In this document: positions 1 through 64,000 of the stretch, piece by piece | Layout of the letters: every line of letters begins with the position of its first letter | Numbering within the stretch: position 1 is the first letter of the stretch | DNA from: Escherichia coli | GTDB taxonomy: Bacteria; Pseudomonadota; Gammaproteobacteria; Enterobacterales; Enterobacteriaceae | Reading direction: 5' to 3' (one strand) | NCBI RefSeq assembly: GCF_050920415.1 | Contig: NZ_CP169309.1 | DNA length: 64,000 nucleotides | Made by a program: the position numbers and the translations under genes | Notes under the pieces: model-generated | Seen by the model: the letters and a program-made list of their open reading frames with translations, nothing else | What the model was told of the DNA's origin: nothing | The model's database searches: none

Positions 1-377
1 GAGAAATCACGGGGCCGTGGCAGTCGCATCCCAAACGGATGTTACGTCATAAAGCCATGATTCAGTGTGCCCGTCTGGCCTTCGGATTTGCTGGTATCTA
101 TGACAAGGATGAAGCCGAGCGCATTGTCGAAAATACCGCATACACTGCAGAACGTCAGCCGGAACGCGACATCACTCCGGTTAACGATGAAACCATGCAG
201 GAGATTAACACTCTGCTGATTGCCCTGGATAAAACATGGGATGACGACTTATTGCCGCTCTGTTCCCAGATATTTCGCCGCGACATTCGCGCATCGTCAG
301 AACTGACACAGGCCGAAGCAGTGAAAGCTCTCGGATTCCTGAAACAGAAAGCCACTGAGCAGAAGGTGGCAGCATGA
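1..377 (+). CDS. bet: Bet-like single-strand annealing recombinase, C-terminal part (5' end lies outside the window)
   Basis: Frame is open from the window edge to the stop at 375-377; ATGA stop/start overlap with the downstream exo gene as in the lambda red operon; C-terminal sequence recognised from memory as lambda Bet-like. Confidence 0.6.
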
Positions 378-1054
378 CACCGGACATTATCCTGCAGCGT
401 ACCGGGATCGACGTGAGAGCTGTCGAACAGGGGGATGATGCATGGCACAAATTACGGCTCGGCGTCATCACCGCTTCAGAAGTTCACAACGTGATAGCAA
501 AGCCCCGCTCAGGAAAGAAGTGGCCTGACATGAAAATGTCCTACTTCCACACCCTGCTTGCCGAGGTTTGCACCGGTGTGGCTCCGGAAGTTAACGCTAA
601 AGCACTGGCCTGGGGAAAACAGTACGAGAACGACGCCAGAGCCCTGTTTGAGTTTACTTCCGGCGTGAATGTTACTGAATCCCCGATCATCTATCGCGAC
701 GAAAGTATGCGCACCGCCTGCTCTCCCGATGGTTTATGCAGTGACGGCAACGGCCTTGAACTGAAATGCCCGTTTACCTCCCGGGATTTCATGAAATTCC
801 GGCTCGGTGGTTTCGAGGCAATAAAATCGGCTTACATGGCCCAGGTGCAGTACAGCATGTGGGTGACGCGAAAAGATGCCTGGTACTTTGCCAACTATGA
901 CCCACGAATGAAGCGTGAAGGCCTGCATTATGTCGTGATTGAGCAGGATGAAAAGTACATGGCGAGTTTTGACGAGATGGTGCCGGAGTTCATCGAAAAA
1001 ATGGACGAGGCACTGGCTGAAATTGGTTTTGTATTTGGGGAGCAATGGCGATGA
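374..1054 (+). CDS. exo: Lambda-type 5'-3' exonuclease (YqaJ/lambda Exo family), 226 aa
   Basis: 226 aa ORF starting [40 protein letters not shown], recognised as near-identical to phage lambda Exo; position immediately after bet. Confidence 0.85.
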
Positions 1055-1233
1055 AGCATCCTCACGATAATATCCGGGTAGGCGCGATCACTTTCGTCTA
1101 CTCCGTTACAAAGCGAGGCTGGGTATTTCCCGGCCTTTCTGTTACCCGAAATCCCCTGAAAGCACAGCGGCTGGCTGAGGAGATAAATAATAAACGGGGA
1201 GCTGTATGCACAAAGCATCTCCTGTTGAGTTAA
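1045..1233 (+). CDS. Small lambdoid early-left protein (lambda Orf60a-like)
   Basis: 62 aa ORF overlapping the exo stop, same position as orf60a in lambda. Confidence 0.45.
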
Positions 1234-1397
1234 GAACGAGCATTGAGATGGCACATAGCCTCGCTCAAATTGGAGTCAGGTTTGTGCCAATACCAGTAGA
1301 AACAGACGAAGAATTTCATACGTTAGCCGCATCCCTTTCACAAAAGCTGGAAATGATGGTGGCGAAAGCAGAAGCAGATGAGAGAGACCAGGTATGA
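1206..1397 (+). CDS. Small lambdoid early-left protein (lambda Orf63-like)
   Basis: 63 aa ORF, same strand, positional equivalent in the lambda b-region. Confidence 0.4.
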   Translation: MHKASPVELRTSIEMAHSLAQIGVRFVPIPVETDEEFHTLAASLSQKLEMMVAKAEADERDQV

Positions 1398-1473
1398 CAA
1401 CCACTGAATGCATTTTTCTGGCAGCGGGCTTCATATTCTGTGTGCTTATGCTTGCCGACATGGGACTTGTTCA

Positions 1474-1689
1474 ATGACACATCAGCAAGAAAACGCCCTT
1501 CGCAGTATTGCCCGTCAGGCTAATTCTGAAATCAAAAAAGCCAGACAGCAGTTCCCGGATAAAAACGTCGATGATATTTGCCGTAGCGTACTGAAGAAGC
1601 ACCGCGAAACGGTAACGCTGATGGGATTCACACCGACTCATTTAAGCCTGGCGATCGGCATGTTAAACGGCGTCTTTAAGGAACGGTGA
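1474..1689 (+). CDS. Small lambdoid early-left protein (lambda Orf61-like)
   Basis: ORF 1408-1689; start placed at the internal Met (MTHQQENALRS...) by analogy with lambda. Confidence 0.4.
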   Translation: MTHQQENALRSIARQANSEIKKARQQFPDKNVDDICRSVLKKHRETVTLMGFTPTHLSLAIGMLNGVFKER

Positions 1690-1787
1690 GCATGAAAAAC
1701 AAAATCATCATGGAGCTACAGGCTCCTTTTTTATTATTCGCATTCACCCTCAAGCGTATTAACCAACAATTCAGGGATTAATGAAAG

Positions 1788-2006
1788 ATGGCAGACATCA
1801 TTGATTCAGCATCAGGAATTGAAGAATTACAGCGCAACACAGCAATAAAAATGCGCCGCCTGAACCACCAGGCTATATCTGCCACTCATTGTTGTGAGTG
1901 TGGCGATCCGATAGATGAACGAAGACGCCTGGCCGTTCAGGGTTGTCGGACTTGTGCAAGTTGCCAGGAGGAGATCGAACTTAAGAACAAACAATGGGGA
2001 CTGTGA
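1788..2006 (+). CDS. TraR/DksA-family C4 zinc-finger protein, phage-encoded
   Basis: 72 aa with CxxC(17)CxxC pattern (CCECGD...CRTCASC) typical of TraR/DksA-like proteins; good spacing from upstream genes. Confidence 0.6.
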   Translation: MADIIDSASGIEELQRNTAIKMRRLNHQAISATHCCECGDPIDERRRLAVQGCRTCASCQEEIELKNKQWGL

Positions 2007-2053
2007 TGGCCTCAAAGCAGCAAATTTCAACATCGTCCAACTGAGGTGTAAAA

Positions 2054-2332
2054 ATGTTCAGAATCATTTTTCCTAACACCTGGTACGTCGACCACCACGG
2101 CACTCCCTGCAAAATCCTGCGTTCTACCCACAACAAAGTTCACTACATCCGAAAAGGCAGAACATGTATCGCCAGCATGTTCCGCTTTAATCATGACTTT
2201 GAACCTGTGAATAAAGCTGATGCAGATCGGATAGCAGAAGAGATCGAAACGGCAGAACACATTAAGAAGTTACGTGACATGCGTTCAAAAAGCAGAGGTA
2301 ACCATGGAATCATACAGCCTCACACTCGATGA
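2054..2332 (+). CDS. Hypothetical prophage protein
   Basis: 92 aa ORF between the zinc-finger gene and xis; no recognisable motif. Confidence 0.3.
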   Translation: MFRIIFPNTWYVDHHGTPCKILRSTHNKVHYIRKGRTCIASMFRFNHDFEPVNKADADRIAEEIETAEHIKKLRDMRSKSRGNHGIIQPHTR

Positions 2333-2675
2333 GGCCTGTCAGTTTCTTAAGATATCCAGACCAACCGCCACCAACTGGATACGAACAGGCCGCCTACAGG
2401 CAACACGTAAAGATCCAACCAAGCCAAAATCTCCTTACCTCACAACACGGCAAGCCTGCATTGCGGCGCTTCAGTCTCCGCTGCATACTGTCCAGGTGAG
2501 CGCGGGTGATGGCATAACAGAGGAAAGAAAATGTCACTCTTCCGCAGAAATGAAATATGGTATGCCTCGTATTCGCTCCCGGGCGGGAAACGAATTAAGG
2601 AATCTCTTGGCACAAAGGACAAGCGGCAAGCTCAGGAGTTGCACGACAAGCGAAAAGCAGAACTCTGGCGAGTAG
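2304..2675 (+). CDS. xis: Putative excisionase (Xis); 3' end uncertain because the frame stays open into int
   Basis: Start ATG at 2304 preceded by GAGG; N-terminal 60 residues resemble a small DNA-binding excisionase; located directly upstream of and overlapping int as in lambdoid phages. Confidence 0.4.
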
Positions 2676-3694
2676 AAAAGCTAGGGGATTTACCTGATGT
2701 CACTTTTGAAGAGGCCTGCCTAAGATGGCTTGAGGAAAAAGCTGATAAAAAATCTCTCGATTCAGATAAAAGCCGGATTGAGTTCTGGCTTGAACATTTT
2801 GAGGGTATAAGGCTTAAAGATATCTCGGAGGCAAAGATTTACTCTGCTGTAAGCAGAATGCATAACAGAAAGACGAAAGAAATATGGAAACAGAAAGTTC
2901 AGGCCGCCATCAGGAAAGGTAAAGAACTGCCTGTTTATGAACCAAAGCCAGTATCAACTCAGACAAAGGCAAAGCATCTTGCCATGATAAAGGCCATTCT
3001 CCGTGCTGCAGAACGCGACTGGAAGTGGCTGGAAAAAGCGCCTGTCATCAAGATACCAGCGGTCAGAAACAAGCGAGTCAGATGGCTGGAAAAGGAGGAA
3101 GCAAAACGCCTTATTGATGAGTGCCCCGAACCACTGAAATCTGTCGTCAAGTTTGCGCTGGCAACTGGTCTGAGAAAGTCGAACATCATAAATCTGGAAT
3201 GGCAACAAATCGACATGCAGCGACGAGTTGCCTGGGTGAATCCAGAAGAGAGCAAATCAAACCGCGCCATTGGTGTGGCGCTAAACGATACCGCCTGTAA
3301 AGTGTTGCGTGATCAAATAGGCAAGCATCACAAATGGGTGTTTGTACATACCAAGGCGGCTAAGCGAGCAGATGGAACATCAACGCCTGCGGTCAGGAAG
3401 ATGCGCATCGACAGCAAGACATCATGGCTATCAGCTTGTCGTCGTGCAGGAATTGAAGATTTCCGTTTCCATGACCTCAGACACACCTGGGCAAGCTGGC
3501 TGATTCAGTCAGGCGTCCCATTATCAGTGCTTCAGGAAATGGGCGGATGGGAGTCCATAGAAATGGTTCGTAGGTATGCTCACCTTGCGCCTAATCATTT
3601 GACAGAGCATGCGAGGAAAATAGACGACATTTTTGGTGATAATGTCCCAAATATGTCCCACTCTGGAATTATGGAGGATATAAAGAAGGCGTAA
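2531..3694 (+). CDS. intD: Tyrosine site-specific integrase of an argU-integrating lambdoid prophage (DLP12 IntD type), 387 aa
   Basis: 387 aa; C-terminal catalytic region with [10 protein letters not shown] and RRYAHL motifs; ends 15 bp from the 3' end of tRNA-Arg. Confidence 0.9.
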
Positions 3695-3709
3695 CTGATT
3701 GAATTGTAA

Positions 3710-3786
3710 TGGCGCGCCCTGCAGGATTCGAACCTGCGGCCCACGACTTAGAAGGTCGTTGCTCTATCCAACTGAGCTAAGGGCGC
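3710..3786 (-). tRNA. argU: tRNA-Arg (anticodon UCU)
   Basis: 77 nt cloverleaf read on the minus strand: GCGCCCTTAGCTCAGTTGGATAGAGCAACGACCTTCTAAGTCGTGGGCCGCAGGTTCGAATCCTGCAGGGCGCGCCA; anticodon loop CT-TCT-AA; 3' CCA encoded. Confidence 0.9.
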
Positions 3787-4028
3787 GTTGATACCGCAAT
3801 GCAGTGTAATCGCGTGAATTATACGGTCAACCCTTGCTGAGTCAATGGCTTTTGATCTGGTTGCTGAACAAGTGAACGACCACGTCTGATTTTCTGATTT
3901 ATTTCGCTATAGCGGCAAACAAACGCACCCCGCTGCGCATCTGAATCAAGAAAACCCGTATTTTCATGTATCAAAGTACAATTTCCAGCCCTAACGGAAA
4001 ATTGTCCTACCCTGTGAGACTGGTAACT

Positions 4029-4661
4029 ATGAAACCAACGTCGGTGATCATTATGGATACCCATCCTATCATCAGAATGTCCATTGAAGTTCTGTTGCAA
4101 AAAAACAGTGAATTGCAGATTGTCCTGAAAACGGATGATTACCGCATAACCATCGATTATCTCCGAACCCGTCCTGTTGATTTAATCATTATGGATATAG
4201 ACTTGCCCGGTACAGACGGTTTTACCTTCCTGAAAAGAATCAAACAAATCCAGAGTACGGTGAAGGTATTATTTTTATCATCAAAATCAGAATGCTTTTA
4301 TGCGGGCAGAGCGATACAAGCGGGTGCTAACGGTTTTGTCAGTAAATGCAATGATCAGAATGATATTTTTCATGCCGTCCAGATGATTCTCTCTGGATAC
4401 ACTTTTTTTCCCAGTGAAACGCTCAACTATATAAAAAGTAATAAATGCAGCACCAATAATTCAACAGCTACGGTGCTATCTAATCGTGAAGTGACTATAT
4501 TACGCTATCTGGTTAGCGGATTATCTAATAAAGAAATTGCCGACAAACTATTACTTAGCAATAAAACAATTAGTGCGCATAAATCTAATATTTATGGCAA
4601 ACTCGGTTTGCATTCAATTGTAGAACTTATCGACTACGCCAAATTATATGAATTAATATAA
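4029..4661 (+). CDS. fimZ: LuxR-family response regulator FimZ (receiver domain plus C-terminal HTH), 210 aa
   Basis: ORF 3966-4661; start taken at MKPTSVIIMD; receiver motif DLIIMDIDLPGTDG and LuxR HTH (EIADKLLLSNKTISAHKSNIYGKLG). Confidence 0.9.
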   Translation: MKPTSVIIMDTHPIIRMSIEVLLQKNSELQIVLKTDDYRITIDYLRTRPVDLIIMDIDLPGTDGFTFLKRIKQIQSTVKVLFLSSKSECFYAGRAIQAGANGFVSKCNDQNDIFHAVQMILSGYTFFPSETLNYIKSNKCSTNNSTATVLSNREVTILRYLVSGLSNKEIADKLLLSNKTISAHKSNIYGKLGLHSIVELIDYAKLYELI

Positions 4662-4663
4662 TA

Positions 4664-5179
4664 TTAATTATAATTGATCATAAATATCGCATCCGCTTTC
4701 GCCACACCTGGTTGGACACCGCTGGCTAACGCTCGATAATTGGCAAAAAAGTTTAGCGTTACATTGCCATTTGCATCTACCTCCTCAGTCGGGCTCGCCT
4801 CGCCCAGCGCAAGCCGGGAGCGATCGCTCTTGCGTAATTCGATGGCGACGGTTTGTGCCATTGCGGGATCGTCCAGGGCCAGCAGGTTGGCATCGGATGC
4901 CGGCGTTCCCGTAAATAAAATCGCGACTGATCCCGGAGGACATCCTTCCAGGCGCAGACTAAAAGGAACAGGTGCCGTGGTATCGCCAGCGGTCAGTAGT
5001 TGTGTCGTAGGCCATCTGCCTAAATCTACCGTCTTATCAACATCCGCTGTGTTTACGGTACAGGAGAAATCAACAACGTTACCGTGCAAATTGATATTAA
5101 TCGTTCCTAAAGGGTCAGCTGCCCATCCACTGGAACTCCACAGTAGCCCGCAGAAACAGCTAAAGATTACTCTTCTCAT
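4664..5179 (-). CDS. sfmF: Minor fimbrial subunit, 171 aa
   Basis: ORF 4664-5374; start at MRRVIFSCF signal peptide; fimbrial subunit fold; last gene of the sfm operon. Confidence 0.85.
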   Translation of the reverse strand: MRRVIFSCFCGLLWSSSGWAADPLGTININLHGNVVDFSCTVNTADVDKTVDLGRWPTTQLLTAGDTTAPVPFSLRLEGCPPGSVAILFTGTPASDANLLALDDPAMAQTVAIELRKSDRSRLALGEASPTEEVDANGNVTLNFFANYRALASGVQPGVAKADAIFMINYN

Positions 5180-5189
5180 TCTCCGTACC

Positions 5190-6197
5190 TCATTGATAAT
5201 CGACGCGTAAATACCCCAGCGCGCTAAACGGCCCTTCGGTCGGTTTTTGACCGGTAATACTGATAGGCCAGGCGCGAAGTGTGACATTGGCTGCCGCAGC
5301 TGCATCCAGACGGAAAGGAATAACGCTATTGAGATCGTTAGGCGTGATCGGCGTATCGTTCTGATCGGCGACAATAAAACCTAAATCCTGATTGTCCGAC
5401 ACCATCGCCTGACCAGAAACGGCACTGGCTTCCAGACGCATTGTTAAATAAGCCTGCGCAGCAACATTCGTACATTTGATCGCAATATTCTTGGTTTGTG
5501 GCATGACACCATTAGGTCGATTCCCCGGCCCTGCCGCACTAAATAACGATGCACCGATATCACCAAAATCAAATTCAACAATTTGCCCGGCATTTAATTC
5601 GCAGTTTTGCGGTACTTCAACCCGGCCACCAAAACTAATGGTATAAACAGGTGTAACCAACGGATCGTAAGGCGTTGATGTCACATACACGGTAAACATC
5701 ACCTGTCTGGGGATCTCCACCATGTTAATAAAAGGACGAATAACCTTTAAACGAAATATCAAACGAGAATCCATCACCCCGAACGGAAGGTTTTGCGAAA
5801 CGTTAGGATCTGTTCCCATACGGATATAATTTTGCGGGGGAAACTGAATATCCATCACGCTATCAACCAGACTCATCGCACCTAATAGATAATCATTTAA
5901 TTGCATATATTTATAATTATCGATAGTTTCCTGAACAACAAAGTTGGTGACATAACTACGGTATGTATAATTCACCAGCGTACCGGGTGGGCAAATTGCT
6001 GACACACCTACCCAGCCGGATTTTTCCGGTAAAACAACAATCTGACCTGGCTGGTTATTGGTGCTATTAAAGACATTTGAGAGATCATAGTGTTCATCTT
6101 CTGCTACGCCAGTACTATTTGCACAAACAGTAGCCCACGATATGTTCGTTAACCACAAACATGCCATTGCCAATAATGACCTGCAGATTATCTTCAT
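5190..6197 (-). CDS. sfmH: Fimbrial tip adhesin-like subunit
   Basis: 335 aa with signal peptide; position between usher and sfmF. Confidence 0.8.
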   Translation of the reverse strand: MKIICRSLLAMACLWLTNISWATVCANSTGVAEDEHYDLSNVFNSTNNQPGQIVVLPEKSGWVGVSAICPPGTLVNYTYRSYVTNFVVQETIDNYKYMQLNDYLLGAMSLVDSVMDIQFPPQNYIRMGTDPNVSQNLPFGVMDSRLIFRLKVIRPFINMVEIPRQVMFTVYVTSTPYDPLVTPVYTISFGGRVEVPQNCELNAGQIVEFDFGDIGASLFSAAGPGNRPNGVMPQTKNIAIKCTNVAAQAYLTMRLEASAVSGQAMVSDNQDLGFIVADQNDTPITPNDLNSVIPFRLDAAAAANVTLRAWPISITGQKPTEGPFSALGYLRVDYQ

Positions 6198-6209
6198 TGA
6201 TAATTTCCT

Positions 6210-8819
6210 TTATGAGCCAGGATGTGTGCAAACTGCCGAAATAACAGTGACGGCTTGCTGTAAGCTTTGCTTCGGCAATACATAGTGCGCAATGCAGCGT
6301 GAGTTCGCGCCGTCTCCCCACTGAACCAGTAATTCACCAGACAATGGCGCACCACTTAAATAAACTTGCCCGTCATCACCCACCATACTGGTTATTCCGG
6401 TACTGTTTTCCCGTACCAGTGATCCAAACGGCACCGGTTTTCCGCCCTGGGTAACGGTAATGAGCGCCCGCACGCCTATGCGGGTATCAAAATTGGCACG
6501 AACCAACGCGCCTTGCGTCGGCACAACGCTGCTAATATTTTTTTCAACATCGATGGAATTCCCCATCGTATTGGTATCAAGCGCGATACGGTTATACCGA
6601 TAAACCGTGGCATACGGCATCACCGCATAGCCGCGCCAGTCGGTTAAAATTCCAGTTTGATTTTCAATGCGTACACCGCCTGCGCCAGGCGCTTTAATCA
6701 AAACATTGGTATCCCCTAAAGGCTGGCTCAGCGTTATACCATTTTCATGCCCGACCACACCGCCAGACAGCTGCCAGTTAACGTCATGTTGATCGCGGTC
6801 GTAGTTATACCCGACCCCCAGCGTACCGTAAGCGGCCTGCCAGTTTGCCGTGGCGCTGCCCGTGTACCCATTATTCGAGGTATCGCCCTGGCTTACGTGA
6901 TAACTCAGGTTGTGGCCTTCCAGTAAGGTCCCACCAACGCCTGCCAGCCAGCTATTTTGCCCGTTGCTGTTACGGTTGGCGTTAAAGGAGGCATAAGCGC
7001 GATCGAGCGCATTTTCCCGGGTGTAGCGACGTTTGGTCAGAACATTGAAAGGCACTGAAACATTAAGTCCGACAATACGTTCGTTATCGGGGATCCCTAC
7101 AGATTCATTCCACGAAAATGAGAGTGAATAACTGATGCCAACCCAGCTGCTGGTATACCCCACCTGATACCAGGTATCTGAATCCGAAGTATTCCAGTAT
7201 TTTTGATGGGTACCAGAAATATAAAGCGAGCCAAAGTCATTAAGTGATTGTGAAATATTTAACTGCAAACGGTCTTTACGACTAAAGCGTAAATTGTGGT
7301 AATTCACGATTATCGGTTCATCGCGATGCTCACCGTCATAATCGTAATCATATTCGTACCCCTCCATTCGACGATACGCAACATCATCAAGGGTATAAAA
7401 ACCTTGTGTCGAATAGCGGTAACCCATTAACTGAAAATTGGTGCCGAAAGTGTTCATTGATTTCGCATAGAGGAAGCGAATGGAATCCCCCTCATGACGA
7501 CTGTCGTCGGCTAACTGACTGCGCGCATGCGTTACATCCAGCGACACTGCGCCCCAGTTCCCGAGGTTGCGCCCCAGCCCTAACAAAAAGGCGGTGTAAT
7601 TTGCAGATAATTGCGTCCCGCCGTAGGCAGTAAATTCCTGTGGTAAACCGCCGAGTGCCGTGCCCTGAAAAAAGAAAGGCGACGATTGCTGACTATTACC
7701 GCTACGAAAATCGCCCGCCGTCAGGTCAAATTTGAAACGCCCTTCGCGTTGTAAAATTGGCACTGTTGAATACGGAATAGTGTAATTCTGCTGATTACCA
7801 TCGCGTTCGTCGATGGTGACGTCCAGATCGCCATTTGAAGATGTCGGGTGCAAATCTGTAATTTCGAAAGCGCCGGGGGAAACATAGCTTTGATAGATAA
7901 TAAAACCATTTTGCCGAATCGTTAGCTGGGCCGCCGTACGGGCAATCCCACGTACCGTTGGGGCAAACCCTTGCTGGCTATCTGGATACATATTATCAGA
8001 AGAATAAAGCCGTACACCTCGAAATCCGACGCCATCGAAAATATCACTCCCTGTATTACCGTCTCCCATTACCAGTTCACTTTTCAGCGGAATAATGGCG
8101 CGCTGTACCCAGGTGCCAATATTATTCCACTGTTCTGAATGATATCCATTTCCGCGAAAATAGTTCCAGGAACCATTGTTGCGTAAACGCCACGGGCCAA
8201 TATTAATCCCACTAAGTTCACTAAAAAAATAGCTATCGTTACCATTACCTCTGTTACCGGTGAAATTATAATTCAGGAGTAAAGCAGGAATACCTTCATC
8301 CCACTCTTCAGGCGGAATGTAACCGTGAGCGCTACTCAACAACGCTATCTGAGGAATAGTGATGTTCAGGCGCATCGCTGCAAAATCAAAGTTAATTGTG
8401 GCATCAGGTACAGCTTTCAGTAAATTAATGCATTTATTATTTTGCTGCTGGGCTAACTCGGGGAATGCACTGCTATTAAGGCCAATTCGTTCAAGGAGTG
8501 CCTGGTTAAAACAAGGCATTAACCCACCTGATTTATCACCTGTATTTACTGTCGTCGATTCAAATACGATATCCTGTGAACCAATGAACTCATCATTACG
8601 CCAGAGATCCACCCGATACACACCCGCAGGTTGATGATTACCTCTCTCAAAGCGCGATAAATCAGCAACGGATGTGCCATTCTCTAATAAAAATGCCGGG
8701 TTGAAATAACTTTCCGCATAACTTAAAAAGGAGGGTAAAATGGCAAGAGATGAATAACAAATTCCGGCCAGACACCAGGTATACCTCTGCGGAATATCCG
8801 TAGTAGTGGGTATTTTCAT
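6210..8819 (-). CDS. sfmD: Outer-membrane fimbrial usher
   Basis: 869 aa; usher size and sequence character (FimD-like); operon position. Confidence 0.9.
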
Positions 8820-8849
8820 AATTAGCTCTGATATTGTCAGATGATTCGG

Positions 8850-9542
8850 TTAGTTTAAGTTCACTTCTCTGACCGGAGTTACTGAACCATAATCATTAAC
8901 GGTCTGAAATTTCAGTTTTCCCCGCACTCCTGAGGGTAAGGGAATTTGTGAATTAACTCTGGGTGCAGCCATAGCATTCCCCAACTTTTGGCTGCCCACT
9001 TGCAGGTTAACCAGGGTGACATAAAAAGGTGATGGATTATGAACATTGATATAGTTACCGGATCGCGAAAACTTGAGTGTGTCCGGCGCTTCTGCGGGTA
9101 ATTCTTGTAGCTGAATTGGACGGAGAAATAACTTCATGCGCGATAAAATCGCCAGTTGCAAAACATTCCTGCCGTTCAATGCATTTTTATCTACCGAAGG
9201 GATCGTCTTAACATTCATCCAGAACAAAGACTCACGATCTGCCGCCAGCGGTGGACCGGTGTAAATAATACGCAAGGTATTTTCGCTTTTGGGTTCACTA
9301 ACAAACAGTGGCGGTGTAATGATGAATGACTTTTCTTTTACACCGCTACTGTTTTCAATCCACGAATTGACCAGAAAGCGCTCATTGGTATGGCTATTTC
9401 TAATCCATACCGCAGTCTGTTTAGCATCAGCGGGATAAATAATACGCGTGGCACCTAATGCGATCCCTCCGGCAGCATGGGCGCTGGCCGAAATGATTAA
9501 ATAAAATATAATGGGCATCAATAACTTTATTTTAGTCATCAT
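8850..9542 (-). CDS. sfmC: Periplasmic fimbrial chaperone
   Basis: 230 aa with signal peptide; PapD/FimC-like. Confidence 0.9.
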
Positions 9543-9761
9543 AGTTAATACGCCTTGTGTATTCCTGACGGCAAAAATAAGGAGTATAAAGAAATGATTG
9601 CTTTGGTTTATTACAACACATCATTCCCTTTTCATTTAATAAAGCGGCATGATACAAAGTGAGCGTGATTTCGATTTACATTGCCACCATACCGCTTCAG
9701 ACAACCGGTACATTACTTTGTTATAAGACGTGATATATAATTCAAAACTACGTAGTTTTGA

Positions 9762-10304
9762 TTATTCGTATCTCATAATAAAAGTCGCGTCAGCATTTGC
9801 TTGCCCTGCTGATGCACTTGTACCGGTGCCTTTATAACGCGCAGAAAAATGAAGAACGTTGGTCCCGGGGATCAAGTTCTGGTTGGTTGAGAAGCTATTC
9901 CCATCAGGTTTGAGAATTGCGGATGTATTATCAAGTATTTCAATACCGACACCCGTTGCTGTTGTTGTATTGGTACTGGATGCAATGGCCAATAAATTAT
10001 CATTGATTGCATCCGCCTGACCAGAAAATGCAACGGCAGCATTAGCGGCAACAACAGGATCGCAGTCGTTCAACTGTATAGTGAATGGAATTAATGCAGA
10101 GGTATTACCAACAGCATTGAAAATATCGGTACGATATTGACCGAGTGTGACAACCTGGTCTGCCGAGTCAGTATTCACTGAACAGGCAGCATTCACCAGT
10201 TCGCCTTCAAAGTGAATTGTACCGCCATCTACAACGGCAGCATAACTACCCGTAGCGGCGAATAGTGCGGCAGCCAGCGCAGACGAAATAAATCTTAATT
10301 TCAT
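9762..10304 (-). CDS. sfmA: Major type 1-like fimbrial subunit, 180 aa
   Basis: ORF 9762-10337; start at [22 protein letters not shown] signal peptide; FimA-like. Confidence 0.85.
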
Positions 10305-10775
10305 ATATATTCCTTCAATCTCATTTATCGACTCCACATCCGTATATAACCGATTACTTTATTTAAGACACTGATAGTAGTAAAATTCCTTTTTATCCTC
10401 TAAGAATGTCTTAATTGAAAATATGCACTCTATTCTAAAAAATAGAGAGCCCCGTTAGATGAATATTTCCGCGCAAAATATATTCAACACAAATATAGAC
10501 CTGAAGCGGTAAATTACCAGGCTGAAAATTCTTTTTATATTGTCAGGTATTTCTTAAATTATCTTAATCCTTAGACAAGGAAATAAATCAGTTCCAGATT
10601 TACAACGTCATCATGGACGAAAAATGAAGCTTTCAATCTCAGCGACGGTGCGCCTCACCTTCGCAAGAGGTCGCTTCACGCGATAAATCTGAAACGAAAC
10701 CTGACAGCGCGCCCCGCTTCTGACAAAATAGGCGCATCCCCTTCGACCTACGTAACAGATGGAATCCTCTCTCTG

Positions 10776-11642
10776 ATGGCAGCAAAGATTATTGACGGTA
10801 AAACGATTGCGCAGCAGGTGCGCTCTGAAGTTGCTCAAAAAGTTCAGGCACGTATTGCAGCTGGACTGCGGGCACCAGGACTGGCCGTAGTACTGGTGGG
10901 TAGCAACCCTGCATCGCAAATTTATGTCGCAAGCAAACGCAAAGCTTGTGAAGAAGTCGGGTTCGTCTCCCGTTCTTATGACCTCCCGGAAACCACCAGC
11001 GAAGCGGAGCTGCTGGAGCTTATCGATGCGCTGAATGCCGACAACACCATTGATGGCATTCTGGTCCAACTGCCGTTACCGGCGGGTATTGATAACGTCA
11101 AAGTGCTGGAACGAATTCACCCGGACAAAGACGTTGACGGTTTCCATCCTTATAACGTCGGTCGTCTATGCCAGCGCGCGCCGCGTCTACGTCCTTGCAC
11201 CCCGCGTGGTATCGTCACACTGCTTGAGCGATACAACATTGATACCTTCGGTCTTAACGCCGTGGTGATTGGCGCATCGAATATCGTCGGTCGCCCAATG
11301 AGCATGGAACTGCTGCTCGCAGGTTGCACCACCACCGTGACTCACCGCTTCACTAAAAATCTGCGTCATCACGTAGAAAATGCCGATCTACTGATCGTTG
11401 CCGTCGGTAAACCGGGCTTTATTCCTGGTGACTGGATCAAAGAAGGCGCGATTGTGATTGATGTTGGCATCAACCGTCTGGAAAATGGCAAAGTTGTGGG
11501 CGACGTGGTGTTTGAAGACGCGGCTAAACGCGCCTCATACATTACGCCTGTTCCGGGCGGCGTTGGCCCGATGACGGTTGCCACGCTGATCGAAAACACG
11601 CTACAGGCGTGCGTTGAATATCATGATCCACAGGGTGAGTAA
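10776..11642 (+). CDS. folD: Bifunctional methylenetetrahydrofolate dehydrogenase / methenyltetrahydrofolate cyclohydrolase
   Basis: 288 aa, recognised FolD sequence. Confidence 0.95.
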
Positions 11643-11643
11643 C

Positions 11644-11856
11644 ATGGCGACATTTTCTTTAGGTAAACATCCGCACGTTGAGCTGTGCGACTTGCTGAAA
11701 CTGGAAGGCTGGAGCGAAAGCGGTGCGCAGGCGAAAATCGCGATTGCCGAAGGCCAGGTGAAAGTCGACGGCGCGGTTGAAACGCGCAAACGCTGCAAAA
11801 TCGTCGCCGGTCAGACAGTGAGTTTTGCAGGTCACAGCGTACAGGTTGTTGCCTGA
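11644..11856 (+). CDS. ybcJ: S4-domain small RNA-binding protein, 70 aa
   Basis: ORF 11614-11856; start at MATFSLGKHPHVELCDLLK; followed by a terminator hairpin. Confidence 0.8.
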   Translation: MATFSLGKHPHVELCDLLKLEGWSESGAQAKIAIAEGQVKVDGAVETRKRCKIVAGQTVSFAGHSVQVVA

Positions 11857-11863
11857 TCCCTTT

Positions 11864-11896
11864 CCCGGCCTGTATCAACAGGCCGGTTCTCTTTTC
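11864..11896 (+). terminator. Rho-independent terminator after ybcJ
   Basis: GC stem cccggcctg / caggccgg with 6-nt loop followed by a T-rich tract. Confidence 0.5.
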
Positions 11897-11963
11897 AGAC
11901 TTTTGCCCTCTACGCCCCGTTCATCCATGCTGATAGCATCGACATTTTGCCGAAGCGACCATC

Positions 11964-12485
11964 ATGCCAACCGTTATTACGCACGCCGCCGTTCCCCTTT
12001 GCATTGGTTTAGGGTTGGGTTCGAAAGTCATCCCTCCGCGCCTGTTATTTGCCGGAATCATCCTGGCGATGCTGCCCGATGCTGATGTATTGACATTTAA
12101 ATTTGGCGTTGCTTACGGCAATGTTTTTGGTCATCGCGGGTTCACCCATTCGCTGGTGTTTGCGTTTGTTGTCCCGCTGTTATGTGTGCTGATTGGACGT
12201 CGATGGTTCAGGGCTGGGCTGATTCGCTGCTGGCTGTTTTTAACCGTTTCGTTGCTATCGCACAGCTTGCTGGATTCGGTAACCACTGGCGGTAAAGGCG
12301 TTGGCTGGCTGTGGCCGTGGTCAGATGAACGCTTTTTCGCTCCCTGGCAGGTGATTAAAGTCGCGCCGTTTGCATTGTCTCGTTACACCACGCCGTACGG
12401 GCATCAGGTGATTATTTCTGAATTGATGTGGGTGTGGTTGCCGGGGATGCTACTGATGGGAATGTTGTGGTGGCGCAGACGATAA
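11964..12485 (+). CDS. ybcI: Inner-membrane metal-dependent hydrolase family protein (DUF457)
   Basis: 173 aa hydrophobic ORF at the conserved position between ybcJ and cysS. Confidence 0.8.
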   Translation: MPTVITHAAVPLCIGLGLGSKVIPPRLLFAGIILAMLPDADVLTFKFGVAYGNVFGHRGFTHSLVFAFVVPLLCVLIGRRWFRAGLIRCWLFLTVSLLSHSLLDSVTTGGKGVGWLWPWSDERFFAPWQVIKVAPFALSRYTTPYGHQVIISELMWVWLPGMLLMGMLWWRRR

Positions 12486-12520
12486 CCGGATGCGAAAACT
12501 CGCATCCGGCAATAGCGCAA

Positions 12521-13906
12521 TTACTTACGACGCCAGGTGGTCCCTTGCGGGCCATCTTCCAGCACGATCCCCATCTCGTTAAGACGGTCACGCGCCGCAT
12601 CTGCCGCCGCCCAGTCTTTCGCTTTACGGGCATCCAGACGCTGTTGAATTAAGGCTTCAATCTCAGCCACTTCGCTGTCGTCTGCCTGCGCGCCGCTTTG
12701 CAGGAACGCTTCCGGTTCTTGCTCCAGCAGGCCCAGCACGGCTGAAAGTTTACGCAGATGAGACGCCATCGCGTTTGCCGCTGCCATATCTTCTGCTTTC
12801 AGACGGTTCACTTCACGCGCCATATCAAACAGCACGGAATAGGCTTCCGGGGTGTTGAAATCGTCGTCCATCGCTTCAATAAAGCGCGCTTCAAACGCTT
12901 CGCCACCGGCAGGCGCAACGGTTTTATCTGTGCCGCGCAGCGCAGTGTAGAGGCGCTCCAGCGCCGCACGCGCCTGCTTCAGATTCTCTTCGCTGTAGTT
13001 CAGCTGGCTGCGATAGTGGCCCGACATCAGGAAGTAACGCACGGTTTCCGCGTCGTAGTATTTCAGCACATCACGCACGGTAAAGAAGTTACCCAGCGAT
13101 TTGGACATCTTCTCTCGGTCAACCATTACCATCCCCGAGTGCATCCAGTAGTTCACATACTGACCATCATGGGCACAGGTGGACTGCGCGATTTCGTTCT
13201 CGTGGTGCGGGAACATCAGGTCTGAACCACCGCCGTGGATATCAAAGTGGTTACCCAACTGCTTGCAGTTCATTGCCGAACATTCAATGTGCCAGCCTGG
13301 ACGGCCTGCGCCCCACGGAGACGGCCAGCTCGGTTCGCCCTCTTTCGACATCTTCCACAGAACGAAGTCCATCGGGTTGCGTTTGTCGTCGACCACGTCA
13401 ACGCGCGCGCCTGCCTGCAGCTGGTCGAGATCCTGACGCGACAGCACGCCATAAGTTGGATCGGTCGGTACGTCGAACATCACGTCGCCGTTGTCCGCCA
13501 CATAAGCGTGACCTTTGGCGATCAGTTGTTCAGTGAGTTCAATGATTTCTGCGATATGGTGCGTCGCGCGCGGCTCCATATCCGGGCGCAGAATGTTCAA
13601 AGCATCAAAATCTTTGTGCATTTCGGCGATCATGCGATCCACCAGCGCTACAAAGCTTTCGCCATTTTCATTGGCACGCTTGATGATTTTGTCGTCGATA
13701 TCGGTAATGTTGCGCACATACTTCAGCTTATAGCCGAGGAAACGCAAATAGCGTGCAACCACGTCAAAGGCAACAAAGGTACGCCCGTGACCGATATGAC
13801 AGAGATCGTAAACGGTGATTCCACACACGTACATGCCGACTTCCCCGGCGTGAATAGGCTTAAATTCCTCTTTTTGGCGTGTCAGAGTATTGAAGATTTT
13901 TAGCAT
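12521..13906 (-). CDS. cysS: Cysteine--tRNA ligase
   Basis: 461 aa; class I synthetase HIGH motif ([15 protein letters not shown]) and KMSKS. Confidence 0.95.
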
Positions 13907-14079
13907 CGAAGATTCCGTTTAGACATGTGTGGGTAATTGAGTTGCGTATAATACCCATATTTCCCGCGCGAATCAGCATACATTGCGTGATGATCCGATC
14001 GTGCGGTTATGCTATAACACCACCCTATATATGACCCGAATCGGGTTGAAGCACCAATCAAACGGAACAGGATGCAAAA

Positions 14080-14574
14080 ATGGTTACTTTCCACACCAAT
14101 CACGGCGATATTGTCATCAAGACTTTTGACGATAAAGCACCTGAAACAGTTAAAAACTTCCTGAACTACTGCCGCGAAGGTTTTTACAACAACACTATTT
14201 TCCACCGTGTTATCAATGGTTTCATGATTCAGGGCGGCGGTTTTGAACCGGGCATGAAACAAAAAGCCACCAAAGAACCGATCAAAAACGAAGCCAACAA
14301 CGGTCTGAAAAATACCCGTGGTACGCTGGCAATGGCCCGTACTCAGGCACCGCACTCTGCAACTGCACAGTTCTTCATCAACGTGGTTGATAACGACTTC
14401 CTGAACTTCTCTGGCGAAAGCCTGCAAGGTTGGGGTTACTGCGTGTTTGCTGAAGTGGTTGAAGGCATGGACGTGGTAGACAAAATCAAAGGTGTAGCAA
14501 CCGGTCGTAGCGGTATGCACCAGGACGTGCCAAAAGAAGACGTTATCATTGAAAGCGTGACCGTTAGCGAGTAA
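14080..14574 (+). CDS. ppiB: Peptidyl-prolyl cis-trans isomerase B (cyclophilin)
   Basis: 164 aa cyclophilin sequence. Confidence 0.95.
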
Positions 14575-14576
14575 TC

Positions 14577-15299
14577 GTGGCGACACTCTTTATTGCAGAT
14601 CTTCATCTCTGCGTGGAAGAACCGGCGATCACCGCCGGTTTTCTGCGTTTTTTAGCGGGGGAAGCCCGCAAGGCCGACGCGCTGTATATTCTTGGCGATC
14701 TGTTTGAAGCATGGATTGGCGATGACGATCCCAACCCACTCCATCGCCAGATGGCCGCAGCGATCAAAGCGGTATCCGATTCCGGCGTTCCCTGTTATTT
14801 CATTCATGGCAACCGTGATTTTCTGCTCGGCAAACGCTTTGCCCGTGAAAGCGGGATGACGTTATTGCCGGAAGAAAAAGTGCTCGAACTTTATGGCCGT
14901 CGGGTGCTGATTATGCATGGCGACACGCTGTGCACCGATGACATCGGTTATCAGGCTTTTCGCGCCAAAGTCCACAAGCCGTGGCTGCAAACGCTATTCC
15001 TCGCCCTGCCGTTGTTTGTGCGCAAACGCATTGCCGCGCGAATGCGAGCGAACAGCAAAGAAGCCAACAGCAGTAAATCGCTGGCGATCATGGACGTTAA
15101 CCAAAACGCGGTGGTCAGTGCGATGGAAAAGCATCAGGTGCAATGGTTGATTCACGGGCATACGCATCGCCCGGCGGTGCATGAACTGATCGCCAATCAG
15201 CAACCTGCTTTTCGTGTCGTGTTGGGTGCCTGGCATACGGAAGGTTCGATGGTGAAAGTCACGGCAGATGACGTTGAGTTGATCCATTTTCCATTTTAA
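14577..15299 (+). CDS. lpxH: UDP-2,3-diacylglucosamine pyrophosphatase
   Basis: 240 aa calcineurin-like phosphoesterase; conserved position after ppiB. Confidence 0.9.
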
Positions 15300-15416
15300 A
15301 AAACGCGCAACTTTGCTGATTTCATAGCCGCGCAACCGTTTTCCTTGCTCTCTTTCCGTGCTATTCTCTGTGCCCTCTAAAGCCGAGAGTTGTGCACCAC
15401 AGGAGTTTTAAGACGC

Positions 15417-15926
15417 ATGTCTTCCCGCAATAATCCGGCGCGTGTCGCCATCGTGATGGGGTCCAAAAGCGACTGGGCTACCATGCAGTTCGCCGCCGAA
15501 ATCTTCGAAATCCTGAATGTCCCGCACCACGTTGAAGTGGTTTCTGCTCACCGCACCCCCGATAAACTGTTCAGCTTCGCCGAAAGTGCCGAAGAGAACG
15601 GTTATCAGGTAATTATTGCGGGCGCAGGCGGCGCAGCGCACCTGCCGGGCATGATTGCCGCCAAAACGCTGGTGCCAGTGCTGGGTGTGCCAGTACAGAG
15701 CGCCGCACTGAGCGGTGTCGATAGCCTCTACTCCATCGTACAAATGCCGCGCGGCATTCCGGTGGGTACGCTGGCGATTGGTAAAGCTGGCGCGGCAAAC
15801 GCGGCGTTACTGGCAGCACAAATTCTTGCGACTCATGATAAAGAACTGCACCAGCGTTTGAATGACTGGCGCAAAGCACAAACTGATGAAGTGCTGGAAA
15901 ACCCGGACCCGCGAGGTGCGGCATGA
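15417..15926 (+). CDS. purE: N5-carboxyaminoimidazole ribonucleotide mutase
   Basis: ORF 15390-15926; start at [20 protein letters not shown]; 169 aa. Confidence 0.9.
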
Positions 15927-16990
15927 AACAGGTTTGCGTCCTCGGTAACGGGCAGTTAGGCCGTATGTTGCGCCAGGCAGGCGAACCGTTAGGCATTGCT
16001 GTCTGGCCGGTCGGGCTGGACGCTGAACCGGCGGCGGTGCCCTTTCAACAAAGCGTGATTACCGCTGAGATCGAACGCTGGCCGGAAACCGCATTAACGC
16101 GCGAGCTGGCACGCCATCCGGCCTTTGTGAACCGCGATGTGTTCCCGATTATTGCCGACCGTCTGACTCAGAAGCAGCTTTTCGACAAGCTTCACCTGCC
16201 GACTGCACCGTGGCAGTTACTTGCCGATCGCAGTGAGTGGCCTGCGGTGTTTGATCGTTTAGGTGAACTGGCGATTGTTAAGCGTCGTATTGGTGGCTAT
16301 GACGGTCGCGGTCAATGGCGTTTACGCGCCGATGAAACCGCACAGTTACCAACTGAATGCTACGGCGAATGTATTGTCGAGCAGGGCATTAACTTCTCTG
16401 GCGAAGTATCGCTGGTTGGCGCGCGCGGCTTTGATGGCAGCACTGTGTTTTATCCGCTGACGCATAACCTGCATCAGGACGGTATTTTGCGCACCAGCGT
16501 CGCTTTCCCGCAGGCCAACGCACAGCAGCAGGCGCAGGCCGAAGAGATGCTGTCGGCGATTATGCAGGAGCTGGGCTATGTGGGCGTGATGGCGATGGAG
16601 TGTTTTGTCACGCCGCAAGGTCTGCTGATCAACGAACTGGCTCCGCGTGTGCATAACAGCGGTCACTGGACACAAAACGGTGCCAGCATCAGCCAGTTTG
16701 AGCTGCATCTGCGGGCGATTACCGATCTGCCGTTACCGCAACCGGTAGTGAATAGTCCGTCGGTGATGATCAACCTGATTGGTAGCGATGTGAATTATGA
16801 CTGGCTGAAACTGCCGCTGGTGCATCTGCACTGGTACGACAAAGAAGTGCGTCCGGGCCGTAAGGTGGGGCATCTGAATTTGACCGACAGCGACACATCG
16901 CGTCTGACCGCAACGCTGGAAGCCTTAATCCCGCTGCTGCCGCCAGAGTATGCCAGCGGCGTGATGTGGGCGCAGAGTAAGTTCAGTTAA
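15923..16990 (+). CDS. purK: N5-carboxyaminoimidazole ribonucleotide synthase
   Basis: 355 aa ATP-grasp protein; 4-nt overlap with purE. Confidence 0.9.
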
Positions 16991-17008
16991 CCTGGTGCTC
17001 AAATTCTT

Positions 17009-17206
17009 GCCGGATGCAGCGTGAACACCTTATCCGACCTACTAATCCGGTACCCATTGTAGGCCTGATAAGACGCGTCAAGCGTCGCATCAGGCATGGT
17101 GCGCCGATTACCGGATGCGGCGTGAACGCCTTATCCGACTACCAATCCGGTACCCATTGTAGGCCTGATAAGACGCGTCAAGCGTCGCATCAGGCATGGT
17201 GCGCCA
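17009..17206. repeat. Tandem REP/BIME-type intergenic repeats (two units of about 100 bp)
   Basis: Near-identical units containing gccggatgcggcgtgaacgccttatccg and taggcctgataagacgcgtcaagcgtcgcatcaggc, directly repeated. Confidence 0.7.
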
Positions 17207-17223
17207 TATGCTGGATGCTCCCA

Positions 17224-18120
17224 TCACGACAGCGAAATACAGGTCCCCGCTTCGCCCGCCAGCGTCTCTTCAATCCGCGATAAAGCCCCAATCCACGCAG
17301 GTTTACCACGGCTTCTGACATAGCCACTCACCGCCGTTACCTTCGGCCCCATCGCCCCATCGGCTTTGGCAAATGGCGCTAACTCATCCGGTGTGGCATG
17401 GCGAATGGCGCGTTGCTGCGGCGTTCCCCAGTTTTCATAAACCGCGTCAGCATCGGTGAGGATCACCAGTCCATCGGCATTAATCTGCTCGGCAAGCAAC
17501 GCCGCGGCGAGATCTTTATCAATCACCGCTTCACTCCCTGCTCCGTCATCCGTCACCGGAACACCGCCGCCGCCACTGCAAATCACCACATGCCCCTCTT
17601 TGAGCAACAACTCGATGGCTTCGCTGTCGAGAATTTTACGAGGCTGGGGAGATGCCACCACCCGGCGTAAATATTTGCCATCACGCTTCATTTTCCAGCC
17701 GTAAGCCGTTTCCAGTGCCTCTTGTTCTTCTGGCTGATAAACCGGGCCGATAAACTTCTCTGGCTGCAAAAACGCCGGATCATCAGACGAAACTTCAATG
17801 CGTGTCAGCACCGTCGTCACAGGCGGCATCTGCGGCTGTGCGCTCAAACTCTGCGCCAGCATATAGCCAATCATCCCCTGACTTTCCGCCACCAGCACAT
17901 CCAGTGGATACGGTTCGACCTCTTTCCACGCCAGATTCTGTAACGCCAACAACCCCACCTGCGGCCCGTTGCCGTGAACAATCGCCAGCCGATAAGCACG
18001 CGCCAGGCGCGCCAGCGCGGGAACAGCACTGGCAATATTGCGATATTGATTTTCTGCCGTCAGCGCCTCACCGCGCTGGAGTAAGGCATTGCCCCCAAGA
18101 GCTACAACCAGTGTTTTCAT
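17224..18120 (-). CDS. ybcF: Carbamate kinase-like protein
   Basis: 298 aa amino-acid-kinase family; N-terminal [13 protein letters not shown]. Confidence 0.85.
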
Positions 18121-18932
18121 GGTGTTCCTTGTAATAATTGTTGACCAAGCCAGAACCCCAGCAGCGTATCAGCCCCTGACGTATGCCCCAGCGCCAGCAG
18201 CGAATCAATCGCAACAGCGGTACGTTTCGGGCAACTCAGAGCATGAACAAAGTGCAGGAGTGGCGAGGCGAAGTATCCTTGCGCGGCATAACGTAAATAA
18301 TTAACGCTCACCGCTGTGGTAACGAGTTGAAGATTGTCGGAACAGGCAAAAAACGGGCGACCGGAGCGCGCATCTAAAGCGCCATAATACCAGGCTGCCA
18401 GCAGCATTCCCGTTAGCGTGTCATCATGACTCGGCGTTAATCCCGGCCCTTTACCCAGCCAGTGCCGCCAGTCGGTCTTAACGCCATTGAGCGCGGCCTG
18501 AAAACAGTGACGAAACTGGCGTAATTCAGCGGGAAGCGGATCGCCTGCCGCCAACGCCAGCGGCCCGAAAAGCCCGGTTTCCTCCGCGCGTTGCATCCAT
18601 GCCGCTGCAAGTGGTTGAGGATGCGCAGGCGGCGTAATACGCAGCAAACAATAACGCTGTGGCTGTTTAACCGTGAAACGCCCGAGGCGAATCCCTTGAG
18701 CCATAACCTGTGGTCGTTCATTGCCGCATAATCCACCGCATAACGCATCGAATTGCGCGCGGCGAAGCACCCATCCTCCGGGACCGAAACCACTTCCCTG
18801 ACGATGCAGCGTTAACAATTCACCGCTTTCCGTCATCAGGTTAATCGCCCGCCGCCACACGCCCGCTAACCGCCAGGACTGGCGATAATTCGGTGCACTA
18901 CGGCTGGCAAGCAGAGGATGGATGATCGTCAT
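18117..18932 (-). CDS. ylbF: DUF2877-family protein
   Basis: ORF 18117-19025; start at MTIIHPLL gives 271 aa and abuts ylbE without overlap. Confidence 0.7.
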
Positions 18933-18942
18933 TGCGCGTTCC

Positions 18943-20202
18943 TCAACCAATCCCCATGCTTTCAGCCAGAGCTTCCAGCGCCTGTTCAAAGCACGCCAGC
19001 GGTGCCCGCACAGTGCCTGCACCAATCTGCCCGATCCCCGCCTCTTTATGGGCGATACCCGTATTGATGAGTGGTGTAATGCCGGTTTCTACCACGCGAC
19101 GAATATCCAGCCCCAGGCACGCGCCCTGGAAATCCCAGCCAGGGATCTGCAACTGCATATTGCGCTCAAGGAAGATTTCTGCCATCTCTTCAGATACCGC
19201 TCTGGCTGCTTCCATGCCACCCGCACCGACAAAGCGCGTTACGCCAGGCGCTGCGATCATCGCGGCACCACCGATACCAAAGGTTTCGGTAATCGCGCTA
19301 TCGCCCATATCCGGGTTCGCCTGCTCCTGCGAGAAGCCGGTGAAAAACAGACCTTGCGGAGTGTTAACTGGCGCAGTAAACCAGCGCTCGCCCAGCCCGC
19401 TGACCCGAATCCCGAACATATTGCCGTTGCGGGTCATAGCCGTGACGATGCTGCCCGCGCGGATCATCGCGCCTGCATCCATCGCCGCCTTGCAATAGGC
19501 CATCGCGAGGTTGAGGAAGAACTGATCGGTCACGCTGAGGAAATCCATCACTTCCGCGATGTGCTGTTTATCGTGATTGAGGCGAGCAATTTGTGGGGCC
19601 AGCGCACGCATTAACAGTGCTGAGGAAGCAATATTGCGCTGATGGAATTCATCGCCCATCGTAATGCCCTGCGCCATCATCGCGGTGAGATCGATACCGC
19701 GCTCCATGCGCCCCAGCGCCGCGCTTAATACCGGCATTAACACATCACGCATCCAGCGATGGCGAGTCAGGACATCTTCGCCGTAAGCGCCAAAACGCAT
19801 CACTTTACCGATACCTTCATTGAGGTTGCAGTACGCCCGGTTACCGTCGGTCACGTTCTCGACCACCAGCATCGGCATACTGGCAGAAGTAATTCCGCCC
19901 ATTGGCCCGACGGCATTCACATGGTGACAAGGAATGAAGTTCACTTCCCCCTGCTCCAGCATCGCCAGTGCCTGCGCTTCATCTTTCGCCCAGCCTTCAA
20001 ACAGACACGCACCCACGCACGCCCCTTTCATGGGGCCGGTCATCTCCTGCCAGCGCATCGGCGGCCCGGCGTGAAGCAGTGTTTTACCCTGATTTAATTC
20101 ATTAATGAGTGAAGACGCCGGTTGCACATCCAGCCAGTGTGGACGAGCGCGACGAATTTGTTCGATAACCGCAGCATTGGCTTGCGCCACTGATGTAAAC
20201 AT
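18943..20202 (-). CDS. ylbE: DUF1116-family protein, intact 419 aa
   Basis: Single uninterrupted 419 aa ORF between fdrA and ylbF. Confidence 0.8.
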
Positions 20203-20211
20203 GGGAACCCC

Positions 20212-21879
20212 TTATTGCAAACATTCTAATAAACGAGCCAGTTTTTTATTGCCGCCAGCGACTGGTGACCATTGGTAATGCACAACCGGTTTGCTGGCGC
20301 TTTGTAGTTCCAGCGCAAAGCTGCGTAATCCGATGTTAATCACGGCGACGTTTTCCAGTAATGACGGTGTGTGTGGCTGTGTGGCAGGCGAGAGCGGATG
20401 AATTAACGCCGCCGCCAGCAAGGTGGCTTCCGGCAGCGAACTCACTACCGCGATCCCTGCATCTTCCAGCGTGGCGATTTGTTGCGAGCGGCATTGCGGG
20501 TCACGTTCAGTGCCTGTCACCGTGGCAATGGCATACAGTGGTTGATTGTCTGGACGCGCGGCACAGGCTTTTTGCCAGGCGCTTACCAGCGAGGCTGCAG
20601 GATCGGTGGTCGCACCGAAGCCAATCACCACATCAAGCAGCAATACGCGCACTTGCGGTTTAGCGCCGAGATCGGCAATTAACTGGTTGCGTAAGGTTGG
20701 GTCGATCATCGGATGGGGACGCCCGACGGTGTAAAAATCATCGCCGAGGTCAATAATCTGGTGACCATCGGCGTCGAGCATCATGCCGTGATGATGGGTA
20801 TCGTCGGCTACCACGCCAAGATGCGCGGCAAGTAATCCCGCCGCTTCGGCGGCTAACGTACCGCCGGTATACAAGCCGCAAATAAGTCCGCTGCTGACAG
20901 GTGCTATTGCGTTACGTCGCGCCGTAACGCGTGAAAGCAGGCAAGCCAGGCGTGCAGCCTCATCCAGCGAGGAGGCAAACCAGACATTCTCGTCGCGGGC
21001 CACCGCCGGGATATAACCTAAAAACAGCGCCACCGTTGGTTTGCCGGTTGCTTTCATGGCATTAACAATTTTCAGACGCACAGCTTCGGCAGGCGGTTTT
21101 GAAACAAACGCCAGCACTTCGCTTTTCTCATCTACACTGAGCATTTCCAGCGCCGTTAGCGCACTGATGCCGCCCACGTCACGGCTGAGGTCGCGCCCGC
21201 CAAGACCAATCGCGTGAGTAATTCCCTCACCTGCCAGTGCAATCTGCGAACACAGTTCCTGAATCCCGGTACCGGAAGCGCCAATGACGCCAATGTTGCC
21301 TTCCGGCATCACGTTAGCAAAAGCCAGCGGCGTGGCGGCAATCATCGATGTACCGCAGTCCGGCCCCATCACCAGCAAACCTTTTTCCCGCGCGTGGGTT
21401 TTAAGTTGGATTTCATCTTCCAGCGTGACGTTATCGGAGAACATCATCACGTTGAGGTTGCGATCCAGCGCCTGGTTCGCCAGTTCCGCCGCATACTCGC
21501 CAGCCACTGAAATCAGCGCCAGATTGGCATTGGGTAATTTCTGACAGGCACTGTCCCAGCGACGCACCAGCGTCAACGCCTGGCTGCTGCCCGTTCCCTG
21601 CGCCAGTTGCTTTAGCGCCTCTTCAAGCTGCTGCATAATCGCCTGCGCGATCCCCGCATCCGCCGCTTCGCTACGAATTGCCACGCAAATATCGTTCGGC
21701 GTGGCGTTATTAAAATCGTCATGCCAGAAACCTGTGGTATCTAATAACGCTTTATTGGCGGGCGTACCCATCATTACGGAAACATCATCAACATTTTCTG
21801 ATTCGCTGAGTTTTCGTGAAATAATCATTAAACTGACCGAATCCTGAAAACACCCTTTTTTAATAAAGGCGTGGATCAT
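20212..21879 (-). CDS. fdrA: FdrA (succinyl-CoA synthetase alpha-like CoA-binding protein)
   Basis: 555 aa, recognised FdrA sequence. Confidence 0.85.
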   Translation of the reverse strand: MIHAFIKKGCFQDSVSLMIISRKLSESENVDDVSVMMGTPANKALLDTTGFWHDDFNNATPNDICVAIRSEAADAGIAQAIMQQLEEALKQLAQGTGSSQALTLVRRWDSACQKLPNANLALISVAGEYAAELANQALDRNLNVMMFSDNVTLEDEIQLKTHAREKGLLVMGPDCGTSMIAATPLAFANVMPEGNIGVIGASGTGIQELCSQIALAGEGITHAIGLGGRDLSRDVGGISALTALEMLSVDEKSEVLAFVSKPPAEAVRLKIVNAMKATGKPTVALFLGYIPAVARDENVWFASSLDEAARLACLLSRVTARRNAIAPVSSGLICGLYTGGTLAAEAAGLLAAHLGVVADDTHHHGMMLDADGHQIIDLGDDFYTVGRPHPMIDPTLRNQLIADLGAKPQVRVLLLDVVIGFGATTDPAASLVSAWQKACAARPDNQPLYAIATVTGTERDPQCRSQQIATLEDAGIAVVSSLPEATLLAAALIHPLSPATQPHTPSLLENVAVINIGLRSFALELQSASKPVVHYQWSPVAGGNKKLARLLECLQ

Positions 21880-22195
21880 AACAACTCCTTAAAAATTGCA
21901 CCCATGGCAATTGCACGAGCAGTGTTAATGTGGCGATTACGGTATCGATGGATGGTGACAAATAAGGTGATGAATATCACACGGAGATTATTAGCAAAAG
22001 AATTCAAATAACCGCCAGACTATTACGCGTTATTTTTTAATAAGCATAGTTGTTTTAAAAACCAGGTTAAAAGCGAGCGGATTATCAAATAAATTCTAAC
22101 TATATTTTTTTGCCTGTCTGGATCACATAATCCAGATATTTTCCCTGTATGTTAATTGCAGTCATGCTTCACACCGTCGTTAAAAAGGAAGACAG

Positions 22196-23245
22196 ATGAA
22201 AATCAGTCGGGAAACACTCCACCAGCTAATCGAGAATAAACTCTGCCAGGCTGGGTTAAAACGTGAGCACGCTGCAACCGTGGCTGAAGTATTGGTTTAC
22301 GCCGATGCCAGAGGGATCCACTCTCATGGCGCGGTGCGCGTTGAATACTACGCAGAGCGCATATAAAAAGGCGGCACCAACCGCGAACCAGAGTTTCGTC
22401 TTGAAGAAACCGGACCGTGCTCGGCAATTTTACATGCCGACAATGCCGCCGGACAGGTCGCGGCAAAAATGGGTATGGAACATGCCATCAAAACCGCCCA
22501 GCAAAAAGGCGTTGCGGTGGTCGGTATCAGCCGGATGGGTCACAGCGGCGCAATCTCTTATTTTGTGCAGCAGGCAGCCCGCGCCGGATTGATTGGCATT
22601 TCGATGTGCCAGTCCGATCCAATGGTGGTGCCGTTTGGCGGCGCGGAAATTTACTACGGCACTAACCCACTGGCCTTTGCCGCGCCGGGAGAAGGCGACG
22701 AGATTCTTACTTTTGATATGGCGACTACCGTACAGGCGTGGGGGAAAGTTCTCGATGCACGCTCGCGCAATATGTCTATCCCGGATACTTGGGCGGTCGA
22801 TAAAAACGGTGCACCAACAACCGATCCCTTCGCGGTTAACGCCCTGCTCCCGGCTGCCGGACCGAAAGGTTATGGCCTGATGATGATGATCGACGTCCTC
22901 TCAGGCGTCTTACTCGGCTTACCGTTCGGGCGTCAGGTCAGTTCGATGTATGACGATTTACACGCCGGACGTAATTTGGGGCAATTACATGTAGTTATTA
23001 ATCCGAACTTTTTCTCCTCCAGCGAATTATTCCGTCAACATCTTAGCCAGACCATGCGCGAATTAAATGCCATTACCCCCGCGCCCGGTTTTAACCAGGT
23101 TTATTATCCCGGACAGGATCAGGATATTAAACAACACAAAACCGCCGTCGAAGGTATCGAAATTGTTGATGATATTTACCAGTATTTAATTTCCGACGCG
23201 CTTTATAACACGTCATACGAAACGAAAAATCCCTTTGCGCAATAA
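22196..23245 (+). pseudogene. allD: Ureidoglycolate dehydrogenase gene interrupted by an in-frame TAA at codon 57 (22364-22366)
   Basis: ATG at 22196 with AAGGAA RBS; MKISRETLHQLIENKLCQAGLKREHAATVAEVLVYADARGIHSHGAVRVEYYAERI then TAA; the same frame continues KGGTNREPEF... through the 258 aa ORF 22469-23245. Confidence 0.8.
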
Positions 23246-23266
23246 TTGTTGAGACAGGACTTTCTT

Positions 23267-24502
23267 ATGATTACACATTTCCGTCAAGCCATAGAAGAAA
23301 CGCTGCCCTGGCTTTCCTCTTTTGGCGCTGACCCAACGGGTGGAATGACCCGTTTACTTTATTCGCCGGAGTGGCTGGAAACCCAGCAGCAATTTAAAAA
23401 AAGAATGGCAGCAAGTGGGCTGGAAACACGTTTCGATGAAGTGGGGAATTTATACGGCCGCCTGAACGGCAGCGAATACCCCCAGGAAGTGATTCTGAGC
23501 GGTTCGCATATTGATACCGTGGTTAACGGCGGTAACCTCGACGGACAATTCGGCGCACTGGCGGCGTGGCTGGCGATTGACTGGCTGAAAACGCAATACG
23601 GCGCGCCGCTGCGAACGGTCGAAGTGGTGGCAATGGCGGAAGAAGAAGGCAGCCGCTTCCCGTATGTCTTCTGGGGCAGTAAAAATATCTTTGGGCTGGC
23701 GAATCCTGACGACGTGCGGAATATCTGTGATGCCAAAGGAAATAGTTTTGTCGATGCAATGAAGGCTTGCGGATTTACTCTGCCGAACGCCCCACTAACT
23801 CCGCGTCAGGATATTAAAGCCTTTGTCGAACTGCATATCGAACAGGGCTGTGTGCTGGAAAGTAATGGGCAGTCAATTGGCGTGGTGAATGCAATTGTCG
23901 GGCAACGTCGCTATACGGTGACGCTGAACGGCGAATCAAACCATGCAGGCACCACGCCGATGGGTTATCGTCGTGATACGGTTTACGCTTTCAGTCGCAT
24001 TTGCCATCAGTCAGTTGAGAAAGCGAAAAAGATGGGCGATCCGCTGGTGCTGACCTTTGGCAAGGTGGAGCCGCGCCCGAATACGGTGAATGTAGTGCCG
24101 GGTAAAACCACGTTCACCATTGATTGTCGTCATACCGACACTGCCATGTTGCGCGATTTTACCCAACAGTTAGAAAACGACATGCGGGCGATTTGCGATG
24201 AAATGGACATTGGTATTGATATCGATTTATGGATGGACGAAGAACCCGTGCCGATGAACAAGGAGCTTGTCGCCACCCTGACAGAATTGTGTGAAAGCGA
24301 AAAACTGAATTATCGGGTAATGCACAGTGGTGCCGGGCACGACGCACAAATTTTCGCGCCTCGCGTGCCGACCTGCATAATTTTCATTCCCAGCATCAAC
24401 GGGATCAGCCATAACCCGGCGGAACGCACCAATATTACCGACCTTGCCGAAGGGGTCAAAACGTTGGCACTCATGCTTTATCAACTTGCCTGGCAGAAAT
24501 AA
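23267..24502 (+). CDS. allC: Allantoate amidohydrolase
   Basis: ORF 23246-24502; start at MITHFRQAIE; M20 peptidase-family sequence. Confidence 0.9.
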   Translation: MITHFRQAIEETLPWLSSFGADPTGGMTRLLYSPEWLETQQQFKKRMAASGLETRFDEVGNLYGRLNGSEYPQEVILSGSHIDTVVNGGNLDGQFGALAAWLAIDWLKTQYGAPLRTVEVVAMAEEEGSRFPYVFWGSKNIFGLANPDDVRNICDAKGNSFVDAMKACGFTLPNAPLTPRQDIKAFVELHIEQGCVLESNGQSIGVVNAIVGQRRYTVTLNGESNHAGTTPMGYRRDTVYAFSRICHQSVEKAKKMGDPLVLTFGKVEPRPNTVNVVPGKTTFTIDCRHTDTAMLRDFTQQLENDMRAICDEMDIGIDIDLWMDEEPVPMNKELVATLTELCESEKLNYRVMHSGAGHDAQIFAPRVPTCIIFIPSINGISHNPAERTNITDLAEGVKTLALMLYQLAWQK

Positions 24503-24512
24503 GGAGTTATAA

Positions 24513-25298
24513 ATGGGATATTTAAATAACGTCACCGGTTACCGCGATGATTTACTGGCTAACCGTGCGATTGTTAAACACGGTAATTTCGCGCTGCTAA
24601 CCCCGGACGGTCTGGTAAAAAATATTATTCCGGGCTTTGAAAATTGTGACGCGACAATCCTCTCCACGCCAAAGCTGGGGGCCTCTTTTGTTGATTATCT
24701 GGTCACACTGCATCAAAACGGCGGCAACCAACAGGGCTTCGGTGGTGAAGGAATTGAAACGTTCCTGTATGTGATTTCTGGAAATATCACTGCCAAAGCC
24801 GAAGGGAAAACATTTACCTTAAGCGAAGGTGGCTATCTTTATTGCCCGCCGGGTTCCTTAATGACGTTTGTTAATGCTCAGGCCGAAGACAGCCAAATAT
24901 TCTTGTATAAGCGCCGCTATGTTCCGGTAGAAGGCCATGCGCCGTGGCTGGTTTCTGGCAATGCCAGCGAACTGGAACGCATTCACTATGAAGGTATGGA
25001 CGATGTGATCTTGCTGGACTTCCTGCCCAAAGAGTTAGGTTTTGATATGAACATGCATATCCTCTCTTTTGCGCCAGGTGCCAGCCACGGTTATATCGAA
25101 ACTCACGTCCAGGAACACGGTGCCTATATTCTTTCCGGTCAGGGGGTTTATAACCTCGACAATAACTGGATCCCGGTGAAAAAAGGCGATTACATCTTTA
25201 TGGGCGCTTATTCCTTACAGGCCGGTTATGGCGTAGGGCGTGGTGAAGCGTTTAGTTATATTTATTCGAAGGATTGTAACCGCGACGTTGAGATTTAA
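24513..25298 (+). CDS. allE: (S)-ureidoglycine aminohydrolase (bicupin)
   Basis: 261 aa cupin protein downstream of allC. Confidence 0.85.
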   Translation: MGYLNNVTGYRDDLLANRAIVKHGNFALLTPDGLVKNIIPGFENCDATILSTPKLGASFVDYLVTLHQNGGNQQGFGGEGIETFLYVISGNITAKAEGKTFTLSEGGYLYCPPGSLMTFVNAQAEDSQIFLYKRRYVPVEGHAPWLVSGNASELERIHYEGMDDVILLDFLPKELGFDMNMHILSFAPGASHGYIETHVQEHGAYILSGQGVYNLDNNWIPVKKGDYIFMGAYSLQAGYGVGRGEAFSYIYSKDCNRDVEI

Positions 25299-25340
25299 GT
25301 CATACCACACGCCTGATTATTTTTAGCTATGTTGGATTTT

Positions 25341-25367
25341 GCCACGGTTTATACCGTGGCTTTTTTT
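25341..25367 (+). terminator. Rho-independent terminator after allE
   Basis: Hairpin gccacggtttataccgtggc followed by T7. Confidence 0.6.
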
Positions 25368-25382
25368 GTAGTCAATTCAGGT

Positions 25383-25410
25383 AAAAAAAAGATGCGATAT
25401 AAATCGCATC
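25383..25410 (-). terminator. Rho-independent terminator after glxK
   Basis: Hairpin gatgcgatataaatcgcatc preceded on the plus strand by A8 (T8 on the minus strand). Confidence 0.55.
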
Positions 25411-25427
25411 CGCTTTAAAGGTAAGAG

Positions 25428-26573
25428 TCAGTTTTTAATTCCCTGACCTATTTTAATGGCGCAGGCAATATTTCGCGCACTGTTGAAGAGATTGGTTTCA
25501 CCGCTGGCGAGCACTTCGGCTAAAGGTGCCAGACGTGGCAAAATGCTGAATACCGCGTCAATGCCGTACTGGTGCACCACTTCCACGCCATCACCCAATA
25601 CACCAGCAATCCCAACCACCGGGACATTAAACTGCTTCGCCACCGACGCCACACCCAGCGGCGCTTTACCGCCTGCCGTTTGCGAGTCGATGCGCCCTTC
25701 CCCGGTGATCACCAGTGCTGCACCCTGCACCGCCTGCGCAAGATTGACCGCATTCAACACAATCTCAATACCCGGTTTAATATCCGCATTGAGGAATACC
25801 GCCGCCGCAATGCCCATACCGCCCGCCGCACCGCCGCCCGCCATCTGGCAGACGTTGATTTCAGTTAGCTGTTGTAAAACACGGGCGTAATTTTGCAGCC
25901 CCTGTTCCAGCTCTTCGACCATTTCTGGCGTTGCCCCTTTTTGCGGGCCAAACACCGCCGCCGCGCCGCGTGCCCCTACCAACGGATTATCTACATCGCA
26001 CGCTACTTCAATATGGCAGTTCGCCAGGCGCGGATCGCACTCCTCCATCTCAATGCTTGCCACGCGCGCTAAATTGCCACCGTTAGCCGCCAGCGCCTGA
26101 CCGTCGGCATCAAGGAAACTCGCACCAAGCGCCTGCGCCATGCCCATACCGCCGTCGACCGTCGCGCTACCACCAATGCCGAGAATAATATGGCGAATAT
26201 CGTTATCCAGCGCATGGCGAATTAACTCCCCCGTACCAAAACTGGAGGCCAGCAACGGATTACGCTTTTCAGGCTCGACCAGCATCAGGCCACTTGCCGC
26301 CGCCATCTCAATCACCGCCGTTTTCCCGTCGCCGGTAAGGCCATAAAAAGCATTCACTGTTTCCCCCGTCGGCCCACAGACTTCAAGCGTCACGATTTTG
26401 CCGCCCGTCGCTGCGACCATCGCATCCACCGTTCCTTCGCCGCCATCCGCTATCGGCAAACAGATATAGTGCGCATCGGGAAATATGGTCGAAAACCCGG
26501 CTTTAATTGCCTGACAACATTTTTCTGCACTTAAGCTCTCTTTAAACGAGTCTGGCGCAATGACAATCTTCAT
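25428..26573 (-). CDS. glxK: Glycerate 2-kinase
   Basis: ORF 25428-26579; start at [14 protein letters not shown]; glycerate kinase family. Confidence 0.9.
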
Positions 26574-26594
26574 TATCAATCCTTTTTCAACAAA

Positions 26595-27902
26595 TTATTC
26601 GATGCGTTCCCACGGAATAAGATTATCCATAAGAACAGCCAGTAAAATTCCGACCAGTAAGCCGTTACTGAGCAGAGGACGAAGCGTTAATGGAAGGTCT
26701 TGCAGATACACAGGCGGTAATGCCATTAAAAATATGCCGACAAATAACGGCAATGCGAGTCGATAAATATTGCGAGCGGTAAACGTTATTTGCTGACTAA
26801 ACACCAGCGCGGAAAAGAGTAAAGGCAGATAAGAAACCAGCATGACCGCGCTACTCACTGGTAAGGGGATACTGCAAAACAGTCGCGTGAATGCCGGAAC
26901 CAGTGCCACCAGCAGGCAAATAACGCTGCCATAAATAAACGAACGCCGCGTGTAATCGCCAGTCTGGGTTAATAAACCAATGGATGAAACGAACGGTGAA
27001 AATGGAATTACCGCCAACGGCACGGTTATCAGCGTCATAAATCCGGTCGCCACAAAGCTGCGCCGGTAACGCGAATTCCCCGCGCCCTGTTGCGGATAAA
27101 AAACATCCGTTCCGCGAATCGCACCGTAGGTATTACTGATATTTACCAGACCTGTAATCACCGCCGTCAGAATAATCCCCGGCGACAAAGCACCGCCACT
27201 GCCGAGCGGGAACCACTGCCAGTGCAACTCACCGGAGAGCGAATGCGAAGAAGGAAAGCAAAAGTACCACAACAACCAGCCGGTTATGGTACCGACCAGC
27301 AGGCCATAACGGGCAAAACGTTGCGGCAGGAAGATAATCATCGCCAGTACCAGGCACATCACCGCCACCGAGAGCGCGAACGGCGGTAACTGAATTTTAA
27401 AATTCGGGTCGGCTATGCCAAACGGCAGGCCGAGCATACCTTTGAAAAAGATAGTGGTCAGCTGCGCGCCCAGCATCAACATAAACAAGACCATCACAGA
27501 CGGCGTAAATAACCACGCCAGGCGATGACCTAATCCGCTAAAACCAATCAACATCGTCAGCACGCCAGAGAGCGCAATTCCCACCGCCAGGCTGGTAGCA
27601 ATATCGTTGATCGGTGTCCCGCGCGATGCTTCGCCAAGGGTGATAGTAAGGATGGTTCCCCACCACAGGCCACCCGGCCCTTCCATAATAGCGCGACGAT
27701 GACCGCAGAACGCCTGAGCGAAGCAGGCCAGTGCGGTAGCAAGAAAAGCATATTGCGTGAGCGTAAGCAGGCTACTTTGCGGCAACTGAAAAGCAGAAAG
27801 TAGCGTAGGAGGAACCACAACAGTGTTGCAAAAAATAAAGAAAAACCACTGAAATCCTGATAACAGGCTTTCGCGGCTGACTGCAAAATTGAACATAAAC
27901 AC
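26595..27902 (-). CDS. ybbY: Putative purine/uracil permease (NCS2 family)
   Basis: 435 aa polytopic membrane protein at the conserved position. Confidence 0.8.
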   Translation of the reverse strand: MFMFNFAVSRESLLSGFQWFFFIFCNTVVVPPTLLSAFQLPQSSLLTLTQYAFLATALACFAQAFCGHRRAIMEGPGGLWWGTILTITLGEASRGTPINDIATSLAVGIALSGVLTMLIGFSGLGHRLAWLFTPSVMVLFMLMLGAQLTTIFFKGMLGLPFGIADPNFKIQLPPFALSVAVMCLVLAMIIFLPQRFARYGLLVGTITGWLLWYFCFPSSHSLSGELHWQWFPLGSGGALSPGIILTAVITGLVNISNTYGAIRGTDVFYPQQGAGNSRYRRSFVATGFMTLITVPLAVIPFSPFVSSIGLLTQTGDYTRRSFIYGSVICLLVALVPAFTRLFCSIPLPVSSAVMLVSYLPLLFSALVFSQQITFTARNIYRLALPLFVGIFLMALPPVYLQDLPLTLRPLLSNGLLVGILLAVLMDNLIPWERIE

Positions 27903-27952
27903 ACCTTAACCGGAGAATGCCCGCCGCAAGGACGGGCATTGCAGGGGCCAGA

Positions 27953-29314
27953 TTACTGCTGATGTTTAAGGATAAATTGACCTTTCGGCGCAACAGGGAA
28001 GCCCTGTTCGATGTCGTAAATCACATCACCACGTAAGAGGGTTTTCGTGATACGCGCGCCAATGGTACGGCCAACATACGGGCTGACTTTGTGGCGATAT
28101 TCCAGATCGTCATTGGTAAGAACATAGCTGCTATTCGGCTGAATGAAGACGAAGTCGGCATCTTTTCCTGGGGCGATCCGGCCTTTTTGCTGCAAACCGA
28201 AAATATCTGCTGCGTTAGTTGCCATTAATTTGCCGAACATCGGCAGAGACATACCACGTTTCTGTACTGCTTCATCGAACATCACGTCCATGCAGCTTTG
28301 CAGACCGGCGATACCGCCCCATGCTTTCATGATGTTGCCTGCTTTCATTTCCGGCGGGCATGGAGAGTGGTCGGAAACCAGGCAGTCGATTTCACCGTTA
28401 AACAGTTTTTCCCACATGCCTTTCTGGTTTTCCAGATCGCGGATCGGTGGTGAACACTTCGCCAGAGTACCGATTTCTTCGAACTGATCGGTATCCAGTA
28501 CAAAGTAATGCGGGCAGGATTCACAGGTAACGTCCTGGCCTTCCTGACGCGCACGAGTCACCTCTTCAACACCTTCCGGGCTGCTGATGTGGCAAACGTG
28601 CAGACGGCAACCGGCGACTTTCGCCAGGTACAGTACGCGGCGAATCGCTTCCACTTCGGTAAACACCGGACGCGAAGCCACATAGTCATGAGCGGTTACG
28701 CGACCTTCGCGCTTCGCTTCTTCGCCCAGTTCGTCACAGATCAGCGCATTTTCGCAGTGCACCAGCACTGGCTGACCCAGTTCGCCCAGCTTCTGTGCGC
28801 CTTTGAAAAACTGCCAGTCGTTTACGTCACGGAAGTCGTTGTCGATACCGCGATCGCCACAGGTTGCAACGAAGCATTTGAAGCCGACAACGCCCACTTC
28901 ATCCAGCTCATGCAGACGGTCGATGTTGTAAGACACCAGGCCACCGAGTTGCGCCGCATCGATAGTCAGCTTGCCTTTAGCGGCATCAAACTTCAGTTCA
29001 ATCGATGCGCGGTCAACCGTTGCAGGCAGCTGGTTGAGCGGCATTTCGATCATGGTGGTGATACCCCCTTTTGCCGCTGCGCGAGTACCCGTTTCATAAC
29101 CTTCCCAGTGGCTACGACCCGGTTCAGAAATATGGGTGTGCGCATCAACCATGCCTGGCGAAACCACCAGACCAGACGCATCCATAACTTCTTTTGCATC
29201 GCCCAGATCCTGACCGATAGCAGCAATTTTTCCGCCTTTAACGGCGATATCTACAACGCGAGCTTCGTTTTCTAAAATAACGGTGCCGTTTTTAATGATT
29301 AAATCAAAAGACAT
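27953..29314 (-). CDS. allB: Allantoinase
   Basis: ORF 27953-29362; start at [14 protein letters not shown]; cyclic amidohydrolase with HxH metal site (DAHTHISEP). Confidence 0.9.
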
Positions 29315-29374
29315 AACAAACTCCTTGTAAAATACAGATTGGTTTTTTAACTCAATGTTCAATATCGGGATTAA

Positions 29375-30829
29375 TTAACCTGTGACTTTTTGTTCTCCTG
29401 TTTTTTCTGCTGCAGTACGTTTCTTTAATAAGGCGTAGGCCGCAAAGGCGACAATAACGCCGACAAACCATGAAATGCGTGATAAAGGCTCCATGAACGG
29501 AATAAATTTACCACCGAGAGATAAAATAACGGCGACCAAAGTTACTGAGAACGCGGTGAGGTTAAAGCCGTTATCATAATATTTATAATCGCCTGCTGCG
29601 GTGTACAGCTCATCAAGATTAATTTGCCCACGCATCACCACAAAATAATGCGCCATCATCACACCAATGACCGGACCAAGCATTCCGCCGATAATATCGA
29701 GGAACAGATAAATACTGTCCTGATTTTCCATTAACTTCCACGGGCAGATCAGCAGGCTAATAATACTGGCAATCAGTACGCCATTTTTATAAGTCAGTTT
29801 CGTCGGCGCAATAGCGGCAATCTGATATCCGGCTGGAATAATATTACCGGTGGCATTAGTGGAAATGGTCGTCATCAGAATAACCAGTACCGCAAAGAAC
29901 GAGGCAAACAGGCTATCCCAACGCTGAACAATATCCAGCACGTTCCAGGTGTCAGCGCCGTAGTGAATACTGGCTCCGGCAATAATACATACCCCGGCGA
30001 CCGCAAACAGAATATAGGCCACAACTAAACCCAGCGTTTGCCCCAGCGCCTGCTCACGAAACGAGTGGGCGTTTTGCGTAAAGTCGGATGCGCTCACCGC
30101 CGGTGCCGCCCAGACCGCAACCACCGCGTTGATCACCACCAAAAACAGGAAGCCACTGTTTTCTGCTTTCTGAATACCGCTCGGGATGTAGTCAAAGATG
30201 GGACCAATCCCGACGAGCGAAATCGCCCAAATTGCCATGCCGCCGAAAACGATATAGATACACGGATTAAGAATAGCGGTGAATTTATTTAAAACTTTGC
30301 CACCACCGAAACCGATTCCGACGTTCACCAGCCAGAAGAGTACGAAAGTGATTAAGCCCGGTAGAGAAAGCCCTAACAGGGTAAAATCACCACCGAGAGT
30401 TAAAAATCCCGGCCAGATTTTGCCAATCAGGATCAAGCAGGCCAGCGATCCGGCGTAACATTGCAGGCCAAACCACATAATGGCAGCAATCCCGCCTCTT
30501 AATAATCCGGGAAACAGTGCACCACGTACGCCGTAAGAAGCACGCAGGATCATGGCAAACGGTACGCCGTATTTACTGCCCGTAGCACCGTTTAATACCA
30601 TTACCGCGGCAATGAAAAAGGCACTGAGGATAATTGCCAGCATAATACTAAAGGTAGACAAGCCGAGAATAAAAAAGCCGCCAACCATCACATAATTGGG
30701 AACGTTATGAACCGAACCCATCCATAAGGTAAAATAGTTAAATGTTTTCCAGGTCCGCTGGCTTTGCGTTTTCGGCAATAGATCTTCGCTATAGCCGCGT
30801 TGCTGGAATAGTTTTCTCTGATGTTCCAT
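29375..30829 (-). CDS. ybbW: Allantoin permease (NCS1 family)
   Basis: 484 aa membrane transporter. Confidence 0.85.
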   Translation of the reverse strand: MEHQRKLFQQRGYSEDLLPKTQSQRTWKTFNYFTLWMGSVHNVPNYVMVGGFFILGLSTFSIMLAIILSAFFIAAVMVLNGATGSKYGVPFAMILRASYGVRGALFPGLLRGGIAAIMWFGLQCYAGSLACLILIGKIWPGFLTLGGDFTLLGLSLPGLITFVLFWLVNVGIGFGGGKVLNKFTAILNPCIYIVFGGMAIWAISLVGIGPIFDYIPSGIQKAENSGFLFLVVINAVVAVWAAPAVSASDFTQNAHSFREQALGQTLGLVVAYILFAVAGVCIIAGASIHYGADTWNVLDIVQRWDSLFASFFAVLVILMTTISTNATGNIIPAGYQIAAIAPTKLTYKNGVLIASIISLLICPWKLMENQDSIYLFLDIIGGMLGPVIGVMMAHYFVVMRGQINLDELYTAAGDYKYYDNGFNLTAFSVTLVAVILSLGGKFIPFMEPLSRISWFVGVIVAFAAYALLKKRTAAEKTGEQKVTG

Positions 30830-30998
30830 AAATCCCTCTTAATTTCACGTATCGAATAACGCTGTTTTTAATCTAGCTATGAGGAACAAATAAAAAACAA
30901 ATATTATTTTAAATACTGAAGCAACATCTTTGGCTGCTTTCTTTTTTAATATTGCTGGCCGATTCATTTTCTGATATCGGCCATTTTTATTGCGGGTA

Positions 30999-31877
30999 TC
31001 AGGCCAGTTTATGGTTAGCCATTAATTCCAGCGCCTGCACTAACGCAGAGTGATCCAACTGGCTGCCACCGTTTGCCGCACAGGTATTAAACAATTCCTG
31101 GCAGGTCGCGGTGTTTGGCAGGTTCAGCGCCAGTGCTTTCGCACTTTGCAGTGCCAGGTTGAGATCTTTCTGGTGCAGCGCAATTTTGAAACCTGGATTA
31201 AAGGTGCGTTTAATCATGCGCTCACCGTGAACTTCCAGAATACGTGAGGAAGCAAAGCCGCCCATCAGCGCCTGGCGCACACGTACCGGATCCGCTCCGG
31301 CTTTTGAAGCAAACAGCAGGGCTTCAGAAACCGCTTCAATATTGAGCGCCACGATAATCTGATTTGCCACTTTGCAGGTCTGGCCGTCGCCGTTACCGCC
31401 CACGAGGGTGATATTTTTACCGAGCAATTCAAACAGCGGTTTAACACGTTCAAATACCGCTTCGTCGCCGCCAACCATAATCGACAACGTCCCTTCACGC
31501 GCGCCGATTTCACCGCCGGAGACGGGCGCATCGAGATAATCGCCGCCCAGTTCATTCACCTGACGAGCGAAACGCTTAGTTTCAATCGGGGAAATGGAGC
31601 TCATATCAACAATGGTTTTGCCCTTCAGCGAGGCTTTGGTACAACCATTTTCACCAAACAGAACTTCTTCAACCTGTGGCGTATCCGGCACCATAATAAA
31701 AATGATGTCCGATGCTTCCGTTACCTGGCGCGCAGTTTCAACACTGACGGCACCCAGTGACAGTAATTCATCAACAACCGGACCAATGGTTGTGACATGC
31801 AGTTGATGACCGGCACGCGCCAGATTAATGGCCATCGGTGTACCCATAATGCCTAAGCCAATAAATCCCAGTTTCAT
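30999..31877 (-). CDS. glxR: Tartronate semialdehyde reductase
   Basis: 292 aa; NAD-binding N-terminus MKLGFIGLGIMGTPMA. Confidence 0.9.
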   Translation of the reverse strand: MKLGFIGLGIMGTPMAINLARAGHQLHVTTIGPVVDELLSLGAVSVETARQVTEASDIIFIMVPDTPQVEEVLFGENGCTKASLKGKTIVDMSSISPIETKRFARQVNELGGDYLDAPVSGGEIGAREGTLSIMVGGDEAVFERVKPLFELLGKNITLVGGNGDGQTCKVANQIIVALNIEAVSEALLFASKAGADPVRVRQALMGGFASSRILEVHGERMIKRTFNPGFKIALHQKDLNLALQSAKALALNLPNTATCQELFNTCAANGGSQLDHSALVQALELMANHKLA

Positions 31878-31976
31878 AATTAACCTCTTTTAAATTTCGA
31901 TTTTCCTGAATTCAGACAACACGATCCCCTGCCAACTTAGCGGCCTAAAAAAGCATTGCCTGAACAGCGTTACGTT

Positions 31977-32753
31977 TTAACGGTACGGATCCATCCAGCG
32001 TAAACCGGCTTCCGTGGTGGTTTGGGGTTTATATTCACACCCAACCCAACCGTTGTAGTCAGAATTTTCAATTACCGTAAAGAGATACTCATAATTAATT
32101 TCTCCGGTTCCCGGTTCGCCGCGATGCGGATTATCGGCAATTTGCAGGTGGCCAATTTTATCGGCCCATTGAGTCATAGTGTTGGTTAATTCACCTTCCA
32201 TCCGCTGCATATGATAAATGTCATACTGAATTTTCAAATTGCAGCAACCAACATCATCAATCAATTTCAGCGCCTGTTGAGTTCCGGTGAGATAGAAACC
32301 AGGAATATCAAAATGGTTAATAGGTTCAATCAGTAATAAAATATCTTCTTTCATCAGCATATTCGCGGCATAACGCAGGTTTTCTACAAGCGTTGCGTGA
32401 ATCTGTTCACTGCTGAAACCAGCCGGCGTTTTACCGACCAGACAGTTGATTTTTTTATTACCCAGCGCACGAGCATAACGAATCGCTGCTGCTACGCCAT
32501 CCCGAAACTCTTCTTCACGGCCAGGAATACAAGCAATACCGCGCTCCCCCGCCGCCCAGTCACCCGCCGGTAAATTGTGCAGAGTATGTTCGAGTTTATT
32601 ACTCGCCAGCACCTGTTTTAATTCTTCAATGTCGTAGTCATAAGGAAACATAAATTCAACGCCGCGAAAACCACACTGCGCTGCTTTCTCAAAACGGGCG
32701 AGAAAATCATATTCACCAAATAACATCGATAAATTCGCAGAGAAACGTAACAT
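31977..32753 (-). CDS. hyi: Hydroxypyruvate isomerase
   Basis: 258 aa TIM-barrel isomerase. Confidence 0.9.
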   Translation of the reverse strand: MLRFSANLSMLFGEYDFLARFEKAAQCGFRGVEFMFPYDYDIEELKQVLASNKLEHTLHNLPAGDWAAGERGIACIPGREEEFRDGVAAAIRYARALGNKKINCLVGKTPAGFSSEQIHATLVENLRYAANMLMKEDILLLIEPINHFDIPGFYLTGTQQALKLIDDVGCCNLKIQYDIYHMQRMEGELTNTMTQWADKIGHLQIADNPHRGEPGTGEINYEYLFTVIENSDYNGWVGCEYKPQTTTEAGLRWMDPYR

Positions 32754-32765
32754 TATTTATCTCCC

Positions 32766-34547
32766 TTATTCATAGTGCATGAAGCAGGTTTCAGTCGGTG
32801 CATCCACTGCGTTATCGGCGATATCTTCAAATTCCATGACATTATCCAGTTCGCTGCCCATCGAAATATTGGTCACACGTTCGAGAATAACTTCCACAAC
32901 TACCGGAACACGGTATTGATTCATTAATGCTTTCGCCTGTTCAAATGCCGGAGCAATATCTTCCGGTTTGAAAACACGAATCGCTTTACAACCTAAACCT
33001 TCCGCTACTTTTACGTGGTCTACGCCGTAACCGTTCACTTCGCTGGAGTTAATATTTTCGAATGCGAGCTGTACGCAGTAATCCATATCAAAGGCGCGTT
33101 GCGACTGACGAATCAGACCCAGATAGGCGTTATTCACCAGCACATGGATGTACGGAATGTTGAACTGTGCGCCAACGGCTAATTCTTCAATCAGGAACTG
33201 GAAGTCGAAGTCACCGGAAATCGCCACCACATTGCGCTCTGGATCAGCGGCACACACGCCCAGCGCTGCCGGAATGGTCCAGCCCAACGGGCCTGCCTGC
33301 CCACAGTTGATCCAGTGGCGGTCTTTAAAGACATGCAGCATTTGTGCCGCAGCGATTTGTGACAGACCAATGGTGGTGACATAACAAACATCGCGACCAA
33401 AGGCTTTGTTCATCTCTTCATACACGCGCTGCGGTTTCACCGGCACATTGTCGAAGTGGGTTTTGCGCAGCAAAGTGCGTTTGCGCTGCTGGCAGTCGGC
33501 GACCCATTCTTTACGACACGGCAGACGACCCGCTTTTTGCATCTCCTGCGCCACTTCAACCAGTAAAGTCAGGGCAGCTTTAGCATCAGAGACAATCCCC
33601 AGATCCGGGCACAGCACGCGGCCAATTTGCGTCGGCTCAATATCGATATGGACGATTTTGCGCCCTTCGGTGTATTTCTCTACCGAACCGGTATGACGAT
33701 TGGCGAAACGGTTACCGATACCAAACACCAGGTCGGACGCCAGCAGCGTTGCGTTACCGTAACGATGCGCGGTTTGCAGACCCACCATCCCGGCCATCAG
33801 TTCATGATCGTCCGGGATACAGCCCCAGCCCATCAGCGTTGGGATCACCGGAACGCTGGTCAGTTCAGCAAACTGTTGTAACAGTGCAGCTGCGTCAGCA
33901 TTGATGACCCCGCCCCCAGCAACAATCACCGGACGTTCAGCCTGGATTAACATTTCGACCGCTTTTTCAATCTGCATACGGCTGGCAGCAGGTTTATAGA
34001 CCGGCAGCGGTTCGTACATGTCAGGATCAAACTCGATTTCCGCCACCTGAACGTCGAACGGTAAATCCACCAGTACCGGACCCGGACGACCAGAACGCAT
34101 CAGGTGAAATGCCTGTTGCAGCACGCGAGGCACCAGCGCCGCTTCACGAACTGTAACCGCCATTTTGCTGACCGGTTTAGCGATAGCTTCGATATCTACG
34201 GCCTGAAAATCTTCTTTATGCAGACGGGCGCGCGGTGCCTGGCCGGTAATGCACAGAATAGGAATGGAATCAGCAGAAGCAGAATAGAGCGCGGTGATCA
34301 TGTCCGTGCCCGCAGGACCGGAAGTCCCCAGACATACGCCGATATTCCCTGCCGTTGCGCGGGTATAACCTTCCGCCATGTGCGAAGCACCTTCCACATG
34401 ACGCGCCAGAATGTGACGAATACCGCCGTGCTTACGCATCGCTGAGTAGAACGGATTGATTGCAGCCCCCGGAACGCCGAAGGCGGTGGTAATACCTTCT
34501 TTCTCCAGCACATACATTGCCGCGTCAACGGCTCTCATTTTTGCCAT
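32766..34547 (-). CDS. gcl: Glyoxylate carboligase (ThDP-dependent)
   Basis: ORF 32766-34637; start at [19 protein letters not shown]; 593 aa. Confidence 0.9.
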
Positions 34548-34592
34548 TTTATTCCTACCTCTATTAATTGGAAAAATTTTCCAACTTTCAAA

Positions 34593-34620
34593 TTTTGTCA
34601 AAAAAACCCGCTCCGCAGAG
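34593..34620 (-). terminator. Putative terminator after allR
   Basis: Hairpin cccgctccgcagagcggg with an adjacent A7 run on the plus strand. Confidence 0.4.
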
Positions 34621-34636
34621 CGGGATGCGACAGACA

Positions 34637-35452
34637 CTATGGATGTGCTTTCAGTCCCAACGCCGTGCTGATATCGCGGGCGGTGTCTCTGACCAGCTCA
34701 CCCTGACTGACAAAACGATCTTCTGTCAGTCTTGATGAAGGCCCGGAGATGGAGATAGCGGCAACAACGCTACCTACATCATCGTAAATTGCTGAAGCTA
34801 TGCAATTCAGACCTACAACATGCTCTTCTTTATCTACGGTATAGCCCAGTTCACGCGCTTGTTCCAGGTCCTTCAGCAAGGTGGGCATATCCACAAGCGT
34901 AGTTGGCGTAAACTGCTGCAAACCGGTTTGCAGAATGATGCTCATCAACTCCTCTTCCGCCAGCGGATAAAGCAGCGCTTTGCCCGCACCGGAAGCATGC
35001 AGCGGCAGACGACTGCCCAGCGGCGCACACATCCTGACCATCGATTTACACTCTAATTGACCAATTAATACTGCTTCATTGCCGTTACGAATCGCGACAT
35101 TGACCGTTTCGCCGGAAAGTAACATCAGGCGGCGCATAAATGGCCCAGCGACGGAGAGGACATCGCGGTTATGGATGTACGCCGCACCGACGTTAAAGAC
35201 ACCTAATCCTATATGCCACCAGCCTAACTGACTGTCCTGATAGACAAAATCCGCTGCCTGTAAAACCTTCAGCAAGCGAAAGGTCGTGGAGAGCGGCAAA
35301 TCCAGATTGAGAGAAATATCGCTAACCGACGAACTTCCCCCACTTTTTTCCAGATATTGCAGAATCGCAATTCCCCGCTCTAACGCCTGTGCGCCCTTTT
35401 GTGCCACAGGCTCCGCCTGTCCTGGCCTGCCGCGCCGTCTAACTTCCGTCAT
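34637..35452 (-). CDS. allR: IclR-family repressor of the allantoin regulon
   Basis: 271 aa IclR-family sequence. Confidence 0.9.
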
Positions 35453-35529
35453 ACCTACGTTAACTCCGACCTACAAGTGAGCATAAACAATGAACAATTA
35501 GTTTATCTTATGCAAGTCGGTTGCAGGCG

Positions 35530-36012
35530 TCACGCAAAACAGAGTTCCTGTTCAGGAATACTTTCAACATCACAGTTGTCACTGCCGCCGCGATCGATGG
35601 TCAGAAAATCGGTGACGCGCTGCCAGGCGAAAAGTGGGTGATGCCAGACGTTACGATGGTAATTCACTCCCTGTTCACCGTTGGTAATAAACGCCCGCAG
35701 GGTTGACAGGTCTGGTTTGTCGTCACCTAACGCCACGACCACCACAAACACTTCCCCTTTCATCGGAATAAAGGCCTGAGTGCCCAGCGGATGACGTTCG
35801 AGTTCGTGAATGGTCAGCGGCAGATTCGCCGGTTGCGCGCGGTTAATGCTGATAAGCGTACGGTCTTGCTCAAGAATCTCAACCAGCGCCAAATCGTGGT
35901 AACGCTCCACCAGGCCATTGTTAATATGGAAAAAATCCCGTTGCTGCGTTTCGATTACGTCGCCATAAGCACTAAAGGCTTCCTGACTTAACGGTAATAC
36001 CTGAAGTTTCAT
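35530..36012 (-). CDS. allA: Ureidoglycolate lyase
   Basis: 160 aa. Confidence 0.9.
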
Positions 36013-36240
36013 CTTTTTGTCCTTGTAACATAATTCCGTTCAACCACCGCCGACCGGTCAATGTGGTTCAATAACAGGCAATCTAAAACCTTAAGAGAAC
36101 AACATCAATACAAATGTTGGAATATTTTTCCAAAACTAGATTTAGTCCACAAATCACACAGGGTTATCATGTAAAAATACTGATAAATCAGAGGATAAGA
36201 AAATCACGCAACTTGCGGATTTAAAAGGGGATACCTGAAG
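36013..36240. promoter_or_regulatory. Divergent allA / allS control region (AllR operator expected here from established knowledge)
   Basis: 228 bp AT-rich intergenic region between divergent allA and allS; operator position inferred, not seen as a motif. Confidence 0.4.
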
Positions 36241-37167
36241 ATGTTCGATCCAGAAACCTTGCGGACTTTCATTGCGGTTGCTGAAACAGGAAGTTTTTCA
36301 AAAGCGGCAGAACGATTATGTAAAACCACGGCGACGATCAGTTATCGCATTAAACTTCTGGAAGAGAATACCGGAGTGGCGCTGTTTTTCCGCACGACTC
36401 GCAGCGTGACGTTGACAGCGGCTGGCGAGCATCTACTTTCTCAGGCCAGAGACTGGCTGAGCTGGCTGGAAAGTATGCCCAGCGAGCTGCAACAGGTGAA
36501 TGATGGCGTGGAACGCCAGGTGAATATTGTCATCAACAACCTGCTCTACAACCCCCAGGCCGTCGCCCAGCTGCTGGCGTGGCTGAATGAACGTTACCCC
36601 TTTACCCAGTTTCACATCTCCCGACAAATCTATATGGGCGTCTGGGACTCGCTATTGTACGAAGGTTTTTCACTGGCTATCGGCGTCACGGGAACCGAGG
36701 CGCTGGCAAATACCTTTAGTCTTGATCCCTTAGGATCGGTGCAATGGCGCTTTGTCATGGCGGCGGATCATCCGCTGGCGAAAGTTGAAGAGCCGCTAAC
36801 AGAAGCGCAGTTGCGGCGCTTTCCGGCGGTTAATATTGAAGACAGCGCCCGCACCTTAACCAAGCGCGTCGCCTGGCGTTTGCCGGGGCAAAAAGAGATT
36901 ATTGTTCCCGATATGGAAACGAAAATCGCCGCCCATCTGGCGGGCGTTGGCATTGGTTTTTTGCCAAAATCACTTTGCCAGTCAATGATCGATAATCAAC
37001 AATTGATCTGCCGGGTAATCCCAACGATGCGCCCTCCTTCGCCATTGAGTCTGGCATGGCGCAAATTTGGCAGCGGCAAAGCGGTAGAAGATATTGTGGC
37101 CTTGTTTACCCAGCGCAGGCCGGAAATCAGCGGATTTTTAGAAATTTTCGGCAACCCACGCAGTTAA
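36241..37167 (+). CDS. allS: LysR-family activator of allD
   Basis: 308 aa with N-terminal LysR HTH. Confidence 0.9.
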
Positions 37168-37220
37168 AAATCAAGTTTCCTTGCGCGTTGGCGCGTAAAA
37201 TAGCGTGCAAGCTGATTTGA

Positions 37221-38330
<1,110 letters not shown>

Positions 38331-38364
38331 TGAGGGACACGGTGCCTGTTTCATAAAGATCATT

Positions 38365-38782
38365 TATACCCGTCATACTTCAAGTTGCATATGCGTTGGC
38401 AAGTTATTCAGGGATAGCCGGATGAGTGACATCACCATCCGGCTTAAGATTCCATACTATAATAATTCGAGTTGCAGGACAAAACGCCAGTGGCGTTTTG
38501 AACAACGCTTGCGTTGACCCTGAAAGGGTGAGGCCTAAGGCCGAGTAACGCGACAGGCGAGTGACAAATTCGTCGGGAACGAATTTGACCAGCCTCTGGC
38601 TGGCCTTCGGTGAAAGGCATCCTGCCTTTCAGTCATCCCCAGTCACTTACTGGGGTGAGCGACAAATCCGCATGGAGCGGATTTGAACGCTGCTTGCAGC
38701 GGTCCCGTAAGGGGTGAGGCCCATGGATGGGCCGAATAACTCGCAGACGCAGCACATGCAACTTGAAGTATGATGGGTATAT
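38365..38782. repeat. ERIC/IRU-like composite intergenic element bounded by 30-bp inverted repeats
   Basis: Left arm tatacccgtcatacttcaagttgcatatgc, right arm gcacatgcaacttgaagtatgatgggtata; interior contains the ERIC core-like agtcacttactggggtgagcg and internally repeated ggtgaggcc...ggccga segments. Confidence 0.5.
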
Positions 38783-38939
38783 ACACAATGAACTTCAAGA
38801 CACTTGCTTCGGTATCTGGAAATTATCATTAATTCTGGATGCGACCAGCCTTGCTATATCTGGCAATGTTTCTTCAAAAACGTCGATATTGTATCCCAGA
38901 AATCTCACACACTGCTGAACCGGCATGTTCATTAATTAT

Positions 38940-39342
38940 TTATCCAGGCCATTTGCAATCAGTACCATCACTATTATATGCCTCAATATTTTCTTCAAAC
39001 TCAGTTATTTTTCCACTTTTCGATTTATAGTAAGAGCTATTAAATCTTGCACCCTGCGTAGCAACAACATACAATCCGTTGACTTTACATCCTATAACCT
39101 CACTCCATGTATATGTAAACTCTGAAGGTCTATCATCGAAAGTCACTTCCAATTTTTTCGTAAATGCAAGAGGTATGAAATTTGAGGATATTCCATAAAC
39201 CACATAACCTAAAACAACATCACCAGAAGATACTTCAACAAATTTTAAATTTATCTTCCCGAAACTAAAACAGCCAACCGTAGTTTGTTATTTAGCAAAT
39301 AAGAAAAAGGGCATCAAACAAAAAATTAAAACAAATAATTTA
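38940..39342 (-). pseudogene. Frameshifted remnant of a small exported protein
   Basis: ATG at 39342 opens a signal-peptide-like frame (MKVKLFVLIFCLMPFSYLL...) that stops after about 32 codons; a different frame continues as the 87 aa ORF 38940-39203. Confidence 0.3.
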
Positions 39343-40268
39343 ACTTTCATATCATTTACTCCAATTCAGTTATTCGCCTCTGTACAAAAGCACACACAGA
39401 TTTTGAATTAATGGCGTACAAAAACATAATCGGATGAAAATACCACACCGGAATATTACTGATATAGCGGGATCTTACTCATTCGCTAGACTGAAAATGC
39501 AATTGAACAGAAATTTCTTACTAGTGTTTTTATCAGATGATCGGAAAGGAAATCAACTCACTGGCAAGTATCATAAGCTCAAATTGGCATATTGTATATT
39601 CCCATAAATACTTTTATTTTTTGATTAACATACTCAATACTACACATCACTAATTGAGAGAAGATTAACTTCATCATCTTTGATTAGGTACGTTTTTTAA
39701 TTTTCAATGACGCATCATAAAAAAGGGCTTACCAAGTTTAACACTAATAACAGGATATAAAGAAAACATATTGCTATATGAATCCTTTGGCGATGTTTTG
39801 GTTATGGTAATCTTTCCTTCTTTCAAGTGCTCTGCTATTATATGAAATTGAATCGGTCTTGTTGCATCACTTACCCGCAATGGATTACCAGCGTAAGCTT
39901 CATATCCTCCACCATTATTCATATGTAAAATAGTGTATTCGTCATTTAAAAATGACTGCTTACTATCGTAGACTTGGTAGTATATATTACTTATATCAAG
40001 ATAAATTACTATAGAGATATACTTAATTTTTCATTTAGCATTAATGATGTATCCATGGAATCTATACATCTTTCAATATCAGTTATTTTTTCTTCTATAT
40101 ACGTAGCATAATTTTTTGGCACTGGCGTGTTTAGCCCTCATATACCCTCATTAACTAAGACACCATTTTGCTTGCTTTTTACATTGTAATAAAGACAATC
40201 AATATTGAATTTATTATTTTTATATTTCAGTGTTGTATATACAGTAAAATCATGCAGCGAACGCCCAT

Positions 40269-40544
40269 CTAAAACAATTGCGGGCGTGTCAGAAAAAAGT
40301 CAAATGAATAAGATGGATTATTTTCATAATCAGTCATAAATTTCATCTTTCTTATTTCATGATCAACGATCGCATAGATCTCATGATTAGATTCATCATA
40401 TCCATAAATGATTTCACCACCAGTACTGGCAGTAGCAGTAGCACTACTACAAATCAACATAATTACAAGTACATATCTAGTCAAGTTGAAAATCCTTAGG
40501 GGCAGATGATGTTTTTTCCAAGATGGATTGAAATTTTTCAACAT
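40269..40544 (-). CDS. Small hypothetical protein, possible orphan exported protein
   Basis: 91 aa ORF in an AT-rich decayed region; internal hydrophobic stretch. Confidence 0.25.
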   Translation of the reverse strand: MLKNFNPSWKKHHLPLRIFNLTRYVLVIMLICSSATATASTGGEIIYGYDESNHEIYAIVDHEIRKMKFMTDYENNPSYSFDFFLTRPQLF

Positions 40545-40854
40545 AAGAATCCATTAATTGCTTCTGATATTTTTCATTAATTATTTTTCGCGTATTATTA
40601 TATTAAATTTTATCACTGTTAATATATGTGGGGATTTTTACTCGTAAAAATCCCCGCCTCAATTCCCCAAATCATAATTGATACAGGACACAACTCTAGC
40701 AATGGTATCGTGAATAGTTTTCTTTAATAAGGCACGTCTCAATTCTTGAACATAAATTCGAATTATTTAGTAAAAAAACATCATCCCTGGGAGTATTACC
40801 TATTTTTGTATAATGCTATATTTATAGTAAACAATTCACAAGAAAATATTATTA

Positions 40855-41826
40855 CTAATATTTATATTCCTCCCACTGAGCACCGTATCGATGCTTTAAC
40901 AGTTTAACTTTAATTTCATCATATGTTTTAACTTTACTACCATCAATCTTAAGGCGAATTTTATTCGAGGTGATATCAACATAATTTCTATTTTCCCCAC
41001 CCGCAGGGAAAAAATCAAACATAAAATTAGACATGTTTTGTTCTTTTTTCATGAGAGCTCCATACTCACACATGTCATTTATATTTTGTATGTATGGAGT
41101 GCCCCCCTGACATGATGGATAATGAAAATCAATTATAGTAAAAAGCGATTTATTGACACTCCTCTGAAAGAACCACTTATTATTTACAATACGATAGGTT
41201 AAAGATTTAAATGTATACCAGTGACTTCCTGGAAGAAAAGAGTAAGCTTCATTAAGATTGACAGTAAATACCTTAGTTTCTCCAGAGGAAAGCTTTACCC
41301 ATTCTGATTTTATATCACAATTATCGCCCATACCAAAATAAAGCTCATCATTGGCATCATCCTCAACAAAATCACATATATTGGTTGCGGAAGGACGGAA
41401 TTTCAGATAGAAACCACTTGTGGATATTAAAAAAGAATCCTCACATAAAGGAGAAAAAAAATAAGGCTCCGATGTGTGTGAGGAGATAGGTAATAATCGT
41501 CTATGAATGAAATTTTCGCTACCCCCCAAATTTGTAAAACTTATTTTTGCTAACACACGAGAGTCAATTTGCTTAACGGTTAATCTAACATCAACATCAA
41601 ACATATTACGATTTGGCAATTTTTCCTCGACTCCGTCAGTGTAATGTGATAACTCAAGTATATTGTCCTCAAGAGTCATCGAATTTAATTTTTGTTCGGA
41701 AACATATTGTGCAATAACCTCATCATTGCAGTATCCATGAAATGAAATAAACATTAGCACTGCAATCTTAACTAATCTCAAAATACTTTTCAATATTGTA
41801 TGCATTATTAAAAACCAGCGGGTCAT
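40855..41826 (-). CDS. Putative immunity protein 2 (exported), paralogue of the 43491-44312 gene
   Basis: 323 aa; N-terminal hydrophobic signal-like segment; conserved segments shared with 43491-44312 (FTN...S, FxPG..Y, F.KS..Y+.VN+KWF); directly downstream of the HExxH gene. Confidence 0.6.
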   Translation of the reverse strand: MTRWFLIMHTILKSILRLVKIAVLMFISFHGYCNDEVIAQYVSEQKLNSMTLEDNILELSHYTDGVEEKLPNRNMFDVDVRLTVKQIDSRVLAKISFTNLGGSENFIHRRLLPISSHTSEPYFFSPLCEDSFLISTSGFYLKFRPSATNICDFVEDDANDELYFGMGDNCDIKSEWVKLSSGETKVFTVNLNEAYSFLPGSHWYTFKSLTYRIVNNKWFFQRSVNKSLFTIIDFHYPSCQGGTPYIQNINDMCEYGALMKKEQNMSNFMFDFFPAGGENRNYVDITSNKIRLKIDGSKVKTYDEIKVKLLKHRYGAQWEEYKY

Positions 41827-42582
41827 GTTTTGATTTTAATTCTTTTGCATTGGCAATTTCTCTTTTTTTTCCCAAATCGTTACTGCTTAATCCACCATAA
41901 TACTGTTCTCCATCCCAGATAATAAAAAGGTGAGATAACTCATGGCATAATGTGGAGACTCGAGAGTTTTCTCCCGTTGGATTTTTACATGTGAAATTTT
42001 GTAAGATATCTATAGATATTCTTTCTCGATACTCTAACTTTAAAAGTTCAGCCTTCGACTTATTTTTATACTCACTACTTTGGTATTGGGGCCGATTTAG
42101 ATCTATATGAGTCGTCTGAGCAGCCGGTATACGGGCTGAACCATTGACTAAATTGGTATAATTTTTAAAATTGCCATATATTAGTTGTACATTATCTTGC
42201 GTTCGAGTTTCAATGATCAAGCTATCACAAATCATGATCATTCTGTAAACCCCCTCTTTTATAAAAGTATGTGCGTCAATATTCTTGGTTTGTGGAGTGA
42301 AGTTCCCATTATTATCTGACTTTTGACAAGGAGCATAGTGTTCCATTGTTATAATAGCATCACCTGGTAATCCAAATATATCTTCAAAATTTTTCTGATC
42401 TGCTGGTGTCCATGCTTCCAGATTTTTGCTCTGATATTCAATACTCGCTTTGTTTCTTCCAAAGCAGGCGTTATCATGTTGTAAAATTGATCAGTAACCT
42501 TTGCTTCTTTTTTACATATATTGCCTTTTTGAGTTACCCCTTGTGAACTTCCTTTGTTATTATTCATAAACACCTCCCTCAA
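41768..42582 (-). pseudogene. HExxH-motif putative type VI effector, copy 2, disrupted by a -1 frameshift in an A5 run
   Basis: Two ORFs (42349-42582 and 41768-42346) in different frames both align to the intact paralogue at 44336-45127; HELSH at 41930-41944; frames switch at the T5/A5 run 42423-42427. Confidence 0.7.
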
Positions 42583-42975
42583 TCATATCTATACTTTGAT
42601 GCAATAGCCTGACTTTTATCGTCAGCTCACTGTCAGTGATAAATATTTCCGTATACCCATCCTTATCCGTTTCCCCTCGCGCTTGTGTGCCGTCCTCAAA
42701 AAAGGCAATGTAGCGTGTTTCTGAATACGGTATCCCGTCATCGTCTGTAAAATGAAACTGGAGGGTGTATTTCTCAGGTTCATCCTTATCTTCATTGTCG
42801 TTCCCAGAATCATTTCCATCGCCACCACCGACCCCGCCATTGCCTTGCCCGCCCTCTGCACCACCATCTTTATCACTACCTTCATCCGTCAGTGCCTCCA
42901 GCACGCCCGGTTGCAGTGTCGGTACCGGAGTCCCCGGACTACCCCCACCATTCAGATTTATCTTCGGCCCCCAGG
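42560..42975 (-). pseudogene. Orphan 3' fragment of a vgrG gene (last 140 codons or so)
   Basis: Translation GPKINLNGGGSPGTPVPTLQP...DEPEKYTLQFHFTDDDGIPYSETRYIAFFEDGTQ matches the C-terminal region of the full vgrG at 45117-47522; DNA 42897-42970 matches 45463-45536; no upstream vgrG body. Confidence 0.75.
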
Positions 42976-43335
42976 GAAAGATTACGAAAGCCCGCTCCCC
43001 GCAAGGACTGACGCCAGATACTTTCTGTCCATGGCTGCTTTTCGCATCTTACGTCTTAACCCTGCCTTGAATACCTTATCATTCGTCAAAATATTAATAG
43101 CGATGTGCCGTATCCCTGAAAATAATTCTGCTGCATTTCCTCTTCTTATTTTGCAGTCGTCTTCATTCATTACCACGTCCAGACGCCAGTGCAGCTTATT
43201 CTCCACGTGCCCGTGGTTTCGGATTGCTGTGGCGAACTTCTCTGCGGTTAAATCAGCAGAACTGATATAATATCTGACCGTCATTTCTGGCTCTTTCTTT
43301 TGTTCTGCTATTATGGACCGAAAGGAGACTGCCAC
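42972..43335 (-). mobile_element. H-repeat (ISAs1-family) transposase 3' remnant
   Basis: 117 aa ORF ending ...[28 protein letters not shown], recognised as the C-terminus of H-rpt/ISAs1-type transposases; no N-terminal part present. Confidence 0.65.
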
Positions 43336-43490
43336 GCATAATTTCTTCAGCCCTTTCCATTCAAACGTGAAATCAATAAGTTCATCAGGGACATCGCAAA
43401 CAATATGAAGACGGATTTCTTCTCTGCCGTGACTAAAATGCGAATTATTTAGTACAAAAAAAGCGGCGCACCTTGTTCTTTCCCAGATTC

Positions 43491-44312
43491 CTAATATGGC
43501 AACTTTAAGTTATCGCCGTCTATACTTATAGAAATTTCATCAGGGGTGACGTAAATAGAATTTTTTTCATCCTCAATTGCCCATAACTGATTAATAAAAA
43601 AGTGTTTTTTTTCATCTAATAACAAATTATCACATGTAGTAAAATTATTAATATCAAAAAGATCATCAGCACAATTAATTTTTAAATTTAAAAAATAAAG
43701 AAAAATATTATTGATTGATTTGAGTGTAAACCACTTGTCATTAACAAATTTATAGCCAGATGATTTTATAAAATAATAATTATCTCCTGGTATAAAGGCA
43801 TACATATCATTTAAGGTTATACTCAACAAAAAACTACGACCTGGTTTAATAGTATTCCACCGTTCAGGATTCGTATTAATTTCAAAAGGACATGAACCAC
43901 CTAAGTAGTCCAACGTGATATTCCCAGAGTTGATTCTGAATGGTTTTTTGCATATTGCATCATATTCATCTCCTTTTCCATCTTTTACTTTCATAGGTAG
44001 ATAATATTTAGAAAAAAAATACGTGGTAGAGCTTTTGTTAGTAAAGGTTATGTTAGCAAAAATCCTGTTATTTTTTTTACTCATAGCTAATTGAGCATTG
44101 ACATCCGCTATATAATTTATATGATTACATTTTTTCTTACACTCATCATAATTTTCGATAGGATAAATTAATGGCCTTCCTTTGATATCTCTCTCAAGCC
44201 CAAACCCGTATTTTTTTATTAAAACCATTTCATCTGCAGTCGATTGAAAGGAATAGAAAAATATAATATTTACGATTGTCATTATTATGATTTTTTTTAT
44301 AGCTTGCAGCAT
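43491..44312 (-). CDS. Putative immunity protein 1 (exported)
   Basis: 273 aa, hydrophobic N-terminus ([16 protein letters not shown]); immediately downstream of the HExxH gene; paralogue of 40855-41826. Confidence 0.6.
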
Positions 44313-44335
44313 TAATATATTTCTCGACTTATTAG

Positions 44336-45127
44336 TTAATGGAGAAGTGCTTTTTCTAATTCCGCTATTTTTTTCTTAACTAAATTGCTTAATATTTCAT
44401 CATTAATCGAGTCTATCTCACTTTCAATTAATCTTATTTCAAAATATCTTTCTATGTTATATGCATTCTCAAATATTTGATCTTTTTGTTTAGAGATCAG
44501 TTTAGTTGCAATACGGATATGTTCGTCATATGAAACTTCATCCTCTTTGCACGTTGAATATTTATCAGTAGTTGTATAATCCTGTGACCACATACCACCT
44601 TTTTTATTATCCCTATAATACCACTGAATATGAGACATTTCATGACATAAAGTAGCAACATGAGAATCCTTTCCCGTTACTGGATTTTTTTTGCCATCTC
44701 TATACTCAAATTTTGCGCCTATGTTAATTATATAGGGCATATCCTTACTTGGGCTGACGAATGCTGCAAATTCATTACAACCTGTATAATTTATAAAACT
44801 GCTCATTGTTAAATCATTAGCTATAATCATTAATCTTCTCACACCATCCATCATAAGAAATCTAGCATTCATGCGCCTGCCTGTATTATGTCCATATTTT
44901 CTTATATTAACTTCCTTATTTCCTTTAACACCAAAGATCTTACTGAAATCATATTCCTCCTGTGCTCCCCATCTCAAAAGATCATCTGCTCTTTTTATCA
45001 AAACCAACTTTTGTGCCTTACGAGCCTTATCAATCATTATTTTAAAATGATCAGTTATTTTTTGCTCTTTCACACATTCTTCTGGCTCTGGCTTTGGTTG
45101 TCCAGAAGTTTGATTATTATCGTCCAT
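44336..45127 (-). CDS. HExxH-motif putative zinc-metallopeptidase-like type VI effector, copy 1 (intact)
   Basis: Start ATG 45127 with AAGGA RBS, overlapping the vgrG stop; HEMSH at 44630-44644 (catgaaatgtctcat on the sense strand); no signal peptide; low GC. Confidence 0.7.
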   Translation of the reverse strand: MDDNNQTSGQPKPEPEECVKEQKITDHFKIMIDKARKAQKLVLIKRADDLLRWGAQEEYDFSKIFGVKGNKEVNIRKYGHNTGRRMNARFLMMDGVRRLMIIANDLTMSSFINYTGCNEFAAFVSPSKDMPYIINIGAKFEYRDGKKNPVTGKDSHVATLCHEMSHIQWYYRDNKKGGMWSQDYTTTDKYSTCKEDEVSYDEHIRIATKLISKQKDQIFENAYNIERYFEIRLIESEIDSINDEILSNLVKKKIAELEKALLH

Positions 45128-47522
45128 AGTGTCCTTCCATTGAGAGAAAATCATCATTCGCAAATAGCAACTTCACTTTAATTTCATGTTTGCTAGATAC
45201 AAAAAAACGCTCTGTATACCCCTCTTCATCCGTTTCTCCGCGGGTCTGCGTGCCATCCTCAAAGAAGGCAATGTAGCGGGTTTCTGAATACGGTATCCCG
45301 TCATCGTCTGTAAAATGGAACTGGAGAGTATATTTTTCAGGTTCATCCTCATCGTCACCTCGATCATCACCACCACTTCCGGTCACGCAGTTCCCTCCAG
45401 AGTTTTCATTTTCTTCTCCGGAATCACTGCCATCACCACTCTTCTCATCCCCCAGTGTCTTCAGCACCGCCGGTTGCAGCGTCGGTACAGGCGTCCCCGG
45501 ACTGCCTCCCCCGTTCAGATTTATCTTCGGCCCCACTATATCCACGCCCCCTGAATGGATGACCACAAACGAGCCACCCAACTTCAGGCTTATCCGGCTG
45601 CTGCTCTCCAGCACGATATCCCCGTCCACCTTTATCCCCAGCGCACCACTCACCTTCCTCGCCAGGTCGCCTTTCACCTCCAGGCTGTGTTTTCCCTCCA
45701 CCAGGCTGATGTGGTTTCCTGTCGTTTTGTGCTCCTGCTTCCCTTCCACCGTCACCTTTCGGTCGTTTCTGACGTACAGACCGTCATCGTGGCTGACGTT
45801 CACCCGCCGGTCGTTCGTCACCTTCAGCGTCTGGTCGTTGCGCACCGTGATGCTCCGGTCATGGGCCACCGTGATACTCTGGTCGTGGCCCCCTTCTTTT
45901 CTGGTGCCGACCTCAACCGTCTGCCCCTTCACCACCCTTATCTTCTGGTCGTTACCGATGGTCTCCGTATGGTCATGCTTCACGTCCGTCGTCCGGTCGT
46001 TAAGCACCTCCGTGTCCATGTTCTTCTGCGCGTGGATATACACCTGCTCACTGTCCGTCGCATCCTCGAAACGCAGTTCATTAAAGCCGCTTCCTTTATA
46101 GGTCTTCGAGCGGATGGTCATCTGCGTCCGCGTGCCCGGTAAATCCCCCGGTGAACGGTTATCTTCATGGTAGGTCCGCCCCGTCACAATGGGCTGGTCC
46201 GGGTCTCCGTTCAGAAAGTCCACTATCACTTCCTGACCCACACGCGGTATCGCCAGATTGCCGAACCCCGGTCCCGCCCATGCCTGCGACACCCGTATCC
46301 AGCATGAACTCTCCTCCGTCATCCCGTGATAACGGTCCCAGTGAAACTTCACCCGTACCCGGCCATGCTCGTCGCAGAATATCTCCTCGCCCTTCGGCCC
46401 GGTCACGATGGCACTCTGCGGGCCGTCCACCTTCGGCTTCGGCAGCGGCGCGTGACGCCACGTCCTGTCTGCCGGTATCACCTCAAACTGGTTACTCAGC
46501 GTCGTCCCTTCACCGTGACTGCCGTGCAGCGCCTGCGGCTGTTCTCCCCGCAGTGTGCTTCCCACAACCTGCCATTCCCGGTTCAGCGTATCCGACGGGT
46601 GACCCGACAGGGTAAACCGCGTTCCCGGCCACAGCCGCGCCGTGTTACACACCCCGCTCGCCGTCTCCGCCCCGTTCCGCCACCCTTCCGTCTGGTAACG
46701 CGCAAAATCCTGGCCATGCTGCTCATCCTTGAAACGCCCCGGATAATCAAATATCTCGTACTGCGTTCCCTGCCCGTTCAGGCTCTCCCCGTCATGGCTG
46801 TAGTACCCCGGCCACCCCGGCACTTTAAACGTATAATCCTGCGTCTCCACCGACGCCACGCTTATCTGCGCACGGTAACGAAACTCACTGATGTACTCCG
46901 TCGTTCCCCCGGTCGTCGTGTTCGGGTTAAACGCCAGCGCCCCCATTCCCGTCAGCCCCGCCACGTCATCACACACCGCCAGCTTCTGTTCCGGCCCGTC
47001 CTGACTGCAGCGTTCATAAAAGAAGATACCTTCCTCCGCCCACAGCCGGGTCAGGAACGCCAGGTCGCTCTCCCCGTACTGCACGCAGAACTCCCGCGCC
47101 GGATGGTCTTCATAAAACAGCGGCATCCACGCCGTCACCCCGTTCTCTCTCAGAAGCTGTGCTGATATCGTCCCGATGTCCTGCTGCTGGAAGATACGGA
47201 AGTTCTGCCGTAACCCTGCCCGCCACAGCGGCGGGCTGATGCTCAGGGAATAACGCATCTGCCAGTCGTTGTTCTCACCGAGCTGCACCTCCGTCACGAT
47301 ACCGCTGACGTAACGCTGTGCAGTGTCGCCCTGCCAGACCGTCAGCACCGCGCTTTTCTCCAGAAAATCCTCCGCCGTCAGGTCGGACAGCCCGCTGGCG
47401 ATATCCACATCCAGGATGAACGGTGTGCAGTGGTGCTGGTACAGACGGAAGCTCACCACCGCCGTCGCCATCTCCACGATGTCGTCCACCGACAGCGTGA
47501 AACGTAATCCTTCTGAGGACAT
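45117..47522 (-). CDS. vgrG: Type VI secretion spike protein VgrG with acidic Gly/Asp-rich linker and C-terminal extension domain
   Basis: 801 aa from MSSEGLRFTLSVDD; gp27-like N-terminal region, gp5-like repeats (VKHDHTETIGNDQKIRV...), then GGGSPGTPVPT, acidic linker and a C-terminal domain of about 60 aa. Confidence 0.9.
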   Translation of the reverse strand: MSSEGLRFTLSVDDIVEMATAVVSFRLYQHHCTPFILDVDIASGLSDLTAEDFLEKSAVLTVWQGDTAQRYVSGIVTEVQLGENNDWQMRYSLSISPPLWRAGLRQNFRIFQQQDIGTISAQLLRENGVTAWMPLFYEDHPAREFCVQYGESDLAFLTRLWAEEGIFFYERCSQDGPEQKLAVCDDVAGLTGMGALAFNPNTTTGGTTEYISEFRYRAQISVASVETQDYTFKVPGWPGYYSHDGESLNGQGTQYEIFDYPGRFKDEQHGQDFARYQTEGWRNGAETASGVCNTARLWPGTRFTLSGHPSDTLNREWQVVGSTLRGEQPQALHGSHGEGTTLSNQFEVIPADRTWRHAPLPKPKVDGPQSAIVTGPKGEEIFCDEHGRVRVKFHWDRYHGMTEESSCWIRVSQAWAGPGFGNLAIPRVGQEVIVDFLNGDPDQPIVTGRTYHEDNRSPGDLPGTRTQMTIRSKTYKGSGFNELRFEDATDSEQVYIHAQKNMDTEVLNDRTTDVKHDHTETIGNDQKIRVVKGQTVEVGTRKEGGHDQSITVAHDRSITVRNDQTLKVTNDRRVNVSHDDGLYVRNDRKVTVEGKQEHKTTGNHISLVEGKHSLEVKGDLARKVSGALGIKVDGDIVLESSSRISLKLGGSFVVIHSGGVDIVGPKINLNGGGSPGTPVPTLQPAVLKTLGDEKSGDGSDSGEENENSGGNCVTGSGGDDRGDDEDEPEKYTLQFHFTDDDGIPYSETRYIAFFEDGTQTRGETDEEGYTERFFVSSKHEIKVKLLFANDDFLSMEGHYGR

Positions 47523-47813
47523 ATAAACCCCATAGCTACCGCACTCATGGTGCAAACCCTACAGAATTATAAGAAAGACTTAAGTGAGATATCCGTCAGA
47601 TAGCAACTATTAGGAAAATATTTATATACATTTCATGAATACATTCATTAATACCGAGATGTTTTTGTCTATATAAACAGAGCAAGCTAACGTCCTCACT
47701 CCATGAAAGAAACTACGTAGGGGCCTTTCGGTCCATAACAACTTTTTCCCTGTTATATCCTGACGTTCTGGTCTACTGGTGTAGTCATGCATATTGCAAC
47801 GTTCTACCCATGG

Positions 47814-47900
47814 AAAGATAAATAAAGCCAGCTCTCCGCAAGGACTGAAGCGAGGTGCTTTCTGTCCATAGCTGCTTTTCGCAACTTACTCCTTAACCCA
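47814..47900 (-). mobile_element. Short H-repeat (ISAs1-family) 3' remnant, direct repeat of 42972-43060
   Basis: ctctccgcaaggactgaagcgaggtgctttctgtccatagctgcttttcgcaacttactccttaaccc aligns with the 3' end of the 42972-43335 remnant; encodes ...[19 protein letters not shown]. Confidence 0.55.
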
Positions 47901-48055
47901 ACACTGAATTTCTTATGATTTGTCACAGTATGAACTTTTAATTTCATACATTGCTCTTTAGTCAATAGAAGAAAAATAAGCACCCTCTCCCAAACGACAC
48001 AAATAACCTGCAAATGGGAAATGACTTATTACTTAGAAATTTGCAGAGATATAAA

Positions 48056-48337
48056 TCACGAGATATATCCACCTTTTGAGTTAACAGTTACAGACGTTAT
48101 AACATTATCTTTTATCCAGATATCAACAAAAAAGTCCTTACCACAATAAAGACATTCACAATATCCTTCAGAGATAAAGTTGTCCTTAAGTTTATTTCTG
48201 GTTATATTAATAAGTTTATCGCCAGGATTGTAATGTACTAAATTTCCAGATGGCACAAACATCTCAATTTCACACTGTCCTGACGTTCCACATCGAGGGC
48301 AAACGCACCATGCTTTCAATAAATCATAATTCGACAT
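48056..48337 (-). CDS. Small Cys-rich hypothetical protein (possible zinc ribbon)
   Basis: 93 aa with CPRCG and CECLYCG; AAGGT RBS upstream of the ATG at 48337; AT-rich. Confidence 0.5.
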   Translation of the reverse strand: MSNYDLLKAWCVCPRCGTSGQCEIEMFVPSGNLVHYNPGDKLINITRNKLKDNFISEGYCECLYCGKDFFVDIWIKDNVITSVTVNSKGGYIS

Positions 48338-48387
48338 TATATTACCTTAATTTATTTCACATCAGCATCCCCCCTTGCAAACCACAA

Positions 48388-48744
48388 CTAAACTATTCCC
48401 ATAAAATACAACGAGATAATTTTACTGTTAAACGTACATTCACAAAACTCAGGGGAAGAAAAATGACCATCAGTCAAAAATAAAGATAGTTTGCTTAGTG
48501 CGTAATCAATTGAATCAAGCGACAAGTATAATTTTATTACTAGTGAGTTCTGTATCAGGACATCATTTTCATTGGGGGATTGTAAAAGTAATAAATTTTT
48601 ATACGCTACAGGTGATCTGTTTTCCAGTCTAATAGGTTTGCTTGCTTCCGTCTCCAATAAACTATAAAGAGCACAAACCATCTCATGAGCATCATCTTTC
48701 TCAAAATGTAAATGAAACCCGCCCAGAGATTTATTAGCAATCAT
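48388..48744 (-). CDS. Hypothetical protein
   Basis: 118 aa ORF, weak RBS, AT-rich accessory context. Confidence 0.4.
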   Translation of the reverse strand: MIANKSLGGFHLHFEKDDAHEMVCALYSLLETEASKPIRLENRSPVAYKNLLLLQSPNENDVLIQNSLVIKLYLSLDSIDYALSKLSLFLTDGHFSSPEFCECTFNSKIISLYFMGIV

Positions 48745-48841
48745 AATACGTTTCTAAAGTTGATTTGAAATTTTGCATTTCATGCTCATCAAAAAAATAA
48801 ATATATTTTAACTACAAAGCAAACATCACAGCGCATAGCGG

Positions 48842-49057
48842 TTAATATTCTACCTTAACGACTTTCATTCCTCTTTCAATCATACCATTAATTAATTGAT
48901 AATACTCTTTATCCCCTACATCTACTATTAGAATATGTCCGGTAAGTTCATTGATGAATAAATACTCAGGTTCCTCATCTGTACCAGCATTTGAAATAAC
49001 CCAACCTGGATCAGTACCATCTATAAAAAACTCCCACTCTTTAAAATTAACACTCAT
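48842..49057 (-). CDS. Small acidic hypothetical protein (candidate orphan immunity protein)
   Basis: 71 aa; strong AAGGAGG RBS 6 nt upstream of the ATG. Confidence 0.5.
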   Translation of the reverse strand: MSVNFKEWEFFIDGTDPGWVISNAGTDEEPEYLFINELTGHILIVDVGDKEYYQLINGMIERGMKVVKVEY

Positions 49058-49169
49058 TTAATCCTCCTTTTTATACTCGCAAGAAAAGGAGAGTATCGTT
49101 TCTAACTCTGAAATAAAAGTATGATAAAAGACAGGACCTGGCCTCATTGAATGTTATTTCTCAATTCTT

Positions 49170-49275
49170 GATAGTTTTTGCCGGATGCGGCTTGAACGCT
49201 TATCTGGCCTACACAATCTTGCAAAATCAATATATTGCACGCTCTTCGTAGACCAGATAAGCGTAGCGCATCAGG
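49170..49275. repeat. REP-type palindromic repeat
   Basis: gccggatgcggc...gcttatctggcctac and its partner gtagaccagataagcgtagcgcatcaggc in inverted orientation. Confidence 0.5.
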
Positions 49276-49292
49276 CAATCTAACACCTGTCA

Positions 49293-51707
49293 TCACCCCG
49301 CAAACTGCCTGAACAGCGCCTTACCCTTAACCAGTCGCGCACCCAACCAGCCGCCGAAAAGCGACAGCAGCAGTGCACCGCTACAAGGCAGAACAATCCA
49401 CAATCGCCAGTCTGGCTCCCACGGGAAATCAAACACTTTTGATTGCAGTACCGCCAGTGCCGTTTCCGCACCAATTGCGGCCACCAGGCCGGAGACAAAC
49501 CCGAGCATGGCGAACTCACACCACAATGTCGTGCGCAGCAGTTTTTTGCCCGCACCGAGAGTGCGCCACACCACCAGCTCCTGATGACGCTGACGCATTC
49601 CCACCTGCACCTGTGCCAGCAACAGCAACATACCGCAGGCGGTGACCAGCACCACCATCACTTCCAGCGCCCGACTTACCTGCTCCAGCACCTGACCGAC
49701 CTGTTTTAAAATCGCGCCAATGTCTAACAGGCTAATGGTCGGGAACTGGCGGTTGAGTTGCGTCAACATGCCGTTGCCATTCTCCCAGCGGAAACTGGTA
49801 AGCCAGCTCTGCGGTTGCCCGTCTAATGCCCCTTCCGGGAAAATAAAATAGAAATTAGGCCGCAGACTTTCCCAGTCCACTTTGCGCAGGCTGGTCACTT
49901 TAGCGCGGAACTCCTGGGTATCGCCCATAAAGGTGACGGTATCGCCGAGGGTAACATTTAAGCGTTTCGCCAGCCCCTCTTCCATCGATACTTCATCGGC
50001 TTTTGGCGGCCAGTTACCAGCGACAATCGGATTATGATCGGGCCGCGTATTTTGCCAGGTGAGATTGAGTTCGCGGTTGAGCGCCTCATCTTCATTGCCT
50101 TCTGTCGGCTTGCCGTTAATCGCCGTCAGCCGCGCCCGCACCACCGGATAAAACGATTCCGGGACTATCTGATGTTCCGCGAGGAACGCTTTTAGCGGAG
50201 TAACCTGTTCTGTGGCGATGTTGATTAAAAAGTAGTTAGGACTTTCTGGCGGTAGCTGCTGTTGCCAGCGATCGAGCAGATCGCCACGCAACACCAGCAA
50301 CAGTGCCAGCAGCATAAAGGAGAGCGAAAATGCCGAAAGCTGGCTTAACGTTGACCACGGCTGACGTAACAGGCGGCTAACCGCCAGGCGCAGAGGCAGC
50401 GATTTCAGCGTCATGCGGCGAAGTACATTCAGCAGCATCCAGCCCAGGACACCGCACAGCAAAGCTAGTACTATCGCGCCCGCCAGCACCGCCCAGAGCA
50501 GCATACTGCCGCCCATCAGTCCGGCGAGCAGCAGCACAACCACCACACTGACAATCGGCAGATAAAACTTGAGCGGCCAGACGTTCGCTACCACATCATT
50601 ACGTAATACGCGTAAAGGCTGCGTTGCCAGCAACAAGCGGTACGGTCGTAGCCCCACCAGCAGCGAGATGACCGTCATGGTGCCAAGCGCCCACAGCCAT
50701 GGCCAGAGGCTGGCAGGCGGTAGTGCGGCAGGCAGAACGGGCTTGAGCAGTACCATCAACACGTTTTCGAACAACAGGCCTATCGCCCCGCCGGTAACGG
50801 CTGAAAGCGCCAGCACCATCAGCCACTGACCGACGATTAGCTTACGCAGTTGCGCTCGCCCAGCCCCCAGCGTTTTGAGGATCGCCACCAGATCGTAGCG
50901 ACTACGACAGTAATGATTCATCGCCACCGCCACCGCTGCCACTGCCAGCAGCAAGGTCAGAAGCGCCGAAAGCAGCAGAAACTGTTGCGAGCGTTCCATC
51001 GATCGCCCCAGCGCGCCTTCGTCCTGTTCCAGACCGTACCAGCGTTGTTCGGGTTTAAGCTGGGGTAACAACCATTTCTCATAGCCGTCGAGCTGGTTCT
51101 CGCTGCCGCCGAATTTATAGCGCCAGGTGACCCGACTCCCCGGCTGCACGGCTCCGGTTTTATCGACATCCGCCAGATTCATCATCAGACGCGGAGCCAT
51201 CTGGAAGGGGTTAAAACCGGAATCCGGTTCCTGAATCACTTCTCCGGCAATCCGCAAGGTGGCATCGCCCACGTCAATGGTGTCGCCTGTTTTCAGGTTA
51301 AGCAGTGCCATCAGGCGTGGGGCCAGCAATACGCTGCCCGCCTGCGGTTTCAGGCCAGGGGGATTGGTTTGCAGATCGCCATACATCGGGTAGATATCAT
51401 CCACCGCTTTAACATTCGCCAGCTGCGGCGTATCGCCCGCAAAAGTCATCGTGGCGAAAGTCAGCTGCTTGCCGACTTTCAGGCCGCGCTTTTGCGCTTC
51501 CTCCAGCCACGCTTGCGGCACTTCGCGTGAACTGCGCAACGCCCGATCGCCCGCCATAAACTCACGGCTTTGCTGGCTTAAGCCCTTCTCCATGCGATCG
51601 CTGATATTGCCCAGCGCCAGCACGCAGGCCACCGCCAGGCTTAGCGCCAGCCAGACAATTAATAGCGACGGCGAGCGCCATTCGCGCCAGAACCAACGTG
51701 CAATCAT
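49293..51707 (-). CDS. ybbP: ABC transporter permease (FtsX-like, duplicated)
   Basis: ORF 49293-51755; start at MIARWFWREW gives 804 aa and a 4-nt overlap with the ybbA stop. Confidence 0.9.
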   Translation of the reverse strand: MIARWFWREWRSPSLLIVWLALSLAVACVLALGNISDRMEKGLSQQSREFMAGDRALRSSREVPQAWLEEAQKRGLKVGKQLTFATMTFAGDTPQLANVKAVDDIYPMYGDLQTNPPGLKPQAGSVLLAPRLMALLNLKTGDTIDVGDATLRIAGEVIQEPDSGFNPFQMAPRLMMNLADVDKTGAVQPGSRVTWRYKFGGSENQLDGYEKWLLPQLKPEQRWYGLEQDEGALGRSMERSQQFLLLSALLTLLLAVAAVAVAMNHYCRSRYDLVAILKTLGAGRAQLRKLIVGQWLMVLALSAVTGGAIGLLFENVLMVLLKPVLPAALPPASLWPWLWALGTMTVISLLVGLRPYRLLLATQPLRVLRNDVVANVWPLKFYLPIVSVVVVLLLAGLMGGSMLLWAVLAGAIVLALLCGVLGWMLLNVLRRMTLKSLPLRLAVSRLLRQPWSTLSQLSAFSLSFMLLALLLVLRGDLLDRWQQQLPPESPNYFLINIATEQVTPLKAFLAEHQIVPESFYPVVRARLTAINGKPTEGNEDEALNRELNLTWQNTRPDHNPIVAGNWPPKADEVSMEEGLAKRLNVTLGDTVTFMGDTQEFRAKVTSLRKVDWESLRPNFYFIFPEGALDGQPQSWLTSFRWENGNGMLTQLNRQFPTISLLDIGAILKQVGQVLEQVSRALEVMVVLVTACGMLLLLAQVQVGMRQRHQELVVWRTLGAGKKLLRTTLWCEFAMLGFVSGLVAAIGAETALAVLQSKVFDFPWEPDWRLWIVLPCSGALLLSLFGGWLGARLVKGKALFRQFAG

Positions 51708-52390
51708 GCTTCCTCCTGCAACTGCCCGTTCACCAGCCGTAAGCAGCGGTCGCAACGTGCCGCCAGTTGAAGGTCGTGGGTCACCATAATCAACGTGGTG
51801 CCATGTTCACGGTTGAGAGAAAACAGCAGGTCGGCAATTTTATCGCCTGTCTGGCGGTCAAGGTTGCCGGTGGGTTCGTCGGCAAACAGCACATCAGGCC
51901 GACCGTTAAAGGCACGCGCCAGCGCCACTCGTTGCTGTTCGCCGCCGGAAAGCTGTGCCGGAAGATGATCAAGACGTTTACCCAGCCCTAACTGTTCGAG
52001 CAACGCTTTCGCCCCATTACGACTTTCCACGCTACTCTCACCGCGCAGCAGCGCCGGAAGCTCGACGTTTTCCAGCGCGTTAAGGGTAGGAATTAACATA
52101 AATGACTGAAAAACAAAGCCTACGTGCTTCGCGCGCAACTTTGCCCGCGCTTCTTCGTCCATATTATGTAGCGGTTGTCCCACCAGATTTACTTCGCCAC
52201 TGCTGCCGTCATCCAGTCCGGCGAGGATCGCCAGCAACGTTGACTTACCCGATCCCGACTCGCCTACCAGCGCGATGGTCTCGCCACGTTTGACAACCAG
52301 CTCAACTCCGGTGAGGATGGAGAGTTCATGCTCCCCCTGACCGACGGACTTCTTAAGATGATGAACTTCAACAATGTTTTCCGCTGGCAT
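51704..52390 (-). CDS. ybbA: ABC transporter ATP-binding protein
   Basis: 228 aa with Walker A GESGSGKST and signature LSGGEQQR. Confidence 0.9.
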   Translation of the reverse strand: MPAENIVEVHHLKKSVGQGEHELSILTGVELVVKRGETIALVGESGSGKSTLLAILAGLDDGSSGEVNLVGQPLHNMDEEARAKLRAKHVGFVFQSFMLIPTLNALENVELPALLRGESSVESRNGAKALLEQLGLGKRLDHLPAQLSGGEQQRVALARAFNGRPDVLFADEPTGNLDRQTGDKIADLLFSLNREHGTTLIMVTHDLQLAARCDRCLRLVNGQLQEEA

Positions 52391-52984
52391 TTGCCCTTCC
52401 TGTTCCTGGTCCTGTTAACCTTCCGTGCCGCCGCAGCGGACACGTTATTGATTCTGGGTGATAGCCTGAGCGCCGGGTATCGAATGTCTGCCAGCGCGGC
52501 CTGGCCTGCCTTGTTGAATGATAAGTGGCAGAGTAAAACGTCGGTAGTCAATGCCAGCATCAGCGGCGACACCTCGCAACAAGGGCTGGCGCGCCTTCCG
52601 GCTCTGCTGAAACAGCATCAGCCGCGCTGGGTGCTGGTAGAACTGGGCGGCAATGACGGTTTGCGTGGTTTTCAGCCACAGCAAACCGAGCAAACGCTGC
52701 GCCAGATTTTGCAGGATGTCAAAGCCGCCAACGCTGAACCATTGTTAATGCAAATACGTCTGCCTGCAAACTATGGTCGCCGTTATAATGAAGCCTTTAG
52801 CGCCATTTACCCCAAACTCGCCAAAGAGTTTGATGTTCCGCTGCTGCCCTTTTTTATGGAAGAGGTCTACCTCAAGCCACAATGGATGCAGGATGACGGT
52901 ATTCATCCCAACCGCGACGCCCAGCCGTTTATTGCCGACTGGATGGCGAAGCAGTTGCAGCCTTTAGTAAATCATGACTCATAA
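52358..52984 (+). CDS. tesA: Acyl-CoA thioesterase I / lysophospholipase L1 (SGNH hydrolase)
   Basis: ORF 52328-52984; start at MMNFNNVFRW; GDSLSAGY catalytic block. Confidence 0.9.
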   Translation: MMNFNNVFRWHLPFLFLVLLTFRAAAADTLLILGDSLSAGYRMSASAAWPALLNDKWQSKTSVVNASISGDTSQQGLARLPALLKQHQPRWVLVELGGNDGLRGFQPQQTEQTLRQILQDVKAANAEPLLMQIRLPANYGRRYNEAFSAIYPKLAKEFDVPLLPFFMEEVYLKPQWMQDDGIHPNRDAQPFIADWMAKQLQPLVNHDS

Positions 52985-53783
52985 AGCAACGGAGATCCTG
53001 ACAGGTAAAGTTATGCAAAAATCGGTCTTAATTACCGGATGTTCCAGTGGAATTGGCCTGGAAAGCGCGCTCGAATTAAAACGCCAGGGTTTTCATGTGC
53101 TGGCAGGTTGCCGGAAACCGGATGATGTTGAGCGCATGAACAGCATGGGATTTACCGGCGTGTTGATCGATCTGGATTCGCCAGAAAGTGTTGATCGCGC
53201 AGCCGATGAAGTGATCGCCCTGACCGATAATTGTCTGTATGGGATCTTTAACAATGCCGGCTTCGGCATGTATGGCCCCCTTTCCACCATCAGCCGCGCG
53301 CAGATGGAACAGCAGTTTTCTGCCAACTTTTTCGGCGCACACCAACTCACCATGCGCCTGTTACCCGCGATGTTACCGCACGGTGAAGGGCGTATTGTGA
53401 TGACCTCATCGGTGATGGGATTAATCTCCACGCCGGGTCGCGGCGCTTACGCAGCCAGTAAATATGCGCTGGAGGCGTGGTCGGATGCGCTGCGCATGGA
53501 GCTGCGCCACAGCGGAATTAAAGTTAGCCTGATCGAACCCGGTCCCATTCGTACTCGCTTCACCGACAACGTCAACCAGACACAAAGCGATAAACCGGTC
53601 GAAAATCCCGGCATCGCCGCCCGCTTTACGTTGGGGCCGGAAGCGGTGGTCGACAAAGTGCGCCATGCTTTTATTAGCGAGAAACCGAAGATGCGCTATC
53701 CGGTAACGCTGGTGACCTGGGCGGTAATGGTGCTCAAGCGCCTGCTGCCGGGGCGCGTGATGGACAAAATATTGCAGGGGTGA
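52974..53783 (+). CDS. ybbO: Short-chain dehydrogenase/reductase
   Basis: 269 aa; TGCSSGIG cofactor motif and YAASK active site. Confidence 0.85.
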   Translation: MTHKATEILTGKVMQKSVLITGCSSGIGLESALELKRQGFHVLAGCRKPDDVERMNSMGFTGVLIDLDSPESVDRAADEVIALTDNCLYGIFNNAGFGMYGPLSTISRAQMEQQFSANFFGAHQLTMRLLPAMLPHGEGRIVMTSSVMGLISTPGRGAYAASKYALEAWSDALRMELRHSGIKVSLIEPGPIRTRFTDNVNQTQSDKPVENPGIAARFTLGPEAVVDKVRHAFISEKPKMRYPVTLVTWAVMVLKRLLPGRVMDKILQG

Positions 53784-53801
53784 GTTGAAGCGCGCGCTTA
53801 A

Positions 53802-54698
<897 letters not shown>

Positions 54699-54729
54699 TT
54701 TTCCGTTGAAATGCGATGCTGTGCTGGTT

Positions 54730-54875
54730 TGTAGGCCTGATAAGACGCGCCAGCGTCGCATCAGGCATCCGCGCATAGCCGCCGGATGCGGCGTGAACGC
54801 CTTATCCGGCCTACCAAACCGTGCTAATTCAATACATTGCAGGTGCCATGTAGGTCTGATAAGACGCATCAGGCA
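54730..54875. repeat. REP/BIME-type intergenic repeats
   Basis: Multiple gcctgataagacgc...gcatcaggc and gccggatgcggcgtgaacgccttatccgg units. Confidence 0.6.
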
Positions 54876-54880
54876 TCGCA

Positions 54881-55660
54881 TTATTTCTTCTTCAATTGCG
54901 TCACCACCAACTGGTGGCGCGAATTATAAAACTTACGATAGGTTAAATAGCAGGCAATAATGGTCGACAAGCTGGCGGTGGAGAGCAGCATAAAGGTCAC
55001 CATAATCTGATATTTAATCGCCTTCACCGGATCAATCCCGGCAAATATCAGCCCGGACATCATTCCCGGTAAACTCACTAAGCCAACCGTTTTTGCTGAA
55101 TCGACCGTCGGAATTAAAGCCGCGCGAATACTGTCGCGAATCAATATCGCTGAAGCCTGTTTCGGCGTCGCGCCAAGACTCAGTTTCTCCTGAATCTGTT
55201 GTTGTTCGCTAATGACCCGTTGCCCTAAATTGTTGTAACACAGCCCTACCGCGACCATCGCGTTACCGGCAATCATCCCGGCAATAGGAATCACTTGCAT
55301 CGGGATAAACTCAATCGACCCTGAGAGTATCAGCACCGCCAGGGTAATTCCCGCCCCGACCGTAATAGCAATAAACGATGAAACAAAGGCTTTAGCAATA
55401 TATTTACTGCGTTTTTGCGCATTCCACGCCGCATTAAAGCAGATAAATAACACCATCAATAATGTCAGGCTGGCATCATCCACGCTGAAAATATACTTCA
55501 GCACATAGCCGACAATAATCAGCTGAATTATCGCCCGCCCGACGCTCCAGAGAATATCTTTCTCCAGCGCCAGTTTTTCTTTATGGCTAATTAAGATTGC
55601 TACCACCACCAGCATTAATGCCAGTGCCAATGATTCGTTAGTAATATTATGCGAGTTCAT
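54881..55660 (-). CDS. fetB: Iron export ABC transporter permease
   Basis: ORF 54881-55687; start at MNSHNITNESLA gives 259 aa. Confidence 0.85.
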   Translation of the reverse strand: MNSHNITNESLALALMLVVVAILISHKEKLALEKDILWSVGRAIIQLIIVGYVLKYIFSVDDASLTLLMVLFICFNAAWNAQKRSKYIAKAFVSSFIAITVGAGITLAVLILSGSIEFIPMQVIPIAGMIAGNAMVAVGLCYNNLGQRVISEQQQIQEKLSLGATPKQASAILIRDSIRAALIPTVDSAKTVGLVSLPGMMSGLIFAGIDPVKAIKYQIMVTFMLLSTASLSTIIACYLTYRKFYNSRHQLVVTQLKKK

Positions 55661-56324
55661 AGCGTGCTTCCTGCATTTCTCCGGCATGCGGTTGCAGTGT
55701 AATCACTTTATCCGCATGATTAATTTCGTCTTTATCGTGTGTCACCCACAGCACGGCAATATTTTGCTCGCGCACATAACGGTGGATCATCTCATTAACG
55801 TTATGTTTATTACTTTCATCCAGTGCACTGGTGATTTCATCCAGCAATAATACCTTTGGCATAAATTGCAGGTTACGAATCAATGAGATGCGTTGTTTTT
55901 CACCACCAGATAGCTCGGCGATATTCTTTGTCAAAATGCTGTCCGGCAAAGCGAAGCGTTCGAGAAAATCGAGAAAAATGGCTGGGTCAGGCTGCTGGTT
56001 ACGGATCTGCCAGGGAAAGATCAGATTATCGTATACCGTATCGCCAAACAGCGTCGGCGTCTGGGCGCAGTAAGATACTTGCTGGCGGTAGATTTCTGGC
56101 TTGAGTGTACTGACATCCTCACCTTCAAACAGCAACGTTCCGCTGGTTGGGCTGATTAATGAAGCAACAATTTTCAGCAGCGTACTTTTGCCACAACCGG
56201 AAGGGCCGGTAATTAACTTAAATTCGCCAGCACGTAGCGAAAAATTGATGTTATTAAGAATCTTCGTATCACCCGCCAGATATCCTACGTTTTGTAGCTG
56301 AAGCAAAGGACTATTTTCCTGCAT
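55647..56324 (-). CDS. fetA: Iron export ABC transporter ATP-binding protein
   Basis: 225 aa; Walker A GPSGCGKST, signature LSGGEKQR. Confidence 0.9.
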   Translation of the reverse strand: MQENSPLLQLQNVGYLAGDTKILNNINFSLRAGEFKLITGPSGCGKSTLLKIVASLISPTSGTLLFEGEDVSTLKPEIYRQQVSYCAQTPTLFGDTVYDNLIFPWQIRNQQPDPAIFLDFLERFALPDSILTKNIAELSGGEKQRISLIRNLQFMPKVLLLDEITSALDESNKHNVNEMIHRYVREQNIAVLWVTHDKDEINHADKVITLQPHAGEMQEARYELA

Positions 56325-56469
56325 CGCTGTTCCCTTTTTCTGATTTTTACTAAAAACAGTTTATCCTTCGCAGGAATAAGGGGGAACTCTCTTTCAGTAA
56401 TCAGGTATAATTTGTTTAATCAAGCAGCAATTTTGCTGATTATGGACGGTACAACAGGAGGTTTTTCCG

Positions 56470-57387
56470 ATGCTTATCTTTATCCCGATTCTCATTTTTG
56501 TCGCGCTGGTCATTGTTGGCGCGGGCGTCAAAATCGTGCCGCAGGGCTATCAGTGGACAGTAGAACGTTTTGGTCGCTATACCAAAACGTTACAGCCAGG
56601 GCTAAGTCTGGTGGTGCCGTTTATGGATCGCATTGGTCGCAAGATCAATATGATGGAGCAAGTGCTCGATATCCCTTCCCAGGAAGTTATCTCGAAAGAT
56701 AACGCCAACGTTACCATCGACGCCGTGTGCTTTATTCAGGTGATTGATGCCCCGCGCGCGGCTTATGAAGTCAGCAATCTGGAGCTGGCGATCATCAATC
56801 TGACCATGACTAACATCCGTACCGTACTGGGTTCAATGGAACTTGACGAAATGCTCTCCCAGCGCGACAGCATCAACTCACGCCTGCTGCGTATTGTCGA
56901 TGAGGCCACCAACCCGTGGGGGATTAAAGTCACCCGTATTGAAATTCGCGACGTGCGCCCACCGGCAGAGCTTATCTCTTCAATGAACGCGCAGATGAAA
57001 GCGGAACGTACCAAACGCGCTTACATCCTTGAAGCGGAAGGGATCCGTCAGGCGGAAATCCTCAAAGCCGAAGGTGAAAAACAGTCGCAAATCCTGAAAG
57101 CGGAAGGTGAGCGTCAGTCGGCATTTTTGCAAGCTGAAGCGCGTGAACGTTCCGCCGAAGCAGAAGCCCGTGCCACTAAAATGGTGTCGGAAGCCATCGC
57201 CTCTGGTGATATTCAGGCAGTGAACTACTTCGTCGCACAGAAATACACCGAAGCGTTACAGCAGATCGGTTCATCCAGTAACAGCAAAGTAGTGATGATG
57301 CCATTAGAGGCCAGCAGCCTGATGGGGTCGATTGCCGGGATTGCCGAGCTGGTGAAAGACAGCGCCAACAAACGGACTCAGCCATGA
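56470..57387 (+). CDS. qmcA: SPFH/band-7 (stomatin-like) membrane protein
   Basis: 305 aa with N-terminal TM segment and SPFH domain. Confidence 0.9.
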
Positions 57388-57842
57388 TGGAGTTAATGGT
57401 CGTTCATCCACATATTTTCTGGCTCAGTCTCGGCGGGTTGTTGCTGGCAGCCGAGATGTTGGGCGGAAATGGTTATCTGTTGTGGAGCGGCGTGGCAGCG
57501 GTGATTACCGGCCTGGTGGTCTGGCTGGTGCCGCTGGGTTGGGAGTGGCAAGGGGTGATGTTTGCCGTCCTGACGCTGCTCGCCGCCTGGTTGTGGTGGA
57601 AATGGCTGGCACGAGGCGTGCGCGAACAAAAGCACAGTGACAGTCATTTAAACCAGCGCGGGCAGCAGCTTATTGGCCGACGTTTTGTGCTGGAATCTCC
57701 GCTGGTCAACGGGCGCGGTCATATGCGCGTCGGTGACAGTTCATGGCCTGTCAGCGCCAGCGAGGATCTCGGCGCAGGTACGCATGTTGAGGTGATTGCG
57801 ATAGAAGGGATAACGCTGATTATCCGTGCGGTCATCGCCTGA
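57384..57842 (+). CDS. ybbJ: NfeD-like membrane protein partner of QmcA
   Basis: 152 aa; 4-nt overlap with qmcA. Confidence 0.85.
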
Positions 57843-57920
57843 CGCGTCTTATCACACCCGGAAATCTGTACTAAAAATCATGCCGGATAAGGCGTTTACG
57901 CCGCATCCGGCATATAGCCG
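57843..57920. repeat. REP-type palindromic repeat
   Basis: gccggataaggcgtttacgccgcatccggc palindromic unit. Confidence 0.5.
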
Positions 57921-57933
57921 AGTAGTGGCAAAA

Positions 57934-58296
57934 TTACTCTTCCCGGCCTTTCCCCATACTTTTTTGGTCTTCATCCGGATAGTGTTTTTTTAGATATTCC
58001 AGGACGTTTTTATTGACCTTGTGTTGCGTATACACCCACCCTTTCCAGTAATCAGGCTGGTCCAGATAAACTTCTGGCGGAATGGTGAAATCAGAAAGCG
58101 TTAACCATTCGGCTAACAGATCGGGGTTTCGCTTCTGGATCAACTGCAACAGCATGATCAGCGACATGGCAGAGGCAGGAGCCGTACTATCGCCACTTAA
58201 ATATTTCCACACCGTTGATCGGTTCGAACGAAAAAGGATGGGAAGCAGCGCCCGGTCCAGATTCATTTCATTAAAAATCTTCTCAAATTCATTCAT
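57934..58296 (-). CDS. Hypothetical protein, 120 aa
   Basis: ORF divergent from the adhesin-like gene, with a 365 bp AT-rich shared upstream region. Confidence 0.5.
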   Translation of the reverse strand: MNEFEKIFNEMNLDRALLPILFRSNRSTVWKYLSGDSTAPASAMSLIMLLQLIQKRNPDLLAEWLTLSDFTIPPEVYLDQPDYWKGWVYTQHKVNKNVLEYLKKHYPDEDQKSMGKGREE

Positions 58297-58661
58297 TTAA
58301 TTTTCCTGCCTGGCGTAAACCTCTTAAAAATTGAGATTTATCAAAGAAACGCATTTTAGCACACATCAGGAACTGCTTCACGTTTAGTCCAGAAACAGAA
58401 TTTATTTCGCTTATCAAAACAAGTCTTTACTCTTTTTTACATTGAAAGAGCACGAAATGATTTCCTTTTTTATTTATATGAGAAACCATTTTTGTTTCTT
58501 ATTGATGGCGTTTACGCTTACACCAGACAAAAATGCGCTTTACATCACACAAATGGCGGCGTAGATTTCGATTAAATTGCAACGTAGTTTATTTCTTAAA
58601 ACAATATTATTTGTTTCTTATAGAAACATTAATGCGACTTATTTTGAACAAGAGAAAATGA

Positions 58662-59678
58662 ATGAAAACTGTAAACGTAGCTTTACTGGCACTCATAATT
58701 TCAGCAACATCCAGCCCTATTGTTTTAGCTGGTGATACCATTGAAGCGGCGGCAACAGAGCTTTCAGCCATTAACTCTGGCATGTCGCAATCGGAGATTG
58801 AGCAGAAGATTACCCGCTTTTTAGAACGCACCGACAACAGCCCCGCTGCATATACCTATTTGACTGAACATCACTACATCCCTTCTGAAACACCTGATAC
58901 CACTCTGACTCCCCCTGTCCAGACAGATCCTGACGCAGGACAAAAAACCGTTGCCGCTACAGGTGATGTACAGACAACCGCCCGTTATCAGAGCATGATC
59001 AACGCCCGACAGTCTGCGGTAACTGATGCCCAGCAAACGCAAATTACAGAGCAACAGGCGCAGATCGTAGCCACACAAAAAACGCTCGCCGCGACTGGAG
59101 ATACGCAAAATACCGCGCATTATCAGGAGATGATTAATGCCAGGCTGGCGGCTCAAAATGAGGCTAATCAGCGCACTACCACTGAACAAGGGCAGAAAAT
59201 GAATGCGCTGACAACCGATGTGGCAGCACAACAGCAATATGAAAGGACTCAATACGATAAACAAATGCAAAGTCTGGCGCAGAAGTCTGTCCAGGCACAT
59301 GAGCAAATTGAAAGTCTGAGACAAGATTCCGCACAAACGCAGCAACAGTTAACCAACACCCAAAACCGGGTCGCTGATAACAGCCAGCAAATTAACACGC
59401 TCAATAACCATTTCGATTCGCTGAAAAACGAAGTTGAGGACAATCGTAAAGAAGCCAATGCGGGAACTGCATCTGCCATCGCTATCGCCTCACAACCACA
59501 GGTGAAAACCGGTGACTTGATGATGGTGTCAGCGGGAGCGGGAACGTTCAACGGTGAATCTGCGGTGTCTGTAGGAACATCTTTTAATGCCGGAACGCAT
59601 ACGGTACTTAAAGCAGGTATTTCTGCGGATACACAATCTGATTTCGGTACGGGTGTCGGCGTGGGATATTCGTTCTAA
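58662..59678 (+). CDS. Small trimeric-autotransporter-like protein (signal peptide, Q-rich coiled-coil stalk, YadA-type C-terminal anchor)
   Basis: Signal peptide MKTVNVALLALIISATSSPIVLA; internal tandem motif KT(V/L)AATGD.Q.TA.YQ.MINAR twice; C-terminus ...EANAGTASAIAIASQPQ...MVSAGAGTF.GESAVSVGTSF...GVGVGYSF matches the YadA anchor pattern. Confidence 0.7.
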   Translation: MKTVNVALLALIISATSSPIVLAGDTIEAAATELSAINSGMSQSEIEQKITRFLERTDNSPAAYTYLTEHHYIPSETPDTTLTPPVQTDPDAGQKTVAATGDVQTTARYQSMINARQSAVTDAQQTQITEQQAQIVATQKTLAATGDTQNTAHYQEMINARLAAQNEANQRTTTEQGQKMNALTTDVAAQQQYERTQYDKQMQSLAQKSVQAHEQIESLRQDSAQTQQQLTNTQNRVADNSQQINTLNNHFDSLKNEVEDNRKEANAGTASAIAIASQPQVKTGDLMMVSAGAGTFNGESAVSVGTSFNAGTHTVLKAGISADTQSDFGTGVGVGYSF

Positions 59679-59731
59679 TTTTAACAGCAATTTCTTATTC
59701 GCAATTTTCCGTACATTATTTAAGGTTAACA

Positions 59732-60154
59732 ATGATGAATAGCTCCATTAAATCGTTTTCCCTGCTGGCGGTTATATTACTGGCTGGCTGTAGTTCACCC
59801 ACTTCCCGCATCGCAGATTGCCAGGCGCAGGGCGTCAGTCATGATACCTGTTATCTCGCAGAACAACAGCGTCAGACGGCTATTTTAAGTGCATCCGAGG
59901 CGCAGGCATTTAAAAATGCAGAAGCCGCACAACATGCCCAGGCGGCAAAGAAAGCCATTTATAAAGGATTTGGCATGACCTTTAGAATGAGCAGTAAGAA
60001 CTTTGCTTATCTCAATGATTCATTATGTGCAATTGATGAAGACAATAAAGATGCCACTGTTTATCAGTCAGGTCTTTATAACGTCATTGTTTATCACCAC
60101 ACGGGAAAAGTCGCCTTAATGAAGGAAGGTCAGTTTGTGGGTTATTTAAAATGA
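59732..60154 (+). CDS. Lipoprotein, 140 aa
   Basis: Signal peptide with lipobox LLAGC; AAGG RBS. Confidence 0.65.
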   Translation: MMNSSIKSFSLLAVILLAGCSSPTSRIADCQAQGVSHDTCYLAEQQRQTAILSASEAQAFKNAEAAQHAQAAKKAIYKGFGMTFRMSSKNFAYLNDSLCAIDEDNKDATVYQSGLYNVIVYHHTGKVALMKEGQFVGYLK

Positions 60155-60357
60155 AGGAGCAAAGGAAAATCCCCCTGACGCATATTATGATTATCGGTGC
60201 GTTTATTTTTGCCTTCTTACAAGTGGTGTTATTAGCCTCCCTGGTTCACGCTGTGAATGTTAACAACGAAATCCAGGAAGGCTTATTTCAGTCGGGGCGC
60301 ATTATGGTAGAAAGTTTGCAGCATATTCTGTCTGTGCAACCGGTGATTAACGGGTAA
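60151..60357 (+). CDS. Small membrane protein, 68 aa
   Basis: ATGA overlap with the lipoprotein gene; single hydrophobic helix IMIIGAFIFAFLQVVLLASLV. Confidence 0.45.
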   Translation: MKEQRKIPLTHIMIIGAFIFAFLQVVLLASLVHAVNVNNEIQEGLFQSGRIMVESLQHILSVQPVING

Positions 60358-60445
60358 GAGCACCGCTTCCATTTATAGAGCAATAGTCACCAGCGTAATT
60401 TTCTGGCACAGTTCAGGGAACTGAAATTTTGGCTAAGGAGTGGCC

Positions 60446-61669
60446 ATGCTTTTTCCCTTTCGAAAACCTGAAGTACGTCTGCTGAAAAATACCGCTGCGG
60501 GCGTCATTTTTTCGGTGAAGTCAGGTAAAGGATTTCTGCGTCAATGTGTGATTTACGATCCGCACCCTTATGGGCTTATCCGTTCGCTCTGCTGGCAGGA
60601 TGTCCCGTTAATACGTTTCTGGTCCGAGGCTGGCTGCCCCACCTGTGCGGAATTTGTCTACAGCGGTTTTGCGGATGATGAACAGGGAGCCGCCCGGTTT
60701 TTGTCTGCTCTCGAAAACTGGAATCGCCCGTGGTCTGGCATGACGGACGCTTTTGCCGCGCTGACACCGCTGTTCTCATGCATGGCTGATGGCTATTATC
60801 TGCTCGAAGATCGTGAACTTTACCCGACGGATGGCAACGGGCATTTCTTTTGGGCGGCAACGGACCATAGCGCCAGTAATCCGGCGACCGTTGCCGTCTG
60901 GGATCCTGAATATTGCTATTTCAGTGACACCGCCCCCTGTTTTCTTCTACCCGGCCAGCCGCCATCACATTTTAATCCTGAGCGTGCGACGTTTTATCGC
61001 GATAAACCGGACGCCCGCGCTCTGGCCTGGTATCTCCCTGATTCCTATCTCTGCGTTCTGCTCGACGGACACCATAAAGCAACAGCCGCCGCGCTGGAAG
61101 GGCGACCGCTCAAAACACTGGTGCTCAGCACGGCAACCCATTTTAATGATGAGCAACAAACCCTGGTATTTCCGGGCGGAGAATGTCTGCACAAAACAGA
61201 GCTACTGTGCCAGGTTCCCAAACTCACTGAGTGGAAAACATTACCGCCCGGCGCATGGGAGAGTTTCGGCCCTGATAAGCACATCAGCCCATCCGAAACC
61301 TGGTCAGAAGAGTTGCAGCAGAGCGTCAGTCGGTACCCTTCACTGGATCAAGCCTGGCAAATTGTTGAGGCCGGGAATTTGAGCGAAGCTCGTATTAAGC
61401 GCATGATCCAACAAGGTTTGGAGGGGGATGAAAAGGCTGATGTTATTTTGCAGGCACTGTTTTCCACATACTCGCCGCTTTTTGTTGACTTTGCTCGATT
61501 CGTTATCAGCCATCCGGCATACGCCATTTATCGCCCTCTCACCTTCCGGTTGATGGCGCAAAACCGAACGCCGCAAGCAGATGCTTTTTTTCTGGATTTT
61601 GCCATCAATGATGACGGCGAACGTCCGGAGTTGACGAAAATAATGGACGACTATTTTCGCAAGCCTTAA
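60446..61669 (+). CDS. Hypothetical protein, about 407 aa
   Basis: AAGGAG RBS 7 nt upstream of the ATG at 60446 (the ORF track starts at GTG 60440); no recognisable domain; host-like GC. Confidence 0.6.
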   Translation: MLFPFRKPEVRLLKNTAAGVIFSVKSGKGFLRQCVIYDPHPYGLIRSLCWQDVPLIRFWSEAGCPTCAEFVYSGFADDEQGAARFLSALENWNRPWSGMTDAFAALTPLFSCMADGYYLLEDRELYPTDGNGHFFWAATDHSASNPATVAVWDPEYCYFSDTAPCFLLPGQPPSHFNPERATFYRDKPDARALAWYLPDSYLCVLLDGHHKATAAALEGRPLKTLVLSTATHFNDEQQTLVFPGGECLHKTELLCQVPKLTEWKTLPPGAWESFGPDKHISPSETWSEELQQSVSRYPSLDQAWQIVEAGNLSEARIKRMIQQGLEGDEKADVILQALFSTYSPLFVDFARFVISHPAYAIYRPLTFRLMAQNRTPQADAFFLDFAINDDGERPELTKIMDDYFRKP

Positions 61670-62077
61670 TCACCCCGCTCGATGATGACAGCAGCCGGAG
61701 AGATTTTCGATAATTGGGCAGTCGGCGCTGTCATCACCGGGGCAGGCATTCGCCAGCGCCAGTAGCTGGTCGCGCATGGATTGCAGCTCCTCAATGTGCC
61801 GTTCGATCTCCGCTACCTTCTCCAGCGTACGACGTTTGACGTCGGCACTGTGACGCTGCGGATCGTTAAACAGATTCACCAGTTCGCCGCTCTCTTCCAG
61901 GTTAAAGCCCACCTGGCGCGCCTGGCGCAGTAAGGTCAGTTCGTTGAGATGCTGCTGCGTGTAGGTTCGATAACCATTTTCGCTGCGCATCGGCGGCGTC
62001 ACTAGCCCCTTTTCTTCATAGAAGCGAATGGCTTTGCTGGTCAGGCCGGTAATTTTTGCTACATCGCTAATGTTCAT
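61670..62077 (-). CDS. cueR: MerR-family copper-responsive regulator
   Basis: 135 aa starting [26 protein letters not shown] and ending CCHHRAG, recognised CueR sequence. Confidence 0.95.
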
Positions 62078-63249
62078 CGTTCGCGCAACGCCTCCTGTGC
62101 TTTGTTAAAGGGTTTCAACAGATAATCCAGCACGCTTTTTTTGCCGGTGCGGATATCGACCGTCGCCACCATGCCGGGAAATATCGGAAACTGCTGTTTA
62201 TGTTTATTTTCCAGATGGTTGCTGAAAGTGCGAATGTACACCCGATAGTAATAAACATCGCGTCGCACTTCATCCTGCACGGTGTCTGGTGATATCACCG
62301 CCACTTCCCCCGGCAGGCCGCCGTAGATGGAGTAGTCGTAAGCGGTTATTTTCACCAGCGATTTTTGCCCCGGATGGATAAACGCCACATCGCGGGGGGA
62401 GATTTTTGCCTCGATCAACAGTTGCTCATCCAGCGGCACGATAGTCATAAGTTTACCACCGGGGGCGATGACGCCGCCAACCGTGGTGACGTCAATGTCC
62501 TGAACAATGCCTCGCACCGGCGCAGTAAAGTTGAGCCGGGTGAGAGAATCTTCCCGCCCGCGGATCACCGAACGCTGGGTTTCCACTTCCGCATTGGCTT
62601 TCGCTAACTCTTCCCGCGCCTGTACGTAGTATTGCGTACGCACGTCGCTAAGTTTGTTTTCCAGTTCATTGGCCTGGCGTTGCAGGCGCAGCACTTCAAC
62701 GCTGCTCGCCGCCCCCTGTTTCACCAGCGGCTGGGTCATCGCCAGTTCGCGGTTGACCAGGCTGATCCCCTGCGTCAGCCCGGTGGTGGCTTTGTTCAAC
62801 CCGTCGCGGCGAGTGTTATATAACGCCGTTTCCGACTCGATAAGTTCGGGGAATTTATTCAGTTCGTCAGGAAAGACCAGCGGTTTATTGCTCACTTCTG
62901 CCCGCAGCCGCGCCGAGGTTGCCAGCGCCGCATACAGCCGCGACATCGCTTCCTGGACGTCGGATTCCGTTTTGGTGCGGTTAAGCTGCGCCAGCGGCTG
63001 CCCCTGTTCGACAATATCGCCAACCTTCACGTCGAGATGATACAAAATCCCGCCTTCCAGCGACTGCACCACCTGTTCGCGTCCAGAAGGTTCTACCGTG
63101 CCGCTGCCGGTGGTGACTTCATCAAGCTGGAAGTACCACGCCCAGCCGAGAAAACAGAGCAGCATCACAGCGGTAACGCGCACCGCCAGCGCCGAACGTG
63201 GCAGGCGGGGTTCAGTCAGGCCACGGTTGTATTGCAGTTGTCCGTTCAT
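62074..63249 (-). CDS. Type I secretion membrane fusion protein (HlyD family)
   Basis: 391 aa; N-terminal TM segment, long coiled-coil region, C-terminal [23 protein letters not shown] typical of HlyD-family T1SS adaptors. Confidence 0.8.
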
Positions 63250-64000
63250 GCGGCAGACCCCTTATTCTTCTCCTGCAACACCACGCGTCGCGTCGTGGGT
63301 TCGCCCTGTTCACGCAAAATGGTCTCTTTCGCGCCGTCCATCACAATGCGCCCCTGATCCATCACAATTATCCTGTCCACCAGTTGCAGCATTGCCGTGC
63401 GGTGAGTAGCGATGACCAGCGTGCGATGCCCAATCCACTGTTTTAGTTGTTCAATTAAATACGCTTCCGCCATTTCATCCAGCGAGGCACTGGGTTCATC
63501 GAGCAGGACGATATTGGGTTGAGAGATGAGCAGCCGCGCCAGCAGCAGCGTTTGCCGCTGGCCGCCAGAAAGACCAAATCCCCCTTCCTGAATCATGTAG
63601 TTAAGGCCGTTTTTCTGCTTCTGCACAAACGGCAGCGCCCCGCTGAGGGTCAACGCGCGTTCGATATCTTCATCGCTGGCTTCTGGCATCCCCATGGTGA
63701 GATTTTCCCGCAGCGAACCGAAGAACAGTCGCCCAGTCTGGCTCAGCAGCCCCATGTCGCGGCGCAGATCCGCCGGATCAAGTTGCCCGATGCTGATGTT
63801 ATCCAGCAGCACCTGCCCCTGCTGGGCGATACGCATTCCGGCGAGCATTTGCAGTAGCGTTGATTTACCCGCGCCGTTGCGCCCGAGAATGGCGATTTTC
63901 TCTCCGGCCTGAATGTTGAGTTTGCCGATCGCCACATCGGCAATCTTCTCTTCTTCGTCGTAATAAAACACCGCGTTGCTGAACTGATAATTTCCGTGCA
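63246..64000 (-). CDS. Type I secretion ABC transporter, C-terminal ATPase part (5' end outside the window)
   Basis: Walker A GRNGAGKST, signature LSGGQRQ, Walker B LLDEPSASLD; 4-nt overlap with the MFP gene start. Confidence 0.8.
   Translation of the reverse strand, partial: HGNYQFSNAVFYYDEEEKIADVAIGKLNIQAGEKIAILGRNGAGKSTLLQMLAGMRIAQQGQVLLDNISIGQLDPADLRRDMGLLSQTGRLFFGSLRENLTMGMPEASDEDIERALTLSGALPFVQKQKNGLNYMIQEGGFGLSGGQRQTLLLARLLISQPNIVLLDEPSASLDEMAEAYLIEQLKQWIGHRTLVIATHRTAMLQLVDRIIVMDQGRIVMDGAKETILREQGEPTTRRVVLQEKNKGSAA

What the first reader, a model, noticed from the sequence alone, without database searches (positions are those of the whole stretch)
57934..61669. Adhesin-like gene cluster separating ybbJ from cueR
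K-12, as I recall it, has cueR directly next to ybbJ. Here 3.8 kb intervene, encoding a divergent 120 aa protein, a small trimeric-autotransporter-like protein, a lipoprotein, a 68 aa membrane protein (ATGA-coupled to the lipoprotein gene) and a 407 aa protein of unknown function. An autotransporter paired with a lipoprotein recalls the Salmonella sadBA arrangement, though the gene order differs. GC content is host-like, so this may be an old island lost from K-12 rather than a recent acquisition.
Basis: partly seen in the sequence, partly recalled or inferred. Interest (0 to 1): 0.6.

Follow-up and report, generated by a model that had tools for sequence, protein, structure and literature searches.

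The report
Known E. coli O-island 29 adhesin module
The 3.8 kb between ybbJ and cueR is the already catalogued O-island 29 of pathogenic E. coli (a small regulator, a short trimeric surface-fibre protein and a lipoprotein partner) plus a separate old cytoplasmic gene. The one real surprise is that the fibre protein is published as a DNA-binding motility regulator called GmrA.

Summary
All five ORFs lie at the stated coordinates, and in K-12 ybbJ abuts cueR. The interval is not new. It holds two independent cassettes.

1. O-island 29 of O157:H7 (S-loop 43 of Sakai), at 57934-60357, is present in 1416 of 5426 complete E. coli genomes. It has a 120-aa XRE-type helix-turn-helix gene. That gene is divergent from an operon of a 338-aa headless trimeric autotransporter (YadA anchor, E 1.5e-11), a 140-aa lipoprotein and a 68-aa single-pass membrane protein.

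2. A 407-aa cytoplasmic protein (60446-61669) has an invariant DGHH motif and a ParB/sulfiredoxin-like core. It occurs at the same junction in E. albertii and is unrelated to adhesion.

The autotransporter-then-lipoprotein order recurs in 13 of 24 loci from other species. This supports a functional pair analogous to SadBA. The lipoprotein is not detectably homologous to SadB, is encoded downstream, and is predicted to go to the outer membrane.

E. whittamii and Escherichia sp. E1V33 have the same gene order, so the arrangement is old. The module's GC is 43.6%, which is not host-like.

The parts
57843..57933 (.). Spacer after ybbJ that carries a REP palindrome (57880-57913). The left boundary of the module indel lies just after it.
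   Evidence: Inverted repeat I2, 16-nt arms, 88% complementary. Sub-threshold Rfam naRNA4 (REP-derived) match at 57881-57939, E 2e-4. The same sequence follows ybbJ in ATCC 25922, which lacks the module.
57934..58296 (-). [not shown]
58297..58661 (.). AT-rich (31% GC) divergent intergenic region, the presumed promoter and operator region.
   Evidence: GC. A 37-nt direct repeat in two copies 70% identical (58469-58505 and 58588-58624); the copies share the stretch TTTGTTTCTTAT. One promoter-like site at 58539-58567, which is no more than chance gives.
58662..59678 (+). [not shown]
   Evidence: Pfam YadA_anchor at residues 279-338, E 1.5e-11. phmmer matches to the AtaA, Hia and related anchors in the PDB. 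PHROG adhesin family, E 4.5e-21. Hydrophobic N-terminal signal-like segment and C-terminal ...GYSF. 95% identical to the O157:H7 protein. The gmrA deletion primers flank exactly this CDS.
59732..60154 (+). [not shown]
   Evidence: Sequence. Family alignment A3. Only 152 representatives in 1.84 billion proteins. An autotransporter lies directly upstream in 13 of 24 species loci. No PDB relative, SadB included.
60151..60357 (+). 68-aa single-pass membrane protein, translationally coupled to the lipoprotein gene by an ATGA overlap.
   Evidence: Hydrophobic segment at residues 14-32, KD 2.65. Homologues with the same 4-bp overlap occur in Pseudocitrobacter, E. whittamii and Escherichia sp. E1V33. 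None was found beyond these genera.
60446..61669 (+). 407-aa cytoplasmic protein of an uncharacterised family, forming a separate cassette. It has an N-terminal beta domain with CPTC, a ParB/sulfiredoxin-like core with invariant DGHH, and a C-terminal helical repeat.

Best explanation
The ybbJ-cueR interval holds two unrelated accessory cassettes at a known polymorphic site.

Cassette 1 (57934-60357) is O-island 29. A small XRE-type helix-turn-helix protein is transcribed divergently from an operon. The first gene of that operon encodes a short, headless trimeric autotransporter.

The autotransporter is inferred to work as follows:
- Sec exports it.
- Three copies contribute four beta-strands each to a 12-stranded outer-membrane barrel.
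- They display a Gln/Ala/Thr-rich coiled-coil stalk of about 250 residues on the cell surface.

The downstream lipoprotein is predicted to go to the outer membrane. Together with the coupled 68-aa inner-membrane protein in Escherichia and Pseudocitrobacter, it is inferred to act in the periplasm as a dedicated partner of the fibre, in assembly, stability or anchoring. This role is analogous to SadB or TpgA, but there is no evidence of homology. The helix-turn-helix protein is inferred to control the operon from the AT-rich intergenic region.

Cassette 2 (60446-61669) is a stand-alone cytoplasmic protein with a ParB/sulfiredoxin-like, probably nucleotide-dependent, core. It has sat next to cueR since before E. 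coli and E. albertii diverged.

What is shown: gene content, family assignments, distribution and synteny. What is inferred: surface display, the helper role and the regulatory link.
For: Identity with OI-29:
- O157:H7 has the same four genes at the same site.
- The autotransporter is 95% identical to the O157:H7 protein.
- The published deletion primers map onto these genes.

Autotransporter:
- YadA_anchor, E 1.5e-11.
- Alignment to the solved AtaA and Hia anchors.
- Signal-like N-terminus.

Helix-turn-helix protein:

Linkage:
- The full module occurs at other loci in Pseudocitrobacter.
- Autotransporter plus lipoprotein occur together in Enterobacter asburiae.
- Of 24 species-representative loci with a full-length lipoprotein, 13 have a YadA-anchor ORF directly upstream on the same strand. 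These span Escherichia, Pseudocitrobacter, Rahnella, Yersinia, Pantoea, Ewingella, Enterobacter and Lelliottia.
- Eight of those 13 also have a divergent relative of the 120-aa protein.

Two cassettes:
- ATCC 25922 and E. albertii carry only the 407-aa gene.
- O157 carries only the module.
- The module is an indel inside the ybbJ-407 spacer.
- The Salmonella homologue of the 407-aa protein lies at rihA|hscC, and the Clostridia homologues have no conserved neighbours.
Against: - No head domain or known adhesive domain is detectable in the passenger.
- About half of the lipoprotein relatives (11 of 24 loci) have no autotransporter within 6 kb, so the lipoprotein can function without one encoded nearby.
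- The 68-aa protein is confined to two genera.
- The helix-turn-helix model has only moderate confidence (mean pLDDT 68).
Confidence: 0.72

Rival explanations
1. The 338-aa protein is what the literature says it is. On this reading GmrA is a cytoplasmic transcriptional activator that binds the fliA promoter and raises flagellar synthesis, and the autotransporter-like features are incidental.
For: PMC5826968 reports:
- Deleting gmrA lowers motility, flagella number and fliA/fliC/motA expression.
- A plasmid carrying gmrA complements the defect.
- His-tagged protein shifts a fliA promoter fragment but not flhD or rpoS fragments.
- ChIP-qPCR shows enrichment.
- The same phenotype is seen in eight strains.
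- Deleting OI-29 does not change adherence.

A weak Pfam hit to TMF_DNA_bd (E 0.088, residues 203-252) shows how a database could flag a 'DNA-binding domain' in the coiled coil.
Against: - The protein has a Sec-type N-terminus and a full-length YadA anchor (E 1.5e-11). The anchor aligns to solved autotransporter barrels and ends in an aromatic residue.
- The TMF_DNA_bd hit is not significant. It lies among many other coiled-coil hits such as SMC, ATG16 and JetC.
- Relatives in other genera are longer autotransporters with the same N- and C-termini.
- A motility effect could be indirect, for example through envelope stress or surface drag.
- No searchable paper discusses both 'GmrA' and 'trimeric autotransporter'.
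Confidence: 0.15
2. The lipoprotein and the 68-aa protein are not helpers of the autotransporter. They are an independent envelope function that merely travels with it, for example a stress or peptidoglycan-associated factor linked to the neighbouring qmcA-ybbJ membrane-quality genes.
For: - 11 of 24 lipoprotein loci lack an adjacent autotransporter.
- In Serratia silvae the helix-turn-helix gene is divergent from the lipoprotein alone, directly upstream of qmcA.
- The module lies next to qmcA-ybbJ in Pseudocitrobacter, Serratia and Symbiopectobacterium as well as in Escherichia.
- Relatives that have only the C-terminal domain and an ordinary signal peptide exist.
Against: - Autotransporters are rare genes, yet one lies directly upstream on the same strand in 13 of 24 loci. 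These loci come from three families of Enterobacterales and have unrelated chromosomal contexts.
- SadB likewise has a paralogue, YajI, that is not linked to any autotransporter (PMC3953254).
Confidence: 0.3
3. The whole interval is a recent horizontally acquired pathogenicity islet, gained several times independently by pathogenic lineages, as Yang et al. proposed. On this view the K-12 state is simply ancestral.
For: - Module GC is 43.6%, against 54-57% in the flanks.
- The distribution is patchy: 1416 of 5426 genomes.
- In Serratia and Pseudocitrobacter, ybbJ and cueR abut as in K-12.
- The K-12-type ybbJ 3' end is a distinct, diverged haplotype with 11 of 30 nt different.
Against: - E. whittamii and Escherichia sp. 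E1V33 have exactly the window's order, with 93-99% identical neighbours.
- E. albertii has the 407-aa gene at the same junction.
- K-12-type genomes keep a 98-bp remnant of the HlyD gene beyond cueR, so they have lost DNA here.
- The module lies in the same fetA-cueR neighbourhood in other genera.
- No integrase, tRNA or flanking direct repeats are present. Only a REP element marks the boundary.
Confidence: 0.2

Closest known systems
O-island 29 of E. coli O157:H7 EDL933 (z0638-z0639/gmrA-z0640), equal to S-loop 43 of Sakai (ECs0548, 'Saa-like protein')
   Same: Same site between ybbJ and cueR, same four genes and same order. The autotransporter is 95% identical. The published primers map to these genes.
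   Different: The window also carries the 407-aa gene between the module and cueR, which O157:H7 lacks. That combination covers at least 80% of the interval in 162 of 5426 genomes.
SadB-SadA of Salmonella, and its counterpart UpaG/EhaG in E. coli (Grin et al. 2014, PMC3953254)
   Same: A trimeric autotransporter is co-transcribed with a small lipoprotein restricted to Enterobacterales. The pair is lost together in K-12. The lipoprotein family also has members that are not linked to autotransporters.
   Different: - There is no detectable sequence similarity to SadB (PDB searches).
- The lipoprotein gene is downstream, not upstream.
- Position +2 is Ser, which predicts the outer membrane. SadB has Asp and stays in the inner membrane.
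- The lipoprotein is 140 aa. Mature lipidated SadB is about 24.4 kDa (PMC3953254), roughly 215 aa.
- An extra coupled 68-aa membrane protein is present.
- The autotransporter is short and headless, whereas SadA is a very long fibre.
- The chromosomal locus is different.
Short YadA-anchor proteins such as the Eib proteins and Saa of E. coli, and the phage-borne 'adhesin' family PHROG 17426
   Same: A C-terminal YadA anchor preceded by a coiled-coil stalk. The best PHROG match is E 4.5e-21 over residues 100-338. Ogura et al. 2007 called the protein 'Saa-like'.
   Different: No YadA head, neck or Hep_Hag repeats were detected. It is chromosomal, not on a prophage or plasmid. It has its own conserved N-terminal domain of about 50 residues, shared with the Pseudocitrobacter relative.
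ParB/sulfiredoxin-fold nucleotide-dependent enzymes (ParB/KorB/Noc CTPases, free serine kinases SerK and SbnI, sulfiredoxin), compared with the 407-aa protein only
   Different: No Pfam ParBc match in any member and Foldseek is not significant. The N-terminal beta domain with an invariant CPTC and the C-terminal helical repeat are unique to this family. The DGHH is followed by Lys (DGHHK).

Membership tests
Trimeric autotransporter adhesin (type Vc secretion) | C-terminal YadA-like anchor contributing four beta-strands per monomer | tested here: met
   Pfam PF03895 covers model positions 1-60 of 60 at residues 279-338, E 1.5e-11. Aligns to the AtaA, Hia and related anchors, E 4e-7 to 3e-5.
Trimeric autotransporter adhesin (type Vc secretion) | N-terminal Sec signal peptide | tested here: met
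   The sequence starts MKTVNVALLALIISATSSPIVLA|GD. The most hydrophobic 19-mer starts at residue 6 (KD 2.06). This is a heuristic only; no dedicated predictor was available.
Trimeric autotransporter adhesin (type Vc secretion) | Coiled-coil stalk between the N-terminus and the anchor | tested here: inconclusive
   Residues about 100-275 give only coiled-coil-type weak hits (SMC, ATG16, JetC). The passenger is Gln/Ala/Thr-rich and has no Cys or Trp. No trimer model was made.
Trimeric autotransporter adhesin (type Vc secretion) | Adhesive head domain (YadA head, Hep_Hag, Trp-ring, etc.) | tested here: not met
   No head or neck family appears in Pfam even at E <= 10. The protein is 'headless', so adhesin function is not implied by sequence.
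Trimeric autotransporter adhesin (type Vc secretion) | Trimerisation, outer-membrane location and surface exposure | not testable with these tools
   This needs fractionation, heat-modifiability and protease shaving. The published work purified the protein from soluble extracts with an N-terminal tag (PMC5826968).
SadB-type autotransporter export lipoprotein | Homology to SadB/YajI | tested here: not met
   Neither the single sequence nor the family profile matches any PDB chain at E < 0.39 (phmmer) or E < 1.2 (profile). The PDB copy should contain the SadB and YajI structures, but this was not checked.
SadB-type autotransporter export lipoprotein | Inner-membrane retention (Asp at +2) and a gene directly upstream of the autotransporter | tested here: not met
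   The mature N-terminus is C-S-S, and the gene lies 53 bp downstream of the autotransporter. SadB features are taken from PMC3953254.
SadB-type autotransporter export lipoprotein | Conserved operon linkage with an autotransporter across species | tested here: met
   13 of 24 species-representative loci have a YadA-anchor ORF directly upstream on the same strand.
SadB-type autotransporter export lipoprotein | Increases surface display or integrity of the autotransporter | not testable with these tools
   Requires co-expression assays.
O-island 29 of EHEC O157:H7 | Same insertion site, gene set and sequence | tested here: met
XRE/lambda-repressor-like HTH regulators (120-aa protein) | Five-helix HTH fold | tested here: met
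   [not shown]
XRE/lambda-repressor-like HTH regulators (120-aa protein) | Significant sequence-profile match | tested here: inconclusive
   Only MqsA_antitoxin at E 0.12. No NCBIfam hit.
ParB/sulfiredoxin superfamily (407-aa protein) | ParB/Srx core fold with the DGHH(R) nucleotide-site motif | tested here: inconclusive
   [not shown]

The most novel reading that the evidence does not exclude
Two linked claims:

1. The protein published as the transcription factor GmrA is in fact a surface-anchored, headless trimeric autotransporter, and its effect on motility is indirect.

2. Its conserved downstream lipoprotein, together with the 68-aa membrane protein in Escherichia and Pseudocitrobacter, is a third, undescribed class of dedicated autotransporter partner after SadB and TpgA.

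Such a partner would have been missed by the 2026 global survey, because that survey only considered autotransporters with a YadA head domain (bioRxiv 10.64898/2026.01.22.700529).
Probability: 0.3. Interest if true: 0.55.

Novelty: already known. Interest (0 to 1): 0.33.

Why it matters
The island itself adds nothing new. It has been catalogued since the O157:H7 genome papers and is annotated in RefSeq. Three things make it worth a short note.

1. Published function against sequence. Several reviews (PMC8565820, PMC10877973, PMC9387321) cite GmrA or z0639, and the two read here describe it as a DNA-binding activator. Its sequence has the defining features of an outer-membrane autotransporter. 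The only protein in the island with a helix-turn-helix fold is a different gene. If the sequence reading is right, the regulatory model for EHEC motility needs revisiting.

2. A candidate third helper system. The recurrent autotransporter-lipoprotein pairing in three families of Enterobacterales offers a small, tractable test for a further autotransporter helper system.

3. An uncharacterised protein family. The 407-aa protein defines a family spanning Enterobacteriaceae and Clostridia, with a confident predicted structure and invariant CPTC and DGHH motifs.

Tried and rejected
- **Defence system:** PADLOC gave only coiled-coil noise for the autotransporter and nothing for the other four proteins.
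- **Prophage or mobile-element origin:** there is no integrase, tRNA or flanking direct repeat, and PHROGs matched only autotransporter-like 'adhesin/tail' families. A serine recombinase lies near one Pseudocitrobacter copy only.
- **Lipoprotein as TraV or an XAC1346 chaperone:** the NCBIfam hits (E about 1e-3, far below the curated cut-offs) cover only the signal peptide and Cys motif. Rejected.
- **Lipoprotein C-terminal domain repeated in large proteins:** P0297 and similar hits turned out to be Cys-rich repeats with a chance similarity.
- **Functional link between the 407-aa protein and the adhesin:** rejected, because it occurs alone at this junction, sits elsewhere in Salmonella, and has no conserved neighbours.
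- **Sequence route to ParB:** Pfam found nothing on all 47 family members and neither did a PDB profile search.
- **RNA elements:** Rfam found only a sub-threshold REP-derived match.
- **Tandem repeats in the autotransporter gene:** none found.
- **Promoter scan:** no more sites than chance gives.
- **Clean-excision signature for the K-12 state:** none found. Instead the K-12-type ybbJ 3' end is a diverged haplotype, so the direction of change remains unresolved.


Full report
**1. Observation**

The window between about 55.5 and 64 kb is an E. coli chromosome segment. The gene order is fetB, fetA, qmcA, ybbJ (57384-57842, plus strand), five ORFs, cueR (61670-62077, minus strand), then a type I secretion adaptor and ABC transporter.

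- 120 aa, 57934-58296, minus strand.
- 338 aa, 58662-59678, plus strand.
- 140 aa with an LLAGC lipobox, 59732-60154.
- 68 aa, 60151-60357, starting inside the lipoprotein stop as ATGA.
- 407 aa from the ATG at 60446 to 61669.

A RefSeq genome that is 100% identical over this interval (strain MFDS1022581) annotates the same five CDS. In K-12 MG1655, cueR ends at 514400 and ybbJ begins at 514401.

**2. The region is a known island**

O157:H7 carries the first four genes at the same site. Its 338-aa protein is 95% identical to the window's.

Yang et al. 2018 (PMC5826968) describe O-island 29 as a 2,643-bp island containing z0638, z0639 (gmrA) and z0640. I mapped their lambda-Red homology arms onto the O157:H7 locus:
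- The gmrA arms flank exactly the 338-aa CDS.
- A z0640 arm lies next to the 120-aa gene.
- A z0638 arm lies at the end of the lipoprotein gene.

Ogura et al. 2007 list the Sakai orthologue ECs0548 (S-loop 43) as a 'Saa-like protein' among adhesion genes.

In the collection of 5,426 complete E. coli genomes:
- The four-gene module is found in 1,416, with at least 80% coverage in 1,369.
- Some part of the 407-aa gene is found in 965, with at least 80% coverage in 270.
- The whole interval is covered at 80% or more in 162.

**3. Two cassettes, not one island**

At least five junction states exist:
- Empty, as in K-12.
- The 407-aa gene only, as in ATCC 25922.
- A frameshifted 407-aa pseudogene (strain Ecol_743; O25:H4 strains give the same partial match to the gene).
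- The module only, as in O157:H7.
- Both, as in this window.

The junction sequences show how the module fits in. The ybbJ-407 spacer of ATCC 25922 is shared with the window up to ...GGCATATAGCC, just after a REP palindrome, and again from T(T/C)GGCTAAGGAGT just before the 407-aa start. The module is therefore an indel inside that spacer. The REP is seen as an inverted repeat and as a sub-threshold naRNA4 match.

GC content also separates the two cassettes. The module is 43.6% GC and its intergenic region 31%. The 407-aa gene is 52.5% and the flanks are 54-57%.

**4. The 338-aa protein**

- Pfam gives a full-length YadA_anchor at residues 279-338 (E 1.5e-11) and nothing else significant.
- phmmer aligns residues 244-337 to the solved anchors of AtaA and Hia.
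- The N-terminus is a typical export signal, and the protein ends in ...GVGYSF.
- The passenger is Gln/Ala/Thr-rich without Cys or Trp. It contains an internal repeat, QKT(V/L)AATGD.Q.TA.YQ.MINAR. It gives only coiled-coil-type weak hits.
- No head domain is detectable.
- Relatives next to homologous lipoproteins in Pseudocitrobacter (633 aa) and Enterobacter asburiae (293 aa) share the anchor. The Pseudocitrobacter relative also shares the first 75 residues or so.
- In E. whittamii and Escherichia sp. E1V33 the autotransporter is only 50-75% identical, while its neighbours are 88-100% identical. Fast divergence of this kind is what one would expect of a surface-exposed protein (inference).

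By sequence the protein meets the anchor and signal criteria of a type Vc autotransporter and is 'headless'.

**5. Conflict with the literature**

The same gene is published as GmrA, a transcriptional activator with a 'putative DNA-binding domain' predicted by CDD. The evidence offered is EMSA and ChIP-qPCR on the fliA promoter, motility and flagellation defects in deletion mutants, and complementation. Deleting OI-29 did not change adherence to HeLa or Caco-2 cells.

I cannot see their supplementary figure. The only DNA-binding-named family in my Pfam scan is TMF_DNA_bd, at E 0.088 on the coiled coil. That could be the source of the prediction, but this is speculation.

No searchable paper contains both 'GmrA' and 'trimeric autotransporter'. 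The motility phenotype may be real and indirect. A direct cytoplasmic role is difficult to reconcile with an export signal and a barrel anchor.

**6. The 120-aa protein**

- Its family is small and confined to Enterobacterales.
- An AlphaFold model from 13 sequences is moderate overall (pLDDT 68) but 74-88 over the first 70 residues.
- Relatives lie divergently upstream of the autotransporter in every context examined. In Serratia silvae a relative lies divergently upstream of the lipoprotein alone.

It is the natural candidate regulator of the operon. This is an inference.

**7. The lipoprotein and the 68-aa protein**

- The lipoprotein family has a conserved lipobox, a Cys30/Cys40 pair in the motif C.AQG.S.DTCYLAEQNRQ, and a C-terminal beta-rich domain.
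- It is rare, with 152 representatives among 1.84 billion proteins.
- Neither the sequence nor the profile matches any solved structure, SadB and YajI included.
- I scanned one genome per species with the profile and recovered 51 loci. Of the 24 with a full-length lipoprotein, 13 have a YadA-anchor ORF directly upstream on the same strand. These come from Escherichia, Pseudocitrobacter, Rahnella (three species), Yersinia aleksiciae, Pantoea conspicua, Ewingella, Enterobacter chuandaensis, Lelliottia and two metagenome-assembled genomes.
- The other 11 have no autotransporter within 6 kb.
- The 68-aa protein, always overlapping the lipoprotein stop, was found only in Escherichia and Pseudocitrobacter.

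The pairing is therefore a recurrent operon, analogous to sadBA (PMC3953254). It is not homologous to sadBA, and it differs in gene order and in predicted membrane.

A 2026 survey found only TpgA and SadB as autotransporter helpers. It required a YadA head domain, so headless proteins like this one were outside its scope.

**8. The 407-aa protein**

- No Pfam, NCBIfam, PADLOC or PHROG family matches.
- Homologues occur in E. albertii (90% identity), Salmonella (53%), Superficieibacter and many Clostridia (20-35%).
- C64, T66, D207, G208, H209 and H210 are invariant across the 47 aligned sequences. P65 and C67 are nearly so.
- The model is confident: pLDDT 88, pTM 0.86.
- Foldseek ranks Noc, serine kinase and sulfiredoxin near the top, but not significantly.
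- No family member matches Pfam ParBc.
- The gene has no conserved neighbours. It lies at rihA|hscC in Salmonella and in unrelated contexts in Clostridia.

I read it as a stand-alone cytoplasmic protein with a ParB/sulfiredoxin-like, probably nucleotide-dependent, core. My confidence in that reading is moderate.

**9. Age and direction of change**

- E. albertii has ybbJ-407-cueR.
- E. whittamii and Escherichia sp. E1V33 have exactly the window's order, including the type I secretion genes beyond cueR. The filled state is therefore at least as old as these species splits.
- K-12-type genomes keep a 98-bp remnant of the HlyD gene beyond cueR, so they have lost DNA on that side.
- In Pseudocitrobacter and Serratia silvae the module lies upstream of qmcA, and ybbJ abuts cueR. 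In Symbiopectobacterium a decayed copy likewise lies on the qmcA side, separated from qmcA by a chemoreceptor gene.
- All filled alleles share the ybbJ ending [10 protein letters not shown]-12-type alleles end TLHIRAVSS*, with 11 of 30 nucleotides different.

The empty allele is thus an old, distinct haplotype and not a recent clean excision. I cannot settle which state is ancestral. What the data do exclude is a recent acquisition that is specific to pathogens.

**10. Verdict**

The finding is real but ordinary in kind. It is a catalogued accessory islet plus an adjacent old gene. It is unproven for function, and only analogous to sadBA. The items of residual interest are the GmrA assignment, the candidate lipoprotein partner and the uncharacterised 407-aa family.

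Noticed in passing
window 62074-64000 and beyond (L001 10691-16694): Immediately beyond cueR lie a HlyD-type adaptor, a type I secretion ABC transporter and the giant BapA-related adhesin gene siiEA. The adaptor gene's stop overlaps the cueR start by 4 bp, so cueR looks translationally coupled to the secretion operon. K-12-type genomes retain a 98-bp pseudogene remnant of the adaptor gene.
   Followed up: partly
L007, L008 and L021 (Pseudocitrobacter); L036 (Serratia silvae); L009 (Symbiopectobacterium): In Pseudocitrobacter the homologous module lies between fetA and qmcA. In Serratia silvae a copy without the autotransporter lies directly upstream of qmcA. In Symbiopectobacterium a decayed copy lies on the qmcA side, separated from qmcA by a chemoreceptor gene. 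In Escherichia the module is downstream of ybbJ. The recurring association with the qmcA-ybbJ (SPFH/NfeD) pair is unexplained.
   Followed up: partly
window 57813-57842 versus MG1655 (L017) and L012: The last nine codons of ybbJ differ sharply between filled alleles (TLIIRAVIA*) and K-12-type empty alleles (TLHIRAVSS*). That is 11 of 30 nt, far above the roughly 5% divergence of the surrounding genes.
   Followed up: partly
window 58469-58505 and 58588-58624: A 37-nt direct repeat in two copies, 70% identical and sharing the stretch TTTGTTTCTTAT, lies in the 31% GC divergent intergenic region. It is a candidate operator for the 120-aa helix-turn-helix protein.
   Followed up: no
L003 6001-7239 (Salmonella enterica): The Salmonella homologue of the 407-aa protein (53% identity, a cluster of about 2,700 sequences) sits between rihA and the Hsp70 gene hscC. 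This is another position where, from memory and unchecked, the two flanking genes abut in K-12.
   Followed up: no
L016 2137-3239 (E. coli SCAID WND2-2021) and rows H78-H84: Some E. coli strains have a module 0.4-1.1 kb longer, with an unannotated 1.1-kb gap before a 349-aa YadA-like CDS, or with two YadA-like CDS. This suggests longer or disrupted passenger alleles.
   Followed up: no
L005 3766-5532 (Pseudocitrobacter faecalis): A second copy of the module in this species carries an extra 588-aa ORF with no Pfam domain between the autotransporter and the lipoprotein. It lies next to a large serine recombinase, which suggests that this copy is on a mobile element.
   Followed up: no
L030 (record titled Chryseobacterium sp. 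18061): A lipoprotein homologue gives the same match as the one in Enterobacter sp. JUb54 (52% identity to the query over residues 14-140), yet its record is labelled Chryseobacterium. This probably reflects contamination or mislabelling of the assembly.
   Followed up: no

Follow-up and report, generated by a model that had tools for sequence, protein, structure and literature searches.

Escherichia coli cueR adjoins the end of O-island 28 and is probably transcribed mainly from a promoter within the neighboring secretion gene

We consider it likely that, in Escherichia coli strains carrying O-island 28 (OI-28), the island ends at the start codon of the copper regulator gene cueR, with cueR mRNA coming mostly from a promoter inside the gene for the island's periplasmic adaptor (MFP) and only to a minor extent from read-through. 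The window analyzed here is a 64,000-nucleotide stretch of E. coli DNA (contig NZ_CP169309.1), and its end is the distal part of OI-28, a published type I secretion system (T1SS). Such a layout does exist but is unremarkable and has been described before; the turnover of the cueR promoter adds one small novelty.

The identity of cueR is clear. Its product matched the CueR equivalog profile NCBIfam NF007590 over residues 1-135 of 135, C-terminal metal-binding region included (308.6 bits; cutoff 244), exceeded the cutoff of TIGR02044 (207.5 bits; cutoff 147.4) and is identical to K-12 CueR. The full-length match, together with the identity to the K-12 protein, indicates that the annotated start is correct. 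This start overlaps the MFP stop codon as ATGA, and the MFP start overlaps the ABC stop in the same way (Table 1); both joins, described in the first-pass annotation of the window, were borne out on reading the sequence. Such a four-nucleotide overlap is not unusual in itself: ATGA is the commonest overlap class for same-strand bacterial gene pairs, and the last 7 kb of the window contain four examples (qmcA/ybbJ, lipoprotein/68-aa ORF, ABC/MFP and MFP/cueR). The MFP/cueR ATGA is kept in all eight intact loci compared and also in the pseudogene remnant of K-12 type. An AGGAGG, which probably acts as the cueR Shine-Dalgarno sequence, is invariant in all aligned Escherichia loci, E. albertii included. 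At its other end, the cueR stop codon (61670-61672) directly adjoins the TAA stop (61667-61669) of a convergent 409-aa ORF that had no NCBIfam or Pfam match in the profile search, so cueR transcripts must end inside this ORF, antisense to it. No terminator-like site was found on the minus strand from 61400 to 61670.

Table 1. Features at the end of the window, ordered by position.
Feature	Position	Strand	Basis or detail
Convergent 409-aa ORF, function unassigned, PGAP hypothetical protein	60440..61669	+	ORF
cueR, Cu(I)-responsive MerR-family regulator, 135 aa	61670..62077	-	ORF; NF007590; PGAP name in 100%-identical genome
ATGA overlap, MFP stop TGA / cueR start ATG	62074..62077	-	Reads TCAT on + strand
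HlyD-family type I secretion periplasmic adaptor (MFP), 391 aa, = hlyD28 / Z0635	62074..63249	-	ORF; TIGR01843
MFP 3' coding part, ~95 nt, surviving as a fossil in K-12-type E. coli	62078..62172	-	Alignment
Putative cueR Shine-Dalgarno AGGAGG	62091..62096	-	Sequence; 13 nt before ATG, within MFP codons Gln-Glu-Ala
Homologue of K-12 major cueR promoter P1, weak ancestral coding state	62116..62153	-	TCCGCA, 18-nt spacer, TGc + TGGATT
Intragenic cueR promoter inside MFP gene	62237..62273	-	-35-like ATGAAG at 62273-62268, 17-nt spacer
-10 element TACTAT of that promoter	62250-62245	-	TSS A at 62237, -160 from cueR ATG
ATGA overlap, ABC stop TGA / MFP start ATG	63246..63249	-	Reads TCAT on + strand
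Type I secretion ABC permease/ATPase, 3' part, = hlyB28 / Z0634	63246..64000, cut by window end	-	TIGR03375

The sequence of the window recurs at 100% identity in NZ_CP169399.1, where the PGAP gene order is ybaT, TolC-family outer membrane protein (OMP), siiEA (20,775 bp), T1SS ABC, HlyD-family MFP and cueR. The MFP scored 328.1 bits with TIGR01843 (cutoff 208.65), reaching the end of the profile (422 of 422), and aligned with the HlyD structure 8dck_C from last residue to last residue (478 of 478; E=6e-30); solved LipC was matched too. Alignment to the last residue of HlyD and to the profile end indicates that the MFP C-terminus is genuine. The complete ABC protein, which in the identical genome has 720 aa, matched the LssB-type profile TIGR03375 at 835.9 bits (cutoff 693.1; residues 10-701) as well as Pfam ABC_membrane and ABC_tran, whereas the HlyB-type TIGR01846 gave only 390 bits, under its cutoff of 725. 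At the N-terminus Peptidase_C39 was matched only at E=0.029 (residues 12-82), no cysteine was found in residues 1-160, and TIGR01193 reached 254 bits, under its cutoff of 524. We therefore rejected a bacteriocin-type exporter with an active C39 peptidase; the N-terminal domain fits a non-proteolytic, C39-like one. The OMP encoded between ybaT and siiEA, outside the window, matched TIGR01844 (412.4 bits; cutoff 225.15), and the C-terminal 899 aa of SiiEA, whose gene stops 3 nt short of the ABC gene, matched the T1SS C-terminal target domain TIGR03661 (32.3 bits; cutoff 17.6). ABC, MFP and OMP genes are thus accompanied by that of an adjacent predicted substrate, SiiEA, with a putative uncleaved C-terminal T1SS signal. 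The first-pass annotation had noted that no substrate was in the window and had proposed reading further upstream to find one and to inspect the ABC N-terminus. The substrate is indeed outside but is not missing, since SiiEA (rtxA28/rtxB28 in O157) lies just past the window end, and the upstream extension yielded both this RTX adhesin and an ABC N-terminus with no signs of active C39.

Together, the TolC-like OMP, the giant adhesin SiiEA, the LssB-type ABC and the HlyD-type MFP form a single-strand block of about 26 kb that corresponds to OI-28. In EHEC O157:H7 EDL933 the island consists of tolC28 (z0608), rtxA28 (z0609), rtxB28 (z0615), hlyB28 (z0634) and hlyD28 (z0635), the last being the name given to the MFP gene, and makes a T1SS/RTX-adhesin system required for adherence and colonisation (Niu et al., Gut Microbes 2025; PMC12758282). 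RstA activates OI-28 through a box at -294 of tolC28, and all OI-28 genes drop together in an rstA mutant (PMC12758282); the paper does not mention cueR. Gene order and the ybaT and cueR flanks are the same in the window's strain, the RstA box is present at the same position with one mismatch, MFP gene and cueR are 95-96% identical in nucleotide sequence (95.7% for the MFP gene against the O157:H7 allele), and the arms of the published lambda-Red primers find their expected sites in the window with 0-2 mismatches. One difference lies in the annotation of siiEA, which is a single intact 20.8-kb gene (PGAP) in the window's strain and a frameshifted one, split into two ORFs, in O157. We rejected E. 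whittamii as the source of the region: its MFP and ABC are 99% identical in amino acids (tblastn) but 93% in nucleotides, below the E. coli alleles.

Salmonella SPI-4 SiiCDF/SiiE, BapBCD/BapA and Pseudomonas LapEBC/LapA are giant-adhesin type I secretion systems. OI-28 resembles them at the family level in its TolC-like OMP, apparently non-proteolytic C39-like ABC, HlyD-type MFP and very large repetitive adhesin with a C-terminal signal; the annotation of the OI-28 block shows no accessory genes of SiiAB or LapD/LapG type. The likeness to the HlyBD-TolC haemolysin exporter lies in the MFP, which aligns with HlyD to the last residue, and in the sub-cutoff match of the ABC to TIGR01846. Unlike that exporter, OI-28 has an LssB-type ABC, a TolC-family gene of its own and an adhesin substrate rather than a pore-forming toxin.

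A transcription start for cueR has been mapped in EDL933 by Cappable-seq, at a distance of 160 nt from the start codon and hence inside the MFP gene (PMC10469882 Table S5). This start passed the reproducibility filters of its authors, and the table is confined to gene-associated TSSs within 250 nt and above thresholds, which leaves room for weaker starts, such as one at -39. The primary 5' end is preceded by a suitably spaced -10 element, as TACTAT ends 7 nt before the A homologous to the mapped start. Before we had seen the mapped data, the top position weight matrix (PWM) match in O157 had forecast a start at -161, which agrees to within 1 nt. Both hexamers and the start are invariant in seven intact alleles, E. 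whittamii included, and identical in the window, which differs from EDL933 at one spacer base; this conservation suggests that the same promoter would be active in the window's strain. On the PWM this promoter scores 6.3, less than the 7.4 that shuffled sequence reaches on average as its best, and the -35 ATGAAG is poor, so sequence alone would not identify it. A consensus promoter scan of the minus strand found nothing and is uninformative because its thresholds demand a good -35. Extra constraint is suggested by the final 95 nt of intact MFP genes, where 4 sites vary against 10.6 expected (P about 0.016; 7 related alleles). The predicted fold of the 160-nt leader is no more stable than that of shuffled sequences (z = -0.65), giving no sign of a structured regulatory leader, and no Rfam families were found in 57000-64000.

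Published RNA-seq of EDL933 gives cueR at 66.6 and 62.9 FPKM in the wild type and 60.2 and 50.5 in an rstA mutant, and tolC28 at 10.7 and 12.0 and at 4.0 and 4.9, respectively (PMC6824119). The cueR level (~65 FPKM) is thus about 6-fold above that of tolC28 (~11 FPKM), although mRNA stability confounds a comparison of genes at opposite ends of a 26-kb block, and loss of RstA leaves cueR at 0.85-fold and tolC28 at 0.39-fold, a 2.5-fold fall. These figures bear on the reading in which the T1SS operon ends with cueR, which would be transcribed mainly from the tolC28 promoter through read-through and translated by reinitiation at ATGA, so that CueR follows RstA and Ca2+. The geometry allows one hlyD28-cueR transcript: cueR shares its strand with the five island genes, the gaps from gene to gene being -4 to 108 nt, no convincing intrinsic terminator was found on the minus strand in 62078-64000 and none fits before cueR. 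The rstA mutant is in keeping with it too, since all OI-28 genes fall together and cueR falls slightly. We nevertheless regard it as unlikely that cueR depends on the operon in this way, given the abundance and near RstA-independence of its mRNA, the primary 5' end inside the MFP gene and the expression of cueR in K-12-type strains that have no island. The published expression data argue that a joint transcript supplies no more than a minor part of the cueR mRNA. Some read-through is probable, because a terminator would not fit between the MFP gene and cueR, and its share is probably minor; losing it would be expected to lower cueR by about the 15% seen in the rstA mutant, a fall that with n=2 is indistinguishable from noise. 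Most likely, therefore, cueR is independent of the secretion operon, with its own promoter inside the MFP gene as mapped in EDL933. The first-pass annotation had offered either such a promoter or co-transcription; the EDL933 start agrees with the former, and the expression data speak against the latter as the main route. Its suggestion that copper would come to control the secretion system runs backwards, as read-through would put cueR under the regulators of the island (RstA, Ca2+).

K-12 lacks the island, and the gene upstream of cueR is ybaT (glsA-ybaT-cueR, b0485-b0487), in line with the first-pass remark that its neighbor differs. That remark was incomplete, since in K-12 the final ~95 nt of the MFP gene survive, joined to cueR through the same ATGA and including the putative Shine-Dalgarno sequence; the island deletion has its right end near 62172. 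Cappable-seq of K-12 gave cueR starts at -39 (score 100, the strongest) and -86 (PMC4782308). Both starts fall inside the fossil or at its border, and the -160 promoter is absent. Their placement uses an assumed offset of 776 between U00096.2 and U00096.3, based on the v2 lacZ coordinate; this is the only offset that makes all four TSSs purines, and PWM predictions then fall within 0-3 nt of the TSSs. The Mendoza-Vargas and SMRT-Cappable-seq supplements have no row for a K-12 cueR TSS, and text matches in PMC2760140 and PMC3548332 were to 'Cuernavaca', not cueR. A sigma54 site has been reported inside K-12 ybaT, 679 nt upstream of cueR (PMC4591121), and is irrelevant as a cueR signal in the window's strain, where ybaT is ~26 kb away.

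The K-12-type deletion took away the -160 promoter, and K-12 starts cueR at -39 and -86 instead. The -86 start has a TATTAT -10 formed at the deletion junction, and the -39 start (P1) would have been gained through three changes, one of them a frameshifting single-base loss, that turned TCCGCA-18-TGGATT into TTCGCA-17-TTGAAT. We see about as much for as against the broader proposal that the ~95-bp fossil is the present cueR promoter, leader and ribosome-binding site in nearly all K-12-type E. coli, that the promoter was rebuilt from the junction TATTAT and the P1 changes after the deletion of OI-28 had removed the -160 start, and that clean deletions of OI-28 or hlyD28 would also disable cueR.

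If P1 were the main cueR promoter in island strains as well, transcription would begin at the G at 62116, the base homologous to the strongest K-12 start. The sequence there is homologous, with the TGn motif kept, and the shortage of variable sites in the final 95 nt of the MFP gene would suit it. This is improbable all the same, as the island form has a PWM score of only 2.89 against 8.48 in K-12, and the EDL933 table gives 160 for cueR, not about 39. It is very improbable that the overlap is a chance by-product of where the island ends and that the intragenic start and low variability are noise: ATGA overlaps are common, the -160 score is inside the shuffled range and the variability test is built on seven related alleles, but cueR needs some source of transcription and is well expressed in EDL933, its mapped start survived filtering for reproducibility, and the PWM forecast had come so close to it.

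Of the 5,426 complete E. coli genomes, 5,424 matched the MFP gene; it is whole, and the arrangement intact, in 959, and in nearly all the others only its last ~84-95 nt are left. Because these remnants carry the same ATGA, the MFP-cueR arrangement is ancestral in E. coli. Outside Escherichia, copA and cueR are divergent neighbors, at most about 140 nt apart, in 44 of 75 species, and in none of the 75 does an MFP homologue precede cueR. In this divergon (Salmonella, Citrobacter, Enterobacter, Klebsiella, Kluyvera and others) CueR is 83-92% identical in amino acids, ybbJ/qmcA lie downstream and cueR starts about 110 nt from copA, with what we take to be the copA -35/CueR-operator within about 15-35 nt of the cueR ATG. 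In Escherichia the operator stayed on the copA side, and copA and cueR are more than 3 kb apart, or about 30 kb with the island. An alternative origin of the MFP 3' end, as an ORF run-on into the old cueR leader, drew on an alignment in which AAACCCTTTAACAAAG from E. coli faced the copA -35/CueR-operator region found in other genera, with an identity of roughly 57% across 35 nt; we rejected it because the MFP tail is a canonical HlyD C-terminus, to the last residue, and E. coli still has the operator on the side of copA. The first-pass annotation had named an ancestral arrangement with a known substrate, or an independent cueR promoter with no read-through, as findings that would undo its view. 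The ancestral state, the substrate and the independent start have all been found; some read-through remains probable.

We infer the following order of events. In an ancestor of Escherichia, OI-28 and glsA-ybaT would have come between copA and cueR, against the cueR start codon, severing cueR from the copA-cueR divergent control region kept in other Enterobacteriaceae. The signals for cueR would since then have come from the MFP 3' end, as a sigma70-type promoter with its TACTAT and 160-nt leader, and the AGGAGG. Most cueR mRNA would arise at this intragenic promoter, and read-through from the RstA/Ca2+-activated island promoter would probably contribute a minor share; on the long transcripts, ATGA would let terminating ribosomes re-initiate at cueR.

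The secretion genes and their substrate have already been described, and the adjacency of cueR is the ancestral E. coli state rather than an oddity of one strain. A link from calcium and RstA to copper sensing through read-through is possible, and the available data suggest that it is small. In all Escherichia, cueR would rely on signals inside, or derived from, the MFP gene, so cueR expression and copper tolerance deserve a check whenever hlyD28 or OI-28 is deleted; the primers published for the hlyD28 knockout, as listed, take out the cueR start codon (PMC12758282). The locus would be a neat natural case of promoter replacement after a deletion, with starts mapped for both states.

The ATGA overlaps proposed in the first-pass annotation are present at both junctions: the TGA of the upstream gene and the ATG of the downstream gene share bases on the coding strand, and the plus strand reads TCAT. 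CueR is 100% identical to the K-12 protein and aligns to its NCBIfam equivalog along the full length (1-135 of 135). The HlyD-family adaptor (MFP) pairs final residue to final residue with a structurally solved HlyD, and its last residue also coincides with where TIGR01843 stops. The gene ends are genuine in both cases. The overlap is of a routine type, and four occur in the window's last 7 kb. Despite encoding the same protein, cueR has 94.6% nucleotide identity to its K-12 counterpart, and alleles of island carriers also lie 4-6% apart from each other. This synonymous diversity looks high for an E. coli core gene and perhaps reflects recombination around the two flanking variable regions.

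Features at and around the cueR locus (window positions unless stated)
Feature	Position	Strand	Remark
120-aa ORF	57934-58296	minus	block between ybbJ and cueR
338-aa protein, YadA-type C-terminal anchor	58662-59678	plus	block between ybbJ and cueR
140-aa lipoprotein	59732-60154	plus	block between ybbJ and cueR
68-aa membrane ORF	60151-60357	plus	ATGA overlap with lipoprotein gene
409-aa ORF	60440-61669	plus	PGAP hypothetical protein
cueR	61670-62077	minus	ORF, 135 aa
hlyD28 reverse arm	62036-62077 (O157:H7 locus L002, 21924-21965)		primer mapping
MFP gene, upstream of cueR	62074-63249	minus	ORF, 391 aa
ATGA, MFP/cueR junction	62074-62077	minus	sequence; TCAT on plus strand
AGGAGG (SD)	62096-62091	minus	13 nt before cueR ATG
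cueR promoter -10 TACTAT	62250-62245	minus	ends 7 nt upstream of 62237
cueR promoter -35-like ATGAAG	62273-62268	minus	17 nt above TACTAT
hlyB28 reverse arm	63208-63249		primer mapping
ATGA, ABC/MFP junction	63246-63249	minus	sequence; TCAT on plus strand
ABC gene, 3' part	ends 63246, leaves window at 64000	minus	ORF

The window is a 100% match to E. coli MFDS1022581, in which PGAP places on a single strand ybaT, a TolC-family outer-membrane protein (OMP) gene, siiEA (20,775 bp, 'BapA-related adhesin SiiEA'), a type I secretion permease/ATPase (ABC) gene, the HlyD-family adaptor gene and cueR. The secretion substrate, previously thought to require a search upstream, is known and adjacent: SiiEA, encoded next to the ABC gene. 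NCBIfam curated cutoffs were exceeded by the ABC protein (TIGR03375, LssB-type; 836 bits, cutoff 693), MFP (TIGR01843; 328 bits, cutoff 209), OMP (TIGR01844; 412 bits, cutoff 225) and the SiiEA C-terminus (TIGR03661, T1SS target domain; 32.3 bits, cutoff 17.6). Whether the ABC N-terminus is a C39 domain had been left for checking; its Peptidase_C39 match is marginal (E=0.029) and its first 160 residues contain no cysteine, which points to a C39-like domain without proteolytic activity, of the kind found in RTX and adhesin exporters, rather than a bacteriocin-processing one. O157:H7 carries the same gene block, and the locus is O-island 28 (OI-28), worked on experimentally by Niu et al. as tolC28, rtxA28/rtxB28, hlyB28 and hlyD28; its genes are needed for epithelial adherence and mouse colonisation and are switched on by Ca2+ and by RstA, which acts via a box located at -294 to -280 of tolC28, and cueR is not mentioned (PMC12758282). 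The RstA box of the window's strain lies at the same position with one mismatch. PGAP calls siiEA of O157:H7 a frameshifted pseudogene with an internal stop (L002 1-18589), and in the window's strain it is one intact gene of 6,924 codons (L001 1-18589). The two ORFs of the split gene, z0609 and z0615, have been treated as two functional RTX adhesins (PMC12758282).

A cueR promoter inside the MFP coding sequence, one of two arrangements the first-pass annotation allowed, is borne out by EDL933 Cappable-seq, in which the distance from start codon to TSS is 160 nt, compared with 19 for K-12 in RegulonDB (PMC10469882, Table S5). This TSS corresponds to the A at 62237. Before these data were seen, a simple weight matrix (PWM) had ranked the same TACTAT/ATGAAG element top in O157, with a predicted TSS at -161. 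Hexamers and start site are unchanged across seven intact alleles, E. whittamii included. These results indicate that cueR of island carriers has its own promoter within the MFP gene. The last 95 nt of intact MFP genes have 4 variable sites against 10.6 expected (P about 0.016), variability in the lowest 2% of the gene's 100-nt windows, which gives modest support for extra constraint on the 3' end.

The other arrangement was co-transcription, linking copper-responsive regulation to secretion. With island genes and cueR spaced by -4 to 108 nt, and no convincing terminator found before cueR on the coding strand, part of the transcripts from the tolC28 promoter would be expected to run through to cueR. 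On these, ATGA would allow termination-reinitiation; on the 160-nt-leader transcript, translation would begin de novo at AGGAGG. The leader showed no unusual structure and matched no Rfam family. In EDL933 RNA-seq, FPKM values in wild type and rstA mutant were 66.6 / 62.9 and 60.2 / 50.5 for cueR (fold 0.85), and 10.7 / 12.0 and 4.0 / 4.9 for tolC28 (fold 0.39) (PMC6824119, supplementary file 2). Thus cueR mRNA exceeds that of the first island gene and depends hardly at all on the activator of the island. The 15% drop in cueR (about 9 FPKM) is roughly what the loss of ~7 FPKM of read-through would produce, but with n=2 replicates it is not separable from noise. Any link through co-transcription is at best minor.

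As sole query, the MFP gene matches 5,424 of 5,426 complete E. coli genomes. It is whole in 959; in nearly all others the match is limited to its last ~84-95 nt, labelled by PGAP a frameshifted pseudogene fragment. Base-level alignment revealed one deletion junction common to K-12, ST131, APEC O2:K1, O111:H8, others and a separate Escherichia clade, all of which keep ATGA; the remnant is more decayed in E. albertii. K-12 cueR does have a different upstream neighbour, as stated in the first-pass annotation, but K-12-type genomes retain this MFP fossil. The arrangement is well annotated, and the island-bearing state is ancestral to that of K-12. A third state occurs in E. coli SCPM-O-B-8794 (L008 220-4001), with ybaT, ~2.4 kb, a partial ABC gene, an MFP gene carrying a 2-nt insertion close to the 3' end, and cueR; here the island was apparently truncated independently.

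In a CueR scan of one genome per species (80 loci returned), MFP lies upstream of cueR in Escherichia only. In 44 of 75 non-Escherichia species, copA lies next to cueR in divergent orientation, at most about 140 nt away, and the sequence directly before the cueR ATG is the reverse complement of what looks like the copA -35 and CueR operator. In E. coli that operator-type sequence remains copA-side, adjoining glsA; glsA-ybaT and the island therefore occupy a former divergent control region of ~110 nt and directly adjoin the start codon of cueR. In a further 15 species copA lies 0.2-3.7 kb from cueR, and in 16 it is absent within 4 kb upstream (spacing loci include L012, L016, L018, L019, L024, L025, L028-L030, L040 and others, from Citrobacter and other genera). 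Many Citrobacter and Kosakonia species carry an insert of ~2.9 kb in the cueR-ybbJ interval, and throughout the Enterobacteriaceae both flanks of cueR look prone to repeated insertion.

Because the -160 promoter falls beyond the 95-nt fossil, it was lost in the K-12-type deletion. Cappable-seq of K-12 gives plus-strand TSSs at 513,102, 513,131, 513,178 and 513,196 of U00096.2 (scores 3.7, 49, 100 and 2; PMC4782308), that is, -115, -86, -39 and -21 from the cueR ATG; the PWM finds all four, each within 3 nt. In place of the lost promoter, K-12 relies on P1 (-39), which is wholly inside the fossil, and on P2 (-86), whose -10 TATTAT spans the deletion junction. In the window and O157, the P1 homologue has the coding state TCCGCA, 18-nt spacer, TGGATT (PWM 2.9). 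Three changes occur in every one of the eight deleted-type loci (ATC to ATT, a lost G, CTG GAT to CTT GAA) and together yield TTCGCA, 17-nt spacer, TTGAAT (PWM 8.5); these loci share one haplotype and count as a single event, not replicated evidence. From sequence comparison, these changes look like promoter rebuilding once the island was deleted. The left end of the deletion is within the ybaT terminator hairpin, GGGCGCAGTAC-TTTCT-GTACTGCGCC (L004 5844-6181, ybaT-tolC28 intergenic region of the window's strain, versus L085 169-292, K-12). K-12 retains only the left arm; its ybaT terminator is therefore truncated, which may ease ybaT read-through into cueR.

Downstream, the TAA of the 409-aa ORF (61667-61669) abuts the cueR stop (61670-61672), and cueR transcripts must end within this ORF, antisense. 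It is present in the window's strain and some others, is absent from O157 and K-12, and had no match in NCBIfam or Pfam searches. A convergent cueR-ybbJ 'excludon' is reported for K-12 (PMC12288877). The interval from ybbJ to cueR also contains a second variable block (57900-60360), shared with O157:H7 and missing from K-12, in which ybbJ abuts cueR. At 45117-47555 (minus) and neighbouring positions, downstream of ybbP, the identical genome (L001 36479-42501) is annotated with a type VI secretion VgrG/TssI gene, then hypothetical genes and part of an ISAs1 transposase; O157:H7 has an RHS element at this position.

The lambda-Red reverse homology arm listed for hlyD28 sits in cueR, with its end 4 nt past the A of the ATG (PMC12758282, Supplementary Table 2). 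As listed, the hlyD28 deletion loses the cueR promoter, SD, ATG and first base of codon 2, and the P2-site ATG is not in frame (predicted M-T-L-A-M-stop). With the hlyB28 reverse arm, the hlyD28 ATGA is likewise lost. Single-gene complementation succeeded, and cueR expression was unreported (PMC12758282); because complementation worked, either the primers are listed inexactly or starts farther downstream serve instead. The promoter-turnover reading and the knockout warning are the sole, small new elements here; in practice, knockouts in OI-28 carriers can hit cueR signals.
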